Source: a virus. Taken from it: 64,000 bases of DNA. Both the position numbers and the translations under genes were made by a program. Shown here piece by piece: positions 1 through 64,000 of this stretch; position 1 is the first letter of the stretch; the number at the start of each line of letters is the position of its first letter. Below the pieces are notes generated by a model. That model did not search any database. It was not told the DNA's origin and saw only the letters and a list, made by a program, of their open reading frames with translations. The stretch covers positions 96,001-160,000 of the IMG/VR virus record IMGVR_UViG_3300045972_000807. One strand, written 5' to 3'.

Positions 1-779
1 TTGATGATAGCTGCGCTGTTGATGGTGTCCTTGGAGGCAGACACGCCGACGGTAGGTTTCAGGATGTCGTTCTCGCGAACAACCAGCTTGAAAACGTCGC
101 CGTTCATTCCAAACGTAGCAAACAAAGGCGCGTGACCTGTGATTACTGGGGCGCCAGTGAGGTGGTCCACCGGACGCTGGATGGAAATCCAGGAGAACAT
201 GCCGCCGATATTGTCCGAAGCATCTTCCCACACGAACAGCGTAAAGCCGTTAGCGCCAACCGACAGACGGTAGGTCATCGGGTAGTTACCTGCTGCGTTG
301 GTGCCGTTCAGCACAGAGGCTATGATACGCTGCTTGCGCGTAATGAAGCTCATAGCAACGTTGTCTACCGTTGTTGTGGTAACCACGTGACCCAGGCCGT
401 TGATGTGGCCGGAAGGCAGCGGATACTGTGTCGAGCCACCGTCTTGAACGTCCACGGGAGTAACGCCGCCGGTCGATGGCAACTGAAGCGAAGTACCTAC
501 AAAAATGTCTCCAACCTGCGGAGTGCTACCCGACTGCAGAGTTTGGTGGCCTGTGCAATCGAACATGATGTTCCAGGGCTGCTGGGTGTAGGCTGGGTCA
601 ACCGTAGCCGAGGCAGTCAAGGTAACTGCAAACGGGGTGTACGGGGTTGAACCGGAGGGTGCGGGAAGCGGCGAGGTGGGGTACACCAAGGTGAAGCCGT
701 TAGCCAAAAGGTCAGTTACGACTTGGTAAAACAGGCCAGGTACGTCGGTATAGCCAGAGCGTTGAACGGTAAAAGACAT
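1..779 (-). CDS. Virion structural protein (3' end runs off the window; absent from the ORF track)
   Basis: ATG at 779 with GGAG RBS. Frame is open to the window edge: MSFTVQRSGYTDVPGLFYQVVTDLLANGF...YPMTYRLSVGANGFTLFVWED...FSWISIQRPVD...KLVVRENDILKP. Beta-rich, in the tail-fibre operon. Confidence 0.75.
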   Translation of the reverse strand, partial: MSFTVQRSGYTDVPGLFYQVVTDLLANGFTLVYPTSPLPAPSGSTPYTPFAVTLTASATVDPAYTQQPWNIMFDCTGHQTLQSGSTPQVGDIFVGTSLQLPSTGGVTPVDVQDGGSTQYPLPSGHINGLGHVVTTTTVDNVAMSFITRKQRIIASVLNGTNAAGNYPMTYRLSVGANGFTLFVWEDASDNIGGMFSWISIQRPVDHLTGAPVITGHAPLFATFGMNGDVFKLVVRENDILKPTVGVSASKDTINSAAII

Positions 780-835
780 AAAGTATCTCCAATGAAAAGA
801 AAGGTTGGTTGAGGTGAACTATGAAATTAGAGTGG

Positions 836-1564
836 TTACTCTATCGGGAGGAAATCAATGGTAAGCGTAACGTCGATAGGCGTAGTGCCCGTATTTACGA
901 TACGGAAGTACTGGTCAATTACGGGTGGATTGTCCATGTTGGAAAGAATTGTGTAGCGTCTCCCACGAAGAATTGTCCCATCTGACATCAACATCGTGCC
1001 GTCGTCTGACAAGTGATCTGATGTAGCTATAAAGGTGAAGGGGTTGGTATCGTATCGACTTGCCGTCTCAAAGGCCATTACCTGGCAAGCAACATCAACG
1101 GATAGAAGGTGGATGATTACCGTCTTGGACATAGGGATTTGAAAGTCCCTAGGTGCCGAAGGAAGAATCGCAGTTTCTGTGTGCGTTATTGCCTTACGCT
1201 TACCTCCTACCGATCCTTTGAAGTTAAAGATGACCGAGTACGTCCCGGTCTGCTTGAAATACATATCGTAAGCAACGTCGTCGATGTAGTAATCGCCGTC
1301 GCTGCCCAAAGTATCCTGCGGAGGTCCGCTGCCGTTGTACAGCGTTGAGCCCAAGCCTGTTGGGCCAGGTGGACCTGCGGGACCTGTAGGTCCTTGGGGA
1401 CCTAGTCCTCCGCCACCCGAGCCGCCTACACCGTCAGCCCACACTAGCTCACGAGGAGCCAATGGGTTGTTGCTTCTGACTAGGGTTTGCCCAGCTGTGC
1501 CGTCAGTAGCTACGAATGGGCGTAGCGGAAGTTCCGTTTGTACAAAATCGTTAAAGGTAGCCAT
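836..1564 (-). CDS. Collagen-like repeat structural protein (fibre-associated)
   Basis: GPQGPTGPAGPPGPTG repeat followed by a GSDGDYYID module typical of phage fibres. Confidence 0.7.
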   Translation of the reverse strand: MATFNDFVQTELPLRPFVATDGTAGQTLVRSNNPLAPRELVWADGVGGSGGGGLGPQGPTGPAGPPGPTGLGSTLYNGSGPPQDTLGSDGDYYIDDVAYDMYFKQTGTYSVIFNFKGSVGGKRKAITHTETAILPSAPRDFQIPMSKTVIIHLLSVDVACQVMAFETASRYDTNPFTFIATSDHLSDDGTMLMSDGTILRGRRYTILSNMDNPPVIDQYFRIVNTGTTPIDVTLTIDFLPIE

Positions 1565-4017
1565 TATGCGGTCTCCGCCAAAGTAACTTGAAGTGTGCCG
1601 CTGGTATTTGATCCTGCAAAGGCAGAGTCAGACAATGCTACATAGGCGCCTTGGGCATTGTAAGTGCCGTCAGCATTCGCAATGTAGTACCCGTTGCTAT
1701 GTACGGTATTGTCTGAATACCTAGTTAGCACGTTACCTGCCACAATCTGGCAGGAAGTTTTGGTTTGGTCTGTAACCGTTGTACCTATCGCAGCAACCCG
1801 GGAGAACGAAGGGAACGTAATGGTCCGGGAACTAAATCCGCCCACCGTGTACGTGCTACCTGAGCTTATGACCGAGCCGTTTATGAGGGCTTGGTTGGTA
1901 ATAGCTAGGGCGCTAAACAACGCGCTACCTTTAGGCGTAGAGTCGGTTATGTTCAGAGCTCTTGTCCAAACCTTTCCTGAGCCAGCCCATGCCCCAGCCC
2001 ACGCGCCTGCGCTGGCTGTTAACGATGGAGCCGAGGTTAGGTTTTGGGTACTTGTAACAGTGACGGTGTAGCTGATACCAGTGGGGCTGCCAACCATTCG
2101 GCCAGCTGGGCTAGTGGTTATTGCCGCCGCCGGTGCCACGGTAGCTAGGTTAACAAGTCCAGTCTTTACGGCACTCGAACCGTTAGAAGCCTTCTGTGCC
2201 GTAATAGTATAGTTGGTTCCCGAGTCTACGTAGCCTGTTGACGACAGGGTTACCTGTTTAGACACACCGTACACCGAAGGCGTATCAACGGTAAGGCCAA
2301 CAGCCGTGTATGCCACGGAGGTTTGATCGCTAACCGTACAAGATACCGTAGCCGTTTCGCTGGTGTTTAGCGCGCCTTGCCCAACTGGGTAGGAGACTGT
2401 GATCGCCCCAAAAGTAGGAACAGCTTGATCAAGCGTAAGCGGGACTGTGGGGTAGGTGTTGCCGTAAGTACCGAAAGAGTTCTTTGCCTTAAAGGTCAGA
2501 ACCTGAGGTCCCTGGGCGTTCCCTATGGTTACTAAGCAGGTTGCTGTAGTCCCAGTTACTGGGTACGGAACAGAAGCCCCTGCGGCGCCTGTGGCAAGAA
2601 GTTGGACTTCTGTAGCCCCAGCTTCGGTAGTAACCGTAACAGTGATCTGATCTCCGGCCTTGAGAGTCGTCTGAGAATTGGGATACGCACCTAGTAGGGC
2701 ACTAAGGATATTTGGCCCGGCGCCTGCCAGGGTAACGTCTACAGAAGTCCTGGACCCGGTGTTACTCACTACCTCAACGGTAGTTGTGCCTGTGCCTACC
2801 GTAACATCAGCAACGGCTGTAAACCAACGCGTAGTTGCACTCTCCGTTATCGTAGCTTGTGTCATTCCGATAAGCACGGTAGGTGAGTACGAAGCAGCGT
2901 TCCCGTTTATGCCAACAGTAATGCGTACATGGGCGTTGTCCGTTGTGCAACTGCTAACCACCCGGTTAGCCGGCACAGAGGGTGGGTATACCTTGCTACC
3001 AACAATTCCTCCAGCAACAATCGGAGTAACGTCTAGTACGAATAGCCCGTCCATTAGTGCTGCGCCAGTAGGCCCAGCTGGGCCAGTAGCACCGGTTGGG
3101 CCAGTCGGACCCACGACAAAGCTATCTAGTCCTGGTGGGCCAGGTGGGCCAAGTCCGCCTTGGTTAACCTTGATTATGGCAGGTGACGCCACGTAAGCAT
3201 TAAGCGTATCGCCTACTTGGAACAATCCAGTCCAAGGCGCTACGGTCAAGAACTTGTAGCTTATTGCTGGACCTGTGCTGTACGAGTACCGTTCAAGGCC
3301 AGTGAAGGTTACCTTACGAGCTAGACCGGCATTCAAGCCAGAAGTTACCGTAAGGTACATTGTGGTTGGTACAGGTATCTGCGACAGAAACTCGTCAGCA
3401 GAGCCACCCACCTGAACGTAGACGCTAGTGAAGTCAGCAGCATCGGCTGAGAGCTCGGTTAGGAAAAGTCCACCAACCAAGTCCCAATGTACACCAGTGG
3501 ATACGGCTAGAAGGCCTGTCTCCGCAATAATGTAGCTATTGGAGATGCCCGTTGCTTGTGTGTATGTGGTTGCCGTGTTAGCGTTAGGCAAGACGTCCAC
3601 CGAAGGTAGGACGTTGATATTGCCTGCATTAGCAGCAAGTGCAACGGGAGAGAACGGGCCAAGCACGCCTGAGGTTAGAGGCAACACGCACTCTAAGCTA
3701 ACGTTTTTGCCCAGCAACGGAATGGAGGAAACGCCTGAGCCTAGTGCTATCAAAACGCCTGAGAAGAAAAGACCAAGCTCTCCAAAGGCCACAGCATCTG
3801 GAAAATCTACCGAGGAGATCGTAACGTTAAAGACTGGCTGTGATCCAGTCGTGTTGACCATCAAAGCAATTCCGGAAGCAATTATGCTTCCGTGAATAGC
3901 AGTATCAGTGTCTACTGGAGCATACCCAAAAGCACTACCCGCAACAAACGTCAAGCTTTTCGGTATGCCAGTGGTAGTGAACAGGTTTGCGCCGTAGGGC
4001 GTTAGAACGAATTGCAT
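1564..4017 (-). CDS. Tail-fibre-like protein: N-terminal anchor domain, short collagen segment, Ig-like beta domains
   Basis: N-terminus FVLTPYG...GSAFGYAP...IHG...FGELGLF; GPPGPPG and GPTGPTGATGPAG repeats; T/S/V-rich C-terminal domains. Confidence 0.7.
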   Translation of the reverse strand: MQFVLTPYGANLFTTTGIPKSLTFVAGSAFGYAPVDTDTAIHGSIIASGIALMVNTTGSQPVFNVTISSVDFPDAVAFGELGLFFSGVLIALGSGVSSIPLLGKNVSLECVLPLTSGVLGPFSPVALAANAGNINVLPSVDVLPNANTATTYTQATGISNSYIIAETGLLAVSTGVHWDLVGGLFLTELSADAADFTSVYVQVGGSADEFLSQIPVPTTMYLTVTSGLNAGLARKVTFTGLERYSYSTGPAISYKFLTVAPWTGLFQVGDTLNAYVASPAIIKVNQGGLGPPGPPGLDSFVVGPTGPTGATGPAGPTGAALMDGLFVLDVTPIVAGGIVGSKVYPPSVPANRVVSSCTTDNAHVRITVGINGNAASYSPTVLIGMTQATITESATTRWFTAVADVTVGTGTTTVEVVSNTGSRTSVDVTLAGAGPNILSALLGAYPNSQTTLKAGDQITVTVTTEAGATEVQLLATGAAGASVPYPVTGTTATCLVTIGNAQGPQVLTFKAKNSFGTYGNTYPTVPLTLDQAVPTFGAITVSYPVGQGALNTSETATVSCTVSDQTSVAYTAVGLTVDTPSVYGVSKQVTLSSTGYVDSGTNYTITAQKASNGSSAVKTGLVNLATVAPAAAITTSPAGRMVGSPTGISYTVTVTSTQNLTSAPSLTASAGAWAGAWAGSGKVWTRALNITDSTPKGSALFSALAITNQALINGSVISSGSTYTVGGFSSRTITFPSFSRVAAIGTTVTDQTKTSCQIVAGNVLTRYSDNTVHSNGYYIANADGTYNAQGAYVALSDSAFAGSNTSGTLQVTLAETA

Positions 4018-4027
4018 GTGTTAGTCC

Positions 4028-4351
4028 TCAGGGGCTTGTAGGCCAGACAACGCTTTCCGGAAACGTCTTTTGGGCTGTAATGTCTCGCAATGCTTGCCGG
4101 TACGCCTTCCATTTGTCTTTGGTTGCTGCGGGAACATCCGGAAGTTGTGTCCAGTCAGACTGAGAAAGAAGAGAGTCCCTGACAAACTTTGTCTGGCTTA
4201 TCTTAACTTCCACAGGAGTGTAGGCAGCTATGTGAGCAGACACATCCTTTTCGTCAATGGGAACCAGGCTATCCGCAATGAGCTGGTCTTGAGAACCATC
4301 TTCCTCATAGGCATAGACACTGTTGGTTTTTGGATCGATAAAGTGTTTCAT
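4028..4351 (-). CDS. Tail fibre assembly chaperone (Tfa-like)
   Basis: RDSLLSQSDWTQLPD...WKAYRQALRDI...FP..V.WP.SP signature; directly downstream of a fibre gene. Confidence 0.9.
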   Translation of the reverse strand: MKHFIDPKTNSVYAYEEDGSQDQLIADSLVPIDEKDVSAHIAAYTPVEVKISQTKFVRDSLLSQSDWTQLPDVPAATKDKWKAYRQALRDITAQKTFPESVVWPTSP

Positions 4352-4356
4352 AATTC

Positions 4357-6093
4357 TTACCTAAGCTCCCACCATGAACTCAAACCCATAACCGCGTTAT
4401 TCCAGGACGTTGCGCCGTACACCTGGTAGACCGCTCCGTTTGGTATGATGTGCGTTACGTTAGCTGCTACTGAGCCAGACGCTATCGCCCCTGCACCTTG
4501 TGCGCCGATGTTTACCCCGTTTATGTAAACGTAGAGGAATGACCCGTTAGGCGCGTTGGTTCCCGTAACGCTAAGCTGAATAGCATTACCTGAAGAGTTG
4601 GTATAGTTAACGTTAAGCGACCGCTGCCCAGCCATGTTATACCAAGCTTGGCCTGCTATGCCCACGCCTGACACACCGTTAGAACCACCGGGTCCCTGAG
4701 GTCCTTGGGGGCCCTGAGGTCCCTGTGCGCCTTGAGGGCCGGTCGGGCCAGCTACGGTACTTGCGGGACCCACTGGTCCTTGGATACCCTGAGGTCCCGG
4801 AGGTCCGCCTGGACCTACAATACCAATGTTTGGCCCGGGAGGCCCAGGTACCGTTGAAGCTGGACCTCTAGGTCCCGCAGGACCTGTGGGTCCCGTTGGG
4901 CCAGTAACTGTTTGAATAGTTCCGCCGGCTTGCGATCCTCCAGCCCCCTGAAGCATCCAAGCCATTAACAGGTTAACCGAAGCCTGAACGCTCTCAATGT
5001 CAGCCGCTACCGTAGCTAGTTCGTTAAGCGTTGCGTTAGCAGTCAAGTTAGCAGAACCTGTAGACTGAGCAACAAAAGCGTCAGTAGCCAAATCTTGAGG
5101 CTGTGTAGGATCACCAACGTTGACGCCCTTGAATGTAGCGAAGTTCAGGTTTGATGCCAACGGAACGCTACCGTCGGACAGCAAAACCTTTGTTGGGTCT
5201 ACAACTGCTATGGCGTTTAGCTGTTCCGGAGTTACCGTGATGCGGTTAACAAACGAAGCAGCCCCACTGCTTAATGAGCTGTACTCCAGCAGTTTGTAGC
5301 TCGTGCCAGCGGGAGCCAAAGTCAACTGGTAGTTAGACAGGGTAACGTAAATGCTGTTACCTGCAGGAGACGGCGTAACGCTGGTGCAAATCGCAATGTA
5401 GTTGGCTGTCTGGAACAGATACTGCCCAGTCGTGAAGGCGCCTCCGGTCTGTGGCAGCACGGGAAGTTCTAGCTGAGAACCCAGGACTTGTGTTACCGAA
5501 CCGAGCGACACCTGAGCATAGTCTTCAATGCTCCAGCTTGTGAAGTCGCCCACGACGTTAGGGTTGGCGTAAGACACAGCCGCAATCAAGCTACCTGTTG
5601 GGTTGGTTGGGTCACCCACTACAGCCAAGATGTTGGGCACGCCTGCCGCAGGAGGAAGGAGGCTAAGGGCGCTGTAGTATGGGGTTGCGGGCATCGACTG
5701 AAGGCTTGTGGTGCTACCAAAGCCAGCCGAGTGACTACCTCGCATATCGAAGTATATCAAGCACTCAATGTCCTCACCGATGGAACGACCCACGGGAGAA
5801 TCAAGGACACCCACTGCGTAAATTATTCCGCCGCTTGCGTCCGTAAAGAGTAGCTCCCCGAAGGTGAACGCTAGGTTCACCGACGTAGGTATGCTAAAGG
5901 AGTATTGGATAACGCCAGGCATTGCGTAGACGGGCGCAACCATAGTCGGAGAAGTCCACAGAGTTTGTCCGTGCATCCCCGTCTGAGTTCCACTTGGAAC
6001 GTAACCGAAACCTGAACCAAAGGCTACCTTCATTGCAGGTGTTGCCGTTACAGGAAAGTCCGTGGTTGAGGTGGCTAATGTTATGTTTGCCAT
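4357..6093 (-). CDS. Tail fibre protein with collagen-like shaft
   Basis: Long Gly-X-Y run. C-terminal GQAWYNMAGQRSLNVNYTNSSG...IIPNGAVYQV tip domain. Followed by a Tfa chaperone. Confidence 0.85.
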   Translation of the reverse strand: MANITLATSTTDFPVTATPAMKVAFGSGFGYVPSGTQTGMHGQTLWTSPTMVAPVYAMPGVIQYSFSIPTSVNLAFTFGELLFTDASGGIIYAVGVLDSPVGRSIGEDIECLIYFDMRGSHSAGFGSTTSLQSMPATPYYSALSLLPPAAGVPNILAVVGDPTNPTGSLIAAVSYANPNVVGDFTSWSIEDYAQVSLGSVTQVLGSQLELPVLPQTGGAFTTGQYLFQTANYIAICTSVTPSPAGNSIYVTLSNYQLTLAPAGTSYKLLEYSSLSSGAASFVNRITVTPEQLNAIAVVDPTKVLLSDGSVPLASNLNFATFKGVNVGDPTQPQDLATDAFVAQSTGSANLTANATLNELATVAADIESVQASVNLLMAWMLQGAGGSQAGGTIQTVTGPTGPTGPAGPRGPASTVPGPPGPNIGIVGPGGPPGPQGIQGPVGPASTVAGPTGPQGAQGPQGPQGPQGPGGSNGVSGVGIAGQAWYNMAGQRSLNVNYTNSSGNAIQLSVTGTNAPNGSFLYVYINGVNIGAQGAGAIASGSVAANVTHIIPNGAVYQVYGATSWNNAVMGLSSWWELR

Positions 6094-6186
6094 GCTTTGT
6101 GCTTCCTTCTATGTGCTTAAAATTGTACAGAATACTTTTAATACCACATTGTTTAACCCACCCGAATACTAACAGGAGGATACGAT

Positions 6187-6681
6187 ATGACTAAAGAAAT
6201 ACATGTTCCTGAGATGACCGATCCACATGAGCCCAAGATTCGTACGCTAAAAGACGGAACCCACAAATACTACGCCGGTGGCTTCTTGCACCGTGATCCC
6301 TACGAAGGCCCTGCGATAGAGAAGCCCGGGTACGGTGAGATCAGCGACTGCTATGTGCGGGGCATAATGGTAGATCAGAAATGGTACAAGAACAAACTCT
6401 ACCAGAACCTGGACGAAGTTCTGAAGGCGCAAAAAGAAGAAGAGGGCACCAAGCCTATCTTGAACGGTCACGGCGCGGCGCACAGCAACAAACCCAGCTT
6501 GGGGGTCAAGCCAGATCGCCCCAAGGTTAACTACATGCCCGACCCAGTGCAGCTTGCCAAGCCCAAGAAGCGCGACAGGTTCGATCAGTTAGCCGGTCGG
6601 GTTAGGAGTGACTCCATGCAGGACCTCCAGAAACTCTACGCCGAGCTAGCGGCACAAAATAGCGAACACCAACATGGCTAA
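6187..6681 (+). CDS. Hypothetical protein
   Basis: Strong AGGAGG RBS; one LHR.D..GPAIE-type motif near the N-terminus. Confidence 0.7.
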   Translation: MTKEIHVPEMTDPHEPKIRTLKDGTHKYYAGGFLHRDPYEGPAIEKPGYGEISDCYVRGIMVDQKWYKNKLYQNLDEVLKAQKEEEGTKPILNGHGAAHSNKPSLGVKPDRPKVNYMPDPVQLAKPKKRDRFDQLAGRVRSDSMQDLQKLYAELAAQNSEHQHG

Positions 6682-7504
6682 AGAAGAAATCTTGGTTATT
6701 GTGGACGGCACTTGGCACATCCATAGGGCCTTCCACATACGTCCCAGTTCTATCCAGTACATGGTCTTAGGCTGGGTGTGCCAGTACATCGTAGAAACAA
6801 AAGCCACGCACGTGCTTGTGGCGTTTGACTCAGGTCGGTCTTTCCGGCACGACATCCTAGACACCTATAAGGGTAACAGGCCGGTTAAGCAGCCCGGGGA
6901 AGTAGGTCCCTCTGATTATCTTTTGCCTGTATCAAGGTACTTGGAAAGCCTGGGATTTTACTGCGAGTTCGGAGAGTGCTTTGAGGCAGACGATTTGCTA
7001 CACACGGGCTCGGTTCAATGGCAACACCACACCAGGGGTAAGAGCAAGGTCATACTGGCTACGCCAGATAAAGACAACCACCAAGGTTTAAGCAAGGTTT
7101 GCCACATCCTGAAACCTGGAAGCAAAGCCAAAGGCGGTAACGTCCTGTTCACGGCGGCTGACCTGCTACGCACAACTGGGTTTACGCCTCAACAGTATCT
7201 GGATTACCAAACTCTAATTGGGGATGGCACTGACAACATTCCTAAGATCATGACCCCTGCGGTAGCAAAGGGAATTATCTTACGGTACAAGACTCTTAAG
7301 GCGTACCTGGAGAAGAATCGCATCTGGGCCAACGAAAACGCTAGGGAGTTAAACCGTAATAGGCGCCTAGTCAAGCTCTTGGATAACTGCTTCGAGTTGC
7401 AGCCCAATCTCTACAGCGTAGACCGGATAAAGAAAAACCGCCAAAACATCAAGAGTGCTTATTACAAGCAACTCTCTATTAAGGCGCCCAGGAGCCTGTT
7501 CTAA
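6674..7504 (+). CDS. 5'-3' exonuclease / flap endonuclease (PolI 5'-nuclease, T5 D15, T4 RNase H family)
   Basis: IVDG, VAFDSGRSFRH...YKGNR, EADD, TPDKD and LIGDGTDNIP motifs. Confidence 0.93.
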   Translation: MAKEEILVIVDGTWHIHRAFHIRPSSIQYMVLGWVCQYIVETKATHVLVAFDSGRSFRHDILDTYKGNRPVKQPGEVGPSDYLLPVSRYLESLGFYCEFGECFEADDLLHTGSVQWQHHTRGKSKVILATPDKDNHQGLSKVCHILKPGSKAKGGNVLFTAADLLRTTGFTPQQYLDYQTLIGDGTDNIPKIMTPAVAKGIILRYKTLKAYLEKNRIWANENARELNRNRRLVKLLDNCFELQPNLYSVDRIKKNRQNIKSAYYKQLSIKAPRSLF

Positions 7505-7506
7505 TT

Positions 7507-8049
7507 ATGTCACCAACTTCAGATGAACCAACCGACAACATAAAGCTCAGAAGAGAGCTAAACGATAAGCTACTGCTAAAGTGCTTCCCTTCTAAAGGCT
7601 TTGTGCAGTTCGAGGAAGTAAGAGGTAAGGTAGACTTTTTGAGTGAAAGGCACCTGCGCCTACGCCTGTACGAGTGCGCAGATAAAGGCTACCTTGTGCA
7701 GATAGCTAAGCGTGGCTTAGACAAAGAACACCCTTTGAAGAAGTTAAATGGCCTTTACCTTTACGAGATAACAGCACTTGGATTGGCCTACAGAGAAACA
7801 CAGACTGAGAAGCAGGTAAAACGTCGTAAGCTCAAGACCTCAAAAGTCTACAACCCTGAGACAGACGAGACGGACGACCCTTCTAAGCGAGGAACCTTCA
7901 TTGAGGAACTTAGCCCAGGAGTTAAACGGGTTACCAATATGTATATGATGGAATCCAAGACAAGAGTTCCTCGGGTTGACGCGCACGATGTCCGTGATCT
8001 TGTAAACAGCGTATTCGCCCTAGGCGAGGTAAAACACAGGAAAGCATGA
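7507..8049 (+). CDS. Putative winged-helix DNA-binding protein
   Basis: LRLRLYECADKGYLVQ...LYLYEITALGLAY matches the wHTH recognition helix plus wing pattern; basic. Confidence 0.55.
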   Translation: MSPTSDEPTDNIKLRRELNDKLLLKCFPSKGFVQFEEVRGKVDFLSERHLRLRLYECADKGYLVQIAKRGLDKEHPLKKLNGLYLYEITALGLAYRETQTEKQVKRRKLKTSKVYNPETDETDDPSKRGTFIEELSPGVKRVTNMYMMESKTRVPRVDAHDVRDLVNSVFALGEVKHRKA

Positions 8050-8072
8050 GGGAAAGACACTTGGTTGGACTA

Positions 8073-8097
8073 CCTACGCTAGGTATGCTAGCGTAGG
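8073..8097. promoter_or_regulatory. Perfect inverted repeat (hairpin A of origin-like region)
   Basis: CCTACGCTAG-gtatg-CTAGCGTAGG, 10-bp perfect stem. Confidence 0.85.
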
Positions 8098-8148
8098 CTA
8101 GAACAGGGGTAGATTGCGTTTCCTGATAACTAACCCACACGGGATAAA

Positions 8149-8178
8149 AACCCCTTAGAATAGACGTTCTAAGGGGTT
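8149..8178. promoter_or_regulatory. Perfect inverted repeat (hairpin B; terminator or origin hairpin)
   Basis: AACCCCTTAGAA-tagacg-TTCTAAGGGGTT, 12-bp perfect stem. Confidence 0.85.
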
Positions 8179-8208
8179 CTGTGCTTGTGGTTGGAAGTCA
8201 GGGCTATT

Positions 8209-8284
8209 AACATATAGCAAGTAAGCAAACATATAGCAAGTAAGCAAACATATAGCAAGTAAGCAAACATATAGCAAGTAAGCA
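8209..8284. repeat. Four perfect tandem 19-bp repeats (iteron-like)
   Basis: AACATATAGCAAGTAAGCA x4 at 8209, 8228, 8247 and 8266, with no spacers. Confidence 0.97.
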
Positions 8285-8383
8285 GTAGTGTGTACGTTAA
8301 CTGTGGCAATAGTCTGTAGTAGCAATGGCATAGTGTGTACGTGTGCTACGCCAGGTAGCGTTTCTACTGTGTTTACCCACCCG

Positions 8384-8438
8384 TGTTATGAATAACAGAA
8401 AAAAGTCCTACTATTCATAACATCTACTATTCATAACA
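8384..8438. repeat. Second repeat set: TATTCATAACA core in one inverted and two direct copies
   Basis: TGTTATGAATA at 8384-8394 (inside palindrome TGTTAT-ga-ATAACA); CTACTATTCATAACA at 8408-8422 and 8424-8438. Confidence 0.9.
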
Positions 8439-8482
8439 ATTTGAATCCGCAATGTTTTAATGAGAACTAGAAAGGGATTACG

Positions 8483-10081
8483 ATGATATACGATGATTGC
8501 AGCGCATCAGTTGAGACAGACAACACGGTACAGGTAACTACGACTGAGGTCGAGCGTGGAGTTAGACTAGATCCAAAAGAGTGGCACAAGAAAAAGGACA
8601 TGCTCCAAGAGCTGTGTGACCTAAACAAAGGTAAACTAAGCAAAGGGCCGTTCACGTTAGTTAAAAGGGAAAAGAACAGTGCCGCTAACAAGATAGTGTT
8701 CTGTTTCTTTACGCGTGACTTTGCGTCTCTTAACGTGGCACTGGTTAGGTATTCGGATGGCTCCTGTTTCCTTTGTACGCGAGGTTCGCCTACTAAAGTC
8801 CTTAGCGGGCAGAACATTGAGAGTGTAAAGGATCACGAAGCCGTTACTGAGACGCGTAAGAATCTAAAGTGTACAGCCTTTGAAGCTATGTCCGTTATAG
8901 GCTTCTACCTAGTGAATGAGTGCTGTGAGTTATCGCTGGGCAGGAGGTTCTTTACGGCGAAAGAGTGCAATAGGCTAGATAACCTGGACATTGGAATCTA
9001 TAGCCTTACGTTTGCCTCAGAGGTCCCTTTCGGAAAGACTATTGAGGAGCGCAACTTCAATCTTAACCTACTAGGCGAGCTTGTTACTAGCACCGTTAAG
9101 ATGCACGGTACGTCTTTCAGCCTATTAGACTACCTGAAGGTTACAGGCAAATCCTGGAACATAATAACTGAGGAGATCGCCGAACAAGTTAACGAGAGCG
9201 GCGAACAGTCGCTAGAGTCTTCTATCATTAGGGGTCCCAATACAGGGGTGTTACTGAAGAAGGTTCGAAGCAATGGTTTGCTGTTGGTTAAGCAGATGTA
9301 TTACCTCAAGGAAGAGCAAGCTGTTGCTATGGGCCCCAGCGGCCTAAAGAACTTGGAAGTAATTAAGGGTATGTCAGCCCAGGCTAGGTCAGAGAAGTCT
9401 TTGAAGATTCGCGTAGACAATACCTTCGGCAAAGAGTACATTCGAGAGTGGTTGGGTGTCCTTAATGCCAAGGACAGTAGCGAAGACATAACGATACGGG
9501 ATGCTAATCCCTTGTGCGATTCTTTAGAGTACCTTACCAGTATGGCCCTCTGTGCTACAAACGATTTAGGGTTAAGGACCCTAATGCTTGGCCCTACGAT
9601 AGCTGACATACGACAGATAGAAGCTAACGAGGACGGGTTCCTTAATTATGCTGAATTGGACATCCTTGGCAGGTGGCTACTTGAACCGACGGGCGTTAAA
9701 GAGGTGGGCAAGAAAGGCTTGAAGCTGGACTGGGTAAACATAACCGCTTCTGATATGGCAGCATGGAGGCTAAATCAAAAGCTAATGATGCGTAACTACC
9801 TTGACCTGCGCCTACCTTTTGGGTTCTATCAGTCGCTTAATGTGGCTAGAGCAGATCACTTTATCCAAGGTAAAGGCAGGCAGGCACTAGACGCTGCCCG
9901 TAACCGAGACACGGGCAAAGGATCTTTCTCAGAAGAACTTGAGATGCACTCAATTGAGAGCATACAGAAAGCCCGAGCCCTCATATCTCGCATACGTGGT
10001 TCGGTTTACCTCCCTGTGCCTAGATCAAAAGAGTCTTTTGTGGCAGAGATAGCCAACCACCCGATCTCTAAAAACCTATAG
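8483..10081 (+). CDS. Divergent phage/plasmid replication initiator, gene II/X (Rep_trans-fold) family
   Basis: RGSPTKVLSGQNI (aa ~100-112) resembles the GSPAK..QGHN motif. FTAKE...IGIYSLTF, KQMYYLKEE (Tyr274) and KIRVDNTF follow in the expected order. Lies behind iterons and hairpins. Confidence 0.65.
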   Translation: MIYDDCSASVETDNTVQVTTTEVERGVRLDPKEWHKKKDMLQELCDLNKGKLSKGPFTLVKREKNSAANKIVFCFFTRDFASLNVALVRYSDGSCFLCTRGSPTKVLSGQNIESVKDHEAVTETRKNLKCTAFEAMSVIGFYLVNECCELSLGRRFFTAKECNRLDNLDIGIYSLTFASEVPFGKTIEERNFNLNLLGELVTSTVKMHGTSFSLLDYLKVTGKSWNIITEEIAEQVNESGEQSLESSIIRGPNTGVLLKKVRSNGLLLVKQMYYLKEEQAVAMGPSGLKNLEVIKGMSAQARSEKSLKIRVDNTFGKEYIREWLGVLNAKDSSEDITIRDANPLCDSLEYLTSMALCATNDLGLRTLMLGPTIADIRQIEANEDGFLNYAELDILGRWLLEPTGVKEVGKKGLKLDWVNITASDMAAWRLNQKLMMRNYLDLRLPFGFYQSLNVARADHFIQGKGRQALDAARNRDTGKGSFSEELEMHSIESIQKARALISRIRGSVYLPVPRSKESFVAEIANHPISKNL

Positions 10082-10097
10082 TCTAAAAGGAAAAATA

Positions 10098-10388
10098 ATG
10101 AACAAAAAACAAGTAATAACGCTTTCAGAAGAGCTATCTGCAGCTATGGACTCTATGGCAAACGTGCTTGCCAAGATAGAGATTGCGGCAGAAAAGAAGG
10201 AGATTTACTCTCCCGATCTTGAATCTCATATAAAAGAGATAATAGACGTTCGCACAAACTTAGCCAAGTACAGGTTGACCGAGCCCAAAGAAGATCAATC
10301 CTTCGAGGGCGAGATGGAAATACTTGTAGGTGAAACTTGGCACACGGATAAGGTTGGTGCGTATCTACAAAAGTTAGAAACAAAATGA
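10098..10388 (+). CDS. Hypothetical protein
   Basis: AAGGA RBS; tightly packed operon. Confidence 0.7.
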   Translation: MNKKQVITLSEELSAAMDSMANVLAKIEIAAEKKEIYSPDLESHIKEIIDVRTNLAKYRLTEPKEDQSFEGEMEILVGETWHTDKVGAYLQKLETK

Positions 10389-10756
10389 TTACTACTCTCA
10401 AAATCAAAAAGGCTTTTGACCTTATAGACGCATACGCCCTAACTGCGGTAGCGTTGAAGGGTCAAGAAAATACAATCTATCATCAGCAGGAGCCTTTAGA
10501 GAAAGCACACGCTGAAGCCCAGGCGAGCATGGAAGCCTACCTGGGTTCGTTTGTTGTTCCCACGGGTCGGCGTAAGAGCGCCTACGTGTGCAACGGCTGC
10601 GGTGGCTTATACTGGGATAACAACATAAATTGCGACTGCAATATCCCCTACATGAATGAGCACAAAATGACCCGGGTTACGGTTGTGGCACAAAAACCTT
10701 TTAATGCTTTTGTGAAAAAGGTTAACCAAGATAAAAAGAAAGCGAAAAAGAAATGA
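10385..10756 (+). CDS. Hypothetical Zn-binding protein
   Basis: YVCNGCGGLY...NCDC; ATGA overlap with neighbours. Confidence 0.7.
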   Translation: MITTLKIKKAFDLIDAYALTAVALKGQENTIYHQQEPLEKAHAEAQASMEAYLGSFVVPTGRRKSAYVCNGCGGLYWDNNINCDCNIPYMNEHKMTRVTVVAQKPFNAFVKKVNQDKKKAKKK

Positions 10757-11286
10757 CTGACTCTGACAAAGAACTGGGTGAATTCCACAAGGTAATCTTC
10801 TTGGACATTGAGGGTGTTATCGTAACCCACAAGAGCATTCTCTACAACCACACCCCTGATAGGCCCTATAGAGGCGCCCGTACGCCAGTGTGGAACTCCT
10901 ACATTGACCAACTCTGCCTTGGTTTGGTCTACAAACTTGCCATGGACTTTGCCGCACAAATCGTGGTGACCAGTACGCTGCGTAACGACAAGTATTGCCA
11001 CACTGGGCTCCTAGCCAGTTCTCCTCCGTGGCTTGGGGACAACGCGGGTGACTACCTTAGTACCCAGGTAACAGAGCACCGAGGTAGCCGCGAAGAAGAG
11101 ATAGCTCTGTTTGTAGAAAAATTCAAGGTAACCCAGTACGTGGTTTTCGATGACCGTGATCTGGAGTGCCCTAATTTTATCCGTGTAGACCAATACGACG
11201 GCCTCTCACTGCACAACTACAACAAAGCCAAGCAGTTTTTGGCCGACGAAGGCGCCGAGATAAAGTACGAAGGTATTTACCTGTGA
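10753..11286 (+). CDS. HAD-superfamily protein (phage RNA-repair-associated HAD-like)
   Basis: VIFLDIEGVI motif I, IVVTSTLR motif II, YVVFDD motif IV. Confidence 0.8.
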   Translation: MTDSDKELGEFHKVIFLDIEGVIVTHKSILYNHTPDRPYRGARTPVWNSYIDQLCLGLVYKLAMDFAAQIVVTSTLRNDKYCHTGLLASSPPWLGDNAGDYLSTQVTEHRGSREEEIALFVEKFKVTQYVVFDDRDLECPNFIRVDQYDGLSLHNYNKAKQFLADEGAEIKYEGIYL

Positions 11287-11522
11287 ATTTTATGCGCCCT
11301 AAAAGTCTAAACAGAATGAATATCTTTAGGGCGGTCCGAGAAGGCACAAAGTCTGGTCTTCTCTTGGACTCACAGTTCGTGAGCGTTTACGTCTGCTGTA
11401 AATGCCAAACTATCTACCGCATGAATAACATAATCTGCGACTGCTACGGCCCGGGTGAAGTAAACCTTCCCGCGCCTAGCAAGCGTTTCAACCAAGCAAC
11501 TTTGGTACTACACAATGAATAA
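11283..11522 (+). CDS. Hypothetical Zn-binding protein, paralog of 10385-10756
   Basis: SVYVCCKCQTIY...NIICDC. Confidence 0.65.
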   Translation: MNFMRPKSLNRMNIFRAVREGTKSGLLLDSQFVSVYVCCKCQTIYRMNNIICDCYGPGEVNLPAPSKRFNQATLVLHNE

Positions 11523-12150
11523 TCCTAAACTGGCTTACGTCATCGACGGTAAGACTGTCTACCTTACAGATAATATTACAGGTTCCGATGTGGGTTTCAT
11601 AGGCCCAAACGGAAGCAGTAACAGCACGTTGACCCTCGGCCTTGTCTCCCGAGATAAGATAGAGCCCTTAGTGCCCCCAAAGGTAATCCCAGAACCACCC
11701 CTTACGCTTGACCAGCAGGTAGCCCGTGCCCAGTCTATTGTAAGGGTTATTATCGAGGCGCAGTACGAGTGGGATAAAATCCAGATTGCCAAAGGCTTTG
11801 CCGAGGCCCGCAACAAGCTGTTACGCATTCCCTTATACCGGGATGCCCTGTGGGAAGCACCTCGTTTTAGGGGTAACCTTAAGAGTCTCTTGGACGAAAT
11901 ACGCTCTCCGGTATCCTCAGCTAGGGGAGCTACGATAAGTGCCGTTGTGGGTGGTACCGGCGGAGGCGGTGGTGGTGCCGCACAAAAGCTACCAATGGGC
12001 CAACTTCCCACAAAGTACATGCGCCGAAGTGCGACACAAGCGGAGAGGCCTGAGCTTACACCTACTCAAGTTTGGGAACTGTCAGTGGACAATCCTAACT
12101 CTTCGGTATCAAAATTCCTCAGAGTGTTCGGTAAACATCATGGCACTTGA
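11515..12150 (+). CDS. Hypothetical protein
   Basis: Operonic ORF overlapping both neighbours by a few bases. Confidence 0.65.
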   Translation: MNNPKLAYVIDGKTVYLTDNITGSDVGFIGPNGSSNSTLTLGLVSRDKIEPLVPPKVIPEPPLTLDQQVARAQSIVRVIIEAQYEWDKIQIAKGFAEARNKLLRIPLYRDALWEAPRFRGNLKSLLDEIRSPVSSARGATISAVVGGTGGGGGGAAQKLPMGQLPTKYMRRSATQAERPELTPTQVWELSVDNPNSSVSKFLRVFGKHHGT

Positions 12151-13831
12151 TCTAGATGACGTAGTACCTCCGGTTAACAAGGCAAAGAAGAAACCGGAGG
12201 GAGTCTCATTTAACTTTGATTTGCCTGCAGCACCAACAGCAGCTTCTATAATCGCAGGTACCAATACGCAAGGTCTGCCCAAGATCATTCAGGCTCTCTA
12301 CTCAGGCACATCTGTAAACCCCTTGCCCAAGAAGCTTACCGAGGATGCTTGGGCTGACCTAATAGACGCCTTTAGTCACCCTAAGGAAAACCTTAGTGTC
12401 ATTCAGAAAGTTCTGAGTGCTAACCTTACCAAGGGTCAAAGAGCCGCGTTTAACTACATGGCTGACTTTGTGCTGGACAGAAGCCCCAACAGGTTCTTTA
12501 GTCTTCAAGGTTACGCGGGTACAGGTAAGAGCTACATCGTACGCAGGTTAGTTATGTTCTGCGACTTGGTAGGCGTTGAATGGCTATTGACTGCCCCGAC
12601 CAATAAAGCCACAAAAGTCCTAACCTCGTCTATTCCTGGGATAGATAAAGGCAAGTGCAAGACGATCTACTCAGCACTCAAGCTGACAATGAGCACGGAC
12701 GAGGATCAACAGGTCCTCGTAGACATGGCTCAGGACAACTACTCCTCTCTGGACATTCGCAGCGGTTCACTGCTGTGTATTGACGAGGCCAGCATGCTTA
12801 ACGGCATGGTAACCCAGAAGGTTAAGCAGTGTGCACAAGACTTGAACCTACGCGTTCTTTTGATTGGTGACCCCGACCAGTTGAGGCCTGTCGGCGAGGC
12901 TAGAAGTTCAGCGTGGGACCTCTCAATTGTCGAGACACGCATCGACAATGCCCAACAGAACCTTGTTAGGCACGTTAAGCTCCTTGAGGTTAAGCGTTTT
13001 GAGAACGAGCTACTAGACTTAAGCGTCCGTATTCGTGCTTGTATCCGGAAAGGCAAACTTCCTCCAGGTGGGCCATCTGACTTGTTCCTGCATGTACCTG
13101 AAGAGGTCGAGGTATTCAAAGACAAAGCCACATTTGAGGCGCACATCCTACAATTGAAGACCCCTGAGGACTTCAAGGACGTTAAGGTAATTGCTTGGCG
13201 AAACCGAACGGTAGAACACTACAACGATATAATCCGTAAGAACATTGGGTTCAACGATGAGTATAACGTGGGTGACCTTCTTATGCTTGCCCAGCCTAAG
13301 CTCCAGAAGGTTAACTACCGAAGGAGCGTAATCATTGCCAACATCGACGAAGAGGTTGTGGTGCAGGTAGTGGCACAAAAGAGCATGAAGCCTCAGTCCA
13401 TGTTCTTCCCCAACCTGCCTATGATCGACTATTGGGAACTGACTACACAGACAACGGACTTTCAAGACAAGCCTACCCAGATAGTTGTCAACATGCCTCT
13501 ATTGGAAGATCATGGCCTTGAAGATGCTTTACAGCAAATGGCTACAGCGGCCAAGCGGGTTAAGCAGCAGAGCTTCAGCGACAAGGCCAACTCAAGGCGC
13601 TTAAGGGAAGAAGCGTCTCAACGGTGGAAAGAGTATTGGTCTCTCCGTGAGGAGTTTACGCTAGTACGGTTCGCCTATGCTTTCACGGCGCACAGGGCGC
13701 AAGGTAGCAGTATCAACAAGGTTTACGTTGACGTTAGAGACATCTTGGCTAACCCTGACCCAGACGAAAAGTTGGAATGCCTTTACGTTGCGGATACCCG
13801 GGCAAGAACCACTATGAGGGTGCTGATATGA
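12140..13831 (+). CDS. dda: SF1B DNA helicase, Dda/RecD-like
   Basis: GYAGTGKS Walker A, TAPTNKA, IDEASM, IGDPDQLRPV, IAWRNRTV, YAFTAHRAQGS, YVADTRA. Start re-assigned to ATG 12140 (MALDLDD). Confidence 0.92.
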   Translation: MALDLDDVVPPVNKAKKKPEGVSFNFDLPAAPTAASIIAGTNTQGLPKIIQALYSGTSVNPLPKKLTEDAWADLIDAFSHPKENLSVIQKVLSANLTKGQRAAFNYMADFVLDRSPNRFFSLQGYAGTGKSYIVRRLVMFCDLVGVEWLLTAPTNKATKVLTSSIPGIDKGKCKTIYSALKLTMSTDEDQQVLVDMAQDNYSSLDIRSGSLLCIDEASMLNGMVTQKVKQCAQDLNLRVLLIGDPDQLRPVGEARSSAWDLSIVETRIDNAQQNLVRHVKLLEVKRFENELLDLSVRIRACIRKGKLPPGGPSDLFLHVPEEVEVFKDKATFEAHILQLKTPEDFKDVKVIAWRNRTVEHYNDIIRKNIGFNDEYNVGDLLMLAQPKLQKVNYRRSVIIANIDEEVVVQVVAQKSMKPQSMFFPNLPMIDYWELTTQTTDFQDKPTQIVVNMPLLEDHGLEDALQQMATAAKRVKQQSFSDKANSRRLREEASQRWKEYWSLREEFTLVRFAYAFTAHRAQGSSINKVYVDVRDILANPDPDEKLECLYVADTRARTTMRVLI

Positions 13832-14103
13832 TGTTCGCAAACCCAATGCAAGCGGCCTATGAAAATATGGGCTGCAAGATCATCGTAACCCAAGATCAAC
13901 CAAAAATGGTTCTGTCGGATGACTGTCCGGTTACACCAGAGTTCAGAGCGGAGATAAACTTATGGATGCTTGGGTTCTTTGGTATGTCTAATCTCATAGA
14001 AGACGGTCAGGCAAAGAAGGTCGGGAATACTCTTATGATGAATCCTCGAACATACCTAGCGTTTAAAGAGTCGGTTAAAGCCAGGCTACCAAAGCATTAC
14101 TAG
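13828..14103 (+). CDS. Hypothetical phage protein
   Basis: ATGA-coupled to helicase; KMVLSDDCPVTPEFRAEINLWM. Confidence 0.7.
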   Translation: MMFANPMQAAYENMGCKIIVTQDQPKMVLSDDCPVTPEFRAEINLWMLGFFGMSNLIEDGQAKKVGNTLMMNPRTYLAFKESVKARLPKHY

Positions 14104-14112
14104 GAAACGGCC

Positions 14113-14340
14113 ATGATGAAACCAAGCATGCTAATGAACATGACCGACTCTGAGCTACTGGTGGAGCTCGACAACATCAAGCACAAGAGTCCAGTGATCT
14201 TTGAACTGTACCTGCGATTAAAGAGTTTTGAGGAACACTTTGACAATGGTGAAGAGGTTGATTTAACTCCTAAACCAAAAAAGATACGGCACACGCAATG
14301 TCCTGTGTGCTTGGCGCATATCGAAATGGAGGAGCAATAA
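14113..14340 (+). CDS. Hypothetical protein with C-terminal CPVC
   Basis: AGGA RBS; operonic. Confidence 0.65.
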   Translation: MMKPSMLMNMTDSELLVELDNIKHKSPVIFELYLRLKSFEEHFDNGEEVDLTPKPKKIRHTQCPVCLAHIEMEEQ

Positions 14341-14341
14341 A

Positions 14342-14485
14342 ATGCTAGTTGAGATACTTTCACATCGGCCTTGGTGGGCTCCCTACGCTGTTATGGTCTC
14401 AGGATTTGTCTACCTGTTCTGCGTCGTACACCTAGTAATTGACTACTGTAAGGACAGAAAGGAACAAGCAGATGGCCAATCCTAA
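14342..14485 (+). CDS. Small membrane protein (47 aa, not in ORF track)
   Basis: GGAG RBS; MLVEILSHRPWWAPYAVMVSGFVYLFCVVHLVIDYCKDRKEQADGQS. Confidence 0.55.
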   Translation: MLVEILSHRPWWAPYAVMVSGFVYLFCVVHLVIDYCKDRKEQADGQS

Positions 14486-14693
14486 ATGGATACACGTTAC
14501 TGAAGATAACCTTCACATCATAGCTAGTAGATGCGACTTCACCTACCCTCACAGTACCGAGGACTCGGCTGGCAAAAAGGATGAAAAGCGGTCTGAAGCT
14601 ATCGGACACCGTGACGGCGACATCGTGATTACTAGCAAGATGGGTTGGCTTGACATGGCTGACTTCCGAGTTATGCTGGATTGGAAAGACTAG
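14472..14693 (+). CDS. Hypothetical protein
   Basis: AAGGA RBS before ATG 14472 (MANPKWIHV). Confidence 0.6.
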   Translation: MANPKWIHVTEDNLHIIASRCDFTYPHSTEDSAGKKDEKRSEAIGHRDGDIVITSKMGWLDMADFRVMLDWKD

Positions 14694-14696
14694 AAC

Positions 14697-14834
14697 ATGC
14701 TTGAATTTATTCTAACTTTACCTGCCTGGGCTTTCGGTGTAAGTATCTCAGTCGTATCCTTTTGGGTTCTCTCAATTGGGATCCTTATCTACAGTGTGCT
14801 AACGGCACCCGATGCGCCCAACGATCAGGAATGA
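14697..14834 (+). CDS. Small membrane protein (45 aa, not in ORF track)
   Basis: MLEFILTLPAWAFGVSISVVSFWVLSIGILIYSVLTAPDAPNDQE; fills the gap in the operon. Confidence 0.55.
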   Translation: MLEFILTLPAWAFGVSISVVSFWVLSIGILIYSVLTAPDAPNDQE

Positions 14835-14840
14835 CCTTGT

Positions 14841-15317
14841 ATGCCTAACTTAGCCAGCCGAATAAAGGGTCCAGTAGACTGGGCATTTGGTTTAGTTCCT
14901 GCTGAAGGATATCCCAGCGACATACTAAAAGACAATACTATCTTTAGGTGCTGTAACTGCTGCGGAGAGATTCAAAAAAAGACAGTTTGGTTCTCCTACA
15001 GTGGAGTCCGTAAAGACTACTCGCACACCTGCAGAAGTTGCTGTAGTTTTATATCTCTGCTTAGCCACGAGATGGCTAAAGACGAGGAGGTTAGACCAAA
15101 GCGAATCCGAGGGCCCAACAAACTCAAACCTGCTGAAACCTTATGGGAAGCATGGAACACCACTTGGTGCCTATACAAGAAAAGAAAACTTAAAGAGGAC
15201 AACCTAACATGGCTGAAAACACAGAGCAGAAAAAAGAACCTGTCGATGCAGCAGAACGCTACGCCAAGCTTGCCGCAGACAATCGGTACCTCACCTTCCT
15301 GCTCAAATGCTACGTAG
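14841..15317 (+). CDS. Hypothetical zinc-finger protein
   Basis: CCNCC...CRSCC; the 3' end overlaps the next ORF by 109 nt. Confidence 0.5.
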   Translation: MPNLASRIKGPVDWAFGLVPAEGYPSDILKDNTIFRCCNCCGEIQKKTVWFSYSGVRKDYSHTCRSCCSFISLLSHEMAKDEEVRPKRIRGPNKLKPAETLWEAWNTTWCLYKKRKLKEDNLTWLKTQSRKKNLSMQQNATPSLPQTIGTSPSCSNAT

Positions 15318-15508
15318 AGCATCATACGGGCGAAATAAAACTTAACAACGATCTTTTGGGGAGCTTAACGATTAATGCTAAGCACATGGTTGATCTAGGC
15401 AAACCAAAAAGCCCTGAATGCCGCCATCAAAAGACTAAGTGGAATATTCAGTTTACATCGGGTACATGCCAAGACTGCGGTAAACATCTTGAAGCCTCTG
15501 ATTACTAG
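15209..15508 (+). CDS. Hypothetical protein with C-terminal CxH...CxxC
   Basis: GAGGA RBS; ECRH...TCQDCG. Confidence 0.7.
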   Translation: MAENTEQKKEPVDAAERYAKLAADNRYLTFLLKCYVEHHTGEIKLNNDLLGSLTINAKHMVDLGKPKSPECRHQKTKWNIQFTSGTCQDCGKHLEASDY

Positions 15509-15571
15509 GGCCTAACCGTAGATAGCAAACAATTTGAATGTTGCTATTCACCCACCAACCTTAGGAATTTT

Positions 15572-15940
15572 ATGACACAGCAAGGCATTAAGCTAGGAAA
15601 CAAGTCCATTGAGACTTACGCCAGTAAGCACGGCGCGGTAGACCAAAATGGCAAGGTTGTGTTTCCCAGCTGGGAAAACCTACGTTCGCTTTACAAAAAT
15701 CTGGTAACAGACATCGTTAACGATTTCGTCGCTATGTCTGACCAGCAAGACGAGGCAGCCGATCCCAGTGTCGTAACTGACATCGAACCCAAGCCTTCTA
15801 CGCCTAGCGACCAATACTACGGCCCTGCAATGGACGCAGCTATCGGTATCCTTCACTCGCAGGGATACGAATACCAGATGACCGAAAATGGTCTGGCTTG
15901 GGTTGTTACGACGCCCAAAGAAAACACCTTGGTGCAATAG
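15572..15940 (+). CDS. Hypothetical protein
   Basis: AGGA RBS. Confidence 0.7.
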   Translation: MTQQGIKLGNKSIETYASKHGAVDQNGKVVFPSWENLRSLYKNLVTDIVNDFVAMSDQQDEAADPSVVTDIEPKPSTPSDQYYGPAMDAAIGILHSQGYEYQMTENGLAWVVTTPKENTLVQ

Positions 15941-16158
15941 TGCTTACTGAGCAAGACTCAGATGACTTAGAGGAACCTCGCATAGATTGGCAAGGCGCTC
16001 TAGGTCCAACGTTGATATTCAGCAAAGGTCGTAGGCAAGTGCTTAGTCGAGCAGAACAGTTACATATAAAGCTGGGACTAATCGACATTGGGACGCTCGA
16101 GGCAAAGTACCGCATGTCTTTATTTGAGCGCGCTAAACTTTTTAATAAGGGTAGTTAA
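15940..16158 (+). CDS. Hypothetical protein
   Basis: Likely GTG start overlapping the upstream TAG. Confidence 0.55.
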   Translation: MLTEQDSDDLEEPRIDWQGALGPTLIFSKGRRQVLSRAEQLHIKLGLIDIGTLEAKYRMSLFERAKLFNKGS

Positions 16159-16164
16159 CCTATT

Positions 16165-16350
16165 ATGACTGAAGATTTCCGTAATAGCAAGAAATTTGTT
16201 AAATGGGAAGAGTTGCAGGAAGAATACGCCAAGCGACAGGAAAGCAAAGAAGCCTTAAGGAAAAAAGCTATTACCTACATATCGGCGGTATTAGTTTCTA
16301 CCCTTGTCGCCTTGACCGCAGTTCTTATCTACAACTACACCCTACACTAA
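16165..16350 (+). CDS. Small protein with C-terminal transmembrane helix
   Basis: AITYISAVLVSTLVALTAVLIY. Confidence 0.65.
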   Translation: MTEDFRNSKKFVKWEELQEEYAKRQESKEALRKKAITYISAVLVSTLVALTAVLIYNYTLH

Positions 16351-16368
16351 CACAACATAGGAACATAA

Positions 16369-16809
16369 ATGTTAGAAGCAGTACAAACTACCGAAGAAGA
16401 CTTTGGTAACTCGCTTACCTTCCTTAACGCAACAGGCGACGTTACCATTACCTGGGACGCAGAGAACGACGAGAAGATTAAAGCACTTGTCCGAGACAAG
16501 ATGGCTAAGGGATACGTCTTCTTTACTCTCCGCAAGGTTGTTATCGAAGCCGTAAAGGTAAAGCGCAAGATCGGCGAAAAAGGCGTAGACACGATTACTA
16601 GCCTGGTAATCGAAGACGCCGAGTTTGATAAGCTGGTAAAGGACATGGACGACCGTGACCTTGCTACGCTTATGAAAGACCGTACGGCCCAGTTAGCCAA
16701 GCGTACAGGCAAGTCAAAAGAGTTCACCTCGATTGGCCGTGCCAAAGACGCCGACGAGGTTGTTAAGGGTAAGCAGGCACTAGCCGTAAGGCCAGTCGTC
16801 GGGGGCTAG
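16369..16809 (+). CDS. Hypothetical protein ending in di-glycine (candidate ubiquitin-like modifier)
   Basis: C-terminus ALAVRPVVGG*; N-terminal LTFLNATGDVTITWD...KGYVFF. Confidence 0.75.
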   Translation: MLEAVQTTEEDFGNSLTFLNATGDVTITWDAENDEKIKALVRDKMAKGYVFFTLRKVVIEAVKVKRKIGEKGVDTITSLVIEDAEFDKLVKDMDDRDLATLMKDRTAQLAKRTGKSKEFTSIGRAKDADEVVKGKQALAVRPVVGG

Positions 16810-16810
16810 T

Positions 16811-17599
16811 ATGCCCATAGTGGTGTCGCCTCCGCCTGTACAAGGTACGGGGGCAATCTACTGGCCTACTACTGCTACTGCTAACAATACAGGCATGTGG
16901 TACACAGGTAGCGGAACTGTGTACACCACACCCTCAACGGTTGGCACATTTTACATCCCGCCTCAAATAATAACTACAACCGCGGCGACATCCACGCAGT
17001 TCATAAGCCTATGTACGCCAACCGGCACATCGCTTACTAGCTGGATTTACTATCCCGTAAGCTCAGATTGGACGCCTACACCTGAGCAGTTAGCGTCCGA
17101 AGCCAGGTACAAAAGAGAGCAAAAAAGACTTCATGCGATCAAGGTGGAACGTGCCAAAGGTTCCATCAAGAGAGCACTGAAGCTAATGGACAACGTGGGC
17201 TTTGGCAACGAGGTTAAAGTGTTCCTTGGTGGAAGTGCTGTTGAGGTATCACACCCCGATAGCATGTTCAAATTCCTTTTGTCCAAGAGCCGTTACTCAG
17301 GCTTGATTGACAAGACGATAAACATCAGCGGGCACATGATACCGTACAAGCTAGAGCTCTACACAAAGACAGACGTGCATGTGGCCGACCTTTGCGTCTA
17401 CATGCAGGACACGCCTATCCTGGATCAGATACTCGCCCTCAGCATGTTTATCAAGTCTGGCGACGAGGATTATATCCTGGAAAAAGCAAACTGGACAATT
17501 AAAGACAAAGACCCCGTGCTAAGGCAGGCGATTCTCTTGGAGAAGCCCTGTCTTAGCAACAAACTAAAACGAATTCCCTACAACCACCACCGACCTTAA
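16811..17599 (+). CDS. Hypothetical partner protein of the GG-terminated ORF
   Basis: Starts 1 nt after the upstream stop; T-rich N-terminus; LCVY...TPILDQILA...SGDE...LEKANW. Confidence 0.75.
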   Translation: MPIVVSPPPVQGTGAIYWPTTATANNTGMWYTGSGTVYTTPSTVGTFYIPPQIITTTAATSTQFISLCTPTGTSLTSWIYYPVSSDWTPTPEQLASEARYKREQKRLHAIKVERAKGSIKRALKLMDNVGFGNEVKVFLGGSAVEVSHPDSMFKFLLSKSRYSGLIDKTINISGHMIPYKLELYTKTDVHVADLCVYMQDTPILDQILALSMFIKSGDEDYILEKANWTIKDKDPVLRQAILLEKPCLSNKLKRIPYNHHRP

Positions 17600-17619
17600 C
17601 TTTTCACTAGGAGCCTCCC

Positions 17620-18111
17620 ATGAACGATACCAACAGCGCAGCAAACTATACGCCCATCCATAGCCTGGATTCCACCCCAGCCACTCTGGACGATTTCAAA
17701 GCCATCCCGTTGGCCGAGTACAACCAGTTCGTAAACGGCTACGCTCAGCAAGTTCTGGCCTTCATGGCCCTGGCCGACCAAGTGTCTGACAGCCAGTTCT
17801 CTGACAGCAACATTCCATCGCACGTCCGCATCGTTGTTCCTTCCCTCAACATCGACCTGCACCTGCCGCTCAAGCTGGAAATCAATACCGTTGCAGACAC
17901 CATCACCAGCTCCATTATGACCGCCAAGGTGTCGGCCGCCACGGTGCGCCTTTCCACCGCAATCTCAGCGGCTATTCAAGCTGCCAAATCCGCAATTGAC
18001 GCGGCCAATGACGCTGCGGCTTCTGAAGCGCGAAGCGTTGCCGAAGCCCAAGAAGCCGCGCCGTTACCCACGATTGCCGAGCAAATCTCGGACACAACTT
18101 CCGCAGTATAA
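17620..18111 (+). CDS. Hypothetical Ala-rich protein
   Basis: AGGAG RBS; strong C-ending codon bias; followed by a hairpin. Confidence 0.75.
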   Translation: MNDTNSAANYTPIHSLDSTPATLDDFKAIPLAEYNQFVNGYAQQVLAFMALADQVSDSQFSDSNIPSHVRIVVPSLNIDLHLPLKLEINTVADTITSSIMTAKVSAATVRLSTAISAAIQAAKSAIDAANDAAASEARSVAEAQEAAPLPTIAEQISDTTSAV

Positions 18112-18118
18112 CTAAAGG

Positions 18119-18145
18119 ACAGGGTGGTCAGGAGCCACCCTGTTT
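18119..18145 (+). terminator. Hairpin (terminator or attenuator) upstream of the ACP gene
   Basis: ACAGGGTGG-tcaggag-CCACCCTGT followed by TT. Confidence 0.55.
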
Positions 18146-18148
18146 ACT

Positions 18149-18406
18149 ATGACCACAACACGCACACCCAAAACACAAGCTGAGATCCAAGAGTATCTTT
18201 TCAAATACGTTAAGGACAACATAGGTTTCTCTGGCGAGATCGACATTAACGCCCCGCTGGCAGACCAAGGCTTCGATAGCCTCGACAGCATCGAGCTGGT
18301 CATGGACCTTGAGGACGTGTACCTGATTGAAATAGCCGACGAGGTAGCCGAGAAATGGACTACCTTGGCCGACGTTATTCTGTCTGTAGTAGCCTTGACA
18401 AAATAA
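18149..18406 (+). CDS. acpP: Acyl carrier protein
   Basis: 85 aa, acidic; GFDSLDSIELVMDLED...IEIADE.AEK..TL.DV with the phosphopantetheine-attachment Ser motif. Confidence 0.93.
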   Translation: MTTTRTPKTQAEIQEYLFKYVKDNIGFSGEIDINAPLADQGFDSLDSIELVMDLEDVYLIEIADEVAEKWTTLADVILSVVALTK

Positions 18407-18415
18407 GGAACAACA

Positions 18416-18826
18416 ATGTCTGACGAATCCTCCCAAGAACAAGAAGTTCTTTCTGAAGAACAGGAAAGTTCAAACGTGCTACCTACAGCTACGCCTTTTG
18501 CATCTGTCCGTGTGGACATGCTGGCCGATAGCCGAAGGCTGGAGAAGATTGCCAAGGTTGGCGAACAAACTGTATTCCCGCAGGACGTTGTCCGCATAGG
18601 TGAGTGGAAAGACTTGCCTAGCGAGTGGCCTGTCATACCGCATATCGTTCGAGGCCCAGCCCACTTCTGCGGCCCTAACCTCGTGGCTGTGCGCTTTGAG
18701 GACTCGGAAGGCTTTGTCTACTTCCCAATCCCTTCGGTAGTGGCAAACCTCTTGGGCGCAGCTTACGAAAAAGGCTCACGCACCGCGTTAGCTAACGCGC
18801 GTAAAGCGCTCGGACTCCGCCACTAG
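18416..18826 (+). CDS. Hypothetical protein
   Basis: AAGGA RBS. Confidence 0.7.
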   Translation: MSDESSQEQEVLSEEQESSNVLPTATPFASVRVDMLADSRRLEKIAKVGEQTVFPQDVVRIGEWKDLPSEWPVIPHIVRGPAHFCGPNLVAVRFEDSEGFVYFPIPSVVANLLGAAYEKGSRTALANARKALGLRH

Positions 18827-18836
18827 GACTTGAATC

Positions 18837-19244
18837 ATGCTTATCCACGGATACACAGTCACACCTACTAACTGGAAACTGATATGGCCAGAGCCTGAAG
18901 TTACTCCGGAAGTCAATAAGGTTGAAGCCACCCCGGTTGCTACTGGGTTTTTATCCACGTTCCTAAACCTGTTCCGTACCACACGAATGGGTGAAGTAGT
19001 TCCAGAGCAACCGCCTATACTACCTCAATTGGACTTGAACTCTGTGACCATCCAATGCAGCGGTCTAGAGTTTGACACCATTGGAAAGCTGTACGACGTT
19101 ATCGTCGAGGGTCACGCCTTCATCGGCATTTGGGCTATGTCTAAGAGTCCTGTGGATTGGACTACCGGCCTTATGACCGTGGTGTGCAAGTGCTCTGACT
19201 ACTTTGAGCTGTCTGAAGAAGAGCTGGAGCGAGTTTTGCCATGA
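18837..19244 (+). CDS. Hypothetical protein
   Basis: AGGA RBS; operonic. Confidence 0.65.
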   Translation: MLIHGYTVTPTNWKLIWPEPEVTPEVNKVEATPVATGFLSTFLNLFRTTRMGEVVPEQPPILPQLDLNSVTIQCSGLEFDTIGKLYDVIVEGHAFIGIWAMSKSPVDWTTGLMTVVCKCSDYFELSEEELERVLP

Positions 19245-19582
19245 ACACTGAACTCTTAGTATCCGTAGTCACCGCAGTGTCCATAATCTGTAGCTCACTG
19301 TTAACGGTTCTTGTGACCGTGTGGGCTACGCGCAGAGCCCGAAAAGACCACGCGCTCAAGATGTCCTTGATCCAAGCCTACAAGGACATACAAGCGTTTT
19401 ACGCACTGGAGCAAGCGTACTGCGTAAGCATTGGTAACTCTCGAAACATAACGCCCGACGCCGTTAAACGTTACACTCGAAAGAAGTTACGCTTCAGCGG
19501 TAAGCCGAGTCCTTCCGAATCATCCACCCCTTCCCGCTTAGAACAAGCACTCTCCCGCCTCCTGCAAGAAACCAAGGACTAA
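19241..19582 (+). CDS. Hypothetical protein with N-terminal transmembrane helix
   Basis: LLVSVVTAVSIICSSLLTVLVTVWA followed by a basic region. Confidence 0.7.
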   Translation: MNTELLVSVVTAVSIICSSLLTVLVTVWATRRARKDHALKMSLIQAYKDIQAFYALEQAYCVSIGNSRNITPDAVKRYTRKKLRFSGKPSPSESSTPSRLEQALSRLLQETKD

Positions 19583-19586
19583 CTAA

Positions 19587-20036
19587 ATGCCCACAATCAA
19601 AAGTGTTGAACTCCGTACCAACGGTTCCCTTCAACTTATCACCGACGGTGAAGCCCTTATCGACATCGCTCCCCGTATTTTGCTGGATGAGGCTCTCACC
19701 TATATCCCGCCCGTCGAAGTGGCTGGTGGACCCAACAACGCGGACCTCACCAACGCAGCACTTCTCAACTTTTGCGCTGATCTGACCGACCGTATCACTC
19801 ACCAAGAAGCCCGCCTGGCTGAACTGGTGAACTTCATTCGGCAATTGGCTTCTGCATTGCCCAAGCCTGAGACCGCTTCCTCAGCTACTCAACCAGACCC
19901 GGCTGCGGTGTCGCCCACCGAAGTGTCTACTGCGGTCAAGCCGGAGCCTGAGGCGGTCAATCCGGAACAGGTCAACTCCGAACCGGACTACAGCGCGCCG
20001 CGTATCGTGCAGGTAACAAGCCTGACTCCTAAGTGA
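19587..20036 (+). CDS. Hypothetical protein with P/E-rich tail
   Basis: AAGGA RBS; codon-biased; followed by a terminator. Confidence 0.7.
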   Translation: MPTIKSVELRTNGSLQLITDGEALIDIAPRILLDEALTYIPPVEVAGGPNNADLTNAALLNFCADLTDRITHQEARLAELVNFIRQLASALPKPETASSATQPDPAAVSPTEVSTAVKPEPEAVNPEQVNSEPDYSAPRIVQVTSLTPK

Positions 20037-20052
20037 CCTGAAAAACCACCCC

Positions 20053-20092
20053 AAAAAGCCCCGTAGTGCTCACTGTACTACGGGGCTTTTTT
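20053..20092 (+). terminator. Rho-independent terminator (bidirectional-type)
   Basis: AAAAAGCCCCGTAGT...ACTACGGGGCTTTTTT. Confidence 0.9.
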
Positions 20093-20157
20093 ACGGCCAT
20101 CTTTGTCAGAAACGTGTTAAATCCACTGCTTTTCCTGTGCTTTTCCTGATTATTCTG

Positions 20158-20207
20158 TTGTTTTTTCACACTAGACGTGTTATAATAAGGTGCAGGCACA
20201 CGCCTGT
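20158..20207 (+). promoter_or_regulatory. Sigma70-type early promoter with leader hairpin
   Basis: TTGTTT-17 bp-TATAAT (20181-20186) with extended TG; hairpin GCAGGC-acac-GCCTGT. Confidence 0.8.
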
Positions 20208-20242
20208 GGCAGTAAACGATATACACAGTTTAGGAGTATGAG

Positions 20243-20557
20243 ATGAAGAAAACGATACAAACAGTTTTACCGTACGTTACGGAGTACAACGCTGAGCACT
20301 ACAATGCTCAGACGCCGATGACAAAGAAAGAGTTCCTGAAGTTGCAACCCGGAACATGGCTTGAAATTAGGTGGTTGGACGGGCCTAACAGCGTTGTCCT
20401 GCTTCTTGAAAAGCCTAAGCGCAACGCAGGTGACATTACGTTTACTTGCTGGTCGCCTACACCGACAATTCAAGGCACTACGCTTGAGTCCTCGCAGGTT
20501 ATCAGGGTACAGGGCAAAGTTAAAGTGCCTGAGATTATTTGTGGGAACTGCGGCTAG
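20243..20557 (+). CDS. Early hypothetical protein (paralog of 57771-58037)
   Basis: AGGAG RBS; TKKEFLKLQPGTWLEIRWLD...LLLEK...GDIT. Confidence 0.75.
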   Translation: MKKTIQTVLPYVTEYNAEHYNAQTPMTKKEFLKLQPGTWLEIRWLDGPNSVVLLLEKPKRNAGDITFTCWSPTPTIQGTTLESSQVIRVQGKVKVPEIICGNCG

Positions 20558-20647
20558 TCCTACTGCGAGTGCGAAGAAGAGTAAGTGATAGACGGTGGGT
20601 AAGGAATTCAAGAGCTTTACCCACCGGTTAACAAACCTAATTGGAGA

Positions 20648-21133
20648 ATGAAAATGGCAAAGATTGAACACAACAAAATAGTTTATGCAGACCACTCTGT
20701 AGTTTGTGATCTGGAAGTTTACACACCAGATTACATGCAGGCAGTGCTCGAGCTGCTTTCAGAAGATGGTTCTGCGGAAGACCATACGGACGAGCTGGAC
20801 GCAAATAACAACGATGGGTCCTGGACCATCGAAGTGTCAGTTTTAACTAAAAATCAGATCAAGCTGATAAAACAAAAAGCTATAGCAGCTTCAGGAATGG
20901 TGGGTACCAACGTAGCCATTCAGCCAGTAGATTGGGGTGCTTACAACTGCTTCAAAGCCCCTGCGTATTCCATTCATTTTTGCGCTGACTTGGGTGAAAC
21001 AGCCGGCGAGGTATTCGCTAACTATTTGACTAAGTATCAAATAGAGTTTACCCTTATTCATCAGTATCACGCACTGTTGGTACTGCCCATAGATAGCTGG
21101 ATTAAGTTTCTGGCTTTCACTGACGGCCTATAG
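20648..21133 (+). CDS. Hypothetical protein
   Basis: GGAG RBS; preceded by a 10-bp hairpin at 20593-20626. Confidence 0.7.
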   Translation: MKMAKIEHNKIVYADHSVVCDLEVYTPDYMQAVLELLSEDGSAEDHTDELDANNNDGSWTIEVSVLTKNQIKLIKQKAIAASGMVGTNVAIQPVDWGAYNCFKAPAYSIHFCADLGETAGEVFANYLTKYQIEFTLIHQYHALLVLPIDSWIKFLAFTDGL

Positions 21134-21318
21134 TGAACAAAAAGGTTTACTTTAGCTTTATGGATGTCTTCTGGTCTTGTACCGAAGAGCAAATGCAGAA
21201 GCTTGAGGACGAGCTCTACAAGGGTGAAGGTGTTGACCCTGAAGAGCTCGGATGCAGGCAACTAAAAGGTCGGCCGCCAGTGCCGATCTACCAGGTTCGT
21301 CAGATCAATGATCGTTAA
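21133..21318 (+). CDS. Hypothetical protein
   Basis: Start coupled to the upstream stop. Confidence 0.6.
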   Translation: MNKKVYFSFMDVFWSCTEEQMQKLEDELYKGEGVDPEELGCRQLKGRPPVPIYQVRQINDR

Positions 21319-21333
21319 AACGGGAGTAACAAA

Positions 21334-21621
21334 ATGAGCACAGAGAAACTTATTGAGGCCCTAAAGGCTGTAGAGGTTGACGCTTCGGTTGAAGCAAAAA
21401 CATGGCTGACTGACGATGAAGGCGGGACACTTCCCAAGTCTATTGCAACTGCTTTGCAACTGGCTGACGAAGAGCTTATCGACAGTAAAGGCGGCTGCAA
21501 CTTTCCCGCTCACCGCACTCTTGAAGCAGCAGGTTTTCCTGTTAGCTGCGGTGAGCGTGATTCGTTCGGCTGGCTTACCGGCGTTATTCGTACCCGCAAG
21601 GGCAACATTGTTTACGGTTAA
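21334..21621 (+). CDS. Hypothetical phage protein
   Basis: GGAG RBS; GFPVSCGERDSFGWLTGVIRTRKGNIVYG. Confidence 0.75.
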   Translation: MSTEKLIEALKAVEVDASVEAKTWLTDDEGGTLPKSIATALQLADEELIDSKGGCNFPAHRTLEAAGFPVSCGERDSFGWLTGVIRTRKGNIVYG

Positions 21622-21634
21622 AAGGAGAACAGAC

Positions 21635-21820
21635 ATGCTCTACACAAAACGCAATCTGGTTATTCTTATTTCAGCAATCGTGCTTCTGATGCTTAACGTG
21701 GCTATCACGTTTGGGCTTTTCGAGCTGGGCGTTCCGGTTGTCGTAACAAGCCTCATACTGGTTGTGCTGGACATAGCGGCAGCCAAGTTCCTTTCATTCA
21801 AACTTAACGGGAGAGCCTAA
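21635..21820 (+). CDS. Small two-helix membrane protein
   Basis: AGGAG RBS before ATG 21635; two hydrophobic segments. Confidence 0.7.
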   Translation: MLYTKRNLVILISAIVLLMLNVAITFGLFELGVPVVVTSLILVVLDIAAAKFLSFKLNGRA

Positions 21821-21821
21821 C

Positions 21822-22118
21822 ATGGGCGCACGTATCATTATAGAGTTGCAGGGACTCTTGAATAACCCTGATGTGCATATCACCTTTGCCTGCGAGGTCC
21901 TTAAAGGCCAAGACGATACCGAAAAGGATTCGGTTAACCAACGCGCTAAAGTTAACTTCTTGTCCAACGAGAAAATTCACTGGTTCGATGTTGTGAGCTA
22001 CAACAGTAAGGTCAGCCTGGAAGCTGACTTCAACTTCTTCCGTAACGAAGACGGCCACAAGTGGCTCATGCGCTGCCTGTTTGAGGCAAGCGTTCCCTTC
22101 ACAGTTATCCCAGGCTAA
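21822..22118 (+). CDS. Hypothetical protein
   Basis: GGAG RBS; operonic. Confidence 0.7.
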   Translation: MGARIIIELQGLLNNPDVHITFACEVLKGQDDTEKDSVNQRAKVNFLSNEKIHWFDVVSYNSKVSLEADFNFFRNEDGHKWLMRCLFEASVPFTVIPG

Positions 22119-22129
22119 GGGTGAGTCCA

Positions 22130-22297
22130 ATGAAAAGAAGATTACTTTTTGCAGCCGGGTTCTTAGCCATATTCTGGGTAGGCTTTTCAGCAGGGCTAAC
22201 CTTCGGTGAAGATAGAACTGTTAAGAACTGCGAAAGACACGGTGAAGCTACTTTTGCCAATGGCAGTATTCGGTGCCTACCTACTTCAAGGGACTAG
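22130..22297 (+). CDS. Small membrane-anchored protein (55 aa, not in ORF track)
   Basis: MKRRLLFAAGFLAIFWVGFSAGLTFG...C...C. Confidence 0.6.
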   Translation: MKRRLLFAAGFLAIFWVGFSAGLTFGEDRTVKNCERHGEATFANGSIRCLPTSRD

Positions 22298-22300
22298 ATC

Positions 22301-22882
22301 ATGCGAAGCCATAAACGACTTATGATGGACGCGGCGAAGATTCGCCCCATTCAGAAAAGGCTCCTAGAGCATTCAGACAACGGCTGGGTGTTTGAAGCTG
22401 TTAGCGACTCTAAGGGTTTTGCAACTTACAAGAACCGCGAGGTTGCCTACGCCTTGTGGGTAGACGATAACTTAGAGGTCCATGTCCTTGTTAACGGCAA
22501 GGACCTGGGCGTTGTCACAAGCCGCAGCACAGTGTCGCACCTTATCTGGTGCTACATGAAGGACACTCAAATGTCTAAAAATGTGCCTAAGGTCATACGC
22601 GGAAAAGACTATGGGCTGTGCCCCAAGCTCAAGACGATGGTCCTGAAACGCTTGCATCACGATCTCTGCGAGGTGCGTTTTGTAAAGGCCGATGACACTA
22701 TACGGATTATGCTTTGCACGCTGTTGCCCACGTTTATGCCTGACGAAGACTACGACGGCATCAGCTATGAGACAATGAAGAAGCGTGAAAACAACCCATA
22801 CCTTGTTACGGTGTGGGACGTGGAAAAGATGGCGTTCCGTTCCTTCACGCTGGAACGCTTTTTGAGACTGACGGTTATTTAA
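22301..22882 (+). CDS. Protein with C-terminal DUF2693/WYL_2-like SH3-fold domain
   Basis: EVRFVKADDTIRIMLCTL...VTVWDVEKMAFRSF signature. Confidence 0.75.
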   Translation: MRSHKRLMMDAAKIRPIQKRLLEHSDNGWVFEAVSDSKGFATYKNREVAYALWVDDNLEVHVLVNGKDLGVVTSRSTVSHLIWCYMKDTQMSKNVPKVIRGKDYGLCPKLKTMVLKRLHHDLCEVRFVKADDTIRIMLCTLLPTFMPDEDYDGISYETMKKRENNPYLVTVWDVEKMAFRSFTLERFLRLTVI

Positions 22883-22896
22883 CGAAAGGAAAACTT

Positions 22897-23190
22897 ATGG
22901 AAGAAATTCCCTTTAAAGAGGTTACAGTTACCCTGCAACTCAAGCAATGGGTTCTGTTGCTGAATCAGCTTGAGAGCGCTACAACGCTTAGAAAGCTGAC
23001 ATTGGACACTAGCAACCTGGCATCCAGGTCTCCAGAGGACTTGGAAGACTTAGCTGCTGAGGTCAAGTGTCTAGCTGACATTAGCTACTGCCTTGTCCTG
23101 ATAGATCAGCAAGGCGACCTAGGTAAATCCAGACGTCAATATCTGGAAGAAGCGTTTCCTGGAATCAACAAACTCACTAACGGAGAATAG
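22897..23190 (+). CDS. Hypothetical protein
   Basis: AAGGA RBS before ATG 22897 (MEEIPF). Confidence 0.65.
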   Translation: MEEIPFKEVTVTLQLKQWVLLLNQLESATTLRKLTLDTSNLASRSPEDLEDLAAEVKCLADISYCLVLIDQQGDLGKSRRQYLEEAFPGINKLTNGE

Positions 23191-23191
23191 C

Positions 23192-23341
23192 ATGAAAATT
23201 AAGATATACGACGTTACCGTTTCCTACGGTTCTTGGGTTCACAAGTACCCCATGTGCGCCTGCAGCAGTTGTGGCGCCATTATCAAAGCAATGGACTTTT
23301 ATGGAGAGCATGTGCGGATTAGCGCAAAGCCCCGTAAGTAA
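23192..23341 (+). CDS. Small hypothetical protein (49 aa, not in ORF track)
   Basis: GGAG RBS; MKIKIYDVTVSYGSWVHKYPMCACSSCGAIIKAMDFYGEHVRISAKPRK. Confidence 0.65.
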   Translation: MKIKIYDVTVSYGSWVHKYPMCACSSCGAIIKAMDFYGEHVRISAKPRK

Positions 23342-23350
23342 GCACCAGCG

Positions 23351-23392
23351 AAAAGCCCGCGTAGCACAAGATGCTACGCGGGCTTTTTTTTT
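23351..23392. terminator. Bidirectional terminator between convergent early and late blocks
   Basis: AAAAGCCCGCGTAGCA-caaga-TGCTACGCGGGCTTTTTTTTT. Confidence 0.92.
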
Positions 23393-23405
23393 GCTTCAGC
23401 GTTTA

Positions 23406-25238
23406 CTAGAACGCTTGCCCACTGTTCTGGGCATAGCCGTCTAGAAACTTTTCAGCCAGGCGCTTTGTAACCGGCCCACCTTCACGGTCAATATGGTTAC
23501 CCTCATCGTCAATGAGGTCGTCTTTGTCTCTGGGCTTAACGGTGTCCGGAGCCTTTGTAGGATCAGTGGGCGTATGCTCGCTTTCCGCGACTATAACGGC
23601 GCTCTGAATAGAGTTGTCCGTCCGCATCATCTTCTCTAAGTATGCAGGCACAGGCAAACCAAAGAACTCAAAGAACTGAACCTGTGAGGCAAAGTCGATG
23701 TAGTTCTTCAGAGAGGTCATAGGCTGCGTAGAGATGTTGCCTTGTGCATCAGTCTTTATGTGACCCAGCTTTTTGCCCACCATCGTGGCAATCTTCAAAA
23801 CCATCTCAACGGCCTTCTTCTCGTCTACCTTCTTCCCAGCCATAGTCTCTTGGATTTTCTGGGCTTCGATGTTAAACAAGCCGGTGCCGGCCACGGTACG
23901 GAGTTTGTGGATGTTAGCCCCACCGGTCAAACTCTTGAAGTAAGACGTTACTGCCCCGTAGCGAACAGGCTTCCAGGTACCGTTTAGCTTTTCAATAGAG
24001 AACACAGGGTCTTTAGGACCTTTGCCCTCTACTAACTTTGCCATTACTTCGCAGATGATCTTGTCTTTGGCGTTGCCAGGCTTCAATACAAACTTGAATT
24101 GGACAGCGTCCTTGCCTCGATAAGAGATCAGTACGCTGTGGTCAGGTCGCACAGTAACGTGCTTGGCCAAGATGGAGCACATCCCGAAGCCTTGAGAACC
24201 CTCATTACCACCAGCAACGGAACCAGCACGGTCACTGCTAAGATACAGCAGTTCAATAACAACCGAAGCGACCGCATTAACGTCACCATACTGAAACGGG
24301 CTCTTGACGTTCTGGAGCCACTTCTTGCGGTACTTTTCAATATTCTTGATAAGAGCATTAGCTACCTCGTATTTGTGATTCCAGCTATTTTCAGAATGCT
24401 CTTTGGAATAGACGTAGGCGTATTCACCGTTAGGCTTATTGGCCTTGCAAATCCAGTCTGCGGTTCCGTCAGCTTTGGTCTTCATCGTAACCGTGGTGTA
24501 CACGGGATACTTAGGAACGTTACCAAGCATTTTGCCGTCGTTGGTGTACCAGTTGCCTTCAGCATCAATAAGGCCAGTGAAGCCAGTAGGGATAGAGTGC
24601 TGAATGCCTAACTGGGCCAAATGGTCCAGCGCCTGCTGGCAAGGAACTGTTTTCTTTCCCGACTCTTTGACGTAGTTGCTAAGCTCATTCTTCCAGGACA
24701 TGGAGTGAGCACGGCGCAACGCAAGGTACTGCTTATACAGATCAGGATCCTGCGTCTTAGCTTCCATTGCTTCATCCGGTGTTAGCACCGTCTTGCCTTT
24801 GAAGCCCATCTTGGCACAAAGGCTCTTAAGGTCTTTCTGGACCAACGTTTGGTCCGGAGCATCTTCCGTTATCATAGAACGGATGTAGGAAGACTCGCAA
24901 CGGCTTGATATTTTTGCCAAGTATTTGTGGGAGCTACTGCTTTGATTCTTAAACCACTTAGCAAACTGCTCAACCACATCAGCGAAAGAAGCCTTCGCAT
25001 GAGGCTTCTTAGCGTACTCGTCAATCATCTCCTTCAGGGAGATAGACAGTGCCAACAGGTCAACGCTTTCACCGCGGCTCATTGCCTGGATAACATCGTC
25101 CAGGTATGGCGTCATTGTGAGGAGCTCAGCTGACTTTGTGTGGGCTTCTTTGATGATCGTAATACCCTCTTTAGAGGGCCTAGCGTTTCCTGAGATATGG
25201 TAAATCAGGATTACGTAGAGTAGTTCGACAAAATTCAT
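23406..25238 (-). CDS. DNA topoisomerase IB with long N-terminal extension
   Basis: Catalytic pentad in order: SDRAG (R), YRGKD (K), HKLRT (R), KLGH (H), TSLKNYID (Y). Confidence 0.9.
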   Translation of the reverse strand: MNFVELLYVILIYHISGNARPSKEGITIIKEAHTKSAELLTMTPYLDDVIQAMSRGESVDLLALSISLKEMIDEYAKKPHAKASFADVVEQFAKWFKNQSSSSHKYLAKISSRCESSYIRSMITEDAPDQTLVQKDLKSLCAKMGFKGKTVLTPDEAMEAKTQDPDLYKQYLALRRAHSMSWKNELSNYVKESGKKTVPCQQALDHLAQLGIQHSIPTGFTGLIDAEGNWYTNDGKMLGNVPKYPVYTTVTMKTKADGTADWICKANKPNGEYAYVYSKEHSENSWNHKYEVANALIKNIEKYRKKWLQNVKSPFQYGDVNAVASVVIELLYLSSDRAGSVAGGNEGSQGFGMCSILAKHVTVRPDHSVLISYRGKDAVQFKFVLKPGNAKDKIICEVMAKLVEGKGPKDPVFSIEKLNGTWKPVRYGAVTSYFKSLTGGANIHKLRTVAGTGLFNIEAQKIQETMAGKKVDEKKAVEMVLKIATMVGKKLGHIKTDAQGNISTQPMTSLKNYIDFASQVQFFEFFGLPVPAYLEKMMRTDNSIQSAVIVAESEHTPTDPTKAPDTVKPRDKDDLIDDEGNHIDREGGPVTKRLAEKFLDGYAQNSGQAF

Positions 25239-25582
25239 AGCTCAATATCCTTCTGCACTGTGGTGCCTATAGTCAGCACGCCCACTGCTGCGTTGTAATT
25301 GACAAACGTCTTTTCGCCCGTAGGCTCAATCAGCATACCGCCGGCACAAAAGGCAACGGGACGATCTACGGTGACGAAGTCGATGTTACCTAGCAGCTTA
25401 ACTACTTCCTTATGCTTTCCGATCTTGCAGCCCACAACCGAAAAGGCCCACTTACCTGAGGAAGGGTGCTTCAAAGGCGCTCCGAAAGGTCCCAGCACAG
25501 CCTTGAGTTCAGAGATAAGCTGCGCCACTAAAGCACGAGGATCTAGTGGCGCATTTTTGGAAGTTAGGCGTTTTATGGACAT
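25235..25582 (-). CDS. Hypothetical protein coupled to topoisomerase IB
   Basis: ATGA overlap with the topoisomerase start. Confidence 0.7.
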   Translation of the reverse strand: MSIKRLTSKNAPLDPRALVAQLISELKAVLGPFGAPLKHPSSGKWAFSVVGCKIGKHKEVVKLLGNIDFVTVDRPVAFCAGGMLIEPTGEKTFVNYNAAVGVLTIGTTVQKDIEL

Positions 25583-25599
25583 GATGCTATTAAATTGAT

Positions 25600-26625
25600 C
25601 TATCCAAAGAACTTCTTGTACTTGTTAGAACGCACGGTCATTACGCTGTAGACGTGCTCTCGGTTTATGTCGCAGGCACTACGGTTGCCGTAGATAGGTT
25701 GGGTAGACTTGCTGCACGACTTCTCTACATTGCCGAACCACACCTTAGGGTTGCACGTAGAAATCAGCTGGCACTTGCGTCTATCTTGTGACAGCCCACC
25801 GTAGCCACCGTTGTAGGAAGCGTCCGTGAAGGCCAGTTTGTCTTTGTCAAGAGCATCAGGTACTACACGAAGGACACTGGTATAGCTATCGTGTTCCTGA
25901 AGTACCATAGCACGCAGCTGTAGATCAGGGCGGGTATAAACGGTATCCCAGGTAAGGCCTGAAAGCTGTACCGGGTACTTGGAAGTCATTCCCTTGAGTG
26001 CGTCCATCCGTGTGTTGCCATTGGCATCATAGGCCCGCGTGATCTGTCCCAGACCTGCACCTTCCTCGCGAGAAGTCTTGAGTTGCGATTTTGGATTCCA
26101 GCACGACTTGTACGTTAAAGAGACACACGACTCCTGCTCTACAAGGCCACCCAGCAAATACGGCATGGTATGATCCGCCCAGTAGAGCTTTTGTTGCTTC
26201 ACAAGGGTGGGCGCGTACACGTTAGCATTCTCGGGTATGTACGTCTGAACGTCTATCCTAACCGCTGCATGTGCTTTACTGCCAAACATCAGCAGCAAAG
26301 CTGCCATCACTATAGCAATAGCTATCAAAGCCATGCCTGAGCCTTCAGGAGACTCTTGAGACTTTCGGAACATACGCTGAAGGTTCATCTCAGGGAAGTC
26401 AAACATAGACTTCCAGATCAGGTGGGTAACGCCTACTGCAAGCATACCGCTTGCAATACCCAGCACGATCATCAGAGTGCTGGCACCTTTGTCGGGGTCT
26501 GTGAAGTACAGCACTGCGATGAGGATGAGGATGAGAACAAACAGCGCAACCGTATGGTGCTTGCGGTACTTCTTTTCCACTTCTTTGATCTCGTCATCGA
26601 GGCCGTCTTTAAGATTAATGTTCAT
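25600..26625 (-). CDS. Lytic transglycosylase endolysin with three N-terminal transmembrane segments (holin-like fusion)
   Basis: Three hydrophobic helices ending ...SKAHA, then SLT motifs VEQES, GAGLGQIT, ASYNGG, INREHV. Confidence 0.85.
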   Translation of the reverse strand: MNINLKDGLDDEIKEVEKKYRKHHTVALFVLILILIAVLYFTDPDKGASTLMIVLGIASGMLAVGVTHLIWKSMFDFPEMNLQRMFRKSQESPEGSGMALIAIAIVMAALLLMFGSKAHAAVRIDVQTYIPENANVYAPTLVKQQKLYWADHTMPYLLGGLVEQESCVSLTYKSCWNPKSQLKTSREEGAGLGQITRAYDANGNTRMDALKGMTSKYPVQLSGLTWDTVYTRPDLQLRAMVLQEHDSYTSVLRVVPDALDKDKLAFTDASYNGGYGGLSQDRRKCQLISTCNPKVWFGNVEKSCSKSTQPIYGNRSACDINREHVYSVMTVRSNKYKKFFG

Positions 26626-26644
26626 AGCTATATGCTCCTGTGGT

Positions 26645-27061
26645 TTAGGCCGTTGTATTAGGTGGAGGGGGAGTTCCCGAAGGTAAATCCCTAGCAGGTA
26701 GGTCGTCAGGAATGCTCCACTTATTCAGGGGGCAATCTGAACCCTTAAAGGACGCTTTAAACAATACAAAGCACTTGCACTTTCCGCATTGATCGAAACC
26801 CGCAAAGGTGGTTAGCTCGGGGCACGCTTTACATATAGCCAAGCGCTCCTTTTTTGTAAGAGCATCTGTTCTGCGCTCCGGGGGAGTTTGCTCAACCCGT
26901 TCGTCCATGTGTGCCTGGGTCAGTTCCATGTCTGGGGCGTAACCAACTCGTTCAACGATAACAGCTTCAGGAACAAACAAGGTAGCCTCAATTGTGTTAA
27001 CCCTGTTGGGTATAACGTGGACTAAGTCCGTACTCGATACGTTTACAATTTCTTCAGTCAT
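26645..27061 (-). CDS. Cys-rich protein (DUF6171-like)
   Basis: ERLAICKACP...CGKCKCFV..KA......CPLNKW. Confidence 0.75.
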   Translation of the reverse strand: MTEEIVNVSSTDLVHVIPNRVNTIEATLFVPEAVIVERVGYAPDMELTQAHMDERVEQTPPERRTDALTKKERLAICKACPELTTFAGFDQCGKCKCFVLFKASFKGSDCPLNKWSIPDDLPARDLPSGTPPPPNTTA

Positions 27062-27080
27062 TTATTTTGCTCCTTCAGTT

Positions 27081-29045
27081 TTACCATTGAAGCTGTACGA
27101 ATCCAGCTCCACCATACCCGTTAGGGTCATCTCGGCGTTCGTCACCAGCACCGCCACCGCCACCTCCAAGTGTACCTGGGTATCCGTCATGCGGCTGGTA
27201 AGGAGAGCCTACCCCTCCTTGACCACCTGCACCGTACGACGCGCCACCGCCGCCACCACCACCCGAGTAGTATCCAGAAGCACCTCCCGGACCGCCCAGT
27301 GCGTATCTAGTATTGCTTCCAGCATGACCTGGGCCACAGCCGTAGTCGTTACCGCCACCACCCGCGGCACCTGCAGTAAGTATAGGTAACAACAGTCCTA
27401 AGCTAGACACTATACCACCTCCGGCTCCGCCGGCTGTATTTCCTTGCGCGCCACCGCCACCGCCGCCCAGGTACACGTCAACAGTTCCATACCCGTTAGT
27501 AATGCGAGTAGCACCACCCGCACCACCCGCACCACCGTTGCTGCCAGATGGACATCCACCGCCACCTCCACCAACAACTATAGTAAGAGTATCACCGGGG
27601 ACAACCTTAAATCCACCCGAAGCTACTGCACCGCCACCGCCACCGCCTCCTCCCCAACCAGAGCACGAAGTGTCGCAACAGTTTCCAGCACCACCCCCTC
27701 CGCCCCCACCGGAGGCAAGCAGAACTACGTTACGCATTTCTACAGGAACAGTTATGTAGTAGGTACCCGGAGTGTTTTGGTACCAGTATCCGCTAAGCTG
27801 TGTGCTGATCGTGTAGTCACCAGTTCTAGGGACTACAAGCACACCGTAAGGGTCAATTGTGAGGCATGCTCTGCCTTGGTACCTGAATACAAGGTTGGCC
27901 CCTTCCTGAGTAACTGTCCAGTCTACGGTTCCTAGTGTCTTTAATGCTTGCTGAACCGCAGTAACTGCGGCTTGAGCAGCAGCAATCTGATTAGTTACCT
28001 GCAAGTTCATGTCAGCCAGCGCTCTGTTCATATCGAACTTGGCCTGAGCCAACTGCTGATTGATTAAAGCCTCTTCATCGGTTAAGCTTTGATTCAAAAG
28101 ATTCATCTCGTCAGCCAACGTCTGCGTCAACAAACTAATAGCCGAATTTAGCGCGTCTGTTTGCGCCTTATCTTTTTGTTCTATGACTGTCTCAAGGAAC
28201 ACATAGTCTGACAATGTGGTCTCACGAGCTAGCAACATCACCGTGGCACCTGCCGCCAAGCCTGTTATGGGGTACGTAAGGTTAGCCACACCTGGGCTGC
28301 CTGAAGCTATAACGCGAACGTTACCCAGCATATCCTGCATCAGGAAGTCACCTGGTAAGAACGCCGCGTCCATAAGATTAAACGCTGGGCCGTTAAGGGT
28401 AACGCCGTCATTTTCTACAGAAGCCAAGATTCCAGAGTCAACTTGAAGGTAGTTGGCTACGTTCCACTGCATTCCGTTAGACGCGGTAAGGAACAAGCTG
28501 TTGTTACCGTTAACCGCTTCCATAACGATAAGGGCGTCAGGCTGGCCTGGGAGAAATCGCTGACCAGTTACGTTGTTGGTTGAGCCCACAACCTCAATTA
28601 CGCCGGGTGTTCCCGTGATAACCTGAATAACCGAAGGCGACATTCCGATGTTCAGAACACAATGAAAGGTAAGGGCGTTAGCAACACCCGAGGCAGCACT
28701 CGCCTTTGTCTGGAGTGCTCCGAAAGCTGCCAAGGCGAATAGTGTGCCGTCGCTGAGGTACAGTGCTATCTCACCAAACGTAAACGGGCCAGCGGTAGCC
28801 GGGACAATACAGACAATGTCCCTAGTTATTTCGCTAAGCATGTTCCAGCTTGAAGGAGCATCCGAGTATACCTCAGTGCCGTGAATGATCGTGTCATTCA
28901 ACCCCGGAGTATAGTTGTACCCAGTACCCAAGGTGAACCTAGTAATGGATATAGATAAGCCTTGACCTTGTGCCAGCATGGCTGCGTTGAGGCCAGCCTG
29001 CGTTATCGTAAACGCTGACGGTGCTATTGTGCTTGATGTAGCCAT
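27081..29045 (-). CDS. Tail fibre protein with coiled coil and C-terminal glycine-rich domain
   Basis: N-terminal ITQAGL...GPFTFGEIALY...LFA anchor; PGTYYITVP...GGGGG...GGAGFVQLQW. Confidence 0.85.
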   Translation of the reverse strand: MATSSTIAPSAFTITQAGLNAAMLAQGQGLSISITRFTLGTGYNYTPGLNDTIIHGTEVYSDAPSSWNMLSEITRDIVCIVPATAGPFTFGEIALYLSDGTLFALAAFGALQTKASAASGVANALTFHCVLNIGMSPSVIQVITGTPGVIEVVGSTNNVTGQRFLPGQPDALIVMEAVNGNNSLFLTASNGMQWNVANYLQVDSGILASVENDGVTLNGPAFNLMDAAFLPGDFLMQDMLGNVRVIASGSPGVANLTYPITGLAAGATVMLLARETTLSDYVFLETVIEQKDKAQTDALNSAISLLTQTLADEMNLLNQSLTDEEALINQQLAQAKFDMNRALADMNLQVTNQIAAAQAAVTAVQQALKTLGTVDWTVTQEGANLVFRYQGRACLTIDPYGVLVVPRTGDYTISTQLSGYWYQNTPGTYYITVPVEMRNVVLLASGGGGGGGAGNCCDTSCSGWGGGGGGGGAVASGGFKVVPGDTLTIVVGGGGGGCPSGSNGGAGGAGGATRITNGYGTVDVYLGGGGGGAQGNTAGGAGGGIVSSLGLLLPILTAGAAGGGGNDYGCGPGHAGSNTRYALGGPGGASGYYSGGGGGGGASYGAGGQGGVGSPYQPHDGYPGTLGGGGGGAGDERRDDPNGYGGAGFVQLQW

Positions 29046-29072
29046 TTTATGTTTCCTGTTGTTCCACTTAAA

Positions 29073-31541
29073 TTAACTGATAGTGCATACGCCGTACACG
29101 CGGGAGGTATCGTTATTAACAAACGTAACGCCTACTCCCGGTGAGGACTTCCATGTTACTGCACCGCCACCGCCACCGCCGTGGACTGTGGTGTTACCGC
29201 CGGGTTTACCCCAGCCGCCTCCGCCGCCTCCGCCGCCACCTGAGGTAGACGAAGGATCACCGCCGGCGGTGTTACCGGTTCCGCCAGCTCCAGCTGTAAT
29301 GGTTTGACCCGACCAGGCTATGTAAAGAGCCCCCGGTGTTCCGCCAGAGCCTGGGAATTGCCGTCCACCACCGCCCCCGCCTGCACCGTATATCCCGCCG
29401 CCTCCGCCTGCTCCACCACCCTTACCGGGTGACGCTAGTGCTCCTGAGGTCATGCCGGTTCCGCCCGGGCTGCCTATTGATCCACCTGCACCACCCTTTT
29501 GCTGTACCTTGATAATGGCATTGCTAATATCGTAGCTACCAGTCCCGCCAAGTCCTCCGCCTGCTCCGCCACCGCCACCGCCTTGGTCAGCCCAGACGAT
29601 AGCTGCGCCGCCCCCACCACCCCCACCGATATACGCATTTGGATCGGTGTTGTCGATAACCAGAGCTACGTTTGTGAATATAGCTGTGCCGCCGTTCTGC
29701 CCGATACCGTACCCGTTAAGGGCAAAGCCTAGCTGAGTGTTGCTTCCTCCTTGCCCACCCTTTCCAGCTATAAAGCCGTGGTTGATAAGCTTTACCGTAG
29801 ACCCGGGTGCAAACCTGTCTATGTATAGAGCAAATAGTTGAGGATTCTCTGAGTACACCCAAATACCAGGGGCCACGGTTACCGTAACAGAGCAAGCCGC
29901 AGTACCTACGCCTGTGCCATACTTTATAGCTAAGTTCTGGACTACACTGTAGTTCATAGAGTGCTGAGAGATCGTTATCTCGTAAGCTGGCGCTGTTACT
30001 ACCCCTATGCCTGTTGTGGATGCCGTTGGATACAAAGCTGTAGCTGCCTGAGTAGCTGTGATTACCGCACTACCCATCCCCACCACAGTGATCGTATTAC
30101 CTGACACTGAAAGAATCGAGGAGTTGCTACTGCTGTACGACCATGCTCCGCCAGAACTTGTGGTAGGCGGAACTATGGTAAACGGTGAATCACCAACCAA
30201 CTTGGGAGGTATAACCAAAGGTCCCAGGTTGTTTGGTGGCTGGGTAACTGAGAACACAGCCGATACAGTAAACAAACCGTAGCAGGCATCAGCCGCCTGC
30301 CTAGCCGTTATCGTGCAGCTCCCCACACCTACGACAGTACAGGTGCTACCTGAAATTGATGCTACATTGGTATTACTGGACGTATAAGTCCACGCGCCCG
30401 ACCCAGAAGAATCTGGCTGTGTTACTGGGAACGGTGCGGCCGTCAAGAGCTTACTAGGCACAGAGAAGGTAGTTGACGCGCCCAGAGTATTTATCTTGGC
30501 TACGACGTTTACTGTGGCACTAACAGCGTTGCCTGCAAATAGAGCAGTAGCTGCCTGAGTAGCTGTTATCGTGCAGGTGCCCAATTTCCCCAGAATAGAA
30601 ACAATGTTCCCAGATACAGAAAGTATCGTAGTATCGCTACTGGTGTAAGTCCACGCGCCATCGCTGTTAGACACAGGCTGTGTTATCGTAAAGTCTGGGC
30701 TACAGAAGTACAGCGTAGGGTTAATAGAAAGAGCCCCTACGCTAGCTGCCTGGGTAGCCACGGTAAACGTAGCAACAGCGGAAGCAGGCCCGTAACAAGG
30801 GTCTCCCGACTTGGTAGCAGTTATGACGCACTGACCTGAAGCTATAGCGTTAACCGTATTGTTGCTTATGGTTGCTACATTGAGGTTGCTTGACGCATAC
30901 GCCCAAGTGCCGCCACTTTGGGAAGTCGGCGGGGTTAGGGTCTGCGATGTGCCTGCGACCAGGTTAGGCACAGTGAAAGGTCCTAGCGAGTCTGTTTGGG
31001 TAGTTACCGTTACGTTAGCAGTTATTATTCCCGCACCCACAGTTGCTGTGGCTGCCTGGGTAGCACTAATTACGCATGATCCCAGACCCGTGGGAGTAGC
31101 AACATTCCCGTTTATAGAAATAACTATCGGGTTGCTACTGGTGTAAGTCCATGCTCCAGTGCTGTTGGACGTAGGTGTAGGTAGAGTAAACGGTACACTG
31201 CAAAGGTACTTGTTCCCAATCACAAAATTGCTTACGTGGTCAGGAAGTATCTGAGTAACCGTAACAAACGCGGTGGCTTTACCTGCGGAGAATCCTGTAT
31301 GCGCTACCTGCATAGCACTTATGGTAACCGAACCGGCCACTAAAGCAGTAGCTGTGTTACCCACTATCTTTACGATGTAGGGGTCACTACTGACGTACGT
31401 CCAGGGAGCCGGGCTGTTACTCCTGGGGGGCGTCAGCGTTACAGGTCCTCCTCCAGCTTTTAAGGCGGGCAATATAAGCGGACCAAGCAAATTCGGAATG
31501 CCAGTTACCTTTACTCTGGGAGCTATTTGTATTGTTACCAT
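29073..31541 (-). CDS. Adhesin-like protein: six Ig-like repeats plus gp38-like polyglycine domain
   Basis: Six P.S.S.GAWTY.SS...ITA.Q repeats; VKLINHGFIAGKGGQGG...GGTAI...IGGGGGGG. Confidence 0.8.
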   Translation of the reverse strand: MVTIQIAPRVKVTGIPNLLGPLILPALKAGGGPVTLTPPRSNSPAPWTYVSSDPYIVKIVGNTATALVAGSVTISAMQVAHTGFSAGKATAFVTVTQILPDHVSNFVIGNKYLCSVPFTLPTPTSNSTGAWTYTSSNPIVISINGNVATPTGLGSCVISATQAATATVGAGIITANVTVTTQTDSLGPFTVPNLVAGTSQTLTPPTSQSGGTWAYASSNLNVATISNNTVNAIASGQCVITATKSGDPCYGPASAVATFTVATQAASVGALSINPTLYFCSPDFTITQPVSNSDGAWTYTSSDTTILSVSGNIVSILGKLGTCTITATQAATALFAGNAVSATVNVVAKINTLGASTTFSVPSKLLTAAPFPVTQPDSSGSGAWTYTSSNTNVASISGSTCTVVGVGSCTITARQAADACYGLFTVSAVFSVTQPPNNLGPLVIPPKLVGDSPFTIVPPTTSSGGAWSYSSSNSSILSVSGNTITVVGMGSAVITATQAATALYPTASTTGIGVVTAPAYEITISQHSMNYSVVQNLAIKYGTGVGTAACSVTVTVAPGIWVYSENPQLFALYIDRFAPGSTVKLINHGFIAGKGGQGGSNTQLGFALNGYGIGQNGGTAIFTNVALVIDNTDPNAYIGGGGGGGAAIVWADQGGGGGGAGGGLGGTGSYDISNAIIKVQQKGGAGGSIGSPGGTGMTSGALASPGKGGGAGGGGGIYGAGGGGGGRQFPGSGGTPGALYIAWSGQTITAGAGGTGNTAGGDPSSTSGGGGGGGGGWGKPGGNTTVHGGGGGGAVTWKSSPGVGVTFVNNDTSRVYGVCTIS

Positions 31542-31545
31542 CTCA

Positions 31546-32298
31546 CTATACCCCGGTAGGATAAATAACGTTTTCGTAAAACAGACCCATGCTGATTAGG
31601 TTCTGCTGATCGGGCTGCCCGATCTTCAAAGTGTTTTCGTCTGTGATCTCGTACAGCACTAGGTTGTAGTTAAACACATCGTTAAAGAACTGTAGGAACT
31701 CATCTGCTGTGGCGTTCTTGAAAGCAGGAGACGCGCCCAATGCCATGCTAACGTGCGTAGTCGGGTAGTAGGTATTGTTGGGGTCGGGGTTGGGGTCTGT
31801 GATCTTGTTGTTAAGCAACAAGGGATTCTCAATCATTGCCCCGCTAGTCGAATCCAGAATTAACTCGGGGATGAAGTGCTGATAGTCGTGTGTCCACAAA
31901 TTTATCATGGTCAGCGAAGCACCCATGGTAAAGTTTATGAAATCCACTACCTTACCTGTTCCCTTGCTGTACCAGTAAGCCCCTAGGTTACGGAACAGCA
32001 TCAACGCCTGGGTGGAGTTGAGGTACGTTGGATTGTTTAGAGGCAGGCCGTTAAAGGTAAGCTGCTTCAGAAGAGTCTGAAGGTCTTGCTGATACTGTGC
32101 GTTGCTTGTATCGAACATTGTCCCAGACGTTATGGCATCTTGAATCTGAGGACCAACTACGTAGGGGTTACGCACCCCCTGAAGTTGCGTGGTAGCTGTG
32201 CTTGTATCTAGGAACAGCTTATCCAGCGCCGCGGTTAATTCAGTCCACGTGCTGGTGTTCAAATACGGTGGGAGTAGAATGCTTCTGTTGTATGCCAT
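31546..32298 (-). CDS. Baseplate wedge protein (P2 gpI / T4 gp7-like)
   Basis: LLPPYL and YWYSKGT motifs; follows the baseplate J-like gene; start at ATG 32298. Confidence 0.7.
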   Translation of the reverse strand: MAYNRSILLPPYLNTSTWTELTAALDKLFLDTSTATTQLQGVRNPYVVGPQIQDAITSGTMFDTSNAQYQQDLQTLLKQLTFNGLPLNNPTYLNSTQALMLFRNLGAYWYSKGTGKVVDFINFTMGASLTMINLWTHDYQHFIPELILDSTSGAMIENPLLLNNKITDPNPDPNNTYYPTTHVSMALGASPAFKNATADEFLQFFNDVFNYNLVLYEITDENTLKIGQPDQQNLISMGLFYENVIYPTGV

Positions 32299-32303
32299 GA
32301 TAT

Positions 32304-32594
32304 TTACGCTTTTTCCCATTTGCCGTTACGAATGAATCCGTGATCACCGCAAGCCCTGCACGCTAGGCTAGGCGCCAAGGTCACAGGATTATCCGATACG
32401 AGCTCCCAGCTATGTTCCAGGAGTTTAGACTTAAACTCTAGAGCCCACGCATGATCCCTGAAAGGTATCGAGGACTCACACAGCTTTCCTTCAGGCGTAA
32501 GGTGCGTGACGATAGCCCCAGACCTATTGTCACCCTTGTAGCTTGTAAACTCAATCGTGTGGTTGTCGCCTAAATCAATTGGTAGTAAGCTCAT
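32304..32594 (-). CDS. DUF6527-like small Cys/His protein
   Basis: W...PVTLAPSLACRACGDHGFIRNGKW. Confidence 0.7.
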   Translation of the reverse strand: MSLLPIDLGDNHTIEFTSYKGDNRSGAIVTHLTPEGKLCESSIPFRDHAWALEFKSKLLEHSWELVSDNPVTLAPSLACRACGDHGFIRNGKWEKA

Positions 32595-32599
32595 ATCGT

Positions 32600-34576
32600 T
32601 TAGCCTTGTGAGCTGCCGCTACGTTGTGTGTAATACGTCTTAACCGTGAGGTTGCCCAGCTTATTGTAGGCAACCACGTTGTAGGGCAACGTGGCTGAAT
32701 TGGTGGACGTTGGCACTGGCACAACGCTTCCGTCATCAATGTAGACTGGATTGGCTGTGTTAGCAGGAACCGTAGCAATAAGCCCCCAAGTGCTGCCAAT
32801 GCCTCCTCGGCCGTAAATAAGGTATTGCGTAGCAGAGGCAACCGCAGGCCATGTGAGCGTAACTCCGCTATTGCCCGCGGTTAGAACCAAGTACGCTAGA
32901 TTCTTTCCAGCAACTGTAGCGCCTGTATTCGATATATAGCCAACTGCATACGTTACCGACCCAGCATGCAATGAACCAGCTTGGCTATTCTGCACTAGAG
33001 CGGGTGACGGGATCCACGGTGTGGACACAATAGCATCTTTAGCAGGTGTAACTATGTCTACGTAGTCGATACCTGAGTAAGAAGCCAAGATCGCTTGGCT
33101 TATGTCCGTCAGCATAATGTCGTAGTTCAACCCGGCGTTAGTAAACAAACCAGTTATGGCCGCGGTGGCTGAGGAGTTGCCCAGGTCAAGGTTGGCCCAC
33201 GACTTACAGTAAACGATAACGTTTACGTCCACTATGCTAGGAACTGGTGGCACAATGTTGTAGCGCCCTGAGTACAGCGAATTGGTGTGCAGGTATTCGA
33301 TGAAGTTAGTAACGTCCACCGAATTCCAGGTAACCCCCGCCTTAAGCAGATATGTGATCTGCATGTAGTTCATTAGCTTGGGATTGGACTGGTACACCTC
33401 ACGCTCTGAGAAAGTAACCGCATCCGATATACCTGGGTACTCCAAGATGGTGGTAAGGAACTGGCTCTTGTTTACCGCACTACCGAACGTACCGAAGGAA
33501 TACGCTGCAATATTCTTGTACCGCAGTGCGCCGGTTTCGTCAGCACCGCCCGAGGGGTTACCCAGTGCGTTGATTAGCAAATTCTGGTAGGCCGTAGTAG
33601 TTATGCTTTTATTCATGGCGTTAAGCGAATTAGCCGCCGACCCTGAGGTAACCACATAAACAAAGTTAACGGTATCGCTGATAAGAGGCATTGAACCGTA
33701 AGCGCCATCCCCAAACTCTACGACGAACTCGCCTGTAGCCAAAGTCTTGTCAACAAAGCCGCCGCCGGTTTTAGAAGTCCAAAGCCCCGTAGTCAACTTG
33801 GCAATAGACGTGCCGTTTACGGCAACAAAGGTGTCGGTGTCTGAGACAGTGAAACCAGACTCAGGCGAAGCCCATGCTTGGTAAGGTGTACCGAGTCCGT
33901 TGGTTGCCATAGACTTTACCATGCCTTGGAACAAGCTGAATGCTGACACAACCTGCCCAGGCTCTATTGTGATAAAGTCCCTATTGAACCAGTAGGTATT
34001 GGCTCCGGAGAACTGGGTGTACGGCGGAATAGTTATTTGCTGTGCGTTGTTGTTGGTTATAGCAACGGGCATGTTAGCCGGCAGCTTGCGGTTTAGGCGT
34101 ACGCCCTGCATCGTTGCACCTGCGTAGATTGCCGAATCAGAAACGGCTGTAGCAGGGAACGTGTCTTGCAGAGACCGCAAGATGTTTTGTTGGGCGCTTG
34201 AGTGAACTGTGCTGATAAGGGAGATAAGCGCGTCGCCTGTCTCTGTGGGCAGTATTGCCTTCCACGGCGCACTAGAAGAGCCCAGCATAGACTGCAACTG
34301 AGTCTTACCCGAGTTGTAATCCACAGACAGCGTAGACAAGGTAACGTTACTTCCAGCAGTGTGGGCGTTACCTTCTTGCAGAGCTACTTCTACAATAGCC
34401 CCAGCGGGAACCTCAATAGCGGCCAGGTTGTAGTAAGAGACGTTGTTAACAAGGTACGTGGTGAACGCTGGGACAGACATGGACACCTCACTACCATTGA
34501 CAAATACTGCCTGCATGGATGGAGGATTACCGCCTAGCTGAAAGGTTATAGCAATAGTGTGAGTTGTCGTAGCCAT
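32600..34576 (-). CDS. Baseplate wedge protein (gpJ / T4 gp6-like) with FN3-like insert
   Basis: DTFPATA, VEFGDG..G.MP, SGGADET, AVNKSQF...YPGI motifs. Confidence 0.88.
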   Translation of the reverse strand: MATTTHTIAITFQLGGNPPSMQAVFVNGSEVSMSVPAFTTYLVNNVSYYNLAAIEVPAGAIVEVALQEGNAHTAGSNVTLSTLSVDYNSGKTQLQSMLGSSSAPWKAILPTETGDALISLISTVHSSAQQNILRSLQDTFPATAVSDSAIYAGATMQGVRLNRKLPANMPVAITNNNAQQITIPPYTQFSGANTYWFNRDFITIEPGQVVSAFSLFQGMVKSMATNGLGTPYQAWASPESGFTVSDTDTFVAVNGTSIAKLTTGLWTSKTGGGFVDKTLATGEFVVEFGDGAYGSMPLISDTVNFVYVVTSGSAANSLNAMNKSITTTAYQNLLINALGNPSGGADETGALRYKNIAAYSFGTFGSAVNKSQFLTTILEYPGISDAVTFSEREVYQSNPKLMNYMQITYLLKAGVTWNSVDVTNFIEYLHTNSLYSGRYNIVPPVPSIVDVNVIVYCKSWANLDLGNSSATAAITGLFTNAGLNYDIMLTDISQAILASYSGIDYVDIVTPAKDAIVSTPWIPSPALVQNSQAGSLHAGSVTYAVGYISNTGATVAGKNLAYLVLTAGNSGVTLTWPAVASATQYLIYGRGGIGSTWGLIATVPANTANPVYIDDGSVVPVPTSTNSATLPYNVVAYNKLGNLTVKTYYTQRSGSSQG

Positions 34577-34588
34577 TGTTGTTCCTGA

Positions 34589-35035
34589 TTACACGGGTAA
34601 AGAATAGGATGCCGAGAATTGCTGATTGGCAGCTGAGATCAGCTGACCGTAAACAGTGATAGCGTATCCCGGGATAGAAGTATCGGCAACCACGCTGACA
34701 GACACGTTTGTAATCCGAGGCTCCCAATTGCGTACAGCCGTCTTTGCGGCCATCGCGATAAGGTCAGCCGTCTGAGAGTCAAAAGGCTCCTGAAGCAACT
34801 GGTAGAGGCCGCTCCAGTAATCCTCTTGGAAGATGCGGCTACGAGTTCCCTGTGCGCTAACAAACAGGTTAGCCAGAGAACCGTGAACTATTGCATAGGT
34901 GTCCAGTAAGATCAGGGAAGGGCTGGTGTGCGGGTCGAACGTAGGGTTTATGTCTATGTACGACGCGCCTTGAACCTGCAGACCCGGGTTCAAGATATCG
35001 CTTGGGGTTATTACGTCTGCTACTTTGGTTGCCAT
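34589..35035 (-). CDS. Baseplate wedge / sheath initiator (gpW / gp25-like)
   Basis: SLANLF...GTRSRIF...LLQEP...AVRNWEPRI. Confidence 0.88.
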   Translation of the reverse strand: MATKVADVITPSDILNPGLQVQGASYIDINPTFDPHTSPSLILLDTYAIVHGSLANLFVSAQGTRSRIFQEDYWSGLYQLLQEPFDSQTADLIAMAAKTAVRNWEPRITNVSVSVVADTSIPGYAITVYGQLISAANQQFSASYSLPV

Positions 35036-35046
35036 GATACGAATCC

Positions 35047-35805
35047 TTAGATTGGCTGCGAAGTACCGCCGCCTCGCGAGTCGATGTGCGTATGGCCTTC
35101 CAGGCTCTTGCCGCCAACCACGCCTGTGGGTGAAGATATGGAACCCATAGAGGCTGCTCCTGAAACACTAGAATTGCCACCAACGGTTTCGTTACCACCC
35201 ACAGCGTTGTTTCCACCAATTGTGCTGTTACCTGACAGGTCGTAGTTACCAGATTGCGTGGTGTTTCCTTCTTGTTTCAAATTGCCTACGTGGTGTATGT
35301 CGCCTGTTATGTCCAGGTTAGAAATAATCGTAATCATCTTGCCAGCAGGTTCAAAGGTTACAATGGACCCTGCAAAGTGGTTAACCGTCATCTCCCCTGT
35401 GGTTACGTCTGTGTAGACAACCGTGCCCATAGGATCAATGTAGCCAACCCTATTAGGGTAGTTGGTCTTTAGTGCCGCGGGAAGGTTCTTAGCAAACTGG
35501 CTGGTAGGCACGTAACCTACGTACATACCGTGATGAACATCCCCGCCTTGGAACTTAACGACCACCAACGAACCTACAAGCGGAACCCGCACCACGCCAT
35601 AGTTTTCATTCATCCCAAATTCGCTTGGGTGCATAGGCCCTACCCAGGGCAGGCTCTCTGTGTCTTGGTCATCCAAGAACCCGGGCACAGTGACCTTGAT
35701 ACGCTGAAGCATCTGAGGGTCATTGTTGTGAACTACCTTACCTATGTGAAGAGCATCCTCAATGGGAATGCCTCCGCCTTCTGAGTTGGCTAAGCTGTCA
35801 AACAT
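35047..35805 (-). CDS. Baseplate central spike (gpV / gp5 OB-fold plus beta-helix)
   Basis: GKVVHNNDP...RIKVTVP...LPW...VP.VGS.V.V.F.GGD; beta-helix repeats; C-terminal HTH metal-binding tip. Confidence 0.92.
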   Translation of the reverse strand: MFDSLANSEGGGIPIEDALHIGKVVHNNDPQMLQRIKVTVPGFLDDQDTESLPWVGPMHPSEFGMNENYGVVRVPLVGSLVVVKFQGGDVHHGMYVGYVPTSQFAKNLPAALKTNYPNRVGYIDPMGTVVYTDVTTGEMTVNHFAGSIVTFEPAGKMITIISNLDITGDIHHVGNLKQEGNTTQSGNYDLSGNSTIGGNNAVGGNETVGGNSSVSGAASMGSISSPTGVVGGKSLEGHTHIDSRGGGTSQPI

Positions 35806-35807
35806 AA

Positions 35808-37016
35808 TTAGGAGTCTTGGTATAGTGGCGTAGAGATAGGTTCAAACTTGACGTTATCAGAAGCTTTCTTGCTCTGATCGGATGCAGCACTCCGACGGGT
35901 CAATTCAAACTTTTCATGGTACTGGGAGTTGGTTATAGATATAGCGTGGCTAACCACGATATAGGAGCCGTTAAGCTCAGACTGTTCAGCGGGAGCTGTG
36001 ATGTTGATGGTGTCAAAGACACTAACCTTAGGGTTCTCGATGGCTGGCATATTTATCAGGATATCCAACCCTACATTAAAAAGTGCTGTGCCTCGAATGT
36101 TCTGGTATCTTGACCTGTTATAGTTATCATGGACGTTGCCATAGTCTATAGCATAGCACTGGTGAGCACCTGACTCTACAAGGTCTCGAACGTCTTGGTT
36201 CATGTTGAACTCGCCACCTTCATTGATATCTGCGGCAATGTTGGTGTGCGTCCTATAAGGCGTGTCTCGTACTACGCTGTACTCGGTGGCCGTCTTCTTG
36301 TAACCTGCTTTACGGTTAGCGGAGCCACCCGAGTTCTTAGGCTGGTGGGATACAACCGTAATGTAACCTTGACGGATGTCGCTTATAAGCATCTTGGCTA
36401 CAGGCTCGTTAACGTCCAGCTTTGAGATGTCCTTATACCGCATAGTGCCGTCAAAGCACACGGCTAACTTCATGCAACTGGTATCGCTGCTGAACCCATG
36501 GTTAGCTATCTCGTTACAGAACGCATGGATTCTTTTTGCACCACCGTGCCAGGTTTGTTGGTCAGAGGTAACATCACCGTCGTAGGTAAGACCAGACTGC
36601 GTAGCCAACTGCTTCAACAAATCTCCACTGGTAAGGCTCTTGTACACGGCGTTGGTTGTCTGTATCCAGTACCTGGGAAAATCTAGGTAACCGTCAATGT
36701 CTACAACGTCACCCATCTTAGACGGGGAGACATGAAGGGAGTTTACTCTAAACTTGTAGGTAGCCGAAGCTACTTCTCGTGCAAGCAATGCTATTTCTAT
36801 CTGCGAAGCCTCAACCAACAACCCTGGATTGTTCTTGAAGAACTGGATACCGTCCGTAAACTGTAACCGTATCATGGGAATTTCAAGCTTGCTACTCTCA
36901 GACATATGCAGAATAGCTATGTGGGATTCCTTAGTGAACGGAAACTCCACGCCTGAGAAGTATAAAGAGACTCGGAATACGCCAGCTAGGGCGTATGGGC
37001 TGTTACCTATGGGCAT
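35808..37016 (-). CDS. Baseplate hub protein (gp27 / gpD-like)
   Basis: Size and position upstream of the spike; NGSYIVVSHAISI end motif. Confidence 0.7.
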   Translation of the reverse strand: MPIGNSPYALAGVFRVSLYFSGVEFPFTKESHIAILHMSESSKLEIPMIRLQFTDGIQFFKNNPGLLVEASQIEIALLAREVASATYKFRVNSLHVSPSKMGDVVDIDGYLDFPRYWIQTTNAVYKSLTSGDLLKQLATQSGLTYDGDVTSDQQTWHGGAKRIHAFCNEIANHGFSSDTSCMKLAVCFDGTMRYKDISKLDVNEPVAKMLISDIRQGYITVVSHQPKNSGGSANRKAGYKKTATEYSVVRDTPYRTHTNIAADINEGGEFNMNQDVRDLVESGAHQCYAIDYGNVHDNYNRSRYQNIRGTALFNVGLDILINMPAIENPKVSVFDTINITAPAEQSELNGSYIVVSHAISITNSQYHEKFELTRRSAASDQSKKASDNVKFEPISTPLYQDS

Positions 37017-37017
37017 A

Positions 37018-37374
37018 TCAAATCACAATCAAATTGCCTGCACCGGAGGCGCCACTACCTGAGGAACCGTTCTTAAGGGCGTTAAGAAGCGGGTCTAGTT
37101 TAGGAATACGCAAGGTCATTCCAACCTTAACGTCGTTAACCGAATCGTAGAGGCCGTTGTAGTGCAGCAGCGCGTACCACAAGAAGCGTGAACCCAGATA
37201 CTTGGCCGCGATGCCCGGGAGATTAGCCTCGTCACCCGCCTGGACAGTTATGGTGCGCTCTGCAGGCACGGTGAAGCGTATGTTATTAACCGAGCATTTC
37301 AGGATGTCCCAACGTCCCGAATCCTGAGCGCATACTGTGGCGTAATTTTCGTAGTCGTGTGTGCTATTGGGCAT
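37018..37374 (-). CDS. LysM-like baseplate protein (gp53 / gpX-like)
   Basis: LPGIAAKYLGS..LWYALLHYNG...VGMTLRIP. Confidence 0.85.
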   Translation of the reverse strand: MPNSTHDYENYATVCAQDSGRWDILKCSVNNIRFTVPAERTITVQAGDEANLPGIAAKYLGSRFLWYALLHYNGLYDSVNDVKVGMTLRIPKLDPLLNALKNGSSGSGASGAGNLIVI

Positions 37375-37380
37375 GGTACT

Positions 37381-38466
37381 TTATCCTATTAGCTTATTGT
37401 AGAGCGCTGCGGTTTGTGGAGCATTGCCGTTACCCATAGGCATAAGCATCTTCATAATGTCACGCTGGGTAAGCGTATAGAACGTTTCAAACACCACGTC
37501 CACTTTGATCATCGCGTTGATACCGCTAGACATTCCCGGCCCCAAACCGATCGGTGAAATGCGTTGGGTTTGATTAACCGATTTTATGACCACGTTATCC
37601 AGATAAAACCCACCGCCTATCTGGACACTAATGCTTTGGTCTACGTGGTCCTTAATCATCTTGGAAACAGCCGCGGCAGCTTGGTCAGCAACCTTGCTAC
37701 CAGCGGCTACAGCGCTGGAACCTAGAGACGCAACCTTCTCGGCAGCGCCTGTTAGTATGCCAGTGGCTTGCCCCAGCAGGCTATTATCTGTAGACGTCAT
37801 AGGCACTGAGGTTTGTGTTTGGGTATTGGGAACCATTGTGCTACTTGGGCTAGTAGCCATAACCTTGTCAGCAGACTGACCTCCTGAGCCCTGCGCTTGC
37901 ATGTTGAACCTGGGGCCTGGGCTAGATAGAAATCCACCTGCCAAAGATTCCTTGGGCATAGACAGATACATCAGCTGCATTAGGGGCATCATTACCTCTA
38001 CGTCAGCGTCTTTTTCAACCTGGAAGATCAAAGGTAGACTAAGGGTTGTAGAGCCGGCACCATTCCAGACTTTAGCTGTCAACGCTTGAGTAAACGCTTT
38101 AGTACCGCCCAGCTTAGCCAGCTTGTTTATGCTTTGCGCCGCTGCTCTAAGTCTGTCTGGTACCGCGTTCATTAGAGTTTCTTCAACCATGTTCTGGTAA
38201 GGGGAGTCGTAATCAACGGCTGTGTCGAAGGCAAACTCAGCTGGGCAGTCTGCTATGATGCTGATAACTCCAGCGTTTTCGGTCTGCGCTTGAATCTTTA
38301 CCTTGTAAAAGGAGTTTCCATCCGTAGCTGGGTTTCCACCAGATGAAGCATTGGGCTTTGCTCCCCCAAGTCCCCCCATCTGTGTCATACCCGCGGTTTT
38401 AGCCATGTCAACTAGGCTAGAAGCGTTAGTATTGCTAACGCTAAAGTTGTCAAATAGTCCTGCCAT
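37381..38466 (-). CDS. Baseplate / tail-tube junction protein (gp48-like)
   Basis: Position and tube-fold-like segments (KVWNGAG..LSLPLIF; ISVQIG..YLDNVVIKSV). Confidence 0.55.
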   Translation of the reverse strand: MAGLFDNFSVSNTNASSLVDMAKTAGMTQMGGLGGAKPNASSGGNPATDGNSFYKVKIQAQTENAGVISIIADCPAEFAFDTAVDYDSPYQNMVEETLMNAVPDRLRAAAQSINKLAKLGGTKAFTQALTAKVWNGAGSTTLSLPLIFQVEKDADVEVMMPLMQLMYLSMPKESLAGGFLSSPGPRFNMQAQGSGGQSADKVMATSPSSTMVPNTQTQTSVPMTSTDNSLLGQATGILTGAAEKVASLGSSAVAAGSKVADQAAAAVSKMIKDHVDQSISVQIGGGFYLDNVVIKSVNQTQRISPIGLGPGMSSGINAMIKVDVVFETFYTLTQRDIMKMLMPMGNGNAPQTAALYNKLIG

Positions 38467-38482
38467 GTCTTACTCCAATGTC

Positions 38483-39823
38483 CTATACCGATGCCATCTG
38501 ACCGTTAGGTAATCTAAAAGGCTCTTCTGTTCTAGCTGATGCTTGCGGGTCTACTCTACGCTTGGGACCGCCACCACTGCCCCCTTCGCCACCACCCTCA
38601 GCCGAAGCTACTTGGGTGGGAGCAGCTTTAACCTTGGTGGACGTTGAGGTAGACGCTGTTACCTTTGGGGGCTCTATAGAAGCTAGCTGAATAGGCTCAG
38701 GAGTTCTTTGTGACGCTGCTAACTGCTGCGGCCTTTGACTACTCATAACCCCTATACTCTTAGCTACTGCTACCTTCTGACCGCTAACGTCTACATTGGC
38801 GGCAGCGTAATGAATCTTCATTGACGCTTCAGCGTTCCTGAGGTAGTTACCTAAACCGCCTTGCGTCAATTCAGATGCCTGGTTAGCCACAAAGCGTTTT
38901 GTTTGCTCGTCCCACTTTGTAGAATCTTTCTCAGAAAGCATCTTGTTTACAGTACCAGCGCCCAGGTTATGGGCCGCGTAGAGCAAGCCTAGCGTTGTCT
39001 CTTTGTATCCCGCAGCAGCAACCGCCGATGCGATACGCTTTCTGTTTATCACCATAAGCTTAGCAGTAGCAAGAGCATTGAGATAAGGATCATACCTGGG
39101 ATCATCTGAACCGCCTGTTAAAGCTGGGAGTTTTAGACCCGAACTTTTTATGTCCTCCCAAGCTGATTTACCAATTTGGCCCAACCCTAGATACTGGGTG
39201 CTACGAGCTCTGGGGTCACCACCCGACTCTAAATGAATCATAGCCCTAAGCCACGTAACATTTTCCCCTACCGCCTTAGCTGCTCTTGCTATAGCACTGT
39301 CCACTGACTCACTGTTATCTTTTGATAACATTGTTTCGGACTTCCCAGACATGGGCGTCGTCCTAGGCGCAGTGGAGGATGCCGAGGCGGGTCCTTTCTC
39401 TACTTTAGGGGTTGCAACTTCATCTGCAATACTCTTGTTGATCTCGTCTAGCTGCGGATCAGCATCATCTACATCCGCTCTTGACGTACCTGGGTACGCC
39501 CCAGAGCTACCCGCGGTTGACGCGCTTTCTGCTGTACTTGCCATAGCCTTTTTACCAGCAAGCAACGCGGCTATACCCCCGAGGGTTAGCATAACGCCCT
39601 TAAGCGATATCTTAGACAAGATACTTTTCTTGTTCTTAAGAGACTCTTTACCGCCTTCGTTCTTACTTGCCTCCTCGTTCTTTTTCTTTTGACCTAGTAG
39701 AACGCTAACGGTATTCCGCAGGGTAAGGATAACCTGACTATCATCGTTAGCCGGCTTTTCGTCTGGAAGATGCTTAACCTCAGGGGGCTTAACTAAGCCA
39801 AGTGCTTCCTTGTCTATTTTCAT
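38483..39823 (-). CDS. Tail-associated lytic transglycosylase
   Basis: AMIHLESGGDPRA, YLGLGQI, YAAHNLGAG. Confidence 0.85.
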   Translation of the reverse strand: MKIDKEALGLVKPPEVKHLPDEKPANDDSQVILTLRNTVSVLLGQKKKNEEASKNEGGKESLKNKKSILSKISLKGVMLTLGGIAALLAGKKAMASTAESASTAGSSGAYPGTSRADVDDADPQLDEINKSIADEVATPKVEKGPASASSTAPRTTPMSGKSETMLSKDNSESVDSAIARAAKAVGENVTWLRAMIHLESGGDPRARSTQYLGLGQIGKSAWEDIKSSGLKLPALTGGSDDPRYDPYLNALATAKLMVINRKRIASAVAAAGYKETTLGLLYAAHNLGAGTVNKMLSEKDSTKWDEQTKRFVANQASELTQGGLGNYLRNAEASMKIHYAAANVDVSGQKVAVAKSIGVMSSQRPQQLAASQRTPEPIQLASIEPPKVTASTSTSTKVKAAPTQVASAEGGGEGGSGGGPKRRVDPQASARTEEPFRLPNGQMASV

Positions 39824-42486
39824 GCCATTGCCTGCACGTTAGTAGCGTAGAACGCCGGGTCGTTAAACATAAAGGTTGGGACACTAGCCACAGATATAGC
39901 TGAACCCCGGTTAGCTCCGCCACCACCGCCTCCTCGCCCGGCGCCGGCGCCTACGTTAGAAGGACCTTCTACCGAAGTTACAGACGAATTGTCATCTGAG
40001 GAAGCCACGGAGATCTGTCCGTTTTTAGTATTGGAGTTACCTGCGGATTTTGTAGGAGCGTCGACCGTCGACTCGCCTGCACTCTTTGTGCTAACCGGGC
40101 CAGCCCCAATGGCGTCGCCTGAGACTAAACTACCACTGCCCGATATAGCGTTCTGTGCTCCGGCTAATTGCAAGTGCTGGCGTTCCCGAGGACCTGAGAT
40201 TCTCTCAAAGCCGTTCTTGGCTATGAGTCCCATGCGATCCATCTCGTCTACTTGGGAAGGATCAGCGTCCACAGCTAACCCTACCTCGTGCAAGCTACTA
40301 CCTGGGGGATTAGCTGGGTTAGCTCCAGGTTTACCAGCCTTGTAGTCGGCGTAAAGCTGAGCCTGTTTTTCTCTAGACCTAAACCCGGAGTTTATCTTTA
40401 GCTTTTTACCAGTGGCTGAGTTGTAGTCAGAAGCCAAGGAGGTAAGGTTGCTAGTGGCCTGAGGCGTTAGGTCGCTTAGGTCTACGTTGCCTGTGGTGGT
40501 TACTAGGTTCTGTAATTTCTCCGAACCCGGGCCGCTTACAGACGTAGCCTTGCCGTCACTGCCGCCGTTACTGGCAATTGAAGACATTTGGGCTTGGCCG
40601 TTACCGCGTCCGCTACCAGCCGCACTAGAAGCCGCAGAAGAAGGGGCTGCTGAGCCTGACGATGCGCCTGCCTTGGACGCAGAGGCTGCTACCGAGGCGG
40701 AGTCTTTAGCCATCGCTGAAACCTGGGCTTGGCCGTTACCGCGCCCACCGCCCGCGCCAGTAGACGGTAAAGGAGCGCCAGATGTAGCCCCAGGCTTCTT
40801 AATGTTCTGTGGCGGTACTTCTAAACCAAGATTCTTCTTGAGGACTGCGGCTTCCTCAGGAGAGAACGTGGCACCGGATTCAAACTGCCACTGGTACTTC
40901 TTGATTAGTGCTTTCTTCTTTGTGCCAAACAGATCAGACGAGATACCCAAGGTTGAAGCAAACGTCGTATCCGCATTTAACCGCTCTACGCGGCTCATGT
41001 CCTGTTGAGGTTTAAGTCCCTGACCTCCAAGTGCTTTCTGGGCGCTGTTAAGCACTTTACCAGTGCCAGTCATGTTGCCTTTTTTGTCCCTAATGGACGC
41101 TGTCTCAGCCCACTTGGTAACGCCGTACATTACGGCCAAGGGCGCAACAGCCAGTGCTACTGTGCCGAGGATTCCAACAATGCTAGATATCCCCGCGCCT
41201 ATGCTGGAAACCTTACTCAGCAGATCCATTGGCAAGCTATTACCGCTACCGCTGCTTGAACCTCCCCCTAATCCGTCTTTGGCCAGCTTAGCCAAAGACT
41301 TGTTTATACCCTTTAGCTCGTCGGTCTCGGCCTTAGCGTCTTCTTCAGCCCGCATCCGGTAAATGTCGTCTCCACCCGGCTCGCCTTGTGGCCTTGCTGA
41401 CTCTTTAAGGTCACTAAATGGGTTGGACTTATTATTCCCAAACATCTCAGGATGCTCTTCTTTTAGGTCAGCCAGGTCATTGGCCTTCTTAGCAGCATCC
41501 TCGTTCTTTTTGTATCGGTCAGCTATGCTGATGTTATTCATTGCCCGACGGTTAGCATTAAGGTCGTTTATAGTCCGACCTTCCCCAAAGCCCAACTTGC
41601 CCACCGTGGCTTTTGCAAAGTTGGTTAGGGTAAGAGCGTCTTTAGCGTCCTTAATACTGTCGAGTTTACGGTTAATGAACCCCCGCTTCTCAGCAAGCTT
41701 CTCAGCAGTCTTAAACGCGGCTTGCGTGGACTCGTCTGACGCCTCAAGCTTCTTATCTATTCTCTTCTGGATTGCCTCAAAGTCAGCTACGTTATTCTTG
41801 CGAGCGTTATCAAGCTGAAAAGCCAACAGCTTGCGAAGCTCAGCATCTCCCGTGGCCGAGGCTATCTTCATCTTTGCTTGCAAAGCATTTATAGTTTCGC
41901 GGCGATTCTTTAGGAAGTCAGCTTCCTTGCCCTTGTACTCTTCACGCCGTTCCTTCAGCTGCTCTTTCGCTATCTGTTTACCTATGCGGGTACCCAGAAG
42001 GTTAGCAGCCGCAGCATCAGCTTTTTTGGCCGCCTCTAATGAGGCCAACACCTTGTTGGCTTTTTCAGCAAACGAACCTTTGACTTCCTCTAGCTCATCT
42101 GAAAGAGCTTCTATTGCTTCAAGGTTGTCTTGGGTTTGCTGCTTCTGGTTCTTTTCAACCAATGCCCCTAGCTTCTTCTGCAGGGCGGCGACCTTCTTGG
42201 CTTCATCCCGTTCGATCTCCGCAGCCTTGCTAAAGCCCTCTATGGCAGCAAGCATTACTTCAGCACTGGACTTTTTGTTCTCGATGGCGTCCTTCATCAT
42301 AGCCTTTACCTGGGCTGCGCTCTTTTTAGAAGCGCCTGCCTTGGCGTTAGCGGCTCGGACGTGTTCCCCGGCAATGGAATTTTCAAGGTCGGCTTCGTGC
42401 TTAGCATAAGCCTCAGCATGCTTGGCATGTTGCTGCTGTACTTGCTTAGCCTTGTTGTTTCCCTTGCCTTTACCTTTGGTAGCCAT
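39820..42486 (-). CDS. Tape measure protein with C-terminal M15-type peptidase domain
   Basis: Long A/K-rich helical region; INSGFRS..KQ..LY...PPGSSLHEVGLAVD...ERQH; GAGGA RBS before ATG 42486. Confidence 0.85.
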   Translation of the reverse strand: MATKGKGKGNNKAKQVQQQHAKHAEAYAKHEADLENSIAGEHVRAANAKAGASKKSAAQVKAMMKDAIENKKSSAEVMLAAIEGFSKAAEIERDEAKKVAALQKKLGALVEKNQKQQTQDNLEAIEALSDELEEVKGSFAEKANKVLASLEAAKKADAAAANLLGTRIGKQIAKEQLKERREEYKGKEADFLKNRRETINALQAKMKIASATGDAELRKLLAFQLDNARKNNVADFEAIQKRIDKKLEASDESTQAAFKTAEKLAEKRGFINRKLDSIKDAKDALTLTNFAKATVGKLGFGEGRTINDLNANRRAMNNISIADRYKKNEDAAKKANDLADLKEEHPEMFGNNKSNPFSDLKESARPQGEPGGDDIYRMRAEEDAKAETDELKGINKSLAKLAKDGLGGGSSSGSGNSLPMDLLSKVSSIGAGISSIVGILGTVALAVAPLAVMYGVTKWAETASIRDKKGNMTGTGKVLNSAQKALGGQGLKPQQDMSRVERLNADTTFASTLGISSDLFGTKKKALIKKYQWQFESGATFSPEEAAVLKKNLGLEVPPQNIKKPGATSGAPLPSTGAGGGRGNGQAQVSAMAKDSASVAASASKAGASSGSAAPSSAASSAAGSGRGNGQAQMSSIASNGGSDGKATSVSGPGSEKLQNLVTTTGNVDLSDLTPQATSNLTSLASDYNSATGKKLKINSGFRSREKQAQLYADYKAGKPGANPANPPGSSLHEVGLAVDADPSQVDEMDRMGLIAKNGFERISGPRERQHLQLAGAQNAISGSGSLVSGDAIGAGPVSTKSAGESTVDAPTKSAGNSNTKNGQISVASSDDNSSVTSVEGPSNVGAGAGRGGGGGGANRGSAISVASVPTFMFNDPAFYATNVQAMA

Positions 42487-42501
42487 CGTGTGTATCCTCA
42501 A

Positions 42502-42708
42502 TTAACCGTTGCGTGACTTACGGCTGCTGTTTCGTGCTTGCGCTGCAAGCTTCTTCTGTTCAACCATAGCATTAGCTGTCTTTACGAATGCCATTATCGT
42601 GTGCATTGGAAGATTAAGTGTGTCGATGAACACACCCATTTCCCGTGCTACAAGAATGGCCCCGTCGTCCAGATAAGAGGCTGTAAAGAAGTCGAAGAAC
42701 TTATAGAA
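42502..42708 (-). CDS. Tail assembly chaperone C-terminal extension (probable frameshift product)
   Basis: Open +1 frame, 68 aa: FYKFFDFFTASYLDDGAILVAREMGVFIDTLNLPMHTIMAFVKTANAMVEQKKLAAQARNSSRKSRNG. Overlaps the chaperone stop and fills the gap to the tape measure gene. Confidence 0.65.
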   Translation of the reverse strand, partial: FYKFFDFFTASYLDDGAILVAREMGVFIDTLNLPMHTIMAFVKTANAMVEQKKLAAQARNSSRKSRNG

Positions 42709-43627
42709 AATCGCGCACAGAGATCGTTACATCGGTAACATTCTCTGCGCCACACTCCTTGCAAATAGATTTAAGGGCGGCGGTTACGCCGTGATTTTGT
42801 GCCACGGCCCTATAGGCCTCAAGGCACTTGAACTGGGCGACGCTCATGTCGCGAACCTTTTCAGCGCGCTCTTCGAGGGTACCTCCTTTAAGGTAGGCAG
42901 CCAGATCGTAGATGAAGACGTCTTCTTCGTTATCGCTGCGGTCAGCATAATTCTCTTCCCACTCAATGGCATCCCGCATCGTATAGACGCCCAGGTCGTA
43001 GCCACTTAACGGAGTGAGGTCCAAGGCTTTCAAGGCCTCAGGATTGAATATGATTTCCTTGAGGGTAGGACGGTCATACGTCATAATGTAGTTCAGGGAA
43101 GCCTCAGGCATCTCACCGTCGTCTACCTTATGGTTGTGCTCGGGGTTGCGACACTCTACTGCTGTGCGGCGCGGGCTAGCCGGATAAGAGAGCAACAGAA
43201 TGAAATGCAATAGCCATTTGAAGTCGTAGGCGGTAAGGTCGAGTGCTGATATGCCGTCGCCTAGCAGAAAGCTAACGCCCTCAACCAAGTAGCGAGCATT
43301 GCCTTCGGCTCCGGCTCGGGTGAACTTGGCTTGGACTCTTCCTGTAACCTTCTTCACGCTGAGTGCTTTGAAGTCGTAGAAGAAGAAGTCACTGGGGAGC
43401 TTTACCGAGTAAAAGTCGGCATCCTTTTCAGCGTCAGGCTTGCCTACTTGTTCCAGTCCCCAGGCGTCTGACGGAGACTCTTTTTTGATTACGCGTTGCT
43501 CCGGCGTGAGAATAGACTGAGGCTGAGCCTTAGGTTCCTCAACGGCTGCTCCAGGGAAGCCCCACTGTTGGGTGGCTCCTGGGTTTTGCGGCTTTAGGTT
43601 AAGCTGCTTGGTGGGGTGTGCGATCAT
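42701..43627 (-). CDS. Tail assembly chaperone / baseplate hub assembly protein (gp26-like)
   Basis: VKLPS..FFY, LDLT.YD, C-terminal CKECG...ISVRDFL; upstream of the tape measure gene. Confidence 0.75.
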   Translation of the reverse strand: MIAHPTKQLNLKPQNPGATQQWGFPGAAVEEPKAQPQSILTPEQRVIKKESPSDAWGLEQVGKPDAEKDADFYSVKLPSDFFFYDFKALSVKKVTGRVQAKFTRAGAEGNARYLVEGVSFLLGDGISALDLTAYDFKWLLHFILLLSYPASPRRTAVECRNPEHNHKVDDGEMPEASLNYIMTYDRPTLKEIIFNPEALKALDLTPLSGYDLGVYTMRDAIEWEENYADRSDNEEDVFIYDLAAYLKGGTLEERAEKVRDMSVAQFKCLEAYRAVAQNHGVTAALKSICKECGAENVTDVTISVRDFL

Positions 43628-43649
43628 AATTATGTGCTCCTGACGTTAA

Positions 43650-44582
43650 CTAAAATTTCAAGGCTGAGTTTATTCTACCTTGTACCGAATTTATTGTGTC
43701 TTGTGCGCTCTTAACGGCGCCCTGAAACTGACTTAACTGTGCTGGGATTTTAGGTATACCTACGTTACTTGTATCTCCGGTTGATGCTGTTACTGCCGCG
43801 ATGCTTTGTATAACGGCATCCTTGCTAGAGTCGTAGTTCATTTTGAAATCGTCTACGCTAAGCGTTAACGAGGACTCCAATGCAGCAGCCGCCCCAGACG
43901 TTAGCTGATAGTCTCCCCAGGCTGTAGGCCAGCAACCTAGCAGTTGTATGTCGATCACCACCTTTCTCGTAGGGTCCAAGATAAACACAAAGATGTCTTT
44001 CTTGTAAGCCACGGGTGGCTGGTAAAAGTTGTCATCTCTGTACACCGAACGTATCCAGTTATTACAGAAATTAAAAGCAAGGCCAGACACGTCCGAATAT
44101 ATCTTTACCGTGCAGGTTCCTAGTGTAAACCACTCGGCATACTTCTTTTCCTTACCGGCCACAAACTTTTGGGAGGCCCCAAAGTTAGGCGCCGGTACTG
44201 TGATCTCATCTATGTAATACCAAGGCAAGGTATCGTTTGTCCCAGGGCTCTTGTTAACCACGATGGCCATCCACTCGAAGTTAGTAACCGGGTCCAGACG
44301 TTTTAACAGATCGCTCTTAACGTCCCTCGCAGCAAAAGCCGCGCCTGTTGTGCGTGTGGGGCTGTTAGCGTTTTGGGTTCCACCGAACAGACTAGATATC
44401 TGCCCACTGGACGCTGACTTAAGCATCGCCGTAGGATTAACCTGCGCTATGTTTGTACCCAGTGTGCTGTTGACCTTGGACACAAAGGAGTTTAACGGCG
44501 TGGACTTAGCGTTCAGTCCGCCGCCCATGCCTTCTACGGCGTTTCCACCTATCTTCTGGCCTAAAGCTGTAAAATCAACCAT
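43650..44582 (-). CDS. Tail-tube-fold baseplate protein (gp54-like tube initiator)
   Basis: DPVTNFEW, EITVP, YKKDIFVFILD...LLGCWPT tube-like motifs. Confidence 0.65.
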   Translation of the reverse strand: MVDFTALGQKIGGNAVEGMGGGLNAKSTPLNSFVSKVNSTLGTNIAQVNPTAMLKSASSGQISSLFGGTQNANSPTRTTGAAFAARDVKSDLLKRLDPVTNFEWMAIVVNKSPGTNDTLPWYYIDEITVPAPNFGASQKFVAGKEKKYAEWFTLGTCTVKIYSDVSGLAFNFCNNWIRSVYRDDNFYQPPVAYKKDIFVFILDPTRKVVIDIQLLGCWPTAWGDYQLTSGAAAALESSLTLSVDDFKMNYDSSKDAVIQSIAAVTASTGDTSNVGIPKIPAQLSQFQGAVKSAQDTINSVQGRINSALKF

Positions 44583-44812
44583 TCAAAACTCCAAGGGTAA
44601 AGCGTTAAGTCTAATGCACCTAGCGTAGGTCAGACAGGTGCTAAAATGGCAGATGTGGATAACGGTGCACAAGAGCCAAAATGGGCGTTCTCGGTGGGAT
44701 AATTAGGTTTTTGGATTGAGTGCTCCACAGAACGTAGAAACACCTATTACCTAGGAACGCCGCCGAATTGGACGCTTGGTAAATGTGGGCGCCGATGACC
44801 GGCGAGGCGCCC

Positions 44813-45137
44813 TTTGATTCCCGGTACTACTTTTAAGACTGGTAGGCCTTGCGTAGGAAGTTCATGTCCGCTTTGTCCAAAATGTCAACAGTGGCATGCT
44901 TTGCGTTTCTAACACTTGGAAGTATCAGACTGATTAGCCCGCCGTCCTCCTCAGAGGTTTTAGGATTTTCAGCCATAGAAGTTAAAGCAGTTTCTAACTC
45001 CTTTAGCTGAGCTAGCTTTTCCTTTAGCAACTTTTGCAGAGCCGGACTCGGCTCTGCTGGGCGATTGGCTGCGATTACCTTGGTGCGGGATGCGATAGCC
45101 TTGATGTGTTGTTCGTTAATCATTTTGATTCCCGGTA
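44813..45137. repeat. 14-bp direct repeats flanking the 96-aa gene
   Basis: TTTGATTCCCGGTA at 44813-44826 and 45124-45137. Confidence 0.85.
44833..45123 (-). CDS. Small protein with shared leader (candidate internal head protein)
   Basis: MINEQHIKAIASRTKVIAA. Confidence 0.75.
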   Translation of the reverse strand: MINEQHIKAIASRTKVIAANRPAEPSPALQKLLKEKLAQLKELETALTSMAENPKTSEEDGGLISLILPSVRNAKHATVDILDKADMNFLRKAYQS

Positions 45138-45150
45138 TGCTGATTAGCAG

Positions 45151-45492
45151 TTAGAACAGCGTTTGCTCTGTGCTAAACTTCTTCTTAGCAAGTTCGTAGA
45201 CTACCCTATACGTGTAGACTACCCAATCAGTTTTATCCCCAGCGTCTTCTGGGCTAAACCCAATTTGGTAGGTTCCATCTCTGAGCTCACCTGCCTCAAA
45301 GGAAACGCCTGGGTAATCTTTTTTCAAAGCCTTAACGGTGGCTCGGGCCAAGTCATTAAGCTTCTTACCACTTTGTGCGACAGCAGCGTTTTCAAAGTTG
45401 TCTTTAACCGCGCTAACAAAAGCCGCGTCAGCCTTAGCGGTTACTTTGCTACGCTCAGCTATAACCTTGACGTGTTGTGTGTTGATGCTCAT
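45151..45492 (-). CDS. Small protein with shared leader (candidate internal head protein)
   Basis: MSINTQHVKVIAERSKVTAK; ATG at 45492. Confidence 0.75.
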   Translation of the reverse strand: MSINTQHVKVIAERSKVTAKADAAFVSAVKDNFENAAVAQSGKKLNDLARATVKALKKDYPGVSFEAGELRDGTYQIGFSPEDAGDKTDWVVYTYRVVYELAKKKFSTEQTLF

Positions 45493-45506
45493 TACGTGCC
45501 CCATGT

Positions 45507-46022
45507 TTAACCAACGATCTCTGAAGTACGATCCATGCTGAATTTGCAGGTGTACGTCAAGAGACCTGAGGTGTTATCGAGCGTAGCTGTGCCCAGCTCC
45601 AATGGATAGAACTGTTCGATCTTGATGCGCTTGGTAATGTTGCCAGGAGCATCGTACAGGTTCAGTTCGGCATCCACGGCGTAGTTGGCTTTGTAGTTGC
45701 CAGTGTTCGCCTTAATGTCACGGACGAAATCCATCCAGGCCAGCATCAGGTTGCGGGTAGTTTGGTCACGGGTCTCGTACACTGTGAAGTCAATGTCTGC
45801 TGCCCAAGTGCGGCGGCCAGGGTAGTTGAAGCCCAAACCGTGAGCCTCAACCTTGAAGGCTTCCTGGGTGACCGCAGGGATGGTGGTACCTGTGCAACGG
45901 AACGTAAAGTCCCGTGTAGAGTACGAACCACCTGGCACTGACGGCAACCAGATGGCCCAGTCGAAGGAACTTTGAGCATCAACCACTTGGGCCATGTCTT
46001 GTAGGGATACGCGTGCTGGCAT
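45507..46022 (-). CDS. Tail tube protein
   Basis: 171 aa; FRCTGTTIP...NYPGRRTW...LYD..G...FYP; downstream of sheath. Confidence 0.88.
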   Translation of the reverse strand: MPARVSLQDMAQVVDAQSSFDWAIWLPSVPGGSYSTRDFTFRCTGTTIPAVTQEAFKVEAHGLGFNYPGRRTWAADIDFTVYETRDQTTRNLMLAWMDFVRDIKANTGNYKANYAVDAELNLYDAPGNITKRIKIEQFYPLELGTATLDNTSGLLTYTCKFSMDRTSEIVG

Positions 46023-46054
46023 GTTAATGTTTCCTTAAATCAATTGGGGGATTT

Positions 46055-46750
46055 TTAACGCCCACGCTGAGCATCGAAACTCAATGAAGCGCTGTAACGA
46101 TTGTCTGAAGCCATACCGCCATAGCTGCTAGACGTACTAAGAATCCAAGGACCTTTGATAAACGTAGAGCCTCCACCCATGGTGGAGCCATCAGCATTAC
46201 CGAAGGGCTCGTATTCGCCTTTTTTGAATCCTAGAGCCATAGCTCGTCTTTGGACTTCCGCCAAAGCCTTGCTACCGGCGTAGCCTCCGCGCTTAGACCA
46301 GTAAGCTACGTTGCCTCGAAACTCTGCGCCAGACGGCAAGATTTCTTTAGCCATCTTTTTAAGCATTGCGGAGAAAGCTTCATCGATACCCTCGAATACT
46401 GTATCGTCCTTTGACAAGGTCAACCAGGTCATCTCGGAACCTTGCTCAACGGTTAACGGCCACTTGCCGTTCTTCAGAAACTTCCAGTTCAGAGTACCAT
46501 CGGCACTAAAGCGGTTACTAGCACGACGTTCAACCAGTGCCCACCCTAGCTTCTCCAGAGACAGGGCTATAGCATCGCCTTGCTTGCCTTCAAAGATTAA
46601 GGTGAAGGCGTCCATGAACTGCGGCTTCTCTCCCTTGTAGAGCAAGGCATCCATTTTGCGTAGCTGGTCCAGAAACCTAACGGCTTCTCCGTTCGAGATT
46701 GGGGCGGCCGTAATCCCCAATCTCGAAGCTATGGCCTTTATTGCGGTCAT
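46055..46750 (-). CDS. Protein with shared leader (candidate internal head protein)
   Basis: MTAIKAIASRLGITAA. Confidence 0.75.
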   Translation of the reverse strand: MTAIKAIASRLGITAAPISNGEAVRFLDQLRKMDALLYKGEKPQFMDAFTLIFEGKQGDAIALSLEKLGWALVERRASNRFSADGTLNWKFLKNGKWPLTVEQGSEMTWLTLSKDDTVFEGIDEAFSAMLKKMAKEILPSGAEFRGNVAYWSKRGGYAGSKALAEVQRRAMALGFKKGEYEPFGNADGSTMGGGSTFIKGPWILSTSSSYGGMASDNRYSASLSFDAQRGR

Positions 46751-46768
46751 TACGTCTTCCTTAAGCGC

Positions 46769-46936
46769 TCATCGACGCGTAACTGGTGAATCCACAGAGC
46801 TAGCTTTTTCTTTAGCTAACTCTAACCTTTTGGCAATCTCAGCAATTGCCTTAACTGAAGTTTTAGCAACAACCTCACTGTCTACCTTGGGTAACAGGAA
46901 ATCGTCGTCTGAATCTCTAGTGTACGTCTTAATCAT
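46769..46936 (-). CDS. Small protein (55 aa, not in ORF track) carrying the leader-like motif internally
   Basis: GAGG RBS; MIKTYTRDSDDDFLLPKVDSEVVAKTSVKAIAEIAKRLELAKEKASSVDSPVTRR. Confidence 0.6.
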   Translation of the reverse strand: MIKTYTRDSDDDFLLPKVDSEVVAKTSVKAIAEIAKRLELAKEKASSVDSPVTRR

Positions 46937-46943
46937 TTAAGCC

Positions 46944-48185
46944 TCATACGGTTTCGTCAAACCTTTCGGGGAACTTCTGATGTAAAATTGTTTCAAGCTT
47001 TTTGTACGTAGGACTTTTTACGACTCTAACGGTTTCTTTGTCGTGTATTGCTAGCATGAACCTAATACCGTTAGCTCTACATACCTTATTGGCTGCGTCA
47101 AACTTTGGCTTGTTACGCTTGTACTCGTTCTCCCGAAAGAACAAACCGTCGTACTGCTTAGCCTCAACCATGTACCCTTCACCACCCCAGACAATAAAAG
47201 CGTCTGGCTGATACAGAGACTGCTTGCCTTTTAAGGGGTTAATGTAGAACACTTCGGGCATATCTCCAAAGTCAGTAGAAACTACAATAGCACCAGCATC
47301 TTCTAGCGCGCTAAGAACTTGGGGCTCGCATCCTCGGCATTCATGCACATTACCGAACTGGTCTGTCCATTCCTTAGCGTTCCGCTGAGAGTGCGTTACC
47401 TTTTTGGCTATTTCCGGGTTATGCATCTGATGCGCGTAACCTGTGCGCTCTAGCATGCTAGCTTCACGGCGAGCTTGAACCTCACGTAGTAGGCACGCGT
47501 GTTTAACCCCGTGTCTTCGCATAGAATTTTCTATTTTCTTTGCGGTCATTCCTGGGATACAGCTTGGGTTTACAACTCCTTTACCGTACCGCGACTCTAG
47601 CGCAGCTATTTGTCTTTGCTGGACCTCTAAGCTACACGACGGACTGTTTCCACCGTATCTTATATTATTCGTACGCTTGAATTTTTCTAAAACGTTTTTG
47701 TTCTGCAGGGCGTGGTCTACTCCGCACCGCCTACGCATAGTTTTTATAATCTTATTCTTTACCTCGGGAAGCTGCATGGAGCATTTAACTCCATAGTTTT
47801 CCTGAAAGTAAGCTAAGCGTTTGCTGGCTTGTTCTTTGTAAAAACCTGACTCAGTGTGACCAACTTTACAGCACTCGTTGCTGCAAAACTTTAAAGGACC
47901 TTCAGTGAACCATAAGCAGGGTTTACCGCAAACGTCACACTTATTCTCCCGCATAAAGCGTATTGTACGCTCTATTATTGACACGGGAGTACTGGGGCAA
48001 AGAACTTGAAGCTGGTCTAAGAGCTTTGGGAATTTCTTGCTTAGTCGAACGAACCGTCCGTTACCTCTAGCTTGGCACTTGTCATCTAAACATGCTTTCC
48101 GCAAGGAAGCAAATAGCGTAGGCTTAACTGACTCAAGGCGACGGAGTGTTTTGTATATTTCAGAATTGGGTTGACGGCTGGCCAT
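46944..48185 (-). CDS. Free-standing PD-(D/E)XK endonuclease with Zn finger and YGV repeats (homing-endonuclease-like)
   Basis: CDVCG...FCSNEC; ~5 (R)YGV...P.V repeats; YQPDAF...MVEAK; likely start ATG 48185. Confidence 0.8.
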   Translation of the reverse strand: MASRQPNSEIYKTLRRLESVKPTLFASLRKACLDDKCQARGNGRFVRLSKKFPKLLDQLQVLCPSTPVSIIERTIRFMRENKCDVCGKPCLWFTEGPLKFCSNECCKVGHTESGFYKEQASKRLAYFQENYGVKCSMQLPEVKNKIIKTMRRRCGVDHALQNKNVLEKFKRTNNIRYGGNSPSCSLEVQQRQIAALESRYGKGVVNPSCIPGMTAKKIENSMRRHGVKHACLLREVQARREASMLERTGYAHQMHNPEIAKKVTHSQRNAKEWTDQFGNVHECRGCEPQVLSALEDAGAIVVSTDFGDMPEVFYINPLKGKQSLYQPDAFIVWGGEGYMVEAKQYDGLFFRENEYKRNKPKFDAANKVCRANGIRFMLAIHDKETVRVVKSPTYKKLETILHQKFPERFDETV

Positions 48186-48211
48186 GATGTTCCACAGGTA
48201 GTTATGAAATC

Positions 48212-48280
48212 CTGTAAGGTCTCGGCTATCTTGACTACCCAAGAGCGCGGTTAATTACTCCGCTTCACCGAGACCAACAG
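48212..48280 (-). ncRNA. Candidate structured cis-regulatory RNA (three-way junction) upstream of the endonuclease gene
   Basis: GGUCUCGG/CCGAGACC closing stem enclosing GCGG/CCGC and UCUUG/CAAGA hairpins. Confidence 0.45.
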
Positions 48281-48289
48281 AAACTAGAA

Positions 48290-50245
48290 TTAAGCTGACA
48301 TGCTTGCAATCGTATTTTCCGATATGGTCAAACCTTGCTTGCTAATGCCCAGGGTGAGGGCAATAACGCGCGTAGCCAGGATAGGTGTAATCAGAATCGT
48401 GATAGCCAAAATGCCGCTGTTAGCCAGCACATCCGGGTTGTTGGTCTTGTCACAGATGACCTTGAAGGAACTGATGCCGCGACCGGATTGAACGCCACCG
48501 AGGTAGCTATTCAGGCCAGTGGTCAGTTGCATCTTCAGGATGTCATCCAGAGGTTCTTGCAGACCGTACAGCAGGTAAGCGTAAGAGGCGCGCTTGATGA
48601 TGTTGCACAGGAAGCGAACGTTCAGGAACTGGAGTGCGCTGCTCTGTGAAGCCAAGGTAGCCTGTTCCCACAAGGCAATGCCTTGACCCGGGAACTTCCG
48701 CATGTAGTTAACCTGCGCCTGATACAGAGGACTGAAGTCGCCGTCTTCGTAGGTGTAGCGAACATCCAGAACCTGCGACAGCAGACCGCGGTTCAAGCCT
48801 GCGAAGGAGTACCAAGGCTGACCGACGTTGGTCGTATTGGCATACAGACCAGCCATCATGCCCGACGGAGGAACAAACAACAGCTTGCCGCTGGTGGGAT
48901 CAGACTCCAGCAAATCAGGAGTGAACAGCGCGGAGTACGAGCTATTCAGGTTCAGCGTGATGTTGCGATAGTCAATCGAGTCGGGACGAGATTGCTGACC
49001 GCTAGGCACGTCGAGGAACGCCACGCATTCAGCACGTTGCTGTGCGATAGCATCCATGTGATCCTGGATGATCGGAGTAGCGCGACCTGCGTTAATCATC
49101 GTGTCGATCACATACAGCTGCTTATTGCTAAACACGCTCCATGCTTTGTTGATCGTAGCCGCAGTAGGCGCTGAGCCTGAAGTGCCGCCGGTCATAACGA
49201 CGCTAGCCTGTACTGAGTTCAACACAGGGTACGTGCTGAGATGAGCCAGGTTCGACATAACCCGAATGTATTGGCTATACGGGTTGATGCGCTGAGTGGT
49301 TTCGCTTTGTGTGCCCAGATCGTCAGTGAAGTCGTTGAGGGTACAGGTAAACACTTCCACAGGAGTAGAGTTGCTGAGGCTCAGCTTGTAGACGCTCAGG
49401 GTGAAGCCTGTGCTGATTGTCAGCTGGGCTGTGCTGATAATCGGGCCGAGTGCTTGATTGGGCACATTCAGTCCGTCATCGACCCAGGTATTGGAAGCCG
49501 TACCCACTTGGGCCAAAAGGCCCATGTTCTGGATAGCTTGTGTGCGACCGTATATCTTGTAACCGATGGAACCTGCAACAGGCGCCCAGGTAATGGTCAC
49601 GCTTGACTGCGTAGGCGATGCGGAGATGATAACCGTAGCTGGAGTTGACACCAACGACTCAGCACCGCTGCTATTGATACTCGACACCGCGTAGGTGTAA
49701 GTACCGGAACCCATCGAACCGCCGGACGTAGTGCCTGTGGAGATGATGGTGTCGGGAGTGGCTGGGTTCTGTGCTTGAACGCTAACCGCGTAGTCGCCGT
49801 TAGCGTAGCTACCAGGACCGTCAGCGGGATAGAACACGTAGACGGGAGTCTCACCGGAGCCCACGTAGTTCACCCAGTTGGGGTATTGCAGTTCGGTAAG
49901 GGACAGGCCGCCTGGGATAGAGCGCAAGGCGGTCATGCCGTTCACGTCTTGCAGCATAACCATTGCAGCGTACTTGGCATCGTTCTCCACGCAACGGTTA
50001 GCCCAGAGAGCTTGGCCGAACTTGAAGTAATCGAGGCCCATGTACTGGTCAAAGGAAACCGCAGCGTTCGGATTGCCGTAGGCGTCCAAATAGCTTTGTG
50101 CGTCAGTCCACAAACGGGGGCCCAAAGGACCTTTGCCGGACACAACAACCTGTGATGCAACAGCATTGGCAACTTGTGTCAATGTCTGCGACAGGTTAAC
50201 TTCTTTGATATAGACGTCAGACGCCTTGGATGCGAGATTGCTCAT
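48290..50245 (-). CDS. Tail sheath protein with FN3-like insert
   Basis: DVYIKEVNLS, GKGPL, FLDVP, SSYSALFTP, PPSG...PWYSFAGLNRG, LNVRFL, VICDKTNN. Confidence 0.95.
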   Translation of the reverse strand: MSNLASKASDVYIKEVNLSQTLTQVANAVASQVVVSGKGPLGPRLWTDAQSYLDAYGNPNAAVSFDQYMGLDYFKFGQALWANRCVENDAKYAAMVMLQDVNGMTALRSIPGGLSLTELQYPNWVNYVGSGETPVYVFYPADGPGSYANGDYAVSVQAQNPATPDTIISTGTTSGGSMGSGTYTYAVSSINSSGAESLVSTPATVIISASPTQSSVTITWAPVAGSIGYKIYGRTQAIQNMGLLAQVGTASNTWVDDGLNVPNQALGPIISTAQLTISTGFTLSVYKLSLSNSTPVEVFTCTLNDFTDDLGTQSETTQRINPYSQYIRVMSNLAHLSTYPVLNSVQASVVMTGGTSGSAPTAATINKAWSVFSNKQLYVIDTMINAGRATPIIQDHMDAIAQQRAECVAFLDVPSGQQSRPDSIDYRNITLNLNSSYSALFTPDLLESDPTSGKLLFVPPSGMMAGLYANTTNVGQPWYSFAGLNRGLLSQVLDVRYTYEDGDFSPLYQAQVNYMRKFPGQGIALWEQATLASQSSALQFLNVRFLCNIIKRASYAYLLYGLQEPLDDILKMQLTTGLNSYLGGVQSGRGISSFKVICDKTNNPDVLANSGILAITILITPILATRVIALTLGISKQGLTISENTIASMSA

Positions 50246-50265
50246 TGGTTCGTTTCCTATCCTGT

Positions 50266-50580
50266 TTAGTTGTTTGCCTTGGTAACCTGCAGTGCTGGGT
50301 TACGCGAAGAGAAAACTGGATCCACGGTGTAGCCGGCCAGCAGTTTAGGCTTACCGCCATGCTGGACAAACACGACGTCGGTCTCGCCAGTAGCCTTGTT
50401 GATGATCGGAACAGACAAGGTAGCACCGGAGGCATTGAACAGTTGGACACGAACCGGCATGGCTTGAGCCATCTTTACCGAGGCGTGCGGCGCAGCAGCG
50501 TGAACGGGCGCTGCGGGAGCAGCTTCGTTGGTGGCTCCCGTTGAGGTGGCCGAATTGGTGGAAGTTTGCTTGTCAGACAT
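50266..50580 (-). CDS. Hypothetical (structural operon)
   Basis: Operonic, AGGA RBS. Confidence 0.65.
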   Translation of the reverse strand: MSDKQTSTNSATSTGATNEAAPAAPVHAAAPHASVKMAQAMPVRVQLFNASGATLSVPIINKATGETDVVFVQHGGKPKLLAGYTVDPVFSSRNPALQVTKANN

Positions 50581-50586
50581 TGGGGA

Positions 50587-50961
50587 TTATCCTTGCGTTA
50601 TGGCTACAGACACTACGGAGGATCCTTGATTTTGGAACGTCATTACGCTAACGTTATCGTCAAGGATCATAAACTGGCTGATGTTCATCAGTATGGTCTC
50701 GGGAACTGTGCGAACACCAACTACTTCAGCTAATGTAACATTGGCCTTAATGGGGCCGCCTGTAACGCGAACCATTGTCACGCCTGTAGGCTTAATAGGA
50801 GGCTGCCAGGTAAAGCCGCTTCCCGGTTCTACGTCCAGCTCTGCCTTAGAGATATTGGAAGCCGCGTTAGCGTAGTTTAAGCTGTACGCGCCTTTTGAGC
50901 GCTTAACGCTAGCGTGAGCTTCAAAGACTCCAACGTTAAGAACCAATGCCTTGACTACCAT
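50587..50961 (-). CDS. Hypothetical (structural operon)
   Basis: Operonic, GGAG RBS; beta-rich. Confidence 0.7.
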   Translation of the reverse strand: MVVKALVLNVGVFEAHASVKRSKGAYSLNYANAASNISKAELDVEPGSGFTWQPPIKPTGVTMVRVTGGPIKANVTLAEVVGVRTVPETILMNISQFMILDDNVSVMTFQNQGSSVVSVAITQG

Positions 50962-50962
50962 G

Positions 50963-51667
50963 TTAGAAGCTCCATTGCGTAACTGTTGACCCGTCGGGAC
51001 TTAGCACATTGTTGACCTGTACGGTGTCTACGATCTGTTGCTCTTGTAGCACACCGAACGACATGTAACCCTGCAGCACAAGGTTGCTGGTTACCGTGTA
51101 CTCTTGGACGTTGTTAAGGTCAGAGTCCCTTTGCGGTATGGTTACGCTTGCATCCAAGTCAGCCTTAGCTGAGAACACCGAGTCACCGTAGCGCACATTG
51201 AAGCTCAGCCACCCGTTAACCCTAGCAAACATCCAGGTGTTGGCATACCGCAGGACGTCTTGAAAGCTGTTGGTGCAGTATTCAACGGATACCGCAAAGT
51301 CGATGGGGAGAATCTTTACCCGGAAGGTACGCTTCTCATCGTCGTCCATGCTAATGGCGGCTTGGAGGCCTTTCATTAGCTGAGACTTGTTGTTACCACG
51401 CGTCTCACTCTGTGTAAATGAGCCCAGCGTGAACACCATGTACGGGTACTGGACGTTTACGTCGCTATTGCCCGATGCCTGCGTACCGAACAATTTTTGA
51501 AGCAACTTCGTTTTGTCTGTGCTAGTAGCCCAGATAGACTTTGCTTCAAAAACTTCTAACGCACGCTCCTGCAACCCGCTGAAGATAAACTTCTCAACAG
51601 GGTCTAGCTTCAGGTTAATGCCTGACTTAGCTGCAGTTGTTTGGTTAGATTGGTTAGAGGTTGCCAT
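50963..51667 (-). CDS. Probable neck / tail-completion protein
   Basis: Position between capsid and sheath; YPYMVF...PIDFAVSVEY pattern of tail-terminator folds. Confidence 0.5.
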   Translation of the reverse strand: MATSNQSNQTTAAKSGINLKLDPVEKFIFSGLQERALEVFEAKSIWATSTDKTKLLQKLFGTQASGNSDVNVQYPYMVFTLGSFTQSETRGNNKSQLMKGLQAAISMDDDEKRTFRVKILPIDFAVSVEYCTNSFQDVLRYANTWMFARVNGWLSFNVRYGDSVFSAKADLDASVTIPQRDSDLNNVQEYTVTSNLVLQGYMSFGVLQEQQIVDTVQVNNVLSPDGSTVTQWSF

Positions 51668-51677
51668 GTTCAATCTT

Positions 51678-51710
51678 TAAAAAGACGCGCAAGTTAATGC
51701 GCGTCTTTTA
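51678..51710 (-). terminator. Terminator hairpin after the head genes
   Basis: AAAAGACGCGCA-agttaa-TGCGCGTCTTTT. Confidence 0.8.
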
Positions 51711-51732
51711 GTTGCTTACAGCTAACTACTGC

Positions 51733-52329
51733 TTACTTCTGGCGGGCAGCCAGGTTACGCAGAGCGCGAGCGAAAGAAGCTGTGCTCTTAGCCGAGATGG
51801 CCGGGCCACCTTCGGGAACATCAACCTTTAGGTCACCGCCGGGAGCGTCATCAGCTTCGTCGAAGGGCACTTCGGGGGAGGTGATACCTTCGGCTTCGGC
51901 CAATGCCTTGCGAGCCTTGGCGACCTTTTGGGCCTTAGCCAGGGCAGCCTTAGCAGCCACAACGCCGGCGTCTTCCTTTTCGTCTTCACCGAAAGCGGCT
52001 TCTTCCTCTTCGCCTTCTTCAGCACCGGCTTCGGCCAATGCTGCTTCCAGATCGTCAGGCAATTCGGTTTCGCAGGTTTCAGCTTCGTCTTCGTCCAGGC
52101 CGAGTTCAGCAAACACCTTTTGTGCAGCTGTCATTTCAGTCGAAGCCTTGGCCTTTTTCTTCTTGGCGGCAGGCTTCTTCTTGTTGGCGGCGAAAATCGC
52201 TTCGATAGCGGCTGAAGCAGAGACTTCAGCAGCAGCTTCGTGCATGAACTTTGCAGCACGAACAGGCATGTTGATCTGGGTTGCGGCCAGACTCATTGCC
52301 ATCAGATCAAGGGCACGGTTGTATCCCAT
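51733..52329 (-). CDS. Acidic Ala-rich head-associated protein (core/scaffold-like)
   Basis: Follows the MCP; E/D/A-rich; strong codon bias. Confidence 0.6.
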   Translation of the reverse strand: MGYNRALDLMAMSLAATQINMPVRAAKFMHEAAAEVSASAAIEAIFAANKKKPAAKKKKAKASTEMTAAQKVFAELGLDEDEAETCETELPDDLEAALAEAGAEEGEEEEAAFGEDEKEDAGVVAAKAALAKAQKVAKARKALAEAEGITSPEVPFDEADDAPGGDLKVDVPEGGPAISAKSTASFARALRNLAARQK

Positions 52330-52361
52330 TTTGATATTTCCTTAAAGATTGGTTGGTTAAA

Positions 52362-52396
52362 GATCGGGGCTTAGCTGTTAGGCTAAAACCCCTATC
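52362..52396 (-). terminator. Imperfect hairpin after the MCP gene
   Basis: GGGG..TTAGC-ctaaca-GCTAA.CCCC followed by TTT on the minus strand. Confidence 0.45.
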
Positions 52397-52400
52397 AAAA

Positions 52401-53456
52401 TCAGATGCGCTTGGCCCAAGCGATCGAGCGGCTGTTGGCCACGGCGAAGGCGATGGATTCAGACAGCAACCAGCCGCGACCTGCGATCTTTTCAGTCACG
52501 CCGTCGATAGGCACGCTGTCAACACCGCCACGGTCAGAGTAGGCACCGTGTGTCAGGGGATCGGACACCACAGCGAATTCGCCGACAGACAGAACCTTGT
52601 GTTCCGGATGGCGATATGCTTCGGAGATCAGAGTCATGCCGTACAGCACGCCCAGTTGGCCGGTCATCACCAGTTCGTGGCGTGCAACGGGTTCAATCGC
52701 TTGAATGAAGGTTGCGTCGCCGACGATGTCGATGAACAGGTCGGAAGCCATCAGGCAGTAAGCTGCCTTCATGCCCCACTGAGCCACTTGCTGACGAACG
52801 CTCATGAGTGACAGGGGATTCAGCGTACCGGAGATCAGGGAGAAGTTGTTGTCCACGCCGATCGTCATCTTGGACAGGTTGTACCAGTAGCGATCTTCGC
52901 CGACCATCACTGCTTCCAGCGCTTCAACGTACTTTTCTTCCAGCACGTCGGAGGGGCTTTGGTTGATTTCGACTTGCGGCACGAAGGGGCGAGCACGAAT
53001 TTCAACTTCAGCAGGCAGCAGCCATTTGTCCGTCACCACTTCGGTCTCAACCTTGCTGGGGCCGGTGGTCAGGAACGCGGTCACGTTTTTCTTGCGAACC
53101 GGGAAACGTGGGATGTCGCCTTGTTTCAGTTCCATGCGGTTCAGGAAACGACGAGCGAAGCCCTTGCGATTGGCGGTCATGTAGATTTCGTCGGCCATGC
53201 GTTCGCCCAGAACGCGATGTGCTTCACCGTCACGGAACGCGGCAGTCACCAGTTCCTTGTTGGTGGAAGCCTGGATCAGCTTTTCTTCGGTGCTAACTTC
53301 GCCGTTGGCGGAAGCTTGCATCAGAGCGTGAGCGTTACGCAGAGCGTCCACGCGGGACGACGAGTTGATTTCACCGTTTTGACCGATAGCGCGTTCTTGG
53401 CGCTTGCCGATGCGGTAGTCCGAAGCAACAACGGGGTGCTTTGCTTTGAGTGTCAT
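52401..53456 (-). CDS. Major capsid protein (HK97 fold)
   Basis: 351 aa, strong codon bias; GFARRFL...PRFPV, EIRARP...EALEAVMVGED, GQLGVLYGMTL, FAVANSRSIA. Confidence 0.88.
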   Translation of the reverse strand: MTLKAKHPVVASDYRIGKRQERAIGQNGEINSSSRVDALRNAHALMQASANGEVSTEEKLIQASTNKELVTAAFRDGEAHRVLGERMADEIYMTANRKGFARRFLNRMELKQGDIPRFPVRKKNVTAFLTTGPSKVETEVVTDKWLLPAEVEIRARPFVPQVEINQSPSDVLEEKYVEALEAVMVGEDRYWYNLSKMTIGVDNNFSLISGTLNPLSLMSVRQQVAQWGMKAAYCLMASDLFIDIVGDATFIQAIEPVARHELVMTGQLGVLYGMTLISEAYRHPEHKVLSVGEFAVVSDPLTHGAYSDRGGVDSVPIDGVTEKIAGRGWLLSESIAFAVANSRSIAWAKRI

Positions 53457-53508
53457 GGTTGAATATCCTTAAAAGGTTATGAATGGATTTGCAGGTCTTC
53501 GCAGGATA

Positions 53509-54180
53509 TTAAACCGCGTTGAACTCAAGGCCGAGGAAGGGAATGTCCTGGTTGGGTGTAGCAACGATGATCGCGCTGATAGCCACGCCGGAACCCGTTT
53601 GGTCGGTCAACATGCCGTTGGCGCCCAGCTTCACGGCTGTAGCGGCGGCCCAGTTCTTCGAGGAGTCGAATTGGCTGGTGTAGATCTTGCCGCCTTGTGA
53701 GCAGCCAACCGAACCCAGCAGCGAACCTGCGTAGCCGGAGGGGATTGCATTGCCCATCAGGCCAATGGCAGCTTGCACGCTCAGGGCGTAGGTGTACGTC
53801 ACGGTCACAGCGTCGCCGGCGGTCAGGCCAGTGATGGTGTTGCCCACAACGGTGGGGCTAGCCACGGCAGCACCAGTGGTGTCATCGTGCACAGCAGTAG
53901 CCGAAGCCAAAGGAGCAAACGCCAGAGTCACAACACCGGATGCGGGAACGATTTGCTTCTCGACCTTCACCGCGTGCGATTCCAGGAACGGAGCAGCGGA
54001 AGTCTGGGCCAGCACAAAGCCGACAAACACTTCGCCAGCAGCGCCCATCGAGGGAGCTACGCCGAACTGTCCATTAACATTTGTGGCGACGAGAGCCTGA
54101 CCATCGGCGCTGAGAGTAGCGCCTGCAGCCAGAGGGTATTCCGTGGAACGGATGTGTTGCGAGAGGGGATGGTAGATCAT
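53509..54180 (-). CDS. Capsid decoration / cement protein
   Basis: Immediately upstream of the MCP; G/A/V/T-rich; strong codon bias. Confidence 0.65.
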   Translation of the reverse strand: MIYHPLSQHIRSTEYPLAAGATLSADGQALVATNVNGQFGVAPSMGAAGEVFVGFVLAQTSAAPFLESHAVKVEKQIVPASGVVTLAFAPLASATAVHDDTTGAAVASPTVVGNTITGLTAGDAVTVTYTYALSVQAAIGLMGNAIPSGYAGSLLGSVGCSQGGKIYTSQFDSSKNWAAATAVKLGANGMLTDQTGSGVAISAIIVATPNQDIPFLGLEFNAV

Positions 54181-54256
54181 GAGAGTATCCTTACCTAGGT
54201 TGAAATAGCCCTAGTTGCCTAGAGCCGTGGGAACTAACGGAACTAATAGTTGCCTA

Positions 54257-55843
54257 TTAGAAATTGAAACGCAAAGGCGCGGAACCTGCGAGGATAGCGC
54301 TAGCATTGCTGCCGACGTTAGCCTTACGGGCACCCGATGCCGTTACACCTTGCTTGGGACGCAGCAGAACTGCTGTGGTCGTAAGACGCGATTGAATGCT
54401 ATCCAGGTCCTCGGATGTGTCGGTCACATCTTCGTCGCCGAACTCAGCACCTTCTTCGTTCATGGGCATTTCATCTGCGCTAGCACGCAGTTCAATGCTC
54501 GCACCGTCCTCAACCAGGTCAAGCATCTCAGCATATTCCTTGCGGACTTGCTCAGTCATACCCGACAGCTTGTTAGCCAGTTGAATCAGGGATTTTGCGT
54601 AGTCCATTCCGTTGTCGGCCATGATGCGACTAGCTGTAACCTTAGCAGTGCGTGCGCCTTGCGAGGTAGACAGATGTGCTTCCACTGCCGAACGGATAGG
54701 ATCCTTGAAGTCTTTGAAGATGCCCTTTGCCATGCCAACCGAAGCGATAGCCAGAGAGTCAGCGAAGATCTTATCCTTCTTCGACGCTTCTTCAGCAAAC
54801 TTCAAACGGGCTTGGGCAACGGCCTTAGCACCTGCCTTCACATCGGTGGGCTTCACGCGAATGTGTTGGAAGCCCATGCGGGCCAGTGCTTTGCGAGTAC
54901 CGCGCTGCTGGGCAGTGATTACCACAGCCTGGGCGAACTCCGGGGAGTGCAGGATATCTGCGTTGGTACCTACGTCGCGCTCGCGAGCGAAGGCCACAAC
55001 GTGAGCGCCCTTCATTGCGAGGAGCACACCTGCTTTGGACATGAACTCCAGGCCGTCCGGCGTGTCATTCAGTTCCATAGCGTCGATCAAGGGCTCTCCC
55101 GAGCCTTCGGTATCGACTACGTCTTGCAAAAACAGTTCTTCTTCATTGCCAGGTTCTTCCGCGCCCATGTCGCTAAAGTTAGGCATTTCGCCAGCTTCAG
55201 CACCAAAGTCGGGTTCACCCATTGCAATCGTGGGGTCTTCAGACCCGTCATCTTCCATAGTGGACTCCTCAGTGTACGAATCATCGTCTTCGGCTTCCGC
55301 TTCCGGATCGCTATCGTCAGCAGCTGCTTCGGCAGGGAAGTCATCTTCGCCTTCCAAATCAGCACTGCCGCCACCCGCTGGGGTAGCTTCCGGTTGAGGT
55401 TCGCCGTCCGCAGTTTCCTCCGCTTTAGGAGATTCCTCGTCTTCAGCAACTGCCAGCTCGCCACCGCAGGTAACGCAGTGCATACAGCCGGCCGCGGCCT
55501 TAACAGCCTTGAGGGGCATAACATTTTCTGTGGCGCAAGCACCGCAGGTAATGCTAGCCAGCTCGTCGTCGGACACAAACGCAGCGGTTTCGGGAACCGT
55601 GCGGTTGGATTCGATGACGCGATCTGAACCGCACGTAACGCAGTATGGTTCAGGTGATGCCGAGGCTACAACGTGTTGTTGGCTGCCGCAGTCCGAGCAC
55701 TCGAAGGAAGAGGTTTCCATCTTGTTAAGTGTCTTATGGGCATGGGTAGCCGCCAAGACTGGGTCTTTGCTCGAAGCAGCATACACAAACACGGTACCGC
55801 CTCTAACTGCCGAAGCAATCAGTTTTGCTTTTTCCGATGCCAT
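54257..55843 (-). CDS. Scaffold / prohead core-like protein with four CxxC motifs and acidic linker
   Basis: First gene of the head operon; CSDC, CVTC, CGAC, CVTC; long D/E tract. Confidence 0.6.
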   Translation of the reverse strand: MASEKAKLIASAVRGGTVFVYAASSKDPVLAATHAHKTLNKMETSSFECSDCGSQQHVVASASPEPYCVTCGSDRVIESNRTVPETAAFVSDDELASITCGACATENVMPLKAVKAAAGCMHCVTCGGELAVAEDEESPKAEETADGEPQPEATPAGGGSADLEGEDDFPAEAAADDSDPEAEAEDDDSYTEESTMEDDGSEDPTIAMGEPDFGAEAGEMPNFSDMGAEEPGNEEELFLQDVVDTEGSGEPLIDAMELNDTPDGLEFMSKAGVLLAMKGAHVVAFARERDVGTNADILHSPEFAQAVVITAQQRGTRKALARMGFQHIRVKPTDVKAGAKAVAQARLKFAEEASKKDKIFADSLAIASVGMAKGIFKDFKDPIRSAVEAHLSTSQGARTAKVTASRIMADNGMDYAKSLIQLANKLSGMTEQVRKEYAEMLDLVEDGASIELRASADEMPMNEEGAEFGDEDVTDTSEDLDSIQSRLTTTAVLLRPKQGVTASGARKANVGSNASAILAGSAPLRFNF

Positions 55844-56089
55844 GTATGAATACCTTTCTTAGTTAAACAATGACGCAGTGAAGCGCCTCTTAAAGCGAAG
55901 GCCTTACTCAGCGGATTTAACACCACCTCCTAAGGCTGTAATTAAATTGTGTCATCTGCGTGACGGGCAACGTCTACAGTGAGAACATTAGAAATTAGAT
56001 TAAATTGACCTAAAAACCACCTAAAATCTCAACATCTTTCGTGTTTCTGACAGGAAAATAGTGCTAAAAAGGTAGTATTCTGAGGCATT

Positions 56090-56126
56090 ACGTGCTACAA
56101 TGAAGGCGTAGGGCAAACGCTCTGCG
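56090..56126 (+). promoter_or_regulatory. Extended -10 early promoter with leader hairpin
   Basis: TGcTACAAT (56093-56101) then CGTAGGGC-aaac-GCTCTGCG; homologous to 20175-20207. Confidence 0.75.
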
Positions 56127-56156
56127 GAAATTACCCCCAACTAACAGGAGTTTGAG

Positions 56157-56384
56157 ATGGCAAAGATTCGGATGTACGCACTGTTCAACTTCAAGAAGCA
56201 AATTTTGGTCGACCCACTTGGAATCTTTTTCCAAGGTTTGCCGAAACATGGAGCTTCGGTGTTCTGCTTCCCTACCGAAGCAGCTGCTACTAGGGCAGCC
56301 AAACGCTACGTTAAGCCCAGGTTTGAGGTCAGGGCCCTGGACGTTGGTTCTAAACGCGGCAAACCGTTTCCTGTCCGCGCCTAA
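56157..56384 (+). CDS. Early hypothetical basic protein
   Basis: AGGAG RBS. Confidence 0.7.
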   Translation: MAKIRMYALFNFKKQILVDPLGIFFQGLPKHGASVFCFPTEAAATRAAKRYVKPRFEVRALDVGSKRGKPFPVRA

Positions 56385-56459
56385 GTTTTTGTTTCCGGTT
56401 TAGTAGGGACGCCTTTAAGTTCCCTGCATTGTTAGTTCTCTGTAAATTAGGAGTTTCAA

Positions 56460-56720
56460 ATGTCTTCAATCACACGTAACGTTCTTATCGCCCGCGGTGT
56501 TTCTGCTAACGTCAAGTTCCTGGATCAGCGCAAGACGCATGATCGCGTTATCGCCAAGTGCCCGAGCATTAGCTCTTCGGATATCACGATCACGCTGGAT
56601 CGTGAACACGGTTTCTTCGTAGGTACCCTCGACGGCGAGATCATCAGCAAGTCCCGTGAACCGCAAGTCGCATTCCGCCGCGCTGTTCGCAAGACTTGGC
56701 GCAAGGCCGCTGCTCACTAA
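56460..56720 (+). CDS. Early basic protein, likely highly expressed
   Basis: AGGAG RBS; strong codon bias; followed by a hairpin. Confidence 0.75.
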   Translation: MSSITRNVLIARGVSANVKFLDQRKTHDRVIAKCPSISSSDITITLDREHGFFVGTLDGEIISKSREPQVAFRRAVRKTWRKAAAH

Positions 56721-56743
56721 TTAGTGGGTAGATCATGTTGCCC

Positions 56744-56778
56744 GCAAAAGGCTCGACTAGGTCGGGCCGTTTGCATTT
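56744..56778 (+). terminator. Terminator-like hairpin
   Basis: GCAAA-aGGCTCGAC-tag-GTCGGGCCg-TTTGC-ATTT. Confidence 0.6.
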
Positions 56779-56804
56779 CTAATACTTAACGCTAGGATTC
56801 AAAA

Positions 56805-56933
56805 ATGAGAGAACTCGACGAGTTAACGAAAGACGGCATGGCAATGGGCATGCTAAGAAATGGTACGGCAGGAAGCGCTCTGCTCTGCCGTGCTGTGTAC
56901 GCAATCCTGTTGTACTTGATTGCTTCAAAATGA
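56805..56933 (+). CDS. Small protein (42 aa, not in ORF track)
   Basis: AGGA RBS; ATGA-coupled to the next gene. Confidence 0.5.
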   Translation: MRELDELTKDGMAMGMLRNGTAGSALLCRAVYAILLYLIASK

Positions 56934-57301
56934 AAGTCCCTTACAGATTTGACAGCGCGCGGGTGGTAGGAACTTTAACCGTTCAAGAAGTAACCCTGCG
57001 CCAGCACTACGAGACGGCAGCTTGGTTTCGAGACCACAAGGTAAAACCCGGAGAGTACCCGGTGTTTGCCAAGCCTAACGGTAGCTATAATCAGCTAATG
57101 TACGGCGTTGTTTTGGACACAGTTATTACCGCAGCTTGTTTCCAATCCCTGTTCGGTGGGGTTGGCTACGGAGAAGACAAAGCAGGCCAGCGTGAGGTAG
57201 GTAAAGAGTCTACCTATACCATCGTTGAAGGCGAAAGCTACCAGCAAGGCGGGATCACCCCGTTTGAAGGTTGGACAGATTTTAGTTACAAACCTTTTTG
57301 A
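56930..57301 (+). CDS. Hypothetical protein
   Basis: Operonic; YETAAWF...VKPGEYPV. Confidence 0.7.
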   Translation: MKVPYRFDSARVVGTLTVQEVTLRQHYETAAWFRDHKVKPGEYPVFAKPNGSYNQLMYGVVLDTVITAACFQSLFGGVGYGEDKAGQREVGKESTYTIVEGESYQQGGITPFEGWTDFSYKPF

Positions 57302-57308
57302 GCACATT

Positions 57309-57554
57309 ATGAACCAACAAAAATTGGATATGCTGGACGGTGAAGTTAAGGGGGCTATGCAGCAGTACGTTAGCGGTATGCTGGGTATTACTGAATTTTG
57401 CGACTTCATGGCCCTGATCCGCAGCCGGGTAGGCAGCGATACGAAACTGTGCGGTCTCCTTGATCCCAATACGGGCTTGCGCTACCCTACGCTGAAGGAG
57501 ATGTCAATCCAAGCTGCTCAGCACCGGCAGTCCCAGGAAAACCTGGCATCATAG
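57309..57554 (+). CDS. Hypothetical protein
   Basis: Likely start ATG 57309 (MNQQKL). Confidence 0.6.
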   Translation: MNQQKLDMLDGEVKGAMQQYVSGMLGITEFCDFMALIRSRVGSDTKLCGLLDPNTGLRYPTLKEMSIQAAQHRQSQENLAS

Positions 57555-57561
57555 ATTTACT

Positions 57562-57747
57562 ATGGCACGCAGAATAATAGCTGCTACTAGCAGCAAAACG
57601 TACAAGGCTGTAATGCTAACGCCTGCATGGGCGGGCTTTCAGGTTTTGGCAGTGAGGGTAGGACAGGATTGCTATTCCTACGTAGAGATAGAGTGGGCCC
57701 CGGTGTCATATTGGCGTTGGAAGCTCAGCAACTGGATTTCGTTTTAA
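57562..57747 (+). CDS. Hypothetical protein
   Basis: Fills the operon gap. Confidence 0.5.
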   Translation: MARRIIAATSSKTYKAVMLTPAWAGFQVLAVRVGQDCYSYVEIEWAPVSYWRWKLSNWISF

Positions 57748-57770
57748 TTCCTTAAAATCAGGAGAAACAA

Positions 57771-58037
57771 ATGGCACGCTTTACAAAAGCTGAGCTGGGC
57801 AGAATCAAACCCGGCACATGGGTAACAGTTATGTGGAAAGATACCGACATGGCCCAGGCTATCCTCTTGCTCGAAAGGATCAACGTTAAAGAGCATGGTG
57901 ACATTACGCTAAAGTATTTTGATCCAGCGCATAACTGCATTAAAACCTTGGCAGTGCATAAACAGATCGTAGGGGTAGGCGATCGTGTTACGGTCCCTGA
58001 AGCACAAGTTCAATCCAATTGTGAAGGAGACACCTAA
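57771..58037 (+). CDS. Early hypothetical protein (paralog of 20243-20557)
   Basis: AGGAG RBS; TKAELGRIKPGTWVTVMWKD...LLLER...GDIT. Confidence 0.75.
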   Translation: MARFTKAELGRIKPGTWVTVMWKDTDMAQAILLLERINVKEHGDITLKYFDPAHNCIKTLAVHKQIVGVGDRVTVPEAQVQSNCEGDT

Positions 58038-58038
58038 A

Positions 58039-58359
58039 GTGCCTACAACAGTTAACAGCATCATAGACTCTGAAAAACTAAGGAGAACCCTTAGAGAGTT
58101 AAAATCAACAGAAGAACGCGATGCCTATGTACAAGGTTTAGTTGAAGGCTTAGACATGGGCATAAGGATCTTCAGAGCCAGCTTAGCAAAGGTTCTTAGC
58201 ACACTACCTTCAAAGACTGAGGCTGAGGTTACCGCAGCCCTTAAGGAACACGAACATCTAATGTTAGGAGATCGTGTGCCTGAACGTTCTGAGCTAAACC
58301 TATCAGAAAATCTCAAAGAACTTTTCAGTAAACTTCGCAACCCACACAAAGGAAAATGA
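58039..58359 (+). CDS. Hypothetical protein
   Basis: AGGAG RBS before GTG 58039. Confidence 0.6.
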   Translation: MPTTVNSIIDSEKLRRTLRELKSTEERDAYVQGLVEGLDMGIRIFRASLAKVLSTLPSKTEAEVTAALKEHEHLMLGDRVPERSELNLSENLKELFSKLRNPHKGK

Positions 58360-58682
58360 AAATGGCACACAAGTATGGAAAAGGAACATTCCTTGCCAAG
58401 CTGGCAGACGATTTGGAAGCACACGGCATGCTGCCTAATCAGGCAGAGGACGTTATGTCTATCTTTGTTGCAGGTGAGCGTGACAGTTCGATGTCTAGCC
58501 GCTGGATGGATGACCCTGACGGTTACCCTCCGGTTCTCTACAATCTTGTGTGGGGCATTTTGTGTACTTACGCCCTTTCGTACATAGACAAGATTTGCCC
58601 ACAGGCGTGGTTCCGTCCTGTCTTTCTTTCGCCCTCTGAGCAAGAAGCGTGGCTCAAAGAAAACGGCGTTAAACGGCGCTAA
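58356..58682 (+). CDS. Hypothetical phage protein
   Basis: RWMDDPDGYP...YIDKICPQAWFRPVF. Confidence 0.7.
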   Translation: MKMAHKYGKGTFLAKLADDLEAHGMLPNQAEDVMSIFVAGERDSSMSSRWMDDPDGYPPVLYNLVWGILCTYALSYIDKICPQAWFRPVFLSPSEQEAWLKENGVKRR

Positions 58683-58705
58683 GTCTTACTAACTGGATAA
58701 GTACC

Positions 58706-58891
58706 ATGGAAATAATGATTAAGAATCCTGCAAACAAGAACGAGGCTGTTGCCTTGTCCAAGGAACAGTTCGCTGTAGTTCACGATTACATCGTAGGCTG
58801 CATGAACACCCAGAAGAAGGCAAAGGACGCGGTTGTGGTGGACATGCTGATTGCCGCCAACCTCCCCATTGTTTTCAAAACCAAACCGTAG
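58706..58891 (+). CDS. Hypothetical protein
   Basis: Operonic. Confidence 0.6.
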   Translation: MEIMIKNPANKNEAVALSKEQFAVVHDYIVGCMNTQKKAKDAVVVDMLIAANLPIVFKTKP

Positions 58892-58900
58892 GAGCCTGCT

Positions 58901-59242
58901 ATGGCAGTAATTTACAGTGCCCATTGGAGAGCTTGGAGCAGAGTGCTAAGCGACAAGGATGGGGTCTACGTGGAACTAAACCTATCCCATATAAACGGGA
59001 TGTGGGACAAAGTAAAAGAGGAGACTATCCGGGAACACCGTACCACTCGGTCTCCTAAAGACGTAGAGCAAGAGAACCTTCCTGTTGCTGTGAAGCAGGC
59101 AATGGTTGCTGTGCTAGGCGCTAAGTTTGTAGAGCGTCTTCTCACTTACGACTACTTGTCCGAGGTAGATTGGGCCAAGTACAAAAAGATAGCTAACGGC
59201 GGCGCAGCATTTAACCAAATAAGGAAACTTGAATATGTCTAG
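58901..59242 (+). CDS. Hypothetical protein
   Basis: AGGAG RBS. Confidence 0.7.
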   Translation: MAVIYSAHWRAWSRVLSDKDGVYVELNLSHINGMWDKVKEETIREHRTTRSPKDVEQENLPVAVKQAMVAVLGAKFVERLLTYDYLSEVDWAKYKKIANGGAAFNQIRKLEYV

Positions 59243-59615
59243 CATAACAGACGAACGTTTTGTACGGGCATTGAAGTCCTACCATTCTGACAGGATGCTG
59301 GAGTCGGCTTTAAAAGACGTTAGCGCTCGCTTTCTCGAAAGCACTGGGCGTACGTCGGTAACAGGTATTCGTTACACCACTTTTTGTCTCTTGGTGGCAC
59401 AAGCGTTGGAAAATATGCTTGCAGGGTACGGCGGTCATCAAACCGTCGACTCCCGCTACCTTTCAGAAGCCATTGGGTACCAGTTAGGAGGCGCCCAGGT
59501 TGAGCCCTTAGGGGTCGAGCGTTACCAGCAACTGGTTGATACCGTATACGAATTGCAGACCAAATTTTCGGTTTTCGGTGGACTGCTTGACTCCCTGGCC
59601 AAGTTTGCTACCTAA
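59235..59615 (+). CDS. Hypothetical protein
   Basis: AAGGA RBS. Confidence 0.65.
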   Translation: MSSITDERFVRALKSYHSDRMLESALKDVSARFLESTGRTSVTGIRYTTFCLLVAQALENMLAGYGGHQTVDSRYLSEAIGYQLGGAQVEPLGVERYQQLVDTVYELQTKFSVFGGLLDSLAKFAT

Positions 59616-59626
59616 AGGAAAACAGT

Positions 59627-59893
59627 ATGTCTAACTGGGAAATAAAAGCACCGGATTGCTATATGTCATTCAGCAACGGAGCGTACAGAGTCATTCACAA
59701 GGGCATGCCTATCAGCGACGGCAAGAAGACTATGGTGGAGGCAGCCGCAGTGGCTATGCAATTCAAGCTCACCATGTCCTCGATATCGTGGAACGGCGAT
59801 ATGGGCTTGTGGGTTGCAGCTAGCACGCTGGGTACGAGTAACGAACTGCATGTACCTGGCAGCCTTTCGCGCTACTCTATAGAAGTGGAATAG
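59627..59893 (+). CDS. Hypothetical protein
   Basis: AAGGA RBS. Confidence 0.65.
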   Translation: MSNWEIKAPDCYMSFSNGAYRVIHKGMPISDGKKTMVEAAAVAMQFKLTMSSISWNGDMGLWVAASTLGTSNELHVPGSLSRYSIEVE

Positions 59894-59926
59894 TATTTTT
59901 AATGTGTGGCACACAGGAGAAATACT

Positions 59927-60124
59927 ATGGCTACGGGATTTGAAAGGGGAAAACAGGCAGCCATAAAGCTGCTTGAAGGTACTGCGGAGGACTTTGAGGA
60001 AATAGCGGCTAGGTTCGATACCCCCAATCGAACTCCGCTAGAGTTCAGGCAACAGCAGTTATTCCTTGAAAAGGCAACTTTGTTGCGCGGACAGATAACG
60101 CAAATTCAACAATTGAAAGAGTGA
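59927..60124 (+). CDS. Hypothetical protein
   Basis: AGGAG RBS before ATG 59927. Confidence 0.6.
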   Translation: MATGFERGKQAAIKLLEGTAEDFEEIAARFDTPNRTPLEFRQQQLFLEKATLLRGQITQIQQLKE

Positions 60125-60125
60125 A

Positions 60126-62006
60126 ATGAAAACCTTGACCAATAAAACCTTGGCTGAGAAGAAAGAAATGTACTTACGGGCAAAAGACGAATACTACAAC
60201 TCTGAAGATGGTAAATCGTTTTTGACAGACGCCCAGTTTGATAAGCTCGAAGACGCGATTCGAGCTGAGGCCCCTAAGTGGAGTGGCCTCAAGAAAACAG
60301 GCATCCTTGGCAAGAAGAAACCCATCAGGCTTCTTGTACCCATGCCCAGCCTTACCAAGTGTAAGGCGCACGACGGTGTTGCTGCAAAGCACATTGCTCG
60401 TCTCAATAAGTTTGATCCAGCCCCTAAGGCTATCATGGAAAAGCTCGACGGTGCTTCTGTGATATCGCACTACGAAGGCGGCAAACTACAACTCCTCGCC
60501 ACGCGCGGCGACGGCATAATAGGCCAGGAAATTACCTTCCTCGCGCCCTACTGCAAAACACTCCCCAAGACAATCAAGCGCAAAGCGCCTACGACAATCC
60601 GTATGGAAGCCGTGCTTACTAAATCCGATTACAAGCGGTATTACAAGGACGAAGCTGACAGCGCTCGGGCTGGCGTTAGCGGTGCATTGAACCGCACTGA
60701 GGCGTCCCCAATGCTGAATCACATTCACTTTGTGGCTCTCCGGATGCTTGAAGAGGATGTGTCTATCAACCTAGGTCTTCTGATGCTGGCCGACCTGGGC
60801 TTCATTACTGTCCGTGGCCGATCCTTGAAAGACTGCACCGACGAGACGCTCACAACCGTTCTAGAGCACTACCGTGAGACTTCCATGTACGAGTGTGACG
60901 GCATTGTGGTTCACGCTAACAAGGCTCCGCTTCCGGTCGACGATAAGAAGCCGAAGTTTGCCTTCGCCTACAAGCTGGATGAGGAAACAGAGAACGCGCC
61001 CATCACTAAGATCGTAGACATTTTTTGGAAGAAGAGCGCGTTCAATGTCCTGGTGCCTAAGGCTATTATTGAGCCCGTGGACTTCGATGGTGTCACCGTT
61101 AAGCGCGCAGCACTTCATAACTATGAATGGGCACGTTCTCGCGGATGTGGCATAGGTGCTGAGGTTCGAGTTATCCGAAGCGGAGACATTATCCCCAAGA
61201 TCGTGAAGGTTGAAAAGGCTGCCCCGATGAGCAAGCCCCCTAAGTCCAAGTTTGGGGATTACACGTTCGATGGCACTAACCTGGTCTGCGTGGACAAGAC
61301 GGATAACCACAAGGCTTTGTTACAACGATTCTTCCAGCATACTGGCCTTGACGGCTTTGGGCCGGCTTTAGCGGAGGAATTTGCTTCGGTTAGCATGCCT
61401 ACCTGGGCAGTGTGCCGAATGACTGAACCGAAGCACTGGGGAGACTACGTGGCAAGCGAAAAAATGGGGATTAAACTGGCCCGGGAGGTAGTTGCCCTGC
61501 AAGAACGAATTACCTTAGACGTAGCTATGGCGGCGTCAGGCGTGTTTGAAAAGGGCGTGGGTAGCACTCGTATTCGGTCTTTGTTGAAAGCGTACCCGCT
61601 GGCTTTTGCGTACCTTACTACACCGTACTCTGAAGGTAACCTCAACTCGTTGATGAGCAAGGCTCAGATTACTGCAGGTTGTGGCCCTGCATTTTCTAAC
61701 CTGCTGAGCAAGGGCTACAAGGAGTGGTGTACTTGGTACAAGAAGTCCAAACTGGATATCCAACCGCCAGTAACTCCTAAGGTCCAGGTCAAGGTTAAGA
61801 CTGGCAAGTACGCAGGCAAGACCTTTAGCTGGACAGGCTATCGTAGCAAGGAAGAGGAAGCGGCTGTGGTAGCCGGCGGCGGTGAGGTTATTAAGCTGGG
61901 CAGCAAGACCAACGTGCTGTTCTACAACCCTAACGGCAAGTTCATGTCCAAGGTCGACAAGGCTGCGGGTCAAGGCGTTACTGTTGTTCTGTTCGTTAAC
62001 TACTAG
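60126..62006 (+). CDS. ligA: NAD-dependent DNA ligase
   Basis: Domain Ia YYN...TDAQFD, EKLDG adenylation site, TRGDG, CDGIVV, AFAYK, RSGDIIPKI, C-terminal BRCT-like domain. Confidence 0.95.
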   Translation: MKTLTNKTLAEKKEMYLRAKDEYYNSEDGKSFLTDAQFDKLEDAIRAEAPKWSGLKKTGILGKKKPIRLLVPMPSLTKCKAHDGVAAKHIARLNKFDPAPKAIMEKLDGASVISHYEGGKLQLLATRGDGIIGQEITFLAPYCKTLPKTIKRKAPTTIRMEAVLTKSDYKRYYKDEADSARAGVSGALNRTEASPMLNHIHFVALRMLEEDVSINLGLLMLADLGFITVRGRSLKDCTDETLTTVLEHYRETSMYECDGIVVHANKAPLPVDDKKPKFAFAYKLDEETENAPITKIVDIFWKKSAFNVLVPKAIIEPVDFDGVTVKRAALHNYEWARSRGCGIGAEVRVIRSGDIIPKIVKVEKAAPMSKPPKSKFGDYTFDGTNLVCVDKTDNHKALLQRFFQHTGLDGFGPALAEEFASVSMPTWAVCRMTEPKHWGDYVASEKMGIKLAREVVALQERITLDVAMAASGVFEKGVGSTRIRSLLKAYPLAFAYLTTPYSEGNLNSLMSKAQITAGCGPAFSNLLSKGYKEWCTWYKKSKLDIQPPVTPKVQVKVKTGKYAGKTFSWTGYRSKEEEAAVVAGGGEVIKLGSKTNVLFYNPNGKFMSKVDKAAGQGVTVVLFVNY

Positions 62007-62017
62007 GGGGAATAAAA

Positions 62018-62272
62018 ATGGGAATTCAACAACCTAAACCTACACAGCGAGACCATACTATGCTCTCGGCGTTCCAGAAAAACGTGGAGCTCGGAAAGTC
62101 TGTAGCTAGGCTCTACATTGCCGCTCAGGGTGTAAGCCTGGAAGCAAGCAACAAAGCCTGCGAACTTATGGATAACTCAACCGCAGCAATGCGATGGGGC
62201 TTCGACGCTGAAATGGCGCTATCCCCGTACAACGTTAGGTCCGCTAAGATTGGAGAATCAAATGGCAACTAA
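62018..62272 (+). CDS. Hypothetical protein
   Basis: GGGG/GGA RBS; operonic. Confidence 0.55.
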   Translation: MGIQQPKPTQRDHTMLSAFQKNVELGKSVARLYIAAQGVSLEASNKACELMDNSTAAMRWGFDAEMALSPYNVRSAKIGESNGN

Positions 62273-62702
62273 AGCTAAACAAAATCCTTTGATGCAGGTA
62301 ATCTTGAATTACGCAAAGGCTACTGCAAACAAAATGTGGGACGACGATCAGGGAAGCCGAGACGCAGTAGCCAAGTCCGAAGCAGAGTACAACATAGCTT
62401 TTCACAACCTACAACGGGCTTTGGCACGTAAACCCAACGTGGTATCCTTCGCTATTGGCGACGTGGTTAAGGTTCGTTCTACAATACGCGAGATACCATC
62501 AGGTTTAAAACGCAAGCGTGGCGAAGACCTGATAATAACCAATGCTGATATTTCAGGGGATGGGACTATGATCTACGGCGTTAACGGAAGTGCTTGGCAC
62601 AGACACGACACTCTAACTCTGGTTAGTAGGGCAATTCCAGCTACGCTACGCAAAGCCCTTTCACTTGGGCGTGATGACGAGGAAGAGGACGAGGAGTGCT
62701 AA
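62262..62702 (+). CDS. Hypothetical protein with SH3-like segment and acidic tail
   Basis: GGAG RBS before ATG 62262; FAIGDVVKV. Confidence 0.65.
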   Translation: MATKAKQNPLMQVILNYAKATANKMWDDDQGSRDAVAKSEAEYNIAFHNLQRALARKPNVVSFAIGDVVKVRSTIREIPSGLKRKRGEDLIITNADISGDGTMIYGVNGSAWHRHDTLTLVSRAIPATLRKALSLGRDDEEEDEEC

Positions 62703-63056
62703 ATGACCAAAACTAAAAAGTCTAACCTGACGTTCCATCCCATTCCTATGGACAAGCGTAAGCGGGACAACGATAACGTGTGTCCTGATAGCGTAGAGGT
62801 TGAGGTGGTTCGCTGGAAGAATAGGCCATTCCTGCGAATCGTGGAGAGTGAGGACTTCGACCCTGAAGATCCTCACAAGAGTCCTGAGGTTGAAAGGTTT
62901 TTCATCCAGTCTCTGCAAGAAGGCCACCTGCGTTATTTTCATGGGTACGCCGTTACCTTGCAGGAAGCCAAAGACAAGTGTGAGGTAATAGCTAGGGACT
63001 TTGAGAAGTTCCTTAACGAATGGCATAACGCCAAATCACTACAAAAAGGAAATTAA
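62703..63056 (+). CDS. Hypothetical protein
   Basis: GAGGAG RBS. Confidence 0.7.
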   Translation: MTKTKKSNLTFHPIPMDKRKRDNDNVCPDSVEVEVVRWKNRPFLRIVESEDFDPEDPHKSPEVERFFIQSLQEGHLRYFHGYAVTLQEAKDKCEVIARDFEKFLNEWHNAKSLQKGN

Positions 63057-63058
63057 AG

Positions 63059-63268
63059 ATGCACGCTACAGTTGAATTTCAATTCGAGGAACGTGAGGTT
63101 CCAGTAGCCGCTAAAGCTGGCGGCAGTGTCGTCTTTGGGGGAGGCCAGCACATGCGTACCGTCCGCATACTCCAGCAGCTCTGGGTTAACGACGAGCACG
63201 AACTTTTCAAAACTGAATGGCGCGATGTGCCAGTAGTAAGGAAACAAGATGACAAACAAACTGCATAG
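63059..63268 (+). CDS. Hypothetical phage protein
   Basis: RILQQLW...EWRDVPVV. Confidence 0.7.
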   Translation: MHATVEFQFEEREVPVAAKAGGSVVFGGGQHMRTVRILQQLWVNDEHELFKTEWRDVPVVRKQDDKQTA

Positions 63269-63797
63269 TAAGAAACTGTCTAACGGTCACCTGGCTACTC
63301 TGTTCAGCGTAGCCAACGATACTTACGATACGGCCTTTGCGTCCTACCTCGACTTCCTTGTAAAGTTTGATATTGTGCGGCTAACGGGAATACAACCTAA
63401 TGGAAATCGCAGGTACGCGGTTACCCCAAAGGGTAACGCTCTTATAGAGCAGATTCGCATACGCACCACGGAATACGAAGTACCTGAGCAGCCTAAGAGC
63501 GTTCATGCTCAGGAATGTGTTGTGTGCGGTGCCTGTTACCAGCCTTGCGATTGCTATCCAAAAGAGTCACCCCTACAACCAGAGGCTGGGGCTGGGTACT
63601 CGCGCGACAGCCCTGCCCTCTCGATAGAGTGGCTTATGGCTAAGTACAAGAGGCACGGCGAGCTTGAAGACTTATGGGCCGCTGAGAACATCCGCGATCT
63701 ACTGGCTGACGCAGAGTACGGACGTGGCGTACGAGAGCGAAGAGAAAAAGCACTGGCTAACGGTTTTGGCCGATCACCCTTACGGAGTAAAAAATGA
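63249..63797 (+). CDS. Hypothetical protein, winged-helix-like N-terminus plus CxxC motif
   Basis: RRYAVTPKG wing motif; CVVCG..YQPCDC. Confidence 0.6.
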   Translation: MTNKLHSKKLSNGHLATLFSVANDTYDTAFASYLDFLVKFDIVRLTGIQPNGNRRYAVTPKGNALIEQIRIRTTEYEVPEQPKSVHAQECVVCGACYQPCDCYPKESPLQPEAGAGYSRDSPALSIEWLMAKYKRHGELEDLWAAENIRDLLADAEYGRGVRERREKALANGFGRSPLRSKK

Positions 63798-64000
63798 GTA
63801 ATTCAAGAATGCTATTTGCCGCAGCACGTGGTGCGCGGATTCACGGATGGGATGCATCTTGGGTTAGCCCAACCGATAGCATTTCCAAGATGATGGAAGC
63901 CCCGGACCACTACATCGTCAACCCAGACGACGCGCATTTACAGTATGGGTCGATTAGCAAGGCACTGATCTACATGGTAGTATCTGGCGAGTACTGCGCT
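63794..64000 (+). CDS. Hypothetical protein (3' truncated by the window)
   Basis: GGAG RBS, ATGA overlap; MSNSRMLFAAARGARI... Confidence 0.6.
   Translation, partial: MSNSRMLFAAARGARIHGWDASWVSPTDSISKMMEAPDHYIVNPDDAHLQYGSISKALIYMVVSGEYCA

Follow-up and report, generated by a model that had tools for sequence, protein, structure and literature searches.

The locus described here belongs to an uncultured giant tailed phage, known from a 171.8-kb IMG/VR myovirus record that carries a provirus flag and is 65% complete; the window, that is, the whole stretch of DNA that was analysed, comprises 64,000 nucleotides of this record (positions 96,001 to 160,000). Within the window, a repeat-rich gap of 433 bp (8050-8482) is situated directly 5′ of a plus-strand gene (8483..10081) for a 532-aa initiator-like protein, a predicted nickase of the gpII/Rep_trans superfamily, hereafter rep. 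On its 5′ side the gap adjoins the gene for a 180-aa probable winged-helix protein (7507..8049, plus strand), which follows a gene for a 5′-3′ exonuclease or flap endonuclease (FEN; 6674..7504, plus strand; Pfam 5_3_exonuc_N, 1.5e-18; phrog_107) in a common rightward block. A gene for a Dda-like SF1 helicase (11939..13831, plus strand; Pfam AAA_30/PIF1/UvrD_C_2; phrog_325, 3e-78) lies 1.9 kb 3′ of rep, and its product is a candidate partner helicase for the initiator. Genes for replication proteins (FEN, the Dda-like helicase and an NAD ligase) are thus found on both sides of the spacer. Inside the spacer, a small-ORF check detected only low-complexity read-through of the repeats and no credible gene, searches with Rfam and for tRNAs (ARAGORN) gave no match, and promoter and terminator scans found nothing, including no sigma-70-like promoter. 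The original prediction had described the spacer as the longest non-coding stretch in the window, which is not secure, as a crude ORF map shows a gap of 523 bp at 22883-23405; a 125-aa GTG ORF (22813-23190) may occupy part of that gap. GC skew, which had been suggested as a check for an origin, was calculated along with AT skew, and neither shows an inflection at the spacer.

The spacer is the densest repeat cluster of the window, and every repeat element originally listed for it was recovered at its coordinates. Hairpin 1 (8073-8097, plus strand), which begins 24 nt past the stop codon of the upstream gene, has a perfect stem of 10 bp and a 5-nt loop, GTATG; hairpin 2 (8149-8178), 51 bp further on, has a perfect stem of 12 bp and a 6-nt loop. 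When folded as single-stranded DNA they reach -11.6 and -11.5 kcal/mol, respectively (z = -5.5 and -5.7), and none of 200 shuffled sequences folds as well. Both are 305-410 nt upstream of the rep start, where the terminators of the upstream operon would be placed. Hairpin 2 is preceded by a run of five A residues on the plus strand, so that on the minus strand its stem is followed by TTTTTAT, and it looks like a leftward or bidirectional terminator, the orientation being read from the sequence by eye. Neither hairpin is listed by the terminator scan, in the case of hairpin 2 because two of the T residues pair within the stem; hairpin 1 has no T run. Perfect hairpins with a stem of at least 8 bp number 48 in the whole genome, compared with 14-19 in shuffled sequences. 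Some 15 of the 48 lie in intergenic DNA and have stems of 9-24 bp; a second tandem pair, at G000 27227 and 27273, is among these. Hairpins are therefore not specific to this spacer.

An array of four 19-bp direct repeats, AACATATAGCAAGTAAGCA (8209-8284, plus strand), starts 31 bp past hairpin 2 and 112 bp past hairpin 1. The copies are abutting, 100% identical and ~67-70% A+T, and they give the top TRF score in the window (152). The array is made up of exactly 4.0 perfect copies, its edges are sharp, and it has no degenerate copies alongside; the 19-mer is unique in the 171.8-kb record, even when two mismatches are allowed. A spacing of 19 bp puts the repeats out of helical phase. The array is a candidate "bind" locus for the initiator or, alternatively, a young tandem duplication. 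Two copies of TAGTGTGTACGT (8286-8297 and 8331-8342, plus strand), 45 bp apart, are unique in the genome at up to one mismatch, and a small hairpin with the arms GCTAC and GTAGC (8345-8359) is the only such element that is within chance (z = -1.7; 13 of 200 shuffles). Closer to rep, CTACTATTCATAACA is present in two direct copies (8408 and 8424) and one inverted copy (8384-8394). Three operator-like sites of 14 bp lie in the same stretch, namely TGTTATGAATAACA (8384-8397), with palindromic arms of 6 bp, and two copies of TACTATTCATAACA (8409-8422 and 8425-8438), which is nearly the reverse complement of TGTTATGAATAACA; the inverted pair folds with z = -3.5. The sites lie where the spacer is richest in A+T (70-77%, 8390-8470), directly 5′ of the ribosome-binding site of rep. 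The earlier idea that gene-proximal repeats serve Rep autoregulation holds to the extent that these palindrome-like sites are, to judge from their sequence, plausible operators.

Hairpin 1 is part of a dispersed element of ~65 nt, of which alignment and nhmmer detected three copies only. The copy in the spacer (W1, 8072..8136, plus strand) consists of hairpin 1, a conserved 3′ flank, CTAGAACAGG(T)GGTAGAT, and a downstream GATAAC. The second copy (W2, G000 49893-49830, minus strand) is 91% identical to W1 over 45 nt, and its hairpin, located 12 nt past a stop codon on the coding strand, has the same stem with the loop GTACA instead of GTATG. Such a difference between the two hairpin-forming copies would be unexpected if the nick lay in the loop. 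In the third copy (W3, 44604..44668, plus strand) the 5′ arm of the hairpin is missing, and the genes on either side are on the minus strand, antisense to it; the element is thus more than just a terminator. These other two copies are in late-gene regions, one in the gap between a papain-like peptidase gene and a spanin-like gene and the other in the gap between two tail-region genes. A DnaA box within the element (a perfect box in W3 and an 8/9 box in W2) was considered and rejected, as such boxes occur at chance frequency genome-wide. A periodicity of 54 kb was also looked for, and no general pattern emerged.

What kind of protein is encoded next to this spacer? The 532-aa protein itself has no direct match in Pfam, PHROG or the PDB, and on its own it fell short of the Pfam models Rep_trans and Phage_CRI. 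On five kinds of evidence, drawn from sequence comparison and structure modelling, it is a distant relative of the gpII (Phage_CRI)/Rep_trans tyrosine nickases. The AF2 model (pLDDT 76, pTM 0.74) was compared by VIA-align with 48,161 PDB representatives, and two Rep_trans initiators came out on top: 4cij_A (Z 7.3, rmsd 6.0, 217 of 267 residues aligned) and 4cwc_A (Z 6.8, rmsd 6.9, 221 aligned), that is, RepSTK1 of pSTK1 and RepDE of pC221, the closest solved structures. Foldseek returned the same two from the PDB (probability 0.5-0.9) and, from BFVD, an Inoviridae "Replication-associated protein G2P" (E 4.5e-5), and the structure neighbours in the ESM Atlas include Phage_CRI clusters with a TM of 0.60-0.65 by row over 273-309 residues. 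Since the Z values are middling, weight is placed on the agreement among the four structure searches. The catalytic part is predicted to have a crescent-shaped, TBP-like β-sheet fold.

Profile and motif searches point the same way. Pfam PF05144 (Phage_CRI) was matched by 6 of the 36 family members (best E 1.3e-4), and hhalign against a seven-sequence gpII alignment gave a probability of 9% and a P of 0.0037, which is weak on its own. The family profile aligned to M13 gpII at SPxKxLxGxN and YLKxxE (Y197-L-K-H-V-E in M13). Key residues of the phage protein are D4, S102-P103-x-K105-x-L107-x-G109-Q110-N111, Y274-L-K276-x-x-E279 and R310-x-D312; over 36 sequences, Y274 and R310 are invariant, while K276, E279, D312 and D4 are conserved in at least 90%. 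The conserved residues fit the Rep_trans motifs N′ (D), III (YxKxxE) and IV (xRxE) (PMC5714925), with Asp for Glu in motif IV; motif I (RxD) had no confident placement in the 532-aa protein. In the model, Y274 is at the end of a β-strand that is followed by a helix, and the same strand-then-helix arrangement is seen at the catalytic tyrosine of RepD (PMC4797284). A catalytic tyrosine on a β-strand, together with carboxylate metal ligands, is also what the protein has in common with the initiators of pT181 and pC221. Structure, profile and motif searches thus bear out the earlier claim of a Rep gene next to the spacer, one of gpII/Rep_trans type. The identity with gpII-type proteins is only ~10-12% in profile and structure alignments, and the phage protein is 120 residues longer. 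Its C-terminal helical region is possibly a DNA-binding domain; a comparison of the family profile with IRF DNA-binding domains gave E 0.03 in this C-terminal domain, a lead only. The family comprises ~41 clusters at 50% identity, and a search for longer or fused forms of the initiator found none, which is weak evidence.

The 180-aa protein on the other side has no match in Pfam or PHROG, including no initiator family, and its AF2 model is unusable (pLDDT 44). Its structure neighbours in the ESM Atlas are all (10 of 10) from winged helix-turn-helix (wHTH) families (MarR/HTH_24/HxlR/PadR), covering residues ~8-120 with a TM of 0.62-0.71 by row in most rows, and the N-terminal ~120 residues are probably those of a winged-helix DNA-binding protein, as far as predicted structures tell. 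Of its three homologues, which have 54-75% identity, P0051 is encoded on a contig of 50,666 bp, the source and size of which match the contig of the Rep homologue P0005, and the 180-aa protein appears to go together with rep in one or more relatives.

In searches for relatives of the locus, no match was found among GenBank phages at the DNA or the protein level, in GTDB genomes, or in IMG/VR with the Rep protein, its alignments, two of its homologues, the homologue from L003, the Dda helicase, the wHTH alignment or the 19-mer as the query. Seven closer Rep homologues have 31-51% identity, one of them on a 50.7-kb contig. In L003, the only relative that could be retrieved, a homologue of 25% identity is encoded directly 3′ of a repeat-bearing non-coding region of 730 bp. 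The original prediction had held that absence of the repeats from relatives that keep Rep would count against it, and in L003, a single and very distant relative, the 19-mer array is missing. The flank of hairpin 1, CTAGAACAGGTGG, resembles the nick region of M13 and the motif TAGAATAGGTGG, two copies of which are upstream of the L003 homologue; this resemblance was not accepted as evidence of a shared nick site, as blastn-short of the element against L003 gave E ~3, with equally good matches inside genes.

Initiators of the gpII/Rep_trans type are known from filamentous phages, small plasmids and conjugative elements, and in this superfamily the nick site is usually within a few hundred base pairs of rep. 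The architecture here has parallels in several of these systems. Besides the initiator superfamily with its SPxKxLxGxN and YLKxxE motifs, the Ff phages (M13/f1) share with the present locus a non-coding origin region directly 5′ of the initiator gene, a pair of hairpins, and an AT-rich stretch that separates these from the gene. A covarying origin hairpin is found 225-560 nt 5′ of gene II in M13, Dulem virus 52, Pseudomonas phage 97-1 and Dulem virus 62, and in three of these four inoviruses a second hairpin directly follows it. However, M13 is an ssDNA phage of 6.4 kb, whereas the present myovirus has a dsDNA genome of 172 kb or more; the hairpins of M13 are adjacent, whereas these are 51 bp apart; M13 has no tandem array, whereas four 19-bp repeats are present here; and the conserved nick loop, CTTTAATA, is absent. 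The nick-loop consensus CTYTAATA, derived from the four inoviruses, is also absent from the spacer, with no match at up to one mismatch in a hairpin loop. This weakens membership and leaves the mechanism untouched, because a protein so divergent would be expected to have a different nick sequence.

For the combination of hairpin and direct repeats, the pMV158 family provides the closer parallel, in which a nick hairpin is accompanied by two or three tandem direct repeats of 5-21 bp at a distance of up to 100 bp (PMC1851628). In pMV158 itself, the nic hairpin IR-I is followed 84 bp downstream by the bind locus, in which 11-bp direct repeats stand three in tandem; the spacer similarly has a hairpin, a gap of tens of base pairs (31 bp after hairpin 2) and abutting direct repeats. 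The original prediction of a hybrid between a theta and a rolling-circle origin is therefore unneeded, as rolling-circle origins of this family already pair a nick hairpin with tandem direct repeats. On the other hand, RepB of pMV158 is an HUH protein (Rep_2) with a fold unrelated to gpII/Rep_trans (PMC5714925), and a search of the 532-aa protein against HUH families gave no match. pMV158 is also a plasmid replicon of a few kilobases, and repeat binding by the phage protein is putative, by analogy with it. The pT181/pC221 origin, served by RepC/RepD, consists of the nick hairpin ICRII and the binding palindrome ICRIII; unlike the array here, the bind site of pT181 is an inverted repeat that directly adjoins the nick hairpin, its centre being 23 bp away from the nick. 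Origins of the pT181 type lie inside rep, which means that the nick site could lie elsewhere than in the spacer. RepD recruits the SF1 helicase PcrA, and here a gene for a Dda-like SF1 helicase is nearby. The spacer is a real feature and, by analogy with these systems, plausibly a variant on the known layout of rolling-circle origins, and we tentatively read it, at what we judge to be slightly less than an even chance, as the origin and regulatory cis region of the adjacent gpII/Rep_trans-type initiator.

The strongest competitor, a real possibility even though we think the balance is against it, is that the spacer only controls transcription: the hairpins would be terminators or RNA 3′-end hairpins, the AT-rich tract would be the promoter and operator of rep, the 19-mers would be a functionless young duplication, and the nick site would be elsewhere. 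The abundance of comparable intergenic hairpins in the genome, a tandem pair among them, fits this well, as do the positions of hairpin 1 and of the W2 copy 12-24 nt past a stop codon on the coding strand, the T5 run after hairpin 2 on the minus strand, and the absence of the nick consensus. A perfect, sharp-edged array that is unique in the genome and missing in L003 is likewise what a young duplication, such as a recent product of slippage, would leave. It is less easily reconciled with a spacer that has no sigma-70-like promoter and in which the scan called neither hairpin a terminator, hairpin 1 having no U tract, or with the W3 copy, without a hairpin and antisense to its neighbours. Moreover, 433 bp with five repeat sets exceeds the usual need of a terminator plus a promoter, and the initiators of this superfamily mostly have their target in cis, near their own gene. 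If transcription control were the only role, the operator might be bound by the winged-helix protein, and the nick might be inside rep, as in pT181, or at the W elements.

An iteron-type theta origin is improbable. The 180-aa winged-helix protein would bind the 19-bp repeats as iterons and melt the AT-rich tract, and the gpII-like protein would have a different role, for example in a later switch to sigma replication; this corresponds to the hybrid of the original prediction. The layout resembles that of lambda ori, P1 oriR and pSC101 in that several direct repeats of about 19 bp, a typical iteron length, have an initiator gene and an AT-rich tract (70-77% A+T, ~100 bp away) close by; with four 19-bp copies, the array is within the usual range of such origins, three or more direct repeats of 17-22 bp. 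The upstream protein resembles a winged helix, and its apparent linkage to rep in at least one relative would also suit this role. What is not found is a spacing of two helical turns, a cognate winged-helix Rep or a DnaA box in the spacer. The repeats of iteron theta origins are spaced ~21-22 bp apart, whereas these are identical and abut at 19 bp, out of helical phase, and the adjacent initiator is of the nickase type. DnaA boxes are at chance in the genome (2 perfect boxes against 1.3 expected, and 40 against 36.7 at one mismatch), the box being a host-dependent, and here weak, test. The 180-aa protein matches no initiator family, with an unreliable AF2 model, and a dimeric wHTH protein would be better suited to the palindromic 14-mers than to direct repeats. 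Very improbable is a leftward non-coding RNA, a counter-transcript or primer comparable to the antisense RNAs by which repC of pT181 is controlled; this RNA would start in the rep-proximal AT-rich tract, pass through the 19-mers and end at hairpin 2, where the minus-strand stem followed by UUUUUAU is the best terminator-like signal of the spacer; the best leftward promoter has at most 8 of 12 matches, the predicted RNA is not unusually structured beyond the terminator (z = -1.3), and Rfam has no match.

How would the spacer work as the origin and regulatory region of rep? We infer nicking, binding, the choice of hairpin and any role in replication along the following lines. The spacer would act as a double-strand origin of the rolling-circle type, in which one extrudable hairpin, or its conserved 3′ flank, offers the nick site, and the four 19-bp repeats may be a high-affinity bind locus for the C-terminal domain of the initiator or for the upstream winged-helix protein. 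After the phage DNA has been circularised and supercoiled, the initiator would be positioned on the repeats, and Tyr274 would cleave one strand and remain attached to its 5′ end. The 3′-OH would then serve as the primer for the leading strand while the Dda-like SF1 helicase unwinds the template, and the product would be sigma-type concatemers destined for packaging. The spacer would most likely have two further functions: transcription of the upstream operon would stop here, and the AT-rich tract, with its three 14-bp palindrome-like sites, would contain the rep promoter and operator. In its widest form, the proposal is that in a clade of uncultured giant myoviruses a gpII/Rep_trans nickase and an origin of hairpin and tandem repeats start replication, with the three hairpin-1 elements as possible nick sites; this we regard as doubtful.

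To our knowledge, little is understood of how replication begins in giant phages, and in large tailed phages no origin has yet been assigned to an initiator of this kind; a full-text literature search found no paper linking Rep_trans or Phage_CRI to jumbo phages or Caudovirales. Should the spacer contain only terminators and a promoter, the initiator-like gene and the three-copy dispersed element would remain useful results. If the origin reading is true, the locus would provide a defined pair of initiator and origin that is testable by simple in vitro nicking, and if the 532-aa family does nick the adjacent spacer, this rolling-circle superfamily would extend from elements of a few kilobases to genomes of ~200 kb.

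The non-coding spacer at 8050-8482 is bounded on the left by the stop codon of a gene for a 180-aa protein (7507-8049, +) and on the right by the start of rep, a gene for a 532-aa initiator-like protein (8483-10081, +). All the repeats of the original prediction were found at their predicted coordinates: hairpin 1 (8073-8097; 10-bp stem, 5-nt loop), hairpin 2 (8149-8178; 12-bp stem, 6-nt loop), four identical, abutting 19-mers (8209-8284), TAGTGTGTACGT at 8286 and 8331, and CTACTATTCATAACA as direct copies at 8408 and 8424 and an inverted copy at 8384. Hairpins 1 and 2 fold far better than shuffled sequences (z = -5.5 and -5.7, respectively); the folding of a small GCTAC hairpin in the spacer is not far above shuffles (z = -1.7). 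Of the tandem repeats in the window, the 19-mer array scores highest, and it is confined to this single locus in the whole record. The tract proximal to rep is 70-77% A+T and includes three palindrome-like 14-bp sites that could plausibly act as operators. Two copies of TACGATGAT, spaced 10 bp apart, span the rep start codon (8479-8497), so that two ATGs stand there in different frames. The spacer had also been called the longest non-coding stretch in the window; searches returned no credible ORF, Rfam family or tRNA in it, and its rank as the longest gap is uncertain.

What kind of protein does rep encode? Its product has no direct sequence match in Pfam, PHROG or PDB, and its family is small: at 50% identity, 1.84 billion proteins yield 41 representatives, almost all of them about 500 aa long. 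Since several separate lines of evidence agree, it very probably belongs to the gpII (Phage_CRI)/Rep_trans superfamily of tyrosine nickases. The AlphaFold model is fair (pLDDT 76, pTM 0.74), and its best PDB matches by an aligner independent of Foldseek are two solved Rep_trans initiators, 4cij_A (Z 7.3, 217 of 267 residues aligned) and 4cwc_A (Z 6.8), both of which are also returned by Foldseek. Among predicted viral structures the model matches an Inoviridae 'Replication-associated protein G2P' (E 4.5e-5), and Phage_CRI clusters are among the nearest structures to the ESM Atlas's own model. Pfam Phage_CRI is matched by six of 36 family members (best E 1.3e-4), and M13 gpII aligns to the family profile over the SPxKxLxGxN and YLKxxE blocks, the tyrosine of the latter being M13 Y197, through which gpII becomes linked to DNA. 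Taken alone, the profile-profile alignment to gpII is weak (probability 9%). With an HMM of the gpII family built from seven inoviruses, both blocks are collinear in nearly all 36 members, every single match being weak. Across the 36-sequence family alignment no substitution is seen at Y274 or R310, and conservation at K276, E279, D312 and D4 reaches at least 90%; Y274/K276/E279 correspond to Rep_trans motif III (YxKxxE), R310/D312 to motif IV (xRxE) and D4 to motif N' (Asp) (PMC5714925). The model places Y274 at the end of a beta-strand followed by a helix, the same arrangement as that of the catalytic tyrosine of RepD (PMC4797284). The C-terminal third may be a DNA-recognition domain, since the family profile matches nine interferon-regulatory-factor (IRF) DNA-binding domains in PDB over about residues 365-455 at borderline significance (E 0.03-0.4), the alignment covering the conserved Trp and LD(L/I)xxPxxxY residues; a phage initiator may thus carry an IRF-like winged-helix domain. 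The best predicted viral structural match of the model, BFVD A0A7S5V094 (468 aa; E 1.6e-12, TM 0.48-0.54), is likely to be a further family member, encoded by a deposited virus genome.

The spacer can be compared with the origins of known initiators. In M13 the origin hairpin, and in Dulem virus 52, Pseudomonas phage 97-1 and Dulem virus 62 its counterpart, precedes gene II by 225-560 nt; covarying stems enclose a common loop, CTYTAATA, and three of the four have a second hairpin immediately afterwards. The three counterparts, at L006 ~662-706, L007 ~689-730 and L008 ~523-555 in inovirus records of the two lemur-saliva Dulem viruses and of phage 97-1, are unannotated and lie 380-560 nt upstream of gene II. 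The spacer hairpins are about as far from rep (305-410 nt), but unlike those of M13-type origins they are 51 bp apart, and the CTYTAATA loop was not found in them. Rolling-circle origins of the pMV158 family are documented to pair a hairpin with tandem direct repeats: pMV158 itself carries three 11-bp repeats, 84 bp away from the nick, and in the family the repeats measure 5-21 bp and lie at distances of up to 100 bp (PMC1851628). The 'hybrid theta/rolling-circle' origin originally proposed is therefore unnecessary. The binding site of pT181-type plasmids is an adjacent palindrome.

We tentatively favor the spacer as the cis region of the initiator, in which a rolling-circle-type origin would share the DNA with the transcription stop of the upstream operon and with the promoter and operator of rep. 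The initiator would nick at or beside one of the two hairpins and bind the 19-mers. The repeats, the hairpins and the family of the protein are what the analysis shows; nicking, binding and a role in replication are inferred. So far, the argument for an origin is one of architecture and adjacency.

The origin reading is tempered because perfect hairpins are found genome-wide, hairpin 1 is part of a three-copy element and hairpin 2 resembles a terminator. In the whole 171,756-bp record (G000, own numbering), 48 perfect hairpins with stems of at least 8 bp were counted (examples at G000 1220-1273, 27227-27300, 57876-57907, 116053-116091, 119351-119387 and 147680-147709), whereas shuffles have 14-19. 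Some 15 of them lie between genes; the stems of these measure 9-24 bp, and another tandem pair is among them. Bidirectional terminators of the classic A-run/T-run type account for some of the hairpins, and many others lack a T run. Hairpin 1 belongs to an intergenic element of about 65 nt, present in exactly three copies in the record and not specific to the rep locus: W1 in the spacer (8072-8136, +), W2 between papain-like peptidase and spanin-like genes (G000 49830-49893, or ~1484-1547 of stretch L002, -) and W3, antisense to its neighbor genes (44604-44668, +). The element is made up of CTAGCGTAGG, CTAGAACAGG(T)GGTAGAT and GATAAC, in that order; the 3' arm and the latter two motifs are conserved and the loop is not. 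The 5' arm is present in two of the three copies, giving a 10-12-bp hairpin; W3, which lacks it, forms none. Since its orientation relative to local transcription varies, the element is unlikely to be a mere terminator. Hairpin 2, with a T run on the minus strand, resembles a leftward or bidirectional terminator.

The main rival reading, which is less probable, is that the spacer holds terminators and a promoter/operator only; the 19-mers would then be young and without function, and nicking would take place elsewhere. The array, exactly four perfect copies with no degenerate neighbors, fits either strong constraint or recent slippage. The one relative compared, L003, a locus of a 176-kb metagenome contig, encodes a rep homologue (25% identical), which opens a rightward block immediately beyond leftward tail-fibre genes; upstream of it are about 730 bp of non-coding DNA that carry dispersed repeats, and the tandem array is absent there. 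Other searches for relatives, among them of GenBank phages, IMG/VR and GTDB genomes, gave no second locus for comparison. An L003 motif resembling the hairpin-1 flank was within chance by unbiased search.

The 180-aa protein encoded upstream of the spacer has no family match in profile searches and no usable AlphaFold model, and all ten of its ESM Atlas structure neighbors are winged-helix regulators. One of its homologues and one Rep homologue are probably on the same 50.7-kb contig, and closer relatives may thus have kept the two genes together. A theta origin served by this winged-helix-like protein is improbable, and a regulatory or primer RNA transcribed leftward as far as hairpin 2 is very improbable. 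The four readings of the spacer partly overlap.

The window covers bases 96001-160000 of the source record, which (IMG/VR; provirus flag, 65% complete by CheckV) encodes the sheath, baseplate and fibre of a contractile-tail phage; the Rep-like protein is entered in the protein database as from a 229,765-bp contig. The spacer lies 2 kb inside a rightward block that begins back to back with leftward tail-fibre genes and encodes a flap endonuclease, a HAD-family protein and a Dda-like SF1 helicase, with an NAD-dependent ligase further on. A homing-endonuclease-like gene (46944-48242, -; phrog_3339, 1.4e-15) adjoins the tail-sheath gene (48290-50245). An identical 18-mer, TACAATGAAGGCGTAGGG, is intergenic at G000 152096 (window 56096) and 170051 (past the window end), one copy being 46 nt upstream of a gene start, and GCGTAGG is about fivefold enriched in intergenic DNA (10 of 44 copies in 4.3% of the genome); such sequences may serve the phage as a promoter or start-site motif.

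A rolling-circle origin beside its Rep gene is a system of known kind. The literature search found no report of gpII-like initiators with such a layout in large phages, and the family appears confined to large uncultured phages. What is new is the setting, a gpII-like initiator family of large uncultured phages together with a pMV158-like hairpin-plus-repeat layout.
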